DNA of 30,086 bases, taken from the NCBI GenBank assembly GCA_029258885.1, contig JAPDJW010000026.1, positions 1 to 30,086 on the forward strand. The letters are read 5' to 3'. Below the pieces are notes generated by a model. It was given only the letters and a program-made list of their open reading frames with translations. It made no database searches and was not told where the DNA came from. Below, one piece after another: positions 1 through 30,086 of the stretch (position 1 is its first letter; each line of letters starts with the position of its first letter). Source of the stretch: Thermoproteota archaeon. Lineage in GTDB: Archaea; Thermoproteota; Thermoprotei; Thermofilales; B9-G17. Made by a program: the position numbers and the translations under genes.

Positions 1-243
1 GACCCTTATTTCCACACCTCTTTTCTTCGCCAAGTTGAAAATCTCCAGATGATTCACGACGATTTCTTTCAAACCTTCGGGGTGGTGATAATGATTATGT
101 TCTTACTAACACTCTTGAACATGGAATCCAACTGCTGGTGCAGAGAGAATTTACCTTTAATCGCTCCACTCAACTCTTTAGAATAGAGCTGAGTCAACTC
201 CTTCATCACGTCTCTGTTCCTCAATTCCTCGATTCTCGCTGCA
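1..243 (-). pseudogene. TrmB-family transcriptional regulator fragment (frameshifted, runs off the window start)
   Basis: Minus strand reads AARIEELRNRDVMKELTQLYSKELSGAIKGKFSLHQQLDSMFKSVSKNIIIITTP. After a 1-nt shift near 75-85 it continues EGLKEIVVNHLEIFNLAKKRGVEIRV, which resembles the TrmB sugar-binding region (LSGxIKG...ITTxEG...AKKRGV). There is an in-frame TGA upstream at 262-264 and no HTH part. Confidence 0.6.
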
Positions 244-489
244 CCAGCAGGAATGGAATTTCATCGCGCCAGAAATGAGAAAGGGAAGAAAGCGTTAAGC
301 GAATTGGAGTGTGGAGTGTCCCCGAAACTCTTCGATGAAGCCAGAAGAAATAAGAAAACTCCTCAAGATGACTAGACATTACGAAAAATTACTTAAATAA
401 TTTTAAATAGAGAACAATTATCTACGGTAGAGAGCTAACAAGAAGAAGGATAAAGAGATATAAAATAGCTAATGTTATCGCAAAAACTG

Positions 490-1242
490 CTAAACAGTAT
501 CCCTTATTAGCCTGGCTTTATCCCAGTAGTATTGGAATAGATCCCTACACCAGCTAAGCCCCTCTTCATCCTCGACCAGAAATCCTCGGTAATCTATTTC
601 ACTCGTTAGGTATGGGAATGCTACTCCGGCACGCTTCTCGTTCTGTACCAATGCTACATCTATTGAATCAAGAAATCTTACGTTAAACCTTCTAGCAGCC
701 CTATTATCTACTTTAGCTTTTCTAGGAAGGGATGCTCTCGATGGTAGAATTATCTTAACAATAATATCTGAGGGTTTTATTGAGAGCATTTCGATACCGC
801 TTAGAAGAACTTGTTCGGTTATTATTAAAACGTATTCCTCTGCCTCCCTAATTATAGCTTCAATTAGGTTTATCGCCGTAAACAAGTCTGGAGCAAACCT
901 TGTCCTCGCTAACTCTCCTATTCTCTCTAGGAAGCTTCTCGGTATACGCGTGAGATCATGCGTCAGGAAATAGTCCTTATGTTTACACAGAAAACTAAAC
1001 GATGGAAGTAATGTCAGAATACATTGTCCGAAGCTTGTGAGATAATAGCTTCCATCCTTATCTCTGTCAACCAACCCCACTTTTATCATTCGCTGAAGAT
1101 TTCTATGGGTTTCCTGGACTGAGAAATTAAGCTCTCTAGCGATATGGCTTAATTTCATTTTCCTTCTTTCAAGGAACTTGAGAATCCTAACCCTATCGAT
1201 ATTCGATAGCTCTAGGAATAGTAGCGATACATCCATACCCAT
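490..1242 (-). CDS. Winged-helix transcriptional regulator, ArsR-like HTH plus DUF1724-type C-terminal domain (COG4742-like)
   Basis: N-terminus LSNIDRVRILKFLERRKMKLSHIARELNFSVQETHRNLQRM...GSYYLTSFG. C-terminus ALVQNEKRAGVAFPYLTSEIDY...WCRDLFQYYWDKA. Confidence 0.85.
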   Translation of the reverse strand: MGMDVSLLFLELSNIDRVRILKFLERRKMKLSHIARELNFSVQETHRNLQRMIKVGLVDRDKDGSYYLTSFGQCILTLLPSFSFLCKHKDYFLTHDLTRIPRSFLERIGELARTRFAPDLFTAINLIEAIIREAEEYVLIITEQVLLSGIEMLSIKPSDIIVKIILPSRASLPRKAKVDNRAARRFNVRFLDSIDVALVQNEKRAGVAFPYLTSEIDYRGFLVEDEEGLSWCRDLFQYYWDKARLIRDTV

Positions 1243-1289
1243 CTATATAACGATTCATCTAATTAGTCTTCCTACCTAATGTTAAAAGC

Positions 1290-1340
1290 TTCAACAATAC
1301 TATTGAAACTTCAATATCTTTCTTCAAAAACATTTATATT
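1290..1340. promoter_or_regulatory. Divergent promoter: palindrome TATTGAA-AC-TTCAATA (1301-1316) just upstream of BRE-like CAAAAA (1325-1330) and TATA TTTATA (1333-1338)
   Basis: 7-2-7 inverted repeat, with additional TTCAA half-sites at 1290 and 1323, read directly from the sequence. Confidence 0.55.
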
Positions 1341-1376
1341 TAGGACTGGAAAGCGAAGAAGCAATCTCAAGCCCCG

Positions 1377-3407
1377 GTGTCTGCAATGAAAAAGCCAGGC
1401 GCCTTAAGGGTCGTCATATCCTTTATTCCATGGATAATGTATTGGAGTTTATCGGCAGTGGACTTAGCCTTAAGTCTCCTCCTAGGTCTACTTGTATCAA
1501 TTATAGTGCTTTATTTGACGTTTAAAATCGGGGGATCAAGGATCTTTAATTCTGTACCGCTAGTATTCTTCCTCGCATCGCTGGTACTCCTATATAGCGG
1601 GTTAGGAGATTATCTCATATATTGTGACCCAGCTAGCTATGTTATACTCTTCACGACATCCTTCGTCAGTATATTGAGTAGGAATCCGTTTACCTTGGAT
1701 TTCTCTAAGGCCGATTACCCTGAGTCCTACTGGAACGACCCTAACTTCCTTAGGATAAACTACCTGTTGACATATATGTGGACTATAATATTCCTCGCCA
1801 ACACGTTTCTATCCCTACTCCCCTTCCCGCTCTCGCTTACCACGGTAGTTCTAGTAGTTAGCGGAGCAGTTTCATCGGCTGTTCTCCCCGAACAACTAGT
1901 TAAACTATACTTTAGACGGGAATTCAGGAAGTATCCAGACTGGTCTCCCAATGGAAGGGAAGTCGTAATTGTGGGAGCGGGCATTGGAGGTCTAACTTGC
2001 GGCGCTCTACTAGCGAAAAACGGCTTTAAGGTTACGGTTCTGGAGCAACATTATCAGGTTGGAGGCTACTGTACCTCGTTCAAGAGAAAGGGATTTACCT
2101 TCGACGGCGGCGTTGAATCCATTAGTGGATTATGGGAGAACGGACCAATAAAGCTCCTGCTGGATGAGCTGGACGTTGATTGGAGGAACGTTTTCACTCG
2201 AACTAGGGAAGCCTATATCTTTAAGGGTGAATTAATGGAAATTCCCGAGAAATTCAGCGACTTCATCAACCTCCTAGTGGAGAAATTCCCTGATGAAGCC
2301 GACTCCATTAGACGGTTCTTCGGGCTCATGGAGAATGCATATAGGGAGCTCTACATGAACATTGTTGAAACGGGAGGCGTTCCACTGCCTCCGCCACTCA
2401 TATTTAAGGTTGCAGGCTTTAAGGCTTTATTCAACTATCCGAGAGTGAGACCCCACGCATATATGTTGCAGAGTAGGACTCTTAAGGAGCTCTTGGACGA
2501 GTACTTCAGTAACGAGGATTTAAAGAAGCTGTTATCTACATTAACGGCATACATTGGTACGTCCGTCGAGAAGACTCCGGCTCTATCCATGGCCATCATG
2601 TACGGATACTACATGTACGGCGGCTATTATCCGAGAGGGGGCTCTCAGGAGTACGCAAACCTGCTAGCCAAAATTATAGAGGAAAACGGCGGGAGAATCC
2701 TAACTAGACATAAGGTTGAGAAGATAGTAGCGGAGAATGGGGAGGTTAAGGGAGTTATTGCTAACGGGAAGATGTTTAAGGCTTCGATAGTAGTGTTTAA
2801 CGCTAACGTAAAGCAGCTACTACGTCTAGTAGACGATTTGCCAGCGGATTTCGCAGAGGAGATCAGGAGATTAAAGCCCTCAGTTACGGCCTTCATGGTC
2901 TACCTAGGGCTGGACATGGATCTCTCAAGGTACCCTCCCCTAATTAAGGATCTCGATAGAGGAATAGGCTTAGTCATTAACTCCAACATGGATGAAAGCC
3001 TCGCTCCAAGGGGATGTTCGACCCTAACTATAGTGACGCTACTGCCAACGAAAATGTATGATTTCTTCGATAAGGAGAAGATAGGCTTTGAAACCTATGC
3101 CGTTAGAAAGAGGAAATTCGCCGAAGAACTGATTAGAAAGGCGGAGGGGATAATTCCTGGATTAAGCGAACACGTTGTAGTCATGGATGCAGCTACACCA
3201 TATACCTTCAAGAGGTATACCTTAAATTATCGTGGAGCAATTTATGCCTTCGATCAGTCCATAGATGCGCCGAAGCGCCCATACTTTAAGACGCCTATAA
3301 AGGGATTATACCTAGCTGGTGCCTCAACGTTCCCTGGAGGAGGAATAGAGGCTGTAACGATATCAGGTGTGATTGTGGCGAGGGATATAGCTGGCTGGAA
3401 AAGCTAA
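1377..3407 (+). CDS. Membrane-domain-fused phytoene dehydrogenase/retinol saturase-like FAD oxidoreductase (COG1233)
   Basis: About 180-aa hydrophobic N-terminus containing the NPFTLDFSKADYPESYW motif, then the Rossmann motif VVIVGAGIGGLTCGALLAKNGFKVTVLEQ...GGYC and C-terminal GLYLAGASTFPGGGIEAVTISG. Start is GTG 1377 or ATG 1386. Confidence 0.85.
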   Translation: MSAMKKPGALRVVISFIPWIMYWSLSAVDLALSLLLGLLVSIIVLYLTFKIGGSRIFNSVPLVFFLASLVLLYSGLGDYLIYCDPASYVILFTTSFVSILSRNPFTLDFSKADYPESYWNDPNFLRINYLLTYMWTIIFLANTFLSLLPFPLSLTTVVLVVSGAVSSAVLPEQLVKLYFRREFRKYPDWSPNGREVVIVGAGIGGLTCGALLAKNGFKVTVLEQHYQVGGYCTSFKRKGFTFDGGVESISGLWENGPIKLLLDELDVDWRNVFTRTREAYIFKGELMEIPEKFSDFINLLVEKFPDEADSIRRFFGLMENAYRELYMNIVETGGVPLPPPLIFKVAGFKALFNYPRVRPHAYMLQSRTLKELLDEYFSNEDLKKLLSTLTAYIGTSVEKTPALSMAIMYGYYMYGGYYPRGGSQEYANLLAKIIEENGGRILTRHKVEKIVAENGEVKGVIANGKMFKASIVVFNANVKQLLRLVDDLPADFAEEIRRLKPSVTAFMVYLGLDMDLSRYPPLIKDLDRGIGLVINSNMDESLAPRGCSTLTIVTLLPTKMYDFFDKEKIGFETYAVRKRKFAEELIRKAEGIIPGLSEHVVVMDAATPYTFKRYTLNYRGAIYAFDQSIDAPKRPYFKTPIKGLYLAGASTFPGGGIEAVTISGVIVARDIAGWKS

Positions 3408-3414
3408 CCCACGC

Positions 3415-3442
3415 TTATATAAACGTTCGCGAATTTATATAA
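3415..3442. promoter_or_regulatory. Near-perfect palindrome TTATATAAA-CG-TTCGCGAA-TTTATATAA over the HEPN-MNT promoter
   Basis: Removing CG gives a perfect 26-bp palindrome. It contains TATA-like arms and lies 12 nt upstream of the HEPN GTG. Confidence 0.55.
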
Positions 3443-3454
3443 TCAGGTGTTTCC

Positions 3455-3850
3455 GTGAGAATAGATGAGATACAGCAGTTAATTAGAAGATCCAGAATGT
3501 TTCTTGAAACAGCGCGTTTCCAAATTGATAGAGGATTTTACGACTTAGCCGCATTTAGTCTTGAACAAGCGCTTCAGCTATTTCTTAAAGCTAAACTATT
3601 GGAGATGGGCGTAGATTATCCTAGAACGCACAGCGCTAGAAGATTACTAGAGATGCTCTCCGGAATTCTTTCAGGCGAGGCTAGGGAAAGGGTTGAGAAC
3701 CTGCTTAGAAATTATCTAATGGAGCTTGGAGTACTAGAAGATGCATACATTACTTCTAGGTATGTTGTAAGGGAGTATACGCGGGATGAAGTTGAGAGAC
3801 CAGCTAAAGTTGTAGAGGAGGTGATTAGAAATATCGAATCTATTAGTTAG
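3455..3850 (+). CDS. HEPN domain protein (COG2250-like), putative toxin
   Basis: FLETARFQIDRGFYDLAAFSLEQALQLFLKAKL...YPRTHS...LEDAYITSRY. GGTG SD at 3446. Confidence 0.9.
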   Translation: MRIDEIQQLIRRSRMFLETARFQIDRGFYDLAAFSLEQALQLFLKAKLLEMGVDYPRTHSARRLLEMLSGILSGEARERVENLLRNYLMELGVLEDAYITSRYVVREYTRDEVERPAKVVEEVIRNIESIS

Positions 3851-4145
3851 AGAAGCGCTAAGAAGGCGGGAAATCTTCAATAATCTGGAGGTATACCTCA
3901 AGATTATAAAGGATACCGTGAGGAATATGGATCCTGAGGCTGAAGTATTTCTATTTGGTTCGGTTGCTGAAGGTAAATATGTATTTTCAAGCGATATAGA
4001 TATCCTAATAATCACGAACGCCAACCCTGGGAATGTGCTTGAAGAGCTCTGGAAGAAAGGCATTAAGGATCCCTTCGAAATACATGTTCAGCCTCCCGAA
4101 AAACTTAGATTCTATAGTAGAAAATGCAAGCTAGTAAAAGTTTAA
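3831..4145 (+). CDS. Minimal nucleotidyltransferase (MNT), putative antitoxin; start extended to ATA 3831
   Basis: VFLFGSVAEGKYVFSSDIDILII (GS...DxD motif). The frame is open back to the TGA at 3822, adding the typical N-terminal helix SNLLVREALRRREIFNNLEVYLKIIKDTV. GGAGGTGA lies at 3817-3824. The ORF track start at 3918 truncates the protein. Confidence 0.85.
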   Translation: MSNLLVREALRRREIFNNLEVYLKIIKDTVRNMDPEAEVFLFGSVAEGKYVFSSDIDILIITNANPGNVLEELWKKGIKDPFEIHVQPPEKLRFYSRKCKLVKV

Positions 4146-4405
4146 AGGCTAAATTAGTGTAGTCTTTGAGTATAGGAATTACATTCGCGCCTCTGCGTTT
4201 GATAAGAATATGAACCAGTAATATTATATAACTAATTGGGTTAAGGGGTTCTAGGCTTTAATTATGAACAAAACGCTATTTATTAGAGTATTTATATTTA
4301 ATTCTCTGCTTAATATAAGACCTAGGTAAAGGATTAACCTTAATAATATTGAAATGTGAAGCTTTTCTCTATAAGCTAAAATATCTGCGGCGAAATAATA
4401 ATATC

Positions 4406-5002
4406 ATGCCCATATATGTTGTAGTGGTTAAGGATAGAGAGACTATTTTGGCGGACTTCTTTTCAAGCATATATTTTAGGCGACATTACATCGAGTTGCT
4501 TAGGTATATTAGGGATAACTTCGGGGTAGAGTTTCCAGTATTTGAGAGCATTCTATCGGGTAAGCGCTGTACTGATCCCAGCGAACTTCTTAATGAGATT
4601 ATTAGCTTAACCTTATTCCTAAATAGGTATGAGGGAAAGATTCCTAAAGCCTACTTCCTGGCTATAATGCCTAGGGACTATAGTGATGTTGTAAGCCTCC
4701 TACTGGGTGGAGCGGCTTCAGTGGCTATACCCCATGGCAATTCAATTATTGAGTTGGAGGGAGGTTTGGGCGGATTAGCTATGTATAGGGATGGAGTTAA
4801 GGTTAAGGAATATAGAGAGGGGGATGAAATAGAGGTTAAGGATATGAAGTTTAAGGTATTTACGAGGACGGCCTACGACGCTTTCGGTAAGCCTTTAAAG
4901 ACTCTTGTTTTAGCATCGATTATTGCTGAGAGGAGCGGTGGAGAGATATTTCTATCCGAGGAGCTGCCTCCCGAGCTATCAAGGAGGCTGCCAAGTATAT
5001 AG
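4406..5002 (+). CDS. Hypothetical protein (198 aa), probably leaderless from ATG 4406
   Basis: Long open frame with host-like codon usage. No recognisable motif. Confidence 0.7.
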   Translation: MPIYVVVVKDRETILADFFSSIYFRRHYIELLRYIRDNFGVEFPVFESILSGKRCTDPSELLNEIISLTLFLNRYEGKIPKAYFLAIMPRDYSDVVSLLLGGAASVAIPHGNSIIELEGGLGGLAMYRDGVKVKEYREGDEIEVKDMKFKVFTRTAYDAFGKPLKTLVLASIIAERSGGEIFLSEELPPELSRRLPSI

Positions 5003-5082
5003 TCGTCTTCAACCTAATAATAAGTCTGGTATTGTTATTAGATAGCTTTAACTCCTCTGATGAGGAGTTAAAGGGTTCTAAA

Positions 5083-5489
5083 AGCTTCCTAAAGGAGGAG
5101 AGCAACTTCCTTCTACGCTACGAGTTTGAGGATGTTGGAACTTACAAGAGAATTCTTGAGGCAATGACAGCTATCTCGGAAATGTATATGAGAAGATAGC
5201 GTTAGAAGACATTATACGTGAAATTAAGGGTAGTAGGTTGCCTACGGCCCTTAAGTTTGGTAAATGGTGGCATAAGGGCAAGGGAATAGATATAGTAGGT
5301 CTTAAGGGAAGGGAGCTAGGAATATTTGTTGAAATGAGGTGGAGCGACTTAATGCACCGAGATATTAAGGGAATATATGAAGAGCTCATAGCTAAATCAA
5401 GGCGATTTGACGTTAAAAAGAAAACATACGTGATAGTATGCCGAAATGGACAGAGTACTAGAGCCGAATATCTGAAAGTTTGCAGCTAG
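5083..5489 (+). pseudogene. Remnant of an archaeal ATPase-wHTH-DUF234 (PD-(D/E)xK) gene with an internal deletion and frameshift
   Basis: SFLKEESNFLLRYEFEDVGTYKRILEAM is joined near 5165, in another frame, to SYLGNVYEKIALE...KFGKWWHKGKGIDIVGL...IFVEMRWSDL. The ATPase domain is absent. Confidence 0.75.
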
Positions 5490-5827
5490 AGGATATATTT
5501 CAGGGCTAAATATTTAAGTTATTGTCTACACGGAACGGACGATGAGCTAATAATGATCTATTAGATTATCAATAAGAAGACTGTGGCCATTGAAAACCCT
5601 TAAGCCGAGAATCCGTAGTTAAATAGAACTTATTTCTCCCTATACTTTAAATACATAGTTGAGTAGAATAGGTTATCTACGCTATTTCTATGACCAAGCA
5701 AATGTGTCTAAACACTAATCTTAAAGTTTTAAGATGATAGTAAATCTGTAAAACCTGGATTTAAAAATATTTTCCCTTAATTCAGTAATAATAGCTTAAA
5801 GTAAAAGCCAGAATAAAAGTTAGAAAA

Positions 5828-6511
5828 TTAGGAGGATTTTAGCTCCTCTATTTTAACCTTGATCTTTTCAAGTTGTGAGCTAATTATTGAAAGCTGTTTC
5901 TCAAGCATATCCTTCTGTTGCTCTAACATCCACTTCTGTTGCTCCAGCATCCACCTCTGTCTTTCTAAAAATTTTATAAAGCTTTCTCTATCTCCCATAG
6001 GGGACATTTGGGCTTGTGGGGCTGTAGGAGGTTGATATCTAGGCGGAGCTATTGGCATAAACGGAAATTGCATAAATGGAAATTGCATGGGTGGAGGCTG
6101 AACTTTTGGCATTGATGGAGGCTGAGGATACGTGGGAGCAACTGGTGGCTGAGCTGTTGTAGGCACCTCAGTTAACTCTCCATTCTTGTATTTTTCGACT
6201 GCCTCCTGTACGGTGAGGTATGGTTCAACCGATAGAATCTTTACTCCTCTTTGCTCTAGCATCGTCCTAGACTGTGGCATGATGGAGGCTGTTATTAGAA
6301 CCTCTGCCCCCTCCCTTACAACGATATCTGCTGGATTGTACATTGGATAGGGGAAGAAGAAACCTCCAGCTAGCGGTATGGAATAGACGTCGGTGACGTT
6401 TCCATCCTCAACTGTAACGAACGTTATGTAGGGAGAGTTTTCAAACTGTGGAGATACATAGGCGGATAAGCCGTCAGGCGTGCTTGTTGTAATAGCCAGT
6501 TTAACCAACAT
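5828..6511 (-). CDS. NifB/NifX-family (COG1433-like) domain plus Pro/Gln/Phe-rich linker plus C-terminal coiled coil
   Basis: KLAITTSTPDGLSAYVSPQFENSPYITFVTVEDG...GAEVLIT...GVKILSVEPYLTVQEAVEKYKNGEL. Tail is MLEQQKWMLEQQKDMLEKQL. GGTGA SD upstream. Confidence 0.8.
   Translation of the reverse strand: MLVKLAITTSTPDGLSAYVSPQFENSPYITFVTVEDGNVTDVYSIPLAGGFFFPYPMYNPADIVVREGAEVLITASIMPQSRTMLEQRGVKILSVEPYLTVQEAVEKYKNGELTEVPTTAQPPVAPTYPQPPSMPKVQPPPMQFPFMQFPFMPIAPPRYQPPTAPQAQMSPMGDRESFIKFLERQRWMLEQQKWMLEQQKDMLEKQLSIISSQLEKIKVKIEELKSS
5901..5963. repeat. Three imperfect 21-nt tandem units encoding heptad repeats (xMLEQQK)
   Basis: tcaagcatatccttctgttgc / tctaacatccacttctgttgc / tccagcatccacctctgtctt. 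Confidence 0.8.
6055..6088. repeat. 15-nt tandem repeat encoding MQFPFMQFPFM
   Basis: gcataaacggaaatt gcataaatggaaatt gcat. Confidence 0.8.
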
Positions 6512-6519
6512 TCATCACC

Positions 6520-6699
6520 TTAAAATAGGATCCAGAACCACGGTGAAAACCAGAGGTAATACCAGGGATACAGCCAGTAGCCCAGGGTTCCCAGTAGCAG
6601 ATAGTAGGGCAGCATGCTATAGTAGTAATAGTAGTATGGCCAAATCATGTAGTAATATAAGAAGGGACTATAGTACCACGGATAGTACCAGTAAAACAT
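6520..6699 (-). CDS. Unannotated 59-aa Tyr/Trp/Pro-rich microprotein
   Basis: Hand translation gives MFYWYYPWYYSPFLYYYMIWPYYYYYYSMLPYYLLLGTLGYWLYPWYYLWFSPWFWILF*. A GGGGGA SD and TTATATAAAA lie upstream. The TAA stop is followed at once by the GGTGA SD of the NifX-like gene. Confidence 0.75.
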   Translation of the reverse strand: MFYWYYPWYYSPFLYYYMIWPYYYYYYSMLPYYLLLGTLGYWLYPWYYLWFSPWFWILF

Positions 6700-6906
6700 G
6701 CCAATCCCCCTTTTATATAATTTGATTTCTCATATTAAAAGTTAGCCTATAAAATAGTTTCATAGAATAGTTCTTAATAAGTAGCGGTAAAATGTAATAA
6801 GAAATTATCTTAGCTATAATATCTCTTTTCCCTTATACCATACGCTTGAATCCTCTATGTAAAAGCTTATTATTTTATTCTGAGAATATTTTTATGGTGT
6901 TCCATC

Positions 6907-8340
6907 TTGGATTTACGGATTTATAACCACCCAATTCTAGAATTTAAGAGGGATAAGGAGGTATACTTCTACTTCAACGGTAAGAAAATTAAAGGATATA
7001 GTGGCGAAACCATAGCAGCAGCGCTATACGCCAGCGGATACAGAAGGATTACGAAGAGTCCTAAGTACAGGAGGCCTAGAGGTGTCTACTGCATGATAGG
7101 TAAGTGTTCATCCTGTATGGTTCGCTTAAATGGTGTACCGAACGTTAGGTCATGTATTGTTCCGGTGGAGAATGGAATGATTGTTGAGACGCAGGAGGGA
7201 TATGGAGAGTTACCCTCAAGTGTGAATTTAGAGAACTCTGAAGGCTGGGAGGAGATGGAGACAGATGTTGCTGTTGTAGGCGGTGGCCCCGCTGGTTTAT
7301 CTGCAGCCATATATGCTGCAAGGGTTGGAGCTAATGTTTTGCTTATGGATGAGAACTATAGGCTTGGGGGACAGCTTATTAAACAGACGCATAAGTTCTT
7401 TGGATCGAAGGATCTATACTCCGGTATAAGGGGCATCGAGATCGCTAGGATACTGGAGGACGAGGTTAGGAGTCTACCTAACATAGAGGTTATGCTTGGA
7501 GCCGAGGTCTTCGGCTTCTATGAGGGAAGAATTTTGGGCGTGCTTAGGGATAATAGGGTAGTGAAAGTTAAGGCGAAGACTATAGTTTTCGCCACAGGTG
7601 CATCCGAGAACTTTCTAGTCTTCGAGAACAACGATTTACCCGGTGTTATGGGCGCTGGAGCCGCCCAGACCCTGATGAACGTCTACGGGATAAAGCCCGG
7701 AAATAGCGTATTAATGGTTGGTGCAGGTAACGTCGGTTTAATAGTCTCCTATCAGATGCTTCAGGCAGGGATAGAGGTTAAAGCTATCGTCGAGGCTATG
7801 CCTAGAATAGGCGGATACGTGGTACACGCTGCTAAGGTTAGGAGGTATGGCGTACCAATACTCACATCACATACAATTAAACGGGCGCTAGGCAGGGATC
7901 ACGTAGAAGGCGCGACGATAGTTAAGCTTGACGAGAACTGGAACGAAATACCCGGCAGTGAAAGGGATATCGAAGTCGATACTATATGTCTAGCTGTCGG
8001 GTTAAACCCGAGCTCCCAGCTACTTTTCCAAGCTGGATGTGAAATGCGGTATATTCCCGAGCTCGGTGGTGAAGTTGCCTTGAGGGATGAAAATCTTGAA
8101 ACTACCGTTGAAGGCGTATTTGTTGCAGGCGATTTATCAGGTATTGAGGAAGCTTCAACGGCAATTCTTGAGGGGCGTATAGCTGGAATCTCTGCTGCTA
8201 TGAAGGTTGTGGGAGTTTCGAGCGAGTGGATTAAGAAGCGTGAAGAGATGAAAGCTATGCTTAAGGAGATAAGGTCTGGGCCGTTTAGCGCCAAGGTTGT
8301 TAGGGGTTTAAGGAAGGCCCTAATTGGGGTGGTCTCATGA
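6907..8340 (+). CDS. Dye-linked L-proline dehydrogenase/sarcosine oxidase alpha-like subunit (2Fe-2S domain plus FAD/NAD oxidoreductase)
   Basis: GETIAAAL...YRRPRGVYCMIGKCSSCMV; VAVVGGGPAGLSAA; FATGASE; GVFVAGD. Confidence 0.9.
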   Translation: MDLRIYNHPILEFKRDKEVYFYFNGKKIKGYSGETIAAALYASGYRRITKSPKYRRPRGVYCMIGKCSSCMVRLNGVPNVRSCIVPVENGMIVETQEGYGELPSSVNLENSEGWEEMETDVAVVGGGPAGLSAAIYAARVGANVLLMDENYRLGGQLIKQTHKFFGSKDLYSGIRGIEIARILEDEVRSLPNIEVMLGAEVFGFYEGRILGVLRDNRVVKVKAKTIVFATGASENFLVFENNDLPGVMGAGAAQTLMNVYGIKPGNSVLMVGAGNVGLIVSYQMLQAGIEVKAIVEAMPRIGGYVVHAAKVRRYGVPILTSHTIKRALGRDHVEGATIVKLDENWNEIPGSERDIEVDTICLAVGLNPSSQLLFQAGCEMRYIPELGGEVALRDENLETTVEGVFVAGDLSGIEEASTAILEGRIAGISAAMKVVGVSSEWIKKREEMKAMLKEIRSGPFSAKVVRGLRKALIGVVS

Positions 8341-8831
8341 GTTTTGAGACAACTGGAATTATTAGGGTTGAGGACTTAAGGAAACTTGGGTTAATGCCGA
8401 GTGAGGCTAGGATGCGTAAAGGGCCCGTGGTAATTGTTGAATGTGTCCAAAGGATACCGTGTGATGCCTGCGTATTTGCCTGTCCTTTTGGTGCTATAGT
8501 TAAAGAGAACATTAACGATATTCCTAAGGTCGATTTCAATAAATGTATTGGCTGCGGAGCTTGTGTTTTAAGGTGTCCGGGTTTAGCTATATTCGTTGTT
8601 GATCTTAGTATAGGGAATGGTAAGGCTCTGGTAACGGTGCCGTATGAGATGCTTCCTAGGCCTAGGGTAGGTTTAAGGGCTGAGCTTTTAGGTAGGGATG
8701 GGTCGTCTTTAGGCTATAGCAGGATAGTGAAGGTTGTTGAGTCGAAGGATAAGACTTATGCTGTTACAGTGGAGGTTGACGAGAAATTAGCTATGGAGGT
8801 TAGAGGTATAAGGGTGATGGGGGATGTGTGA
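8337..8831 (+). CDS. 2x[4Fe-4S] ferredoxin subunit of the proline dehydrogenase-type complex
   Basis: ECVQRIPCDACVFACP and CIGCGACVLRCPG. ATGA overlap with the upstream gene. Confidence 0.9.
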   Translation: MSFETTGIIRVEDLRKLGLMPSEARMRKGPVVIVECVQRIPCDACVFACPFGAIVKENINDIPKVDFNKCIGCGACVLRCPGLAIFVVDLSIGNGKALVTVPYEMLPRPRVGLRAELLGRDGSSLGYSRIVKVVESKDKTYAVTVEVDEKLAMEVRGIRVMGDV

Positions 8832-9114
8832 GGATAAGGGTAAGAAGTTTGTGTGTTTATGCGAAGAGGTAACCTATGAGGATGTTGTAAAGGCTATTAA
8901 GGAGGGCTATGATGACATAGAGTCGCTTAAGAGACACCTGAAAATTGGCATGGGTCCATGTCAAGGGAGGATATGTCTGCCTATAGTCGTTAGGATTATG
9001 GCTAGAGTTTTAGGCAAGAAGCCTGAGGAGATAGGGTATCCCAGCCAGAGGCCCCCCATATATCCTATTCCGTTTAAGGTCTTAGCTAAAGGTGAGAAGG
9101 ATGATGAAGGCTAA
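8824..9114 (+). CDS. BFD-like (2Fe-2S) small subunit
   Basis: VCLCEEVT...LKRHLKIGMGPCQGRIC...RPP. Confidence 0.9.
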   Translation: MCEDKGKKFVCLCEEVTYEDVVKAIKEGYDDIESLKRHLKIGMGPCQGRICLPIVVRIMARVLGKKPEEIGYPSQRPPIYPIPFKVLAKGEKDDEG

Positions 9115-10234
9115 CTGCGTAATTATAGGCGGAGGCATAAGCGGTCTCTCGATAGCTTACAATCTAGCCAAGCTAGGCATGGATAACATCGTTTTAGTTG
9201 AAAAAAGCTATTTGGGGAGTGGTTCAACGGGGAAGTGTGGCAGAGGAGTGAGGCAACAGTTTACAACTAGGGAGCACATAGTGCTGATGAGGGAGAGCGT
9301 TAAACTATGGGAGAACCTCTCCAGAGAGCTGGGTAGGGAGGTGTACTTTAGGCAGGGAGGTTACCTGTGGCTGCTTAGAAGCGAGGATGAGGTTAAGCTA
9401 TTTAAGGAGAATATAAAGTTTCAGAACAGCTTCGGCGTTCCAAGCAGGCTTCTCTCTGTCGAGGAGGCGAAGGAGATAGTTCCACAGCTTAACGAGGACG
9501 TATTTATAGCTGCAGCGTATTGCCATACCGATGGAACGGCTTCCCCCTTCGACACTATTGAGGCTTACGCTGAGGCTGCCACTAGGCTAGGCGTTAAGAT
9601 ATACAAGTTCACTGAAGCTAAGCGTATTATAGTTGAAAACGGGAAGGTTAAGGGAGTTGAAACAAGTAGGGGAACTATAGAATCACCTATTGTCGTCAAT
9701 GCTGCTGGATACGGAGCTAAGAAGCTGGCAAAAACTGCTGGGGTTGACCTCCCATTGGAGAACTATAGGCATCATATTATGGTTACTGAACCATTAAAAC
9801 AGTTCCTTAAGCCCATGGTCATCTACGGTACGTTATACTTCAATCAGGACGTACATGGGAATCTTATAGGAGGCATAGATTTAGATGAAAAACCAACCAA
9901 CGTTTTAACTCCACGGATAGAGTTTCTGGCAAAGTTTGCGAGAAATATTCTTAAGGTTATGCCAGTGCTTGGCGAGATTAAGGTTTTAAGGCAGTGGGCC
10001 GGATTCTACGTAGTTACTCCGGATCACCACCCGATTCTAGGCGAAGTAGACGAGGTCGACGGGCTCTATCTTGCAGTGGGATATAGTGGGCATGGATTCA
10101 TGATGGGACCCATAGTCGGTAAGGTTATAGCTGAGCTCATAGTTAAAGGAAAGCCTTCAATAGCCATAGATACTCTGAATTTAAGGAGATTCAAAGAGGG
10201 CAAATTAATTTATGAAAAAGCTATAATAGGATAA
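9101..10234 (+). CDS. FAD-dependent amino-acid oxidoreductase, proline dehydrogenase/sarcosine oxidase beta-like subunit
   Basis: VIIGGGISG; GSGSTGKCGRGVRQQF; RQWAGFYVVTPDHHPILG; GYSGHGFMMGP. Start set at ATG 9101 (or 9104) after the GGTGA at 9091. Confidence 0.9.
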   Translation: MMKANCVIIGGGISGLSIAYNLAKLGMDNIVLVEKSYLGSGSTGKCGRGVRQQFTTREHIVLMRESVKLWENLSRELGREVYFRQGGYLWLLRSEDEVKLFKENIKFQNSFGVPSRLLSVEEAKEIVPQLNEDVFIAAAYCHTDGTASPFDTIEAYAEAATRLGVKIYKFTEAKRIIVENGKVKGVETSRGTIESPIVVNAAGYGAKKLAKTAGVDLPLENYRHHIMVTEPLKQFLKPMVIYGTLYFNQDVHGNLIGGIDLDEKPTNVLTPRIEFLAKFARNILKVMPVLGEIKVLRQWAGFYVVTPDHHPILGEVDEVDGLYLAVGYSGHGFMMGPIVGKVIAELIVKGKPSIAIDTLNLRRFKEGKLIYEKAIIG

Positions 10235-10238
10235 TGGA

Positions 10239-11117
10239 ATGTTTAAGCTAAGCGAATCGCCTAGGCTTAAAACATACCTTAGACTATTTGGAGCGGAATC
10301 CATGTTAAATTATGGAAATTGCTTTATTTCATTAAGCTTCATATTATCGTCATTGGTCGGCATCCTCGCGTTCGTGATGCTAGAGGTCGTAATGATCTAT
10401 GAAGTATATTTAAACATGATATCCCTAGGAAACTTTCTATTCTTATCAATCGTTCTATCTGTGGCCTCCATAGTGCTTACCCGTGATATCATTGAAAGAG
10501 CGGATCTAATGGTTAACGCAGTAGCTGCATTTAATCCCATGACCCTACAAATAGATTCGATAGGAGTTACAGCCAGCCTTAATAGTGAGGAAATATCCAT
10601 TAAGTTTCTGGGAAGGGAATATCAGGCGGCATTGGTAAGGGTTAGAATATTAAATGTTAAGCCGCTAATAGAGTTTTTATTAACGTGGGATGATATGGCT
10701 AAGCTCCTGAACCTGCCGTTAGAGGCTCAACGCTTAATAGACGAAATGATTAAGATGAATGTCCGTAGAATTAAGGTGTTTGAGGAGAAAATAGATGGAA
10801 AATCTTGCTCTACCCTAGAGATTGAAGCTCCGAGAAAACATCTTAAGGAAGCTGTTAATGTGATTAGAAGACTTCAACTCCTTCTTCAAGGCAGCAAGTG
10901 TCCAGACTTTTACTTAAACATAGTTAAGAAGTTTTCAGGCAAAGTGAAGCTGGATAACTTGTTTGAATACATAGTTGAGATGCATGAGCCTATATTCGGG
11001 GAGAAATCTAGAAAGATAGTTGAGGATACTATCGAGAAGCTTAGGACTGTCTCAAAATGTAGTCGAAATGAGGCATTAATACACTTCTGGAAGACATGCA
11101 TGAAGGTGCATATATGA
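10239..11117 (+). CDS. Hypothetical membrane-anchored protein (two N-terminal TM segments, C-terminal helical module)
   Basis: Hydrophobic stretches near aa 28-50 and 60-80. The stop overlaps the next ATG (ATGA). Confidence 0.75.
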   Translation: MFKLSESPRLKTYLRLFGAESMLNYGNCFISLSFILSSLVGILAFVMLEVVMIYEVYLNMISLGNFLFLSIVLSVASIVLTRDIIERADLMVNAVAAFNPMTLQIDSIGVTASLNSEEISIKFLGREYQAALVRVRILNVKPLIEFLLTWDDMAKLLNLPLEAQRLIDEMIKMNVRRIKVFEEKIDGKSCSTLEIEAPRKHLKEAVNVIRRLQLLLQGSKCPDFYLNIVKKFSGKVKLDNLFEYIVEMHEPIFGEKSRKIVEDTIEKLRTVSKCSRNEALIHFWKTCMKVHI

Positions 11118-11674
11118 AGATATATTTTCTGACAGGTAACAGAAACAAGTATCTTGAGGCAAAAAGGATTTTCGAGGAATTTAACCTAAAGCTTGATATG
11201 AAGAGATACCGTAAAGTTGAGATACAAAGCAACTCGCTCGAGGAGATTGTTAGATACGCTGTCTTGAAGGCAGCCGAAGACTTTAGTGAAACGTTCGTTA
11301 TCGAGGACGATGGTTTATTTATCGAGTGTTTAAACGGCTTTCCAGGTCCCTATTCAGCGTATGTATATAGAACCCTAGGGCTTGTGAGGATACTTAAACT
11401 AATGGAGCATGAAGCTAACAGAAGAGCATACTTTAAATCAGTTGTAGGACTATTTATTCCAAGATTGGGCATACGTGTTTTCACAGGTGTTTCTGAGGGT
11501 AGGATTTCAATGAAGCTACGTGGAGAAGGGGGCTTCGGATACGATCCAATATTCATACCGGATGGATCGGAGAAGACGTTCGCTGAAATGAGCGTGAATG
11601 AGAAGAACAAATTTTCGCATAGAGCTAAAGCCTTCAGGAAGGTATGTAGCTTCCTTAAAGAGCTGCGATCCTAG
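11114..11674 (+). CDS. rdgB: Non-canonical purine NTP pyrophosphatase (RdgB/HAM1, XTP/dITP diphosphatase)
   Basis: YFLTGNRNKY; IEDDGLFIECLNGFPGPYS; GFGYDPIF; KNKFSHRAKA. Start at ATG 11114. Confidence 0.95.
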   Translation: MKIYFLTGNRNKYLEAKRIFEEFNLKLDMKRYRKVEIQSNSLEEIVRYAVLKAAEDFSETFVIEDDGLFIECLNGFPGPYSAYVYRTLGLVRILKLMEHEANRRAYFKSVVGLFIPRLGIRVFTGVSEGRISMKLRGEGGFGYDPIFIPDGSEKTFAEMSVNEKNKFSHRAKAFRKVCSFLKELRS

Positions 11675-11713
11675 GGGCGATATAGATATAAGCCTTTTTT
11701 AGCAGACTATAAT

Positions 11714-12316
11714 ATGGATCGCCAGAATTTCCTCATTTTAAGCTGGGATGAATACTTTAAGGCGTCACTTAAGCTCTCCGAACTAATCATAGAGGACATG
11801 TTTAGGCCTGATATAATAGTTACAATTGCTAGAGGAGGATGGGTTGTAGGCCGCATACTCTCCGACTTACTTGATATAAGCGAGACTGCAAGCCTAGTTA
11901 TAAGATTCTACAAGGACGTGGGAGAAAAAGGCGAGAAACCTGTGCTAAAGCAGGCATTAAACGTGGACGTCCTAGGCCTAAAGGTACTGCTCGTCGACGA
12001 TGTAGCCGACACTGGACAGACGTTGATGCTCGCTAGGCAGCATGTTCTTGAACAAGGAGCTGATATCGTTAAAACAGCAACACCATATATCAAGCCATGG
12101 TCCAAGTACATCCCAGACTACTGGGTATATAAGACAGATAAATGGATAGTTTTCCCCTACGAAATTAGAGAGACCATAACCACACTTGTTAAAAAGATAA
12201 TAGAGGAGGGATTCACCAGCGAAAAGGAGATAATTGATAGGCTAGTAATACTAGGCTTCGGAAGAAGCATAGCGGAATACCTTGTTCCCAAAATACTTAA
12301 TACTCTACGTACATGA
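11714..12316 (+). CDS. Type I phosphoribosyltransferase (purine salvage-like, COG2236)
   Basis: IVTIARGG; PRPP-binding loop VLLVDDVADTGQTL; WIVFPYE. Confidence 0.9.
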   Translation: MDRQNFLILSWDEYFKASLKLSELIIEDMFRPDIIVTIARGGWVVGRILSDLLDISETASLVIRFYKDVGEKGEKPVLKQALNVDVLGLKVLLVDDVADTGQTLMLARQHVLEQGADIVKTATPYIKPWSKYIPDYWVYKTDKWIVFPYEIRETITTLVKKIIEEGFTSEKEIIDRLVILGFGRSIAEYLVPKILNTLRT

Positions 12317-12341
12317 GATAGGCTAATATAGCTGTCTCATG
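12312..12341. repeat. Inverted repeat CATGAGATAGGC-TAATATA-GCTGTCTCATG at the PRT stop codon (terminator or operator candidate)
   Basis: CATGAGA/TCTCATG perfect arms, extended by a wobble pair and a bulge. Confidence 0.45.
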
Positions 12342-12354
12342 AATGTAGAGTATT

Positions 12355-12818
12355 ATGAAGCCCTCAGAAATAACTATTTTAAAGCGTTTAATAAGGGTTT
12401 CAGCTAAGATAGGTGATTTACTGGAGGTAGGTGTAGTAGGGCTCAACTATATAGAGCTTTAAAGGAGCTATTGAGGCTTAATATAGTGGAGAGGGACGGC
12501 TAGTATCTATTGCTAAGAATGAGACTGTTTTACTCTTGAAAAATGTAGCTTTAAAAATATAATGTAGCTGAGGAAAAAGCATACGTAGTACTGGAAACCA
12601 TAGAGATGCTTAAGGAAGCATATAACATACATGTATCAAGGAGAGTAAAATCAAGGCTTGAGAAACTAGCCCTAAGATACTTTATAAAGAAGGCTCTTGA
12701 TATGGAATATACCACACCCAGAGAGATAGGGCTTCTAATCGGATACCCCGAATCTAAAATAAGGAGAGTACTCCGTGAAATAAAGGCGAAGGCTAGTACA
12801 TCATCAACTATTTCTTAA
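12355..12818 (+). pseudogene. Degraded winged-helix/HTH regulator
   Basis: Three fragments in different frames, separated by stops: MKPSEITILKRLIRVSAKIGDLLEVG; CSRAQLYRALKELLRLNIVERDG*; AEEKAYVVLETIEMLKEAYN...TTPREIGLLIGYPESKIRRVLREI. Confidence 0.6.
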
Positions 12819-12820
12819 TT

Positions 12821-13423
12821 CTAGCTAGGTATTTTAGTTATCTGTGCTCCTATTAGCTTATTATTAGGAAGCAGTACTACTTTTCCATCGTCCGTCCTTA
12901 TAACCGTGAATAAGGTTGTTATATCCTCAACCACGCCCGTTACACCGCCTACCGAGACCTTCTCTCCTATCTGAAATGGCCTCGCCACTAGTATGAATAT
13001 CCCCGCTAGTGCCTGGCTTAATACCTGCTGCGAGGCAAAGCCTATAACCATCCCCATAAATCCACCTAGAGCCACTCCTGCTGTCGGCGACGCCATCGAA
13101 CCTGTAATCGACGCAAGGAGCGCGCCCACCCCAAGTATTTTAAATATGTTCCTAACAGCTGCTGCGGTTGAATGATTATATTTTGCTCTAAGCGACCAGT
13201 ATACGGTATTTGAGAAGGCTATAACTATAAAATATCCGAAGACGAGCGCTAAGCTTAAATCAACATACGGCTTATATTCAAGTACCTTCTCGTACTTGAG
13301 AGCTTCATATAGAATATCTTCAATTAAATATTTTGTAACTATTGAGGCAATGATATATGATGCTATCGCCAGGATAAGCTTTATAATAGCCCTTCTAAGC
13401 TTACTAACATACTCCTTCTTCAT
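12821..13423 (-). CDS. mscS: Small-conductance mechanosensitive channel (MscS family, short form)
   Basis: IGFASQQVLSQALAGIFILVARPFQIGEKV...GVVEDITTLFTVIRTDDGKVVLLPN. Confidence 0.9.
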   Translation of the reverse strand: MKKEYVSKLRRAIIKLILAIASYIIASIVTKYLIEDILYEALKYEKVLEYKPYVDLSLALVFGYFIVIAFSNTVYWSLRAKYNHSTAAAVRNIFKILGVGALLASITGSMASPTAGVALGGFMGMVIGFASQQVLSQALAGIFILVARPFQIGEKVSVGGVTGVVEDITTLFTVIRTDDGKVVLLPNNKLIGAQITKIPS

Positions 13424-13562
13424 ACTCCCTCTCCACTACATGTTTGTAAAGCGCTAATTCTCATATTTAATTATACCTTAAAAATGAATATATCTAACAT
13501 TTACTTCACTAGCCTTCCTAGCCAATTATAACAATCCCTTTATTTATAGTCGGTGTAGGTGA

Positions 13563-13678
13563 ATCAGAGATATTCTGGCAGCCTTAGCCCCGGACAGCTG
13601 GGACTGTTTGCACTACCAGTAACTATTAGTTTCAGCCAGTATTCTGATCCGTAATGGTAATTAGCGGGATTACCTTTT
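13563..13678 (+). other. Candidate structured RNA or leader upstream of lplA
   Basis: ATCAGA-G-ATA-TT-CTGGC (13563-13579) pairs with GCCAG-TAT-TCTGAT (13635-13648). The hairpin GGTAAT/ATTACC (13656-13674) is followed by TTTT. TATA-like TTTATTTATA lies at 13539-13548. Confidence 0.4.
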
Positions 13679-13696
13679 CAATATTGGATGAGGAAT

Positions 13697-14455
13697 ATGT
13701 CCAAGGCGTGGAGGCTTATAGTGGACGCTCACGATGTATTCTGGAATATGGCTATGGATGAAGCCATGCTTCTTCTCAGAAATAGAGGGGTGATTCCGAA
13801 TACGGTTAGACTGTACGTTATCAAGCCAAGTGCAGTAACTATAGGGTATTTTCAGAAGATTAAGGAGGCAGTTGACTTGGAGTATATAACAGCAAACAAT
13901 ATTCCAGTAGCTAGGAGGATAACAGGCGGAGGCTCCGTATACCACGATGAAGCGGGAGAGGTTACCTACTGTGTTGTTGCAGATACATCGGAGTTTCCTG
14001 GGGATGTTGAGGATAGCTATAGGAGGATATGTGGGGTTCTAGTTAGGGCTATAGGGAAATTTGGGGTTAAGGCTGAGTTTAAGCCTGTCAATGACATCAT
14101 TATTAATGGGAGGAAGATTTCTGGAAGCGCCCAGGCTAGGAAGGGTAGGGCTTTAATGCAACACGGGACTTTAATGTATAATACGGATATAGAGGTATTA
14201 GCTAATGTCCTGAAGGCTCCTAAGGAGAAACTTAAGGCTCATGGTGTTAAGTCGATACTTGAGAGAGTAACAACCCTATCTAAGGAACTCGGCAGAAAGG
14301 TTGAAAGAGATGAGGTTATTAAGGCTTTAATTGAATCATTCGAGGAGGAGCTTGATATTAGGCTTGTTAAGGGTAGCTATGTGGAGGAGGAGGTTAAGCT
14401 TGCTGGGAGGCTCCTCGAGAAGTATAGGAGTAGGGAGTGGCTGTATAGGAGATAA
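13697..14455 (+). CDS. lplA: Lipoate-protein ligase A, catalytic subunit
   Basis: NMAMDEA; VARRITGGGSVYHD; NDIIINGRKISGSAQ; QHGTL. Start is ATG 13697 (GAGG SD) or 13688. Confidence 0.92.
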   Translation: MSKAWRLIVDAHDVFWNMAMDEAMLLLRNRGVIPNTVRLYVIKPSAVTIGYFQKIKEAVDLEYITANNIPVARRITGGGSVYHDEAGEVTYCVVADTSEFPGDVEDSYRRICGVLVRAIGKFGVKAEFKPVNDIIINGRKISGSAQARKGRALMQHGTLMYNTDIEVLANVLKAPKEKLKAHGVKSILERVTTLSKELGRKVERDEVIKALIESFEEELDIRLVKGSYVEEEVKLAGRLLEKYRSREWLYRR

Positions 14456-14732
14456 CAGGTGGCTTAGCGCATCGAGGAAGATTAAGGGAGGCAAGATGAT
14501 TAAGGTTGAAGTTAAGGTTATAGACGATAGGGTTGAGGATGTGATTATAAGTGGTGATTTCTTCGCCTATCCAGCTGAGGCAATAGAGGATATGGAGAAG
14601 GATATGAAGGGGCTTAGCCTGGTAAAACTGCCAGAGATAGTAGAGAACTATAGGAGCAAGGTTAAGCTTGTTGGAGTAACTCTGGACGACTTAAAGACGT
14701 TAATTGAGGAATTGGTCCATAGAGAATTATAA
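14445..14732 (+). CDS. lplB: Lipoate-protein ligase C-terminal subunit (LplB-like); probable ATA start
   Basis: SASRKIKGGKMIKVEVKV...IISGDFFAYPAEAIEDME. The first in-frame ATG (14496) lies after the conserved GGK. ATA 14445 follows GGGAG. Confidence 0.8.
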   Translation: MGDNRWLSASRKIKGGKMIKVEVKVIDDRVEDVIISGDFFAYPAEAIEDMEKDMKGLSLVKLPEIVENYRSKVKLVGVTLDDLKTLIEELVHREL

Positions 14733-14849
14733 ACGCATGCAAAGAATGACGAAATCTCTCAAATTTTATTAAACTACATCTATGCTCTCCACTAGATCGC
14801 TAAAACGTACAGATAACATTATGAGGAAGGAGAGATTTAATAATTAATA

Positions 14850-14899
14850 ATGATGTAATTTTCGGGGATCTGATGCTTGATGAAGCCCTTATCGGCTGA
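14850..14899 (+). ncRNA. C/D box methylation-guide sRNA
   Basis: C box ATGATGT (14850-14856), guide AATTTTCGGGGAT, D' CTGA (14870-14873), C' TGATGA (14878-14883), guide AGCCCTTATCGG, D CTGA (14896-14899). Canonical order and spacing, in an intergenic gap. Confidence 0.8.
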
Positions 14900-14900
14900 T

Positions 14901-15584
14901 TTAAGTACCATGAATATACGTGCTAACTAGCATAAAGTTGTAGATTCCATTATATGCGGGTACTCTAACATGCCAGTTGTCCCGATCAACTATAATCGCT
15001 ATACTCCTTCCCGGGAAGTTAGGGTCGTAGGCTCTAAAGACTATATATTTCCCCGTATTCCTGTAGGAGTATGCTAGCACTAGATGACAGCCCGTATCCC
15101 TTAATATATTCCATTTAAATGGATCTCTTAGAAACAATGGAACCGGCTCACCCCGCCCTATAATTCTCATAGCCTTTAAAACCTCTTTCCTTACAGATAT
15201 GATCTTGAGGAACAGCTTTAGTCCCGTTATCCAGTAGCTTGGATCGAGCAGAACCTTATTCGTCCAATATTCTATAACATCGTATGCCTCAGTTAATGTT
15301 AGCCTATAGGCTACATCCCTATTATTCGGTGCCTTATCGGGATGTTCGTATAGGTATTTGGATGCAAGACACATTCCCTGGCAGTGTCCATATCCATGGA
15401 TCCTGCTGTAGATAATAGGTACTAGGAGCCTTATGAAAAATCTCAGTAACCTACCTAATAAACAGCTACGGTCGATGTTAACCTCATCTACAGAAGGTCT
15501 TCTGCATTTACCCTTAAACACTGTTGTGTATTCACGGTTACTAAACGAGAAGCCATTTAGCTTAGGATCATATTCTTTGAGCAT
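14901..15584 (-). CDS. Hypothetical protein with a papain-like Cys peptidase signature
   Basis: YDPKLNGFSFSN; GHCQGM (Cys); GCHLVLAYSY (His); RAYDPN (Asp/Asn). Confidence 0.65.
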   Translation of the reverse strand: MLKEYDPKLNGFSFSNREYTTVFKGKCRRPSVDEVNIDRSCLLGRLLRFFIRLLVPIIYSRIHGYGHCQGMCLASKYLYEHPDKAPNNRDVAYRLTLTEAYDVIEYWTNKVLLDPSYWITGLKLFLKIISVRKEVLKAMRIIGRGEPVPLFLRDPFKWNILRDTGCHLVLAYSYRNTGKYIVFRAYDPNFPGRSIAIIVDRDNWHVRVPAYNGIYNFMLVSTYIHGT

Positions 15585-15671
15585 GCTTACAGCCTAAATA
15601 GATGCTTCGTGTCATGTTGTTATTACGAGCTACCAGAGATAAGTTTATCATTTAAAGTTACTTAATTTTAA

Positions 15672-16715
15672 TTGGGGATTTATTTGGAGAGTGAAAATAA
15701 ACTGAGGGAGATGTATGATCGGCTCATAGACTACTACTCTGTAATTACCATTGAACCTAAGGCTACTGTGGATAGGATGATAAGCTTAAAAATGAGGGAG
15801 GGTTTAACGAGGGAGGAAGCTATATGTAAGTTATATAGCGAGATCTTCCCCTACAGACACGTGGGGCTCAAAACGCCCCTCAAACGGGATCTGGAGGAGG
15901 CATTAAGAAGTCTTAGGGCTGAAAGTTATGAAGCTGGCACATCTGTAGGATTAGCCATAGTATCTATGCTTATCTTAATGTTTTTCATGTTAGCTCCTCC
16001 TTTTGCTGCAATAATTTCCCTCGTCCTTTTCCCTATACTGTTCTTTGCGATTGCCTACTCCTCCTCTAGAAGGACGTTTTGGAGCTTTAGTGAGGACATA
16101 ATTGTGGAGGGTGCTGGCAACTATCTAAGTGAGATAATCAAGGAGACTCCTAACGTCTTCCAGAAGCTAACGCTACAAAACATATCCTATGAAGTCAGTG
16201 AAAACGTCCTAAACATAAAGCTAAACTTGGAGAAAACGATTGTTGAGCGAAGCAGAAGCTTTAGTGGAGGCGATGACGGATTTACCGTAACGGTAGGATC
16301 AACTACGGCTACCAAGCTCGTAGATCTCGGATACTTCAATATAAAGGCTGAGTTTACGAGGAGGAATGGAGATTTAGTGGTGAAAGCAAGATACGAGGGC
16401 AATCCTCCTCCAGCCTATGGAAGCCTAGCGGCTGAAGCCTATGAGAAAACGATAGTAGCCTTCAGGACGGCTGTAAGGGAAAGCTATGAGAAACTAAAGC
16501 CTAGAAAAATTGTGGCAATAGATTTCGTTAAGCTAGCTGAGCTCATATCGTCGTCGGGAATAGTTCTAAAGGCTGTAAAGTGTCCCAACTGCGGAGCAAA
16601 TATAGATCTCCCAGAGAAAGGGGATACAGTTAAATGCCCATACTGCGGCGCAGTAGTTAGAGCAATTGATGTATATAAAATGATTAAGGATCTGATGAAA
16701 GAGATAAAGCTTTAA
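15672..16715 (+). CDS. Membrane protein (two TM) with a C-terminal zinc ribbon
   Basis: TM pair VGLAIVSMLILMFFML/FAAIISLVLFPILFFAIAY; C-terminal CPNCG...CPYCG. TTG start. Confidence 0.8.
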   Translation: MGIYLESENKLREMYDRLIDYYSVITIEPKATVDRMISLKMREGLTREEAICKLYSEIFPYRHVGLKTPLKRDLEEALRSLRAESYEAGTSVGLAIVSMLILMFFMLAPPFAAIISLVLFPILFFAIAYSSSRRTFWSFSEDIIVEGAGNYLSEIIKETPNVFQKLTLQNISYEVSENVLNIKLNLEKTIVERSRSFSGGDDGFTVTVGSTTATKLVDLGYFNIKAEFTRRNGDLVVKARYEGNPPPAYGSLAAEAYEKTIVAFRTAVRESYEKLKPRKIVAIDFVKLAELISSSGIVLKAVKCPNCGANIDLPEKGDTVKCPYCGAVVRAIDVYKMIKDLMKEIKL

Positions 16716-16940
16716 CACTGCTAGCAATGAACCTGCTTCAATAGTAGATTTAAGCTAAGCTCACATATGTTAGGCTCATTCTCGCTCAATGTAGATGAAG
16801 AATAAAACATGTACTAAGCATAGGATAGCAATTAACTAGATACATTAGATTATCAAATGGTGCTAATACAGGGCCATAAGACAACTACAGATAAACCTAT
16901 CACCCATATACATTCATACTAAGGATAAGGGAACTGAATG

Positions 16941-18074
16941 TTATCCTAGGTTAACTTTTATTCTCACTGTTCCGCCTGCTTTAACCTCAATCTCAATTAT
17001 CTTGAAGATGCTTTGATAATATATTTTCAGTAAATATCTGCCCTCAGCTACCGTAAAGGAGAAAAGTCCCGTGGCATTTGTCTTCAATTCCAGCAATGGC
17101 CTATCCTCGTTTCCGGGATAATAGACCTCCACGTTCACGCCGTAGGTTGGCTTGTCTCCCACGAGAACTTCACCAATCACGGTACCGTAGTCCGGTACGT
17201 AGCTCGGCGTAACGTCTATCCATCCTCTAATAGGATTATAGGCCTTAACTATGTGAAAAGGGAAGCCCCATTTCTCCATATAGTAGCTGGAGCAGTTGAA
17301 GCATCCAACTGTTGGATCAACGTGTATCCAGCCGCATCCCTCGATATAGACCTCGGACCATGCATGGGTCATCCTGCTAATGCTGTTGTCCCTAACGAGC
17401 CTAGCTGGTATCCCTATCGACCTACACATGGCCACATAGAGTATGGAGAAGTTTGTGCAGGTGCCCCTTCTGAGTTCAATTAAAACCTTAGGCGAGCGCC
17501 TATGCCAGTAAGCTATATCGTAGGTCATGTAATTGTGAACATAGAGGCAGAGATACTTGGCTGTATCAAGTGCATTACTCATATTACAGATAAGCCTATA
17601 TGTGAATATGTAGACCATGTATCTCCAGTCCAGGATGGGTTCCTCGCCTGAAATAGGAAGAGGCTTAACGTACTCCTCGATTAATGGTTGTGATGAGGGC
17701 TTAAAGGGGACGATACCCTTCTTATAGAGGATGATGGCCTCCTTAACGTACTTCCACTCGCTAACGTTAATCAGCATAAGAACAGTTACAGTATCAACAT
17801 AGTATCTGGGCGGTGCTATATTGAGAATTTCAGCCGCCTCCCCCCAGTACTCCTCGGGGGTGTAAAGCAGGAGAGATGATAGCGGTTCTCTGGCACACGC
17901 ATTAACACTGCCTAAGATTGAATATATCTTGCTCCATAGGAGCGGAGATTTGCTTAAGAACAGTAGATGAATTTTAAAGGAATAGACGTTGAGGGGGATA
18001 ATGTAGGTTAATGGTGATAAGAGGTAGATTAACGTTAACATGAAAGCTATCAGAATCATACGTTTACGAGCCAT
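16941..18074 (-). CDS. Exported transglutaminase-like protein (Cys-His-Asp) with a C-terminal beta-sandwich
   Basis: Signal or TM N-terminus; RRGTCTNFS; THAWSEVY; WIHVDPT; C-terminal KTNATGLFSFTVAEGRYLLKI. Confidence 0.85.
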   Translation of the reverse strand: MARKRMILIAFMLTLIYLLSPLTYIIPLNVYSFKIHLLFLSKSPLLWSKIYSILGSVNACAREPLSSLLLYTPEEYWGEAAEILNIAPPRYYVDTVTVLMLINVSEWKYVKEAIILYKKGIVPFKPSSQPLIEEYVKPLPISGEEPILDWRYMVYIFTYRLICNMSNALDTAKYLCLYVHNYMTYDIAYWHRRSPKVLIELRRGTCTNFSILYVAMCRSIGIPARLVRDNSISRMTHAWSEVYIEGCGWIHVDPTVGCFNCSSYYMEKWGFPFHIVKAYNPIRGWIDVTPSYVPDYGTVIGEVLVGDKPTYGVNVEVYYPGNEDRPLLELKTNATGLFSFTVAEGRYLLKIYYQSIFKIIEIEVKAGGTVRIKVNLG

Positions 18075-18204
18075 GCATACCTAATTACGGTTAGGATAGA
18101 TAAGATTAACCGGATAAGCAGAGTATTCCTGGCATTTGTTCGTCAATCTTCCTCTGAGAAGACAAACTTTTATATCTCCTATGCGCCTGCTATATAGGGT
18201 GGAT

Positions 18205-18540
18205 ATGAGCAATAGGGTTGTTTGGGAGCTACTTAATAGCTTAATTCTGAATTCGCTCGATAGGCTTGGATACGTTGAAGAGACCTACAGCGTCGAGAGG
18301 ATGGGTGAGGAGCACCCACTAGTTATATACCTAGAGGAGAGGCTTAATAGGTTCTTCACGCCTAGTGGTGGGCTTTCCTGTCCTGAACTTGAGGAGAGAA
18401 TTAAGGATATGTTATCCAGGGATCCTGAGGGTATGAGGAAGCTTGTCGACTCCTATGTTAGATCCTATTATTCAGGTAGACGCAGGAGAGAGCCCGGCTA
18501 CAGGATAAGTGGCCGGGTTGTGGATGTGCTTAGTTTCTAA
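18205..18540 (+). CDS. Hypothetical helical protein (111 aa)
   Basis: Open frame, with ATG 18205 preferred over TTG 18136. Co-oriented with the AEP gene, 36 nt upstream of it. Confidence 0.65.
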   Translation: MSNRVVWELLNSLILNSLDRLGYVEETYSVERMGEEHPLVIYLEERLNRFFTPSGGLSCPELEERIKDMLSRDPEGMRKLVDSYVRSYYSGRRRREPGYRISGRVVDVLSF

Positions 18541-18576
18541 ATGTTACTTTAAAATCCTGCTTTAGCGATATATAAC

Positions 18577-19995
18577 GTGAGGATAATTATGGATCTCGCT
18601 AGGAAACATTACAGCAGAAGCGATGTTAAGAAGGAGATCTATGAGTATTCTACTGGTAGGTGGATTGCTGCTGAGAGTAAGCCTGCTGGGGATAGGAGGA
18701 TATTCTTCAGGTACTGGAGGAGTGGTGAGCCTATCGTTTTCAGAAGAATGGAGGACGTTGAAAGGCTCTTTAGGGAGTATGGCTGGGGTAGGATTAGGAC
18801 TATATACGCTACCGCTAACGTCTATAGGAGTATTAGTGCTACTGAGAAGTTTGAGGATCCAAGTAATATAGCTTACACCTCTCCTATCTGGGATATTGAT
18901 GGAAGCATAGAGCATTGGAGGGAGATACTCGTAGTCGCTAGGGCTATCGTGGACTTCCTTGATAGAAACGGGATATCTAAATCCGTGTACTTATTGTGGA
19001 GCGGTGAAGGCGTTCACGTCCATATACACGAGAAGGCCTTTTCTCCCGAAGTTTTAGGCAGATATAATCCGCTGGATATAGCCTACTCTATAGTTGAGTA
19101 CACCATTAAGAGCCTTAAGGATGAGCTTAAGAAGCTAAGCAAAGACTTCAGGTCTGAGGTTAAGGTTGAGAATGTCATGGATATTAAGAGGGTGTTTACA
19201 GTTCCGCTAAGCATACACAGGAGGCTGGATTTATGTACTATATGTTTTAAGCCTGATGAACTCGATAGCTTCGATATTAGCTGGGCTAACCCAGAGAAGT
19301 TCAGACACAACACTAACTGGAGGCTTTACGTTGAGGGAGAGGGAGATGAGCTAGCGATTAAAGCCCTCTCTGAGGTCAAGGGATATCCGGGCTGGACAAG
19401 GGCGGATAAAATTAGGAGTTCTATAAAGCTTAAGGAGGAGAAAAGAGGAAAGGCTGGCGAAAGGAAGGAGGGGGGTAAGATAGGCAGATACTATGTTATG
19501 GCTCTCCTTCAAGCCGCCAGATACTTTACCCTCACGGGGGATTTAGATAAGGCTAAATCCTTCGGATTAAACAGGGCTATATTCTATGCATGGGCTAAAC
19601 ACTACGGCAAGGGCTATACTCCTAAAACCGTTATTAGAAGACGTGCTCCATCCGGTAGAGTTGAGGCTAAGGAGGGTAAGTATAAGTTTACCGTTGCATG
19701 CGGCGAGCAGGTTCCCGTCTCGGATAGAGGATGGTTCATTATGGGCGGTAAGGAGCAGATGCCTGACGAATACGATAGGATCATCGCTGGTAAGATCGAT
19801 AAAGTTGTACCCTACAATAAAGCCTGGAAGGCTGCTTTAGAGTACGTTAAAAGCTTTCCAGCAACCATTCTAAGCAATCCACAGAGGTTTTATGAGGAGG
19901 TCTATAAGCCTGTGCGTGACACATTCTATAGGGATGTTATACAACGTAAGGAAAAGACTAAGAAGGTTAGGACTTTAGAGGACTTTTTCTCGTAG
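18577..19995 (+). CDS. Archaeo-eukaryotic primase (PriS-like) domain fused to an uncharacterised C-terminal domain, ending in a PIP-box-like motif
   Basis: PIWDIDG (DxD); YLLWSGEGVHVH; ENVMDIKRVFTVPLSIH; C-terminal domain GRYYVMALLQAAR...FGLNRAIFYAWAK; terminal VRTLEDFFS*. Confidence 0.8.
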   Translation: MRIIMDLARKHYSRSDVKKEIYEYSTGRWIAAESKPAGDRRIFFRYWRSGEPIVFRRMEDVERLFREYGWGRIRTIYATANVYRSISATEKFEDPSNIAYTSPIWDIDGSIEHWREILVVARAIVDFLDRNGISKSVYLLWSGEGVHVHIHEKAFSPEVLGRYNPLDIAYSIVEYTIKSLKDELKKLSKDFRSEVKVENVMDIKRVFTVPLSIHRRLDLCTICFKPDELDSFDISWANPEKFRHNTNWRLYVEGEGDELAIKALSEVKGYPGWTRADKIRSSIKLKEEKRGKAGERKEGGKIGRYYVMALLQAARYFTLTGDLDKAKSFGLNRAIFYAWAKHYGKGYTPKTVIRRRAPSGRVEAKEGKYKFTVACGEQVPVSDRGWFIMGGKEQMPDEYDRIIAGKIDKVVPYNKAWKAALEYVKSFPATILSNPQRFYEEVYKPVRDTFYRDVIQRKEKTKKVRTLEDFFS

Positions 19996-20373
19996 CTTTT
20001 CAGGCCAATATTTTTCATCTATTCCGGATTTAAGAAGCATATATCTGATTATATCTTTAATAGCCGGAATACATGCCTTTATTTCCTCACTTGACATTAG
20101 GTCGAAGTAGAAGTTTAGAAAGAGAGCTTTAACTATAACCAGCTTCTGTAGCATATCCTTATCGCCCCTAATCTTCTCCAGTGCTACACCCATTATATTG
20201 CTGTGACTTTTAACGAACTCCTCGTCTTCACCCACTATTAGGGTAACCGAGACTGCAAAGGCGTCGTAGAGACTCTTGCAGGCATATGGCCTTAATCCCT
20301 CGTTCAGGAAAATTTCTGCCTGGTTTAGGTATTCTCCTATTCTCTCGCAGAGCTTAACCGCTGCATCTGACAT
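19975..20373 (-). CDS. PaREP1/HEPN-like helical protein (divergent)
   Basis: YLNQAEIFLNEGLRPYACKSLYDAFAVSV...KALFLNFY...EEIKACIPAIKDII. Start uncertain (20382, 20379 or 20373). Confidence 0.55.
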   Translation of the reverse strand: MSDAAVKLCERIGEYLNQAEIFLNEGLRPYACKSLYDAFAVSVTLIVGEDEEFVKSHSNIMGVALEKIRGDKDMLQKLVIVKALFLNFYFDLMSSEEIKACIPAIKDIIRYMLLKSGIDEKYWPEKLREKVL

Positions 20374-20467
20374 TTTCATCAACAGCCTTAAATTATGAGC
20401 TACATCTATTTAAAGCTAGACTTTTATAAGCAATAGCGTTATTATTAACCTACACCTATTTTACATC

Positions 20468-22387
20468 ATGATAGGTAAAGTTGTCGGCAGGAAAGTTCCT
20501 AGGTTTAAGCATAGGTGGTTCGGAGTTCTCGACGTTGATGTTGACGGTGAAATCTATAGGCTATACATGACCGGTACTATTGCACAGTGGTTCACCACCG
20601 GTGAGCTTGTTGAAGTCGATATAAAGGGTAAGCCCAGAAGCGAGAACGAAGTAAAGATTGTTGATTTCGACGACTACAGCCTATCCAGAATATTCATGGG
20701 CGAGAGGATTCCTGTCTGGCCGCCGTGGAGAAGGGAAGTCGATGTTCCCAGGTATAGCCCACTTACGGGAAGGGTTATCTACGAGTATTCAATAGTTGCT
20801 CGCGAGGCAATGTATGAGAGAGATTTTGAGGCTGTGGCTGAGCTGGAGCAGTACCATTATGCATCCGATAAGCTTCTAATAGCTGTGTGGAGGTGCGAGA
20901 AGTGTGGTGAATTCATTAAGGCTAACACTAGGCCCGTGTGTAGCAGGTGTAAGACGGATGAAACCGTACATATATACGAAATTAGGGGGTCAAATCCGGC
21001 TTCGAGATTTATTCTTCTCGAATTGAAGAAGCGTCAGCCGTATGAGCCTAAAGTCGTGGGATACGTTAGGGTTGATGCGCCCGTCCCTATGATGCATAGG
21101 AGGCTTCCTGATGGTAGGATAGTCCGGAATATTAGGGAGAAGGTCTTTCCGGGAGATTGGTTCCATCCATCATTCTCTCCAGAGCTCGAGTTTAGGGAGA
21201 AGTACATCGAGCTTAGGGAGAAATACGGTAAAGCGCTGGCTCTATCCAAGATGTGGGAGGAGGCTAAGTGGAGAGCCTTGGAGAGGGCTAATACTGCGGC
21301 GGCTAGGATAGCTAGGGTCGTTATTCATCCCGATTACAGGAGTGATGGACTTGGAATACTAGCCGTAAAGCTGGCTTCGGAGTGGATTAGAGATAGGAGA
21401 ATACCTGAGATGAGGAGAAGTAAGCATCTAGTTGAGACCGTAGCTATGATGGCTAGGTATAATCCATTCTTTGAGAAGGCTGGATTCAAGTATCTATGGG
21501 ATACCGCATCGGGTAGACCCGCGCTCTACTATCCGCTCACGGATGAAGCTAAGAAGTATATCGATAAGTTCCTCAACACCGATCCCGTGGCTAGGGTTCA
21601 TGGCGGTAGGCTGTGCGTATCAAGATACGGCAAGGTCGAAAAGCTCGATGGATCTATTAGGTTTGTGAACTTGAGTAAAAGGTTTGAAAACGTACTTTCA
21701 GTTAAGGGTCTCCCCCAGAAGATTAAGGAGCTACTACTTGCATTCGGAGTTAAAAGCAGGGTTATACAGAGGTTTGTATTAAGGGACGTAAATCTGGAGA
21801 TCAAGCCGGGTGAGGTCGTAGTCGTCGTTGGAGCTTCCGGAGCAGGTAAGACAACGTTCCTTAGACTTATAGTTGGTGCATCGAAGAAACTTGGTGAAGA
21901 AAAGTATAAGCCTACAAGCGGCTCGGTAATAGTTCCGGACAACGTTAAACTGGCCGCACTTATTCCCGGTGAAATAGAGCCCCAATTCGGCGATGAGCCT
22001 ATTATAGAGAACATATACAAGCGTACCCGCGACATAGGGTTGGCTGTCGAGATATTGAATAAATGCGGTCTATCGGATGCCGTGCTATATAGGGCTAGGT
22101 TCCACGAACTATCTACTGGTCAAAAGGAGAGAGCTAAGATAGCTTCACTTTTCGCTGAAAAACCGAACCTCGTGGTAATTGACGAATTTGCCGCTCACCT
22201 CGATGCATTGACTGCAATGAGGGTTGCTAGGAAGATTTCAAAGCTAGCCAGAGAAGCAGGTATAACTTTAATACTCGTTACCCACAGATCCGAGATAATA
22301 AGCTCGCTTGACCCAGATAAGCTACTATACGTTGGATACGGAACGGTAGGTGTAATGGAGTATCAACAGCAGATAGAAAGAAACTAG
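20468..22387 (+). CDS. GNAT acetyltransferase-ABC ATPase fusion (COG2401-like) with zinc ribbon
   Basis: CEKCG...CSRCK; GNAT motif A IARVVIHPDYRSDGLG; Walker A GASGAGKTT; signature LSTGQKER; Walker B VVIDE; H-loop LVTH. Confidence 0.88.
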   Translation: MIGKVVGRKVPRFKHRWFGVLDVDVDGEIYRLYMTGTIAQWFTTGELVEVDIKGKPRSENEVKIVDFDDYSLSRIFMGERIPVWPPWRREVDVPRYSPLTGRVIYEYSIVAREAMYERDFEAVAELEQYHYASDKLLIAVWRCEKCGEFIKANTRPVCSRCKTDETVHIYEIRGSNPASRFILLELKKRQPYEPKVVGYVRVDAPVPMMHRRLPDGRIVRNIREKVFPGDWFHPSFSPELEFREKYIELREKYGKALALSKMWEEAKWRALERANTAAARIARVVIHPDYRSDGLGILAVKLASEWIRDRRIPEMRRSKHLVETVAMMARYNPFFEKAGFKYLWDTASGRPALYYPLTDEAKKYIDKFLNTDPVARVHGGRLCVSRYGKVEKLDGSIRFVNLSKRFENVLSVKGLPQKIKELLLAFGVKSRVIQRFVLRDVNLEIKPGEVVVVVGASGAGKTTFLRLIVGASKKLGEEKYKPTSGSVIVPDNVKLAALIPGEIEPQFGDEPIIENIYKRTRDIGLAVEILNKCGLSDAVLYRARFHELSTGQKERAKIASLFAEKPNLVVIDEFAAHLDALTAMRVARKISKLAREAGITLILVTHRSEIISSLDPDKLLYVGYGTVGVMEYQQQIERN

Positions 22388-22410
22388 GGATATTACACAA
22401 AACCTAGCGT

Positions 22411-25400
22411 TTAGAGTTTCTTAACCGCTATATCCGCTTCTATATCCTCTATCCTCCACTTTTTAACGTAGTATTCTTCGTCTACCTCAAGCTTATCTAC
22501 GTAGTCCAGCTCCTTAGCTCTTGTCTCGTACATTATGTAGTCGTTGAACTCCTTAAGCAGCTTCATCTCCTCGGGGCCTATAGCTATCTTAACGCTTATG
22601 TATGCGTCCACTGGTAGATCCATCTCCTTCCTCATGTACTGTATTCTCCTCACTATGTCCCTAGCTAATCCCTCAGCTCTCTCCCTAGCTGATATTACGG
22701 TATTGAGGACTACTACGCCGTAGCTGAACTCCTCTAGGCTCCACTCTTCCTTAACCTCTTTAACTACCTTAACGTAGTCCTTTTCAACCGCTACCTTCTC
22801 GCCCTCGACCTCAACCTCTAGGGCTCCCTCCCCAAGTAGCCGTGAAACATCCTCCTGGCTTAAATTCCTTATAGCCTCAGCCACCACGGCAGCCTTGCCC
22901 CTGAACGCTGGTCCAAGCCTCGACATTACTGGCTCCACCTTAACTAGGAAGTATTTTTCAAGCTCGCTCCTAGGCTCCACTCTAACGCTCTTAACGTTTA
23001 CAACATCGGATATCACGTGTCCGAGAGCCCTAACAGCTGCAGCTACAGTCGGTTCATCCGATACCACTATAAGCTCCCTTAACGGCTGCCTTATCTTGAT
23101 CTTAGCCTTATTCCTAGCGGCTAATCCACTCTCCACGATCTCCATAGCTATCTTCATGTTTCTCTCAAGCTCCTCGTCGACAAGCTCCGCCTCGAATTTA
23201 GGCCAATCGAGCATGTGTACGCTCTCGGGGGAGTTGGGTTCAGCGGATCTAAACATCCTCTGGTATATCTCCTCGGTTATGAAGGGGACGAAAGGCGCCG
23301 ACAACGCCAGCAGGGTCTTGAGAACCTTATATAGGGTGTAGTATGCGGTGATCTTATCCCATTCCTCCTCCTCGATCCATACCCTTCTCCTAACAAGCTT
23401 TATGTACCAGTGGCTCAGATCCTCGACTATAAACCTCCTTATGCTCCTAGCGGCTTGATGGACTAGGTACTTCTCCATGCTTTCTGTAACCTCCTTAACT
23501 AGCTTCTGTAGCCTGGAGAGGATCCATCTATCCTCAGGCTTAAGCCTAGCCTTAACCTCGACCTCGTCGTACCTGACTGGGGTATATTTATCTAGGCTCA
23601 TGTAGGTCGATGCGAATACGTAGACGTTCCACATTACGTTAAGGTCCGCTAGCACCATCTTGATCTTATCCCAGGAAAACCTTAGATCCTCCCACACTAT
23701 GTTGCTGAGCACATACAGCCTTAGTGGGTCTCTACCGTACCTGCTTATAGCCTCTGGTCCAGATACGAAGTTTCCGAGAGATTTATGCATCTCCATTCCT
23801 TTCTCGTCGAGAGCAAAGCCGTGCATCAACACGTTCTTGAAGGGTGGCTCGCCGAAGCCTACAATACCTGCCTTAAACAGCTTATCGAACCATCCTGAAA
23901 TCTGATCGTGTCCTTCGACTATGAAGTCTACTGGCCACCACTTCTTAAATTCCTCCATGTTCTTCGGGAATCCAAGGGAGGCGAAGAAGGATACTCCCGA
24001 ATCATACCATACGTCGGTTACGTCCGGTATCCTCCTCATTGTTCCACCGCACTCCCTGCATTTGAATGTGATTTTATCTATCCATGGCTTGTGGAGGTCG
24101 GCTATATCCTCCTTAAGCCCGCTCCTCTCCTTGAGTTCATCTAGGCTTCCTATAACCTCGATACTACCGCACTTCTCGCATATCCATATTGGAACTGGTA
24201 TGCCCCAGTATCTCTGCCTAGTTACGACCCAGTCCTTAAGCCCGAGAAGCCAGTTCTTAAACCTATGAGTTCCAGCCCATTTTGGAATCCAGTTTATTTT
24301 CTCAGCTTCCTTCAGCAGCTTATCCTTTATTTTGGTGAGCTTTATGAACCACTGCTCGGTAGCTCTAAAGATTAATGGGGTCTTACACCTCCAGCACACT
24401 GGATACTTGTGTACAATGGTTGTGGCGTAGAGCAGCAGCCCCTTCCTCCTGAGGTCCTCAACTATCACAGGGTTTGCGTCCCTAACGTACATTCCAGCGT
24501 ATTTACCTGCATCCTCGGTGAAGCAGCCGTTGTTGTCTACAGGAGAGACTACTGGCAGATTATATATTTTTGATACTTCAAAATCCTCCTCTCCGTGTCC
24601 AGGCGCCGTGTGGACGCAGCCAGTACCCTCCTCCAAGTGGACGTATTCCCTACTCAATACGACTACATGTGCATTCTCGTTTAAAAGCTTCCTCTGTACA
24701 GTAACCTCCTCCAGCAGCGGAGGATCATATCTTAATCCTTCAAGCTTCTCTCCCTTGAATACCTCCAGCACCTCGTACTTGACGCCAAGCTGATCTAGTA
24801 CGGGCTTAACTCTAGCTAGCGCCATTATGAGTACTTCATCTCCGACCTTCACTCTAGCGTAGTCGTAGTCTGGATGCACCATCACTGCAACGTTGGCCGG
24901 CAGAGTCCAGGGGGTAGTCGTCCATATGACTATATACTCTTTATCCCTTCCTCTAACCGGAAACTTGACAAAGATCGATGGATCCTCAAGCATCTTATAC
25001 TCGGAAACCTCTATATCTGCTAGTACGGTTTCACATCTCGGGCACCAGTGCATGACCTTAACTCCTTTCTCAAGCAGACCCGTCATATAGGCCTTCTTGA
25101 AGAGCCACCATGCCGACTCTATGTACTCCTTCTTGAGGGTCATGTACGGGTTATCCCAGTCCATTGAAACTCCTAAGTCGGCGAACTGTTGGGTCATAGC
25201 CTTAACGTTCCTGTAGACAAGCTCCCTACACTTCTCTATAAACCTATCAATCCCGTACTTCTCGATATCTCTCTTAGATTTAAAGCCGAGCATCTTCTCC
25301 ACGGCAACCTCTATGGGAAGGCCGTGACAGTCGTACCCGGGCTGATCCCTAACATTGTAGCCCTGCATCCTACGGAACCTTATAACTGCATCCTTTATCG

Positions 25401-25596
25401 TTTTATTCCAGGCTGTTCCGACGTGGATGAGGTCCGAGGACGGATATGGAGGTCCATCGAGAAAGTAGAACTTCGGCTTATCGGCCTTCATCCTCCTGAT
25501 CTTCTCGTATATCCTGTTTTCCTTCCAGAACCTCTTTACCCTCTTCTCAATGCTAAAAGAGTCATATCTACTGGGCAGACTACCTACAGAATACAC
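22411..25596 (-). CDS. ileS: Isoleucine--tRNA ligase (archaeal/type 2)
   Basis: FLDGPPY...HVGTAWNK; GYDCHGLPIE; WTTTPWTLPAN; DWVVTRQRYWGIPVP; EGHDQISGWF; EMHKSLGN; ERAEGLARDIVRRIQ. GGAGGTG SD. Confidence 0.97.
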   Translation of the reverse strand: MYSVGSLPSRYDSFSIEKRVKRFWKENRIYEKIRRMKADKPKFYFLDGPPYPSSDLIHVGTAWNKTIKDAVIRFRRMQGYNVRDQPGYDCHGLPIEVAVEKMLGFKSKRDIEKYGIDRFIEKCRELVYRNVKAMTQQFADLGVSMDWDNPYMTLKKEYIESAWWLFKKAYMTGLLEKGVKVMHWCPRCETVLADIEVSEYKMLEDPSIFVKFPVRGRDKEYIVIWTTTPWTLPANVAVMVHPDYDYARVKVGDEVLIMALARVKPVLDQLGVKYEVLEVFKGEKLEGLRYDPPLLEEVTVQRKLLNENAHVVVLSREYVHLEEGTGCVHTAPGHGEEDFEVSKIYNLPVVSPVDNNGCFTEDAGKYAGMYVRDANPVIVEDLRRKGLLLYATTIVHKYPVCWRCKTPLIFRATEQWFIKLTKIKDKLLKEAEKINWIPKWAGTHRFKNWLLGLKDWVVTRQRYWGIPVPIWICEKCGSIEVIGSLDELKERSGLKEDIADLHKPWIDKITFKCRECGGTMRRIPDVTDVWYDSGVSFFASLGFPKNMEEFKKWWPVDFIVEGHDQISGWFDKLFKAGIVGFGEPPFKNVLMHGFALDEKGMEMHKSLGNFVSGPEAISRYGRDPLRLYVLSNIVWEDLRFSWDKIKMVLADLNVMWNVYVFASTYMSLDKYTPVRYDEVEVKARLKPEDRWILSRLQKLVKEVTESMEKYLVHQAARSIRRFIVEDLSHWYIKLVRRRVWIEEEEWDKITAYYTLYKVLKTLLALSAPFVPFITEEIYQRMFRSAEPNSPESVHMLDWPKFEAELVDEELERNMKIAMEIVESGLAARNKAKIKIRQPLRELIVVSDEPTVAAAVRALGHVISDVVNVKSVRVEPRSELEKYFLVKVEPVMSRLGPAFRGKAAVVAEAIRNLSQEDVSRLLGEGALEVEVEGEKVAVEKDYVKVVKEVKEEWSLEEFSYGVVVLNTVISARERAEGLARDIVRRIQYMRKEMDLPVDAYISVKIAIGPEEMKLLKEFNDYIMYETRAKELDYVDKLEVDEEYYVKKWRIEDIEADIAVKKL

Positions 25597-25824
25597 AGAA
25601 ACACCTCCAGAAGAATTACCAGTGGAGAAAATCCTTGAAACTTAAATTTAGAAGAGGGATATTTTACAGATAATAGTCTTCCCCTCCAGCTATTAGCTTA
25701 TTAGCAAACATCCTAATAAACTTTACTAGCGAGAACTCGGCAGAAGAATCCCTCAAAGACTACATTACTAAATAATCTCCGACACCCTTTTAAGGAAACA
25801 TGTGAATATATTAAGGGGGAACAC

Positions 25825-26526
25825 TTGAAAATGCTGGAAAAAGAGAAAAGAAGAGGAGGAACGGAAGAGGAAATAAAGACAGAGGATACGCTGACAAAAA
25901 TAATCTTATCATTCGATAAACTAGCAAAGATACAGGAGAGAACTCAAGAATGCATATTAAACCTAGCTGAAGCGCAGAAGCGAACAGAGGAAGCACTAGC
26001 AACGCTAACAAAGCGCGTAGATACGCTATCAAAGCGCGTAGACGAGCTAGCTGAAGCGCAGAAGCGAACAGAGGAAGCACTAGCAACGCTTACTAAGCAG
26101 GTGGAAATGTTGTATAGAGAGCATGCCGAGGTTAAGGCTGCTTTAGGTAAGCTGACTGATGTTATTGGTTTTGGCCTAGAGGATATTGCTAGGATTGTTC
26201 TACCTGGGTGGTTGTACAGGCATTTGAGTATTGATGTCGAGGATCTTAGACGTGAGTACTTTATCGTTGACGGGGAGGAGGTTGAGGTAAACCTCTTCGG
26301 CGAAGGCACACTTAAGGGTGAGAGAGTAGTTATTATAGGTGAGGCTAAGTCGAGGATTTATGTTGATGACGTTAATAAGTTCTATTGGAGGGTCTATAGG
26401 CCTGTCTCCGAGAAAATAACTAAAGTGAAGACTATAGGCATTATGTTTGGTTTCCTAGTTCACCCTTCGGCTAGAAAAAAGGCGGAAGGCTACGGCATAT
26501 ATACCGTAGCTTCATATGAAAGATAA
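25825..26526 (+). CDS. Coiled-coil repeat protein with a C-terminal PD-(D/E)xK-like domain (DUF3782/COG5493-like)
   Basis: LAEAQKRTEEAL heptads; VIGFGLEDIAR; GEEVEVNLFGEG...IIGEAKSRI. Start is TTG 25825 or ATG 25831. Confidence 0.85.
   Translation: MKMLEKEKRRGGTEEEIKTEDTLTKIILSFDKLAKIQERTQECILNLAEAQKRTEEALATLTKRVDTLSKRVDELAEAQKRTEEALATLTKQVEMLYREHAEVKAALGKLTDVIGFGLEDIARIVLPGWLYRHLSIDVEDLRREYFIVDGEEVEVNLFGEGTLKGERVVIIGEAKSRIYVDDVNKFYWRVYRPVSEKITKVKTIGIMFGFLVHPSARKKAEGYGIYTVASYER
25963..26090 (+). repeat. Perfect 44-nt direct repeat (25963-26006 and 26047-26090, 84-nt period) with a nested 21-nt repeat
   Basis: ctagctgaagcgcagaagcgaacagaggaagcactagcaacgct occurs twice. acgcta(a/t)caaagcgcgtaga occurs twice between the copies. 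Confidence 0.9.
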
Positions 26527-26527
26527 C

Positions 26528-27460
26528 CTAAATCGGCGTAAGCGGCTCGTCGGTTATTAATGCTGCCCGAACCCTTTCTCCCTTTACAGCTACAGCTCTA
26601 GCAAATAATCCCGTATTTGCGGTAAAACTATATCGTCCCCTATAATCTAGGCTTATTACTCCAGCTGTATCCCTACCGAACTTCTCCGTTAGCTCACTCA
26701 TAGCTTTCCTTGATGCATTCTCAATAGTCATACCATTAGCCACGTAGAAGGAGATTCTAAACGTTAGAAGCATTTTTACGATTACCTCACCTATGCCTGT
26801 AGCCGATGAAGCCGCGTATTTATCAGCGTAGAACCCAGCACCCGGTATGGGTGAATCACCAAGTCTTCCAGGCAGTTTTATCCACATACCACCCGTGCTT
26901 ACCCCAGCCGCTAGGTTACCGTCCTTATCCAAGGCCACAGCCCCAACCGTTCCGTATCCGAGCTCGCTGAAAAGCTTTAAATTCTTCCTCCATCCAAAAT
27001 ATCCGCCTAATACCTCCTTCTTTCTCCACTCGAACTCCTTTAGCCGCCTCTCCAGGGGTTCAGCTCTCTCTAGGCCTAGGTATTCAGCTAGCTTCGCAGC
27101 TCCATCTCCAACCACAAGCACATGGTCGGTATTCTCCATTATGAACCTCGCTAGCCTTATAGCATTCCAGTATCCCCTTAGACATCCTACTGCACCTATA
27201 TCTAAGGTCTTCCCATACATTATTCCCGCATCAAGCTCCATCTCCATTTCAGCATTCAATGCACTACCTCTGCCAGCATTAAACTTCCCAGAATCCTCCA
27301 TGTAGCTTATAGCCTCCACGACTGCATCCACTGATGACCCAGAGTTAAGCTCCTCTAATCCGGCGAGAGCAGCATTAGCTAGCTCCCTTAAAATAACTTG
27401 CCTGCGCTTGCCTATCTCCCCCCTATACTTACCCGCGCCGCCATGAACCAATACAATCAT
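26528..27460 (-). CDS. iaaA: Isoaspartyl peptidase/L-asparaginase (Ntn hydrolase)
   Basis: VLVHGGAG; FNAGRGS; ELDAGIM; GTVGAVALD (catalytic Thr); GRLGDSPIPGAG; ATGIGE. Confidence 0.93.
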   Translation of the reverse strand: MIVLVHGGAGKYRGEIGKRRQVILRELANAALAGLEELNSGSSVDAVVEAISYMEDSGKFNAGRGSALNAEMEMELDAGIMYGKTLDIGAVGCLRGYWNAIRLARFIMENTDHVLVVGDGAAKLAEYLGLERAEPLERRLKEFEWRKKEVLGGYFGWRKNLKLFSELGYGTVGAVALDKDGNLAAGVSTGGMWIKLPGRLGDSPIPGAGFYADKYAASSATGIGEVIVKMLLTFRISFYVANGMTIENASRKAMSELTEKFGRDTAGVISLDYRGRYSFTANTGLFARAVAVKGERVRAALITDEPLTPI

Positions 27461-27680
27461 GAACTAGAAGCAAGCCTATCAGTTATTTAACTGTTAACAT
27501 TCGCTATTTCTTGAAATACGACTCCGTAAAGGCGGAACAATGTGGCTGTAGTTAAAGGTATTTCGCAGCTGAAAGGCATCCTATGTCTTCACGACGGAAA
27601 TCCCCAGAAAATATGGAATTCGATGTTTTCTAAAAATTTGACTTATATTTGGATAGAATCTAGATATTTTAGGTGAAGAT

Positions 27681-28436
27681 TTGCAGCGGCTTATAGTCTT
27701 TACTGATGATGATGAGGTTGAGGTAACCGCAATGGCTGTCGTTAACAACAAGGTGGTTGAAAAGAGGAGGTGGCGTCTAGTAGGTAATGGTATACTCCTC
27801 TCCGTTGACATTGAAGACGCAAATAGGATGAACTTTGAGAAGCTGATAAAGCCGAGCACCAACCTAGAGAGGCAGATTAAGAGGGAAATAGAGGCTTTCG
27901 CACGGCAGTATCACATACCTAGCCGTGAGGTCAAGAAGATCCTTAGATTGCTCCACCTGCCGAAGGAGTTTTACGATAGGCATCTTATAGACATTATTCG
28001 TGCTAATTATGAAGCTACTGGAGGGGATAAGATACTTCCGCTTGACAATGTATTTGATTTATTCTACGCCCTTCAGCCTAGGGATTCGATAAGTATACCT
28101 ATATCCGACGTTGAGGCCGTTAGAATCGAGAAGAACTACATATATAGGCCGCTGTCTGCTTGGAGGGTTAAGGATCAAGTGTTCCTAGTACTAGGTTTAT
28201 CGTTCCAGCCCCCTGGCACACTTAACAGCAGATACCTTGAGGAAATACCCCTAAAGATTGGGGGGGATCCGCTCTTCCTAAGGATACTTAGATGGCTCGA
28301 GGGTAAATCAAAAGCTGAAGGCATTCTAAATAAAGATGAGAAGCTGGGCGACGCTACGCCATCAGGTCCAGCTAAGGTTATAAGGAAGATGCTTGTATGC
28401 ACCTTCAGTATAGAGGTGAAGGGAGAAAATGGATAG
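27681..28436 (+). CDS. Hypothetical protein (251 aa)
   Basis: TTG start after GGTGA. Overlaps the Nudix gene by 8 nt. Confidence 0.75.
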   Translation: MQRLIVFTDDDEVEVTAMAVVNNKVVEKRRWRLVGNGILLSVDIEDANRMNFEKLIKPSTNLERQIKREIEAFARQYHIPSREVKKILRLLHLPKEFYDRHLIDIIRANYEATGGDKILPLDNVFDLFYALQPRDSISIPISDVEAVRIEKNYIYRPLSAWRVKDQVFLVLGLSFQPPGTLNSRYLEEIPLKIGGDPLFLRILRWLEGKSKAEGILNKDEKLGDATPSGPAKVIRKMLVCTFSIEVKGENG

Positions 28437-28848
28437 GATGTATCCTTCAAGGCCTATGGTCGGCGTAGGCGTAGTGGTGTTAAAGGAGGGTAAGCTCTTA
28501 TTAACCAAGAGGCTTAACGAGCCAGGCAGGGGGATGTGGAGCATACCTGGAGGCCTAGTGGAGGTGGGAGAGAAGGTGAGGGATGCAGCAGTTCGAGAGG
28601 TCTATGAAGAATGTGGATTAAAGGTGGAGATTATAGGCTTAGTTGATGTAGGAGATATAATCGTCAAGGATGAAAAGGGAGTAAGGTTCCACTACGTCAT
28701 AGTAATATTTAAGGCCAAGCCTCTCGAAGGCAACCTAAGAGCTGGAGACGACGTGGCAGAGGTTAGGTGGGTATGTTTCAGCGAGCTACATGAATATAGG
28801 ATTCCTCCTGTAGTTCTAAATGCTTTAAAGAAAATTAGGAAATTTTAG
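28429..28848 (+). CDS. Nudix hydrolase (ADP-ribose pyrophosphatase-like)
   Basis: Nudix box PGGLVEVGEKVRDAAVREVYEECGL; HYVIVIF; AGDDVAEVRW. Confidence 0.93.
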   Translation: MDRMYPSRPMVGVGVVVLKEGKLLLTKRLNEPGRGMWSIPGGLVEVGEKVRDAAVREVYEECGLKVEIIGLVDVGDIIVKDEKGVRFHYVIVIFKAKPLEGNLRAGDDVAEVRWVCFSELHEYRIPPVVLNALKKIRKF

Positions 28849-29986
28849 CCTTAATTAGACTATTTGCTATCTCCAGGAACTCCTCCTTTGCTCCTGTTGG
28901 TATAACAGCTGAAGCTGCATATTTATGGCCATCACCTATCCCCCCGACTTCGTGTGCAACATTAACTACTATTTCGGAGATTCCAGGATAGCTTCCCGCT
29001 TCAATTCTATCTCTTAGTTTACGGGGAGCTCTCATTGAAAGCTTAACCCAGCTTCCCTTAAGCTCCATCAAACCTGGTATCTCATTGGGCATAGTCATGA
29101 AGCCTAGAATGTATTTATCGGGATCTACAAGCCTGCCTTGGAAGCTTAGGAACGAGCAGAAGGTTCCGACAACCTTGGTCCCCATGCCCCTGTAAACGTT
29201 ATAGGTGTCGAACCACTGAATATATCTGGTCTTATTCAACCCCCGCCTGTAGAGTATGGCGAGCATTCTCCTATTAGCTTTCTTCCTCCTATCTTCAAGC
29301 TCCTCAACAAACTTAACTATATCATCCGACAAACCCTCTAAGCAAGCCTTTACACCGAGAAACGGACCGTTATTGTAGTAGCCTACAGGCCCAAGTATCT
29401 GAAGTAGCCTAAACATCTTCTTAGTATCCATGCTCCTGCCGGACTTTTCCGCATCCTCTCTAGCTTTAAGATTTAGCCCCGTTATTTTACCAGGGATCTC
29501 ATGTACCCCTATTAACGCTATGGAAGATAAATCAATATTGCTGGGGTCTAGAGCCTTGGCGAAAAAGTAGGTTACAACGCTTCCGGATGCATCTCTCTCC
29601 CCCTCCATATCGTAGAACTCGGGGTTCAGGTTATACACGAGCGGGTCGCTGGCTGGAACTGGATCGTGATGGTCGAGAATTATTGTTAAACTCCTGCCTG
29701 CGTTGGCTTTAGATATCTTGTCGGCATGCGGAGATCCTATATCAACGTACATTATTACATTGCCAGCATACTTCTCATGAATGAAACCTATAACCTGATC
29801 CATAAGCTTCTCAATGCATACAAGCTTGACGTTAAACCCTTTCCTCCTAAGAGCCTCATACGCTACAGCACCAGAGGAGATACCGTCAGCATCATCATGA
29901 AAAACTAGAAGAACATCCCTTCTATCCCACTCCATAAGCCTACTGCAAGCCTTGCTCAGATCCCCCATAAACTTATCAACGGACAT
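28835..29986 (-). CDS. RecJ-like DHH/DHHA1 phosphoesterase
   Basis: VFHDDADGISS; MYVDIGS; ILDHH; NPEFYDMEG..DASGS; GDGHKYAASA. Start moved to ATG 29986 (MSVDKF). Confidence 0.88.
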   Translation of the reverse strand: MSVDKFMGDLSKACSRLMEWDRRDVLLVFHDDADGISSGAVAYEALRRKGFNVKLVCIEKLMDQVIGFIHEKYAGNVIMYVDIGSPHADKISKANAGRSLTIILDHHDPVPASDPLVYNLNPEFYDMEGERDASGSVVTYFFAKALDPSNIDLSSIALIGVHEIPGKITGLNLKAREDAEKSGRSMDTKKMFRLLQILGPVGYYNNGPFLGVKACLEGLSDDIVKFVEELEDRRKKANRRMLAILYRRGLNKTRYIQWFDTYNVYRGMGTKVVGTFCSFLSFQGRLVDPDKYILGFMTMPNEIPGLMELKGSWVKLSMRAPRKLRDRIEAGSYPGISEIVVNVAHEVGGIGDGHKYAASAVIPTGAKEEFLEIANSLIKAKIS

Positions 29987-30086
29987 ACAATAGTTATAGG
30001 TTAGAATACAAATAAATACTCTTTCCACTGCTCAAATAGCATAACCATTACATTGCCAACTAGCTATAAAGTATAGGAAATCGGTA

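Follow-up and report, generated by a model that had tools for sequence, protein, structure and literature searches.

A charge-free, Tyr/Trp-rich microprotein encoded directly upstream of a NifX/IssA-type protein in a Thermoproteota archaeon

Results

A charge-free aromatic microprotein precedes a NifX-like protein

A 59-codon ORF on the minus strand of the 30,086-nucleotide stretch of Thermoproteota DNA analyzed here (contig JAPDJW010000026.1 of assembly GCA_029258885.1, hereafter the window) encodes an extremely aromatic, charge-free microprotein and is immediately followed by the gene for a 227-residue NifX-like protein, hereafter the partner. From the comparison of homologous loci, we conclude that this ORF codes for a protein whose sequence is maintained by purifying selection. 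That the peptide and its partner are made together by translational coupling is the best explanation of their arrangement, as the founding of a small, previously undescribed family by the peptide is of its relationships. The features of the unit are as follows:

6720-6711, minus strand: TATA-like TTATATAAAA, read from the sequence
6710-6705, minus strand: G-rich SD-like GGGGGA, 5 nt 5′ of the microprotein ATG, read from the sequence
6520-6699, minus strand: microprotein gene, 59 codons plus TAA (ATG at 6699-6697, TAA at 6522-6520), from ORF reading, homologs and dN/dS
6512-6522, minus strand: putative coupling junction, TAA (6522-6520) followed by SD-like GGTGATGA, adjoining the partner ATG at 6511
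6161-6511, minus strand: partner residues 1-117, NifX/IssA-type alpha/beta domain (PF02579, IPR003731), Pfam E 2.3e-9
5996-6160, minus strand: partner residues 118-172, Pro-rich low-complexity linker, from composition and AF2
5834-5989, minus strand: partner residues 175-226, one long helix of coiled-coil type with an invariant QQKW, AF2 pLDDT about 90 or above
5822-5848, minus strand: terminator-like hairpin and T-rich tail where the partner gene ends, from a consensus scan only

An earlier note on this DNA had described the ORF as rich in Tyr and Trp and devoid of charge, a description confirmed both by residue counts and by ranking within the genome. The peptide consists of 20 Tyr, 9 Leu, 8 Trp, 6 Pro, 5 Phe, 3 Met, 3 Ser, 2 Ile, 2 Gly and 1 Thr, such that 33 of its 59 residues (56%) are Tyr, Trp or Phe and none is Asp, Glu, Lys, Arg or His; Cys is likewise absent, as is any charged heptad helix. 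The corresponding averages in the same genome are 4.9% Tyr, 1.3% Trp, 4.3% Phe and 25.6% charged residues, with 10.5% aromatic residues in long ORFs. Among the 27,294 stop-to-stop ORFs of at least 30 residues in this 2.1-Mb genome, it ranked first in aromatic content. The most aromatic 30-residue segment of the peptide reached a fraction of 0.63, followed by values of 0.53-0.57 for the next-highest ORFs, the most aromatic conserved proteins among which stood at 0.53. An aromatic N-terminal part, a short aliphatic center (LLLGTLG) and an aromatic C-terminal part ending in PWFWILF make up its layout, and the repeated YPWYY motif mentioned in the earlier note begins at residues 6 and 44. The same note held that the ORF is not a simple microsatellite, and this was borne out: the Tyr codons are divided between TAC (12) and TAT (8), and the only repeat located within the ORF by Tandem Repeats Finder is a 9-nt unit at 6619-6636 present in just two copies, too few for a microsatellite. 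All eight Trp residues of the window peptide (6523-6699) fall at even positions (z 3.6 relative to shuffles), a pattern that the homologs do not share.

One element of the earlier description did not stand. The ORF had been called hidden, but the identical protein is among the called genes of at least 20 public contigs, and the sequence is also present in the ESM Atlas; the microprotein is thus unannotated, not hidden from gene callers.

Coding status and selection

By our estimate, an ORF of this length has a probability of about 8% of arising by chance at its base composition. The length of the frame is therefore not beyond chance and the case for a gene rests on conservation. Pairwise comparisons with homologs yielded differences at codon positions 1, 2 and 3 of 18/20/33, 25/27/36 and 15/23/34. 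Where dS was unsaturated, dN/dS values of 0.083 and 0.046 were obtained for the peptide and of 0.138 and 0.209 for the partner in the same pairs; the dN/dS of homologs, a check proposed in the earlier note, thus lies at 0.05-0.08, below that of the partner. In six contigs from close strains, the peptide gene carried 2-4 changes relative to the window, all of them synonymous; the partner gene of these contigs carried 15-17 synonymous changes together with 8-10 nonsynonymous ones. Each member of the family harbors 14-21 TAY codons, every one of them a single step from a stop codon, yet the frame has stayed open in host DNA ranging from 31 to 64% GC. Conservation reaches the non-aromatic positions, the N- and C-terminal motifs and three prolines of the peptide. 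The conclusion that the gene is coding is drawn from the third-position bias, the low dN/dS, the synonymous-only changes between strains, the open TAY-rich frame and the fate of the opposite strand, where a frame at 6480-6725 (plus strand) is open in the window but interrupted by stops in a homolog. This antisense ORF matched no family and was rejected as a gene. A chance ORF in non-coding or antisense-coding DNA, in favor of which speak the unexceptional length and the open antisense frame of the window, is effectively refuted by these same comparisons.

Two sequences departed from the intact frame. In one metagenome-assembled genome (G010), the peptide gene begins ATG GCT TAG (L007, 1314-1322), where a related metagenome contig (L053, 337-345) has the Trp codon TGG at codon 3; the TAG may have arisen by nonsense mutation or through faulty assembly, or may be read through, in a gene replete with TAY and TGG codons. 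In the 64%-GC lineage, an extra C in a C-run at 2148-2200 of L006 (equivalent to L042) and 1040-1100 of L051 shifts the frame relative to 1190-1238 of L052, as a result of which the tail of the peptide gains Asp and Arg while the ancestral Trp-rich end can still be read in the +1 frame. Since the frameshift is common to two independent assemblies, it represents a real frameshifted or decaying copy. Together, the altered C-terminus in one lineage and the TAG codon in one genome suggest that the gene can decay.

Signals and junctions of the unit

The earlier note had credited the microprotein gene with its own SD and TATA-like box, and both TTATATAAAA and GGGGGA are indeed found upstream of its ATG. 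In near-identical strains, represented by two related metagenome contigs, the G-run reads GGGAGGGAT, a better SD, and apart from this run and the adjacent bases the upstream intergenic region is identical in both contigs. The TTATATAAAA region may be regarded as a putative promoter.

At the other end of the gene, 8 nt separate the peptide stop from the partner start in the window, and 0, 5, 6, 7, about 10, 13 or 14 nt do so elsewhere, with GGTGA or GGTGG located at or across the peptide stop in all homologous loci. Synteny in every lineage found to carry the partner gene, the spacing of 0-14 nt and the position of the SD over the stop all support the two-gene, co-translated unit put forward in the earlier note. 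Peptide and partner are in frame with each other in two loci and out of frame in the others; a read-through fusion of the two was rejected because this relation is not constant; the two are thus separate polypeptides. No same-strand gene continues beyond the partner, and the hairpin and T-run mark the end of the unit.

Homologs, synteny and distribution

Full-length orthologs of the partner gene, a fusion of the domains listed above, were present in three of 41 genomes of the same order, and a metagenome scan added 10 more loci. The three same-order loci are those returned by a scan of public genome contigs, two of which are titled 'uncultured Thermoproteales archaeon'. In every locus with upstream DNA, a strongly aromatic ORF of 56-63 codons was present directly 5′ of the partner on the same strand; the conserved ORF at the syntenic position, on whose presence in relatives the earlier note had made its reading depend, is therefore there. 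The homologs comprise at least six distinct peptides, and all are charge-free with the sole exception of one Arg in one variant (Gly in a sister contig). They share a common plan consisting of Met, an aromatic/Pro N-terminal part, a PW pair, a Tyr run, a short aliphatic block, more Tyr, WP(F) and a Trp-rich end; the aliphatic center between aromatic runs is present in most members. Compared with shuffled sequences, the order-specific similarity of the window peptide to three members gave z scores of 4.4, 3.0 and 2.8, more than composition accounts for. Its similarity to the most distant subgroup is weak, the two being linked through an intermediate member. The earlier note had recognized no family for the peptide, and neither the peptide nor its homologs matched any in Pfam or NCBIfam; a look-alike search of the ESM Atlas with the peptide returned no usable match.

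The distribution of the peptide was surveyed with a three-row profile (A2) that recovers its own genome (E 2e-12), a seven-row profile (A4) having missed the peptide in that genome. Clear A2 matches were obtained in three of 120 genomes of the class (its own and two others), all of which have the partner gene. In a sample of the phylum, the own genome stood alone among 401 (0 of 400 others). The third genome with the partner gene carries a divergent, frameshifted copy of the peptide that was recognized by synteny only. Marginal A2 matches elsewhere (E 0.02-0.9) were rejected, the ORFs not being aromatic and no NifX gene adjoining them. As far as it has been found, the peptide thus appears narrowly distributed, being confined to one Thermoproteales-type order and, within it, to three lineages.

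Apart from a four-gene row in one subclade, the neighboring genes vary between loci, such that only the peptide/partner pair is common to all. In that subclade, two further same-strand genes of no known family are located 5′ of the pair. One of them, which in this row (L047, L049, L052, L042 and L051) is separated from the peptide gene by a single gene, encodes a 209-residue protein; the intervening gene encodes a 133-residue protein of no family, a homolog of which is found elsewhere in the genome of the window, G000 (contig C13, 11874-12281). A 104-residue protein of G000 (contig C1, 286451-286765; L030, 4452-4766) has an aromatic, charge-free first half, and its last 45 residues, which are helical, share 58% identity (E 3e-15) with the C-terminus of the 209-residue protein (L049, 390-1019). 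Divergently from the peptide gene, a row at 6907-8831 on the plus strand of the window codes for a pyridine-nucleotide-disulphide oxidoreductase of the 2Fe-2S/FAD type and for a ferredoxin-like 4Fe-4S protein. Taken with the SO_alpha_A3/Fer2_BFD and DAO genes of related contigs, this row resembles a sarcosine-oxidase/proline-dehydrogenase-type complex; it adjoins the peptide gene in close strains only.

Architecture of the partner

The N-terminal domain of the partner scored 37.9 bits against PF02579 (Nitro_FeMo-Co/NifX; cut-off 26.3), and the nearest solved relative of the partner profile (A5) was MTH1175 (1eo1, E 1.1e-15). In an AF2 model built from eight homologs, this domain was predicted with pLDDT values above 90 except in the loop at residues 49-56. 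The 55-residue linker, which contains 19 Pro, 8 Gln, 6 Met and 6 aromatic residues, is predicted to be disordered (pLDDT below 50 over residues 120-172). The C-terminal helix that follows is 52 residues long, rich in Glu, Lys and Gln, and scored 17.6 bits against the C-terminus of DUF5320 (PF17253; cut-off 27). The label DUF5320-like given in the earlier note thus holds weakly for this helix and fails for the peptide, since the PF17253 profile matched neither the window peptide nor two of its homologs even at E values up to 1. Tandem duplications of 21 nt at 5912-5960 (in the coiled coil) and of 15 nt at 6055-6088 (in the Pro/Phe/Met linker) show a recent repeat expansion of the low-complexity parts of the partner. 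The partner has no Cys, no His and no usual HFG-type motif, which makes iron-sulfur binding uncertain.

Physical chemistry and predicted structure of the peptide

The Wimley-White interfacial free energies of the members of the peptide family total -38 to -46 kcal/mol, and their best 19-residue segments reach -18 to -23 kcal/mol on the Wimley-White octanol scale. The Kyte-Doolittle maximum over 19 residues is 0.7-1.3 and the Hessa (translocon) scale gives +2 to +5 kcal/mol. The Wimley-White scales thus strongly favor the membrane interface, and the Kyte-Doolittle and Hessa scales call no classical transmembrane helix. The aliphatic core spans only about 7-10 residues. AF2 predicted the peptide to be mostly helical with moderate confidence (helix 12-43, pLDDT 66). 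Helical moments revealed no amphipathic Tyr or aliphatic face common to the members. When the partner (A5) and the peptide (A4) were modeled as a complex, without controls, the score was 0.00, which speaks neither for nor against binding.

Discussion

Proposed role of the peptide

Since the peptide is encoded directly 5′ of every partner ortholog found, it is most likely a subunit of the partner; since it is charge-free and carries 33 aromatic rings, it cannot remain free in the cytosol. Our best reading, which we regard as an evenly balanced proposition, is a translationally coupled subunit that is located at the membrane interface, self-associates, or does both, and on which the oligomeric partner is anchored or nucleated. 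Its chain would form a single long hydrophobic element, helical for the most part, in which Tyr/Trp belts flank a short aliphatic core. This element would sit in or on the cytoplasmic membrane interface, self-associate through aromatic stacking, and so act as the anchor or nucleus for assembly of the partner. In this manner, an aromatic 'sticky' segment that is carried in cis by IssA and by DUF5320-type paralogs of the same genome may be provided in trans by the peptide. Its similarity to other aromatic families does not exceed what composition accounts for (z at most 2.4), and the notion of a tail in trans therefore rests on analogy. Physical binding to the partner, location at the membrane and a role with iron-sulfur are properties that we infer.

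The main rival to this membrane-interface reading would place the peptide in the cytosol, as the water-excluded aromatic core of an IssA-like particle or condensate bearing the NifX-coiled-coil partner on its surface, and we hold it to be unlikely though well worth keeping in mind. IssA (PF2025) of Pyrococcus furiosus, a thioferrate iron-sulfur storage protein, forms nanoparticles, and the aromatic residues of its low-complexity tail have been proposed to stabilize their assembly (Vaccaro et al. 2017, PMC5524996). Such a core would also fit with the absence of a membrane helix on classical transmembrane scales and with the company kept by the aromatic small proteins of the same genome, which cluster with mainly apparently cytosolic proteins (NifX-like, MinD-ferredoxin ATPases and DUF134). 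However, the peptide family is without Arg and almost without Gly, unlike the IssA tail and the DUF5320-type peptides, and thus cannot bind an anionic iron-sulfur polymer electrostatically; its short aliphatic block is, moreover, typical of buried or membrane segments.

Two further readings detach the peptide from the partner protein. In one, which we consider improbable, the ORF would be a regulatory leader whose 33 aromatic codons gate translation of the NifX-like gene, for instance by sensing aromatic aminoacyl-tRNAs, the peptide itself being functionless. Leader peptides rich in aromatic codons are known from bacterial attenuators such as pheL and trpL, and the present ORF resembles them in being short, immediately 5′ of another gene whose SD overlaps its stop, and in its extreme runs of Tyr, Trp and Phe codons. 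Against this stand the constraint at the protein level, which extends beyond the aromatic positions, the lack of charge at the approximately 26 non-aromatic positions of each member in a genome with a quarter of its residues charged, the 0-14 nt spacing, which in all loci leaves no room for the alternative hairpins of a terminator and antiterminator, and the NifX-type identity of the downstream gene, which is not one of aromatic amino-acid biosynthesis. These four points make the leader reading unlikely. In the other, which strikes us as very improbable indeed, the ORF would encode an exported or modified peptide unrelated to the partner, such as a Trp/Tyr-rich antimicrobial or a RiPP-type precursor. 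Small size and Trp/Pro-rich motifs are compatible with such a product, but no gene for a maturation enzyme, radical-SAM protein, protease or transporter is common to the loci, and the peptide has neither a leader/core layout nor cationic residues.

Returning to the subunit reading, a bolder form of it, which we put forward as a highly speculative long shot, is that the peptide is a natural aromatic-ladder material, in which stacked Tyr/Trp helices would make up a matrix at the membrane that is redox-active (hole-hopping) or binds Fe(III) as phenolate. If so, the matrix would act on an iron-sulfur deposit of the IssA-like partner by nucleating it, capping it or connecting it electrically, and would represent a protein-encoded wire or mineral interface made almost wholly of Tyr and Trp. 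That selection holds a peptide at one-third Tyr and uncharged across such a range of host GC contents brings it close to the extreme of what natural proteins show in composition and, consequently, makes it a clean test case for interface anchoring, pi-stacked self-assembly and the chemistry of redox or metal centers. An IssA/MTH1175-type protein, with which it is strictly paired, provides a concrete partner with which to test these ideas. The peptide would bring a 'tail in trans' layout to the poorly understood NifX-like/DUF5320/MinD-ferredoxin systems that are widespread in anaerobes, and, if the two proteins do bind, would help explain how these iron-sulfur-handling proteins reach higher-order assembly.

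Comparison with known systems

Small hydrophobic membrane proteins with aromatic belts are a known kind, and Tyr-rich structural coats, formed by Gly/Tyr-rich sulfur globule proteins, are known around hydrophobic sulfur deposits. The peptide resembles the former in being small and uncharged and in having a short aliphatic core flanked by Trp and Tyr, but this core is confined to about 7-10 residues and no helix is called on standard transmembrane scales; it differs from both in having no signal peptide, no Gly repeats and no detected homology to them. From attenuator leaders, which it resembles in gene layout, the peptide is set apart by the lack of space for a terminator/antiterminator, the non-biosynthetic downstream gene and the purifying selection on its amino-acid sequence. 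A literature survey covering DUF5320, small proteins of Thermofilum or associated with NifX, and sulfur globule proteins yielded no description of such a peptide, and none was found on the function of DUF5320.

The closest parallels lie with NifX-type proteins that bear aromatic low-complexity sequences. DUF5320 proteins are likewise small, rich in Tyr, Trp and Pro, of low complexity and encoded beside NifX-like genes. The peptide differs from them in lacking their Gly/Arg-rich, Cys-bearing N-terminal motif and their C-terminal coiled coil, the coiled coil being located on the partner instead; it has an aliphatic core, and no gene for a MinD-type ATPase or DUF134 is located beside it, in contrast to DUF5320-type clusters. 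After correction for composition, z scores against DUF5320-type aromatic proteins were at most 2.1 for the window peptide and 2.4 for a second member of the family. The genome of the window contains two further PF02579 genes, one of which belongs to a DUF134/MinD-ferredoxin cluster:

28800-32300 of G000 contig C2 (3836-7215 of L029): second cluster, with DUF134, aromatic small proteins, two MinD/CbiA-ferredoxin ATPases and a NifX-like protein

The small proteins of this cluster are an 85-residue DUF5320-like protein with an aromatic N-terminal part, a Pro-rich stretch and a coiled coil, a 90-residue protein with a GRGPFSYLPPWQRPGW motif and a Tyr/Pro tail, and a 60-residue protein rich in Tyr, Pro and Met, while its 141-residue NifX-like protein has a Gly/Arg/aromatic N-terminal tail. 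The same gene set recurs in other genomes of the order (L009, L010 and L012). From this cluster and its recurrence, it follows that aromatic low-complexity segments are a recurring accessory of NifX-type proteins in these archaea, usually fused in cis.

In IssA, whose domain was modeled on MTH1175, itself described as an IssA-type protein, a Pro-rich stretch comes after the domain and leads into a cationic tail (pI 10.7) rich in Gly and aromatic residues (PMC5524996). The partner shares the first two of these elements, with its IPR003731/PF02579 domain followed by the Pro-rich region (19 Pro in residues 118-172), but it terminates in a coiled-coil helix in which Glu, Lys and Gln abound, and it contains neither Cys nor His. 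Binding of iron and sulfide, formation of thioferrate nanoparticles and induction by sulfur further characterize IssA-type storage proteins. Where the IssA tail is in cis, cationic and Gly-rich, the aromatic element here is a separate, charge-free polypeptide with two Gly. The peptide is thus a new, compositionally extreme variant of the aromatic accessory sequences of IssA/NifX-type proteins.

Follow-up and report, generated by a model that had tools for sequence, protein, structure and literature searches.

To our knowledge, the only AEPs (primase-polymerases) known from archaeal chromosomes are PriS and the rare NHEJ Pol, and none of them is PCNA-tagged. The window analysed here, a stretch of 30,086 nucleotides from a Thermoproteota archaeon, carries a gene in which an AEP domain is joined through a linker to an extra domain (domain X) and to a PIP-like tail (Table 1). 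This locus raises the question of which process such an AEP-X protein serves: chromosomal priming, the replication of a mobile element, re-priming at stalled forks or DNA repair.

The open frame described at 18577-19995 (+) is real and runs uninterrupted for 472 codons, but its start probably has to be moved. The real start codon is probably ATG 18589, on account of the GTGAGG site at 18577-18582 and of a database protein (P0002; 98% identical, 468 aa) that begins at the equivalent ATG. Pfam, NCBIfam and PDB sequence searches with the whole protein gave nothing significant, and an ESM Atlas feature search returned no usable match. The AlphaFold model, built on 101 homologues, reached a pLDDT of 89.

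Table 1. Features of the AEP-X gene and its upstream region (positions in the window)
Feature	Position	Strand	Remarks
TATA-like box TTTAAAA	18548..18554	+	~35 nt 5' of the probable start codon; putative, read from sequence
Shine-Dalgarno-like GTGAGG	18577..18582	+	6 nt 5' of ATG 18589; contains the in-frame GTG chosen by the ORF caller
Gene, AEP - linker - domain X - PIP-like tail	18589..19995	+	468 aa; type A member of an unnamed archaeal AEP family
Catalytic AEP (primase-polymerase) domain lacking a Zn module	18589..19392	+	Residues 1-272; fold nearest Prim-PolC / NHEJ Pol
AEP motif I WDID (D106, D108)	18889..18900	+	Both Asp invariant, 101/101 homologues
AEP motif II SGEGVHVH (H147)	19000..19023	+	S, G, G, H invariant, 101/101
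AEP motif III D202...R205...P-x-S-x-H214	19180..19218	+	D202 100/101; R205, P210, H214 101/101
Flexible basic/Gly linker	19393..19476	+	Residues 273-300: 10 K+R, 5 D+E, 4 G; low pLDDT
Domain X	19477..19950	+	Residues 301-458; helical, small beta element, disordered basic loop
Domain X signature helices GR..MALLQAAR ... FGLNRAIFYAWAK	19483..19599	+	Invariant residues in 101 homologues
PIP-like tail KKVRTLEDFFS (Q-less, PolD-cPIP type)	19960..19992	+	C-terminal

All three AEP catalytic motifs listed by the first-pass annotation are present, WDID at 18889 and SGEGVH at 19000 as given there, and D..RVFTVPLSIH at 19180. They lie on an AEP fold and follow the superfamily patterns of motifs I (DxD), II (SxxGxH) and III (D/R...P-x-S-x-H). 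Since D106, D108, H147, R205 and H214 are found in all 101 homologues and D202 in all but one, selection acts on the family as an enzyme. The description "PriS-like" is correct at the level of the superfamily, but the modelled fold is closer to Prim-PolC and NHEJ Pol than to PriS. The best structural match is the mycobacterial Prim-PolC 6sa0 (Z 19.9, rmsd 3.5, 249 aligned); NHEJ polymerases score Z 18-19.6 (5dmu, Z 19.6), and together with Prim-PolC they range from 19.9 down to 18.2, against Z 13-16 for PriS/Pri1 (at most 15.8; PriS 1v33, Z 15.6).

With archaeal PriS (1g71, 1v33, 1zt2) the protein has motifs I-III in common, and a weak sequence similarity is detectable (profile E 0.03; PF01896 in 11/39 family members). 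However, it falls below all PriS cut-offs: residues 1-275 reach 12.4 bits with PF01896, for which the cut-off is 26.8, and have no NCBIfam match. The 37 residues between motifs I and II contain no Cys, whereas the PriS of the host has three CxxC there, so that the Zn module is lacking. Moreover, the gene is not beside priL, and archaeal PriS has neither domain X nor a PIP-like tail. A separate priS/priL pair, which the annotation had suggested looking for, does exist: the 99.9%-complete host genome encodes a single PCNA and a single canonical PCNA-priL-priS operon, which lies on contig C3 (G000:C3:83620-86669). The AEP-X protein is not PriS, and the idea that its gene could be the sole PriS of the genome was rejected because canonical PriSL is encoded elsewhere.

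We then considered whether the gene could encode a domesticated or mobile-element replication prim-pol, or else a second replicative PriS. The patchy distribution and variable neighbourhood of the family speak for such a role, as does one distant domain X on an IMG/VR contig, but we regard it as extremely improbable. No fused homologue was found in viral contigs and no domain X in plasmids, the AEP-X protein has no Zn module beside a host that already possesses PriSL, its neighbours in the window are unrelated housekeeping genes, and its GC is typical for the contig. The earlier observation that no plasmid or viral replication genes are adjacent was borne out. Features of the pRN1-type prim-pols (plasmid or virus location, fused or adjacent helicase) were not found either. 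On the grounds of location, neighbours and GC, the AEP-X gene was therefore rejected as a mobile-element gene. The sole domain X found in viral contigs is a stand-alone one (L217:5001-5468, on the same contig as L135); it is carried by an 87-kb IMG/VR contig, which encodes a terminase-like GpA ATPase about 2.4 kb upstream of it. The flanking ORFs of the AEP-X gene, at 18136-18540 (+; 134 aa) and 19975-20382 (-; 135 aa), have no Pfam match; the latter is convergent, and its 3' end runs into that of the AEP-X gene, covering the final 21 nt with the stop codon. The window also encodes an ITPase (11096-11674), a Nudix hydrolase (28429-28848) and an archaeal RecJ-family nuclease (28835-30028), which lie 7-9 kb from the AEP-X gene and show no linkage to it in other genomes.

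The protein belongs to an unnamed chromosomal family of largely thermophilic TACK, Asgard and DPANN archaea, for which neither Pfam nor NCBIfam has a model. A database search yielded 604 full-length homologues, and a scan of GTDB species genomes for the domain X motif gave 353 confirmed loci. The best 80 of these 353 loci, largely from hot-spring and vent bins, fall in Thermofilaceae, Desulfurococcales, Nezhaarchaeales, Methanomethylicia, Bathyarchaeia, Nitrososphaeria, Asgard and Woesearchaeota. In the phylum, 301 genomes were surveyed: 115 have the AEP domain, 92 have domain X and 81 have both. Cultured members exist in S. tokodaii (Q96ZU6) and Ignisphaera aggregans (ADM28084.1), with a stand-alone domain X in Thermofilum pendens (ABL77421.1); they are annotated as "hypothetical", except for one UniRef label "DNA primase". 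We found no description of the family in the literature and no paper citing the accessions of its cultured members, although a passing mention or an arCOG label in comparative-genomics papers is possible.

Three architectures can be distinguished. Type A, to which this gene belongs, consists of AEP, domain X and tail. Type B (~410 aa) joins the AEP to an unrelated helical domain Y, with no detectable relationship between X and Y, and 5 of its 13 members have a PIP-like tail; type C is an AEP alone (~300 aa) with a PIP-like match in 2/25. The host itself has a short type C paralogue (G000:C1:516733-517638). At 21 of the 25 type C loci (L262-L286), from many families, a KaiC_arch_4 (TIGR03881) ATPase is encoded within ~4 kb, a linkage that may give a clue to the function of this uncharacterised RecA/KaiC-like family. 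Type C genes are often directly downstream of KaiC_arch_4, and three of the loci are near a DNA ligase. In the host, this linkage has been lost, and the KaiC_arch_4-like gene (C2:279013-279807) is located 3.4 kb from the main ligase. Two type A fusions have a degenerate AEP with domain X intact, namely Ignicoccus hospitalis (ABU81979.1; L249:2782-3882) and a close relative (L248:2956-4146), while a third member of the same family (L250) keeps the full AEP. With the AEP motifs lost in these two, polymerase activity is dispensable for some roles of the fusion. In Thermofilum pendens and relatives (L026/L027), a type B AEP without a PIP-like tail accompanies a distant stand-alone X that ends in QxTLF, a short variant of the tail. 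This pair is possibly a two-subunit version of the fusion.

The Lys/Glu/Gly-rich linker described by the first-pass annotation agrees with the composition of residues 273-300 and with their low pLDDT (<50 at residues 289-298, predicted disordered). The extra domain that follows is real, but the size of ~170 aa given for it has to be amended to ~158 aa plus a 14-aa tail. Its signature (GRYYVMALLQAAR / FGLNRAIFYA) is indeed nearly invariant in the 101 homologues. The first two helices are almost unchanged throughout, and R304, Q312, R315, N332, R333, F336, W339 and K341 are conserved in 101/101. The domain is basic (30 K+R vs 16 D+E) and folds confidently when modelled alone (pLDDT 88). Pfam, NCBIfam and PDB sequence searches with domain X gave nothing significant. 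No solved structure matched it by Foldseek or VIA (best Z 4.2), which does not by itself prove a new fold, and the matches of an Atlas shape search were apparently only the clusters of the family itself.

These properties bear on a role in damage tolerance, in which a PCNA-recruited PrimPol at a stalled fork would prime de novo on the downstream side of the lesion and domain X would be an initiation or template-binding domain, an analogue of PriL-CTD or of the helix-bundle domain. The intact AEP motifs and the mostly thermophilic hosts fit this role, a clamp tag would put the enzyme at forks, and X is basic, helical and set on a flexible linker, as AEP accessory domains are. We nevertheless judge it unlikely. 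None of the AEP accessory domains (PriL-CTD, PriCT/HBD, PriX) is among the fold matches listed for X (best Z 4.2), a weak negative. Furthermore, the AEP fold is nearer to the gap-filling Pols, the type B and C paralogues do without X, and X also partners ligase cores and PolX, which are not priming enzymes.

Domain X also exists as a stand-alone protein of 160-220 aa. In a quick tree, one archaeal clade (SH-aLRT 97) holds all AEP-fused forms intermixed with stand-alone forms, which, from their position, look like secondary fissions. The outgroup is made up of stand-alone proteins, from archaea as well as bacteria. Directly before domain X, 9 of 80 metagenome loci encode an ATP-dependent ligase of ~195 aa reduced to its adenylation domain (OB-less). 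All nine loci, attributed to bacteria, fall in one well-supported clade of outgroup X; one of the pairs is assigned to Caldisericia (mini-ligase MCD6168525.1), and one of the ligases carries a fused N-terminal domain that is prim-pol-like. The same clade includes the domain X of a low-GC metagenome contig (L190:240-2441), in which a photolyase, a palm/thumb-only mini-PolX (166 aa) and X form a tight same-strand cluster. Most other stand-alone outgroup X have no repair neighbour. Two members of the mini-ligase-linked group (L287:4001-4477 and L133:1302-1778) instead have an AAA_15/21 ATPase on one side and a methyltransferase or GmrSD gene on the other, a setting that resembles a defence island.

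RNA ligases are typically without OB domains, and the mini-ligases have weak RNA_ligase Pfam matches. The partner ligases might thus be RNA ligases and the AEP a ribonucleotidyl transferase, a role that we hold to be very unlikely: DNA_ligase_A_M gives the mini-ligases much higher scores, the motif KxDGxR is present in them, and the photolyase/PolX context and the PIP tail point to DNA.

For the fused gene, we found no conserved operon in 78 loci, and there is no ligase beside it in this window. A DNA ligase is encoded within 6 kb in 5 of the 78 loci, mostly in Nezhaarchaeales, and was LigB-like in the three cases checked; a type B gene also abuts a LigB-like ligase in another genome (G008). 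In addition to its canonical DNA ligase (C2:283238-285052), the host has a second, LigB-like ATP-dependent one (G000:C3:263897-265489; 530 aa). Such ligases occur in 104 of the 301 genomes, in 75/115 of those with the AEP family vs 29/186 of those without, and in 56/92 of those with domain X vs 48/209 of those without, counts taken from genomes that are kin and at an arbitrary threshold. At the threshold used, 36 of the 92 X-bearing genomes have no LigB-like match. The co-occurrence is enriched, but neither obligate nor independent of kinship.

The C-terminus was correctly read as VRTLEDFFS followed by the stop. It has the PIP core h-x-x-aromatic-aromatic (L467, F470, F471; tail pLDDT about 56-70), with Val instead of Gln at position 1. 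The literature consensus of the archaeal PIP box is QxxhxxAA (PMC4929162). In the homologues, Gln is the commonest residue at this position and yet a minority (30/135), and the consensus is T/G/S-L-D/L-x-F/W-L/F. The tail nearly matches the Q-less cPIP of Pyrococcus abyssi PolD (KKRVISLEEFFS), which was crystallised on PCNA and binds primase too (PMC7101311, PMC8096248). Unlike the cPIP of PolD DP2, it sits on an unrelated protein, for which binding to PCNA or primase is putative.

We searched the last 25 residues for PIP-like motifs with a broad and a strict pattern, using shuffles as expectation. Among the archaeal X, 83/121 of the fused proteins matched the broad pattern, where shuffles gave 3.8, and 77/102 of the stand-alone ones, where shuffles gave 3.6; the strict pattern was matched by 22/121 and 40/102 (expectation, 0.5). 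The strict counts are the fairer test because the broad pattern was fitted after inspection of the tails. None of the outgroup X had such a tail (0/31 and 0/85). As this outgroup includes archaea as well as bacteria, the absence is specific to the clade and not simply due to a lack of PCNA. The tail is thus kept in orthologues above chance and restricted to a single clade of domain X (SH-aLRT 97), although ~30% of the fused homologues are without it. Stand-alone X keep the tail, and I. hospitalis keeps X plus tail though its AEP motifs are lost, so the clamp tag travels with X and not with the AEP. The tail was also considered as an artefact of the overlap with the convergent gene, a possibility that we rejected because it is conserved where the neighbours differ.

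In the host, only 10 of 1857 ORFs end in the strict [ST]-h-x-x-a-a pattern, this gene included. PolB, FEN1 and a Hel308-like helicase, recognised by visual inspection of their sequences, are among the others; the helicase (G000:C8:26519-28699) ends in the PIP-like tail ITLDTYL. Structure prediction with PCNA, another check that had been proposed, gave weak support: the last 32 residues scored 0.57 with host PCNA vs 0.01 for the best control, in runs sharing at least 71% of contacts with a partner pLDDT of at least 48, and the predictor may have passed the mark because it had memorised solved PIP-PCNA complexes. The mark applied is reached by 58/80 solved pairs and 2/110 mismatched pairs, and scores of 0.60 or under include only 7/80 solved pairs but both passing mismatches.

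Because the PolD tail of the same type binds primase, which also counts against recruitment by the clamp, the tail could bind the replicative primase (PriL) instead of or besides PCNA. The enzyme would then partner PriSL, in primer extension or hand-off, in a lineage that has no PolD; a search of the host genome, 99.9% complete, found none. We give this possibility a low probability. Among the homologous tails are PIP variants of the Q and GLxxWL types, which resemble the tails of RFC and PolB. Domain X is present in only 92/301 genomes and, being so patchy, cannot be a core priming factor. The homologues listed include Bathyarchaeia and Asgard, which encode PolD.

The likeness to NHEJ polymerases raises the further possibility of a Ku-independent joining of double-strand breaks, with the AEP bridging the ends like LigD POL and domain X replacing Ku as end-binding factor. 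The AEP domain shares its fold with LigD POL and the Methanocella paludicola NHEJ polymerase (5dmu, 2irx, 2fao), and the fusion of prim-pol and ligase that precedes X in one bacterial locus is similar to LigD. The host genome (99.9% complete) yielded neither Ku nor the LigD phosphoesterase, which suits a Ku-free pathway and at the same time separates the protein from LigD POL, as does its different accessory domain. PF21686 (LigD_Prim-Pol) gave weak matches for 10/39 family members (best E 0.0014) and none for the protein studied here. End joining seems quite improbable to us, since a PCNA tag would fit the sites of loaded clamps (nicks, gaps, forks) better than free ends; no Ku-like fold is among the structure matches of X, although this is a weak negative.

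The evidence leans modestly towards a PCNA-recruited gap-filling repair polymerase in which X is the module that engages the nick or gap. The first-pass annotation had proposed a clamp-recruited enzyme of repair or re-priming, whose extra domain may recognise lesions or templates. The separate PriS and the conserved tail agree with it, and repair is favoured over re-priming because of the AEP fold and the gene context of domain X, but PCNA binding is weakly predicted. The AEP-X protein would be a non-replicative, chromosomally encoded repair primase-polymerase. Its AEP domain, like Prim-PolC, which fills short gaps (PMC7442782), would add a few nucleotides at the 3'-OH in a short gap or resected nick. 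Domain X, to judge from its partners, would be a basic nucleic-acid-binding module that engages this nick or gap, and may substitute for the DNA-binding domains that reduced repair enzymes lack. The Q-less PIP tail is predicted, weakly, to dock the protein on the only PCNA of the host, alongside FEN1, PolB and ligase. The filled gap might then go to ligation, for which the second, LigB-like ligase is a candidate.

The closest known system is that of mycobacterial Prim-PolC with LigC (PDB 5op0, 6sa0; PMC5663958, PMC7442782), which provides the best structural match to the AEP domain, is likewise non-replicative and without a Zn module, and recalls the recurrent proximity of the family to an accessory ATP-dependent ligase. 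In contrast to Prim-PolC, with which it shares ~12% identity, below the family cut-offs, the AEP-X protein has domain X and a PCNA-type tail and no fixed ligase operon. By analogy, it would work like a Prim-PolC-type repair polymerase, yet on the features tested it falls outside PriS, NHEJ Pol and the mobile prim-pols. Against gap repair, it should be considered that the fused gene has no conserved neighbourhood and that the ligase link comes largely from Nezhaarchaeales; the X-bearing genomes without a LigB-like match, the tailless fused homologues, the outgroup X without repair neighbours and the two fusions with a degenerate AEP count against it as well.

More tentatively, X may be a new, free-standing subunit that senses nicks or gaps and makes up for what is missing in stripped-down nucleotidyl-transfer enzymes with three unrelated folds (the OB-less ATP-ligase core, mini-PolX and AEP), and that gained a PCNA tag in one thermophilic archaeal clade, bringing a repair polymerase to the clamp. 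If true, this would represent an undescribed clamp-coordinated repair pathway and a new principle by which ligases and polymerases are assembled from two subunits. As reagents, a thermostable gap-filling prim-pol and a mini-ligase of two subunits might also be of use. It is only partly understood how thermophilic archaea fill and seal the gaps that steady depurination and deamination leave behind. The AEP-X family, widespread, equipped with a domain of no known fold and directly testable through its cultured members, probably belongs to a set of DNA gap-repair tools of thermophiles that has so far gone undescribed.
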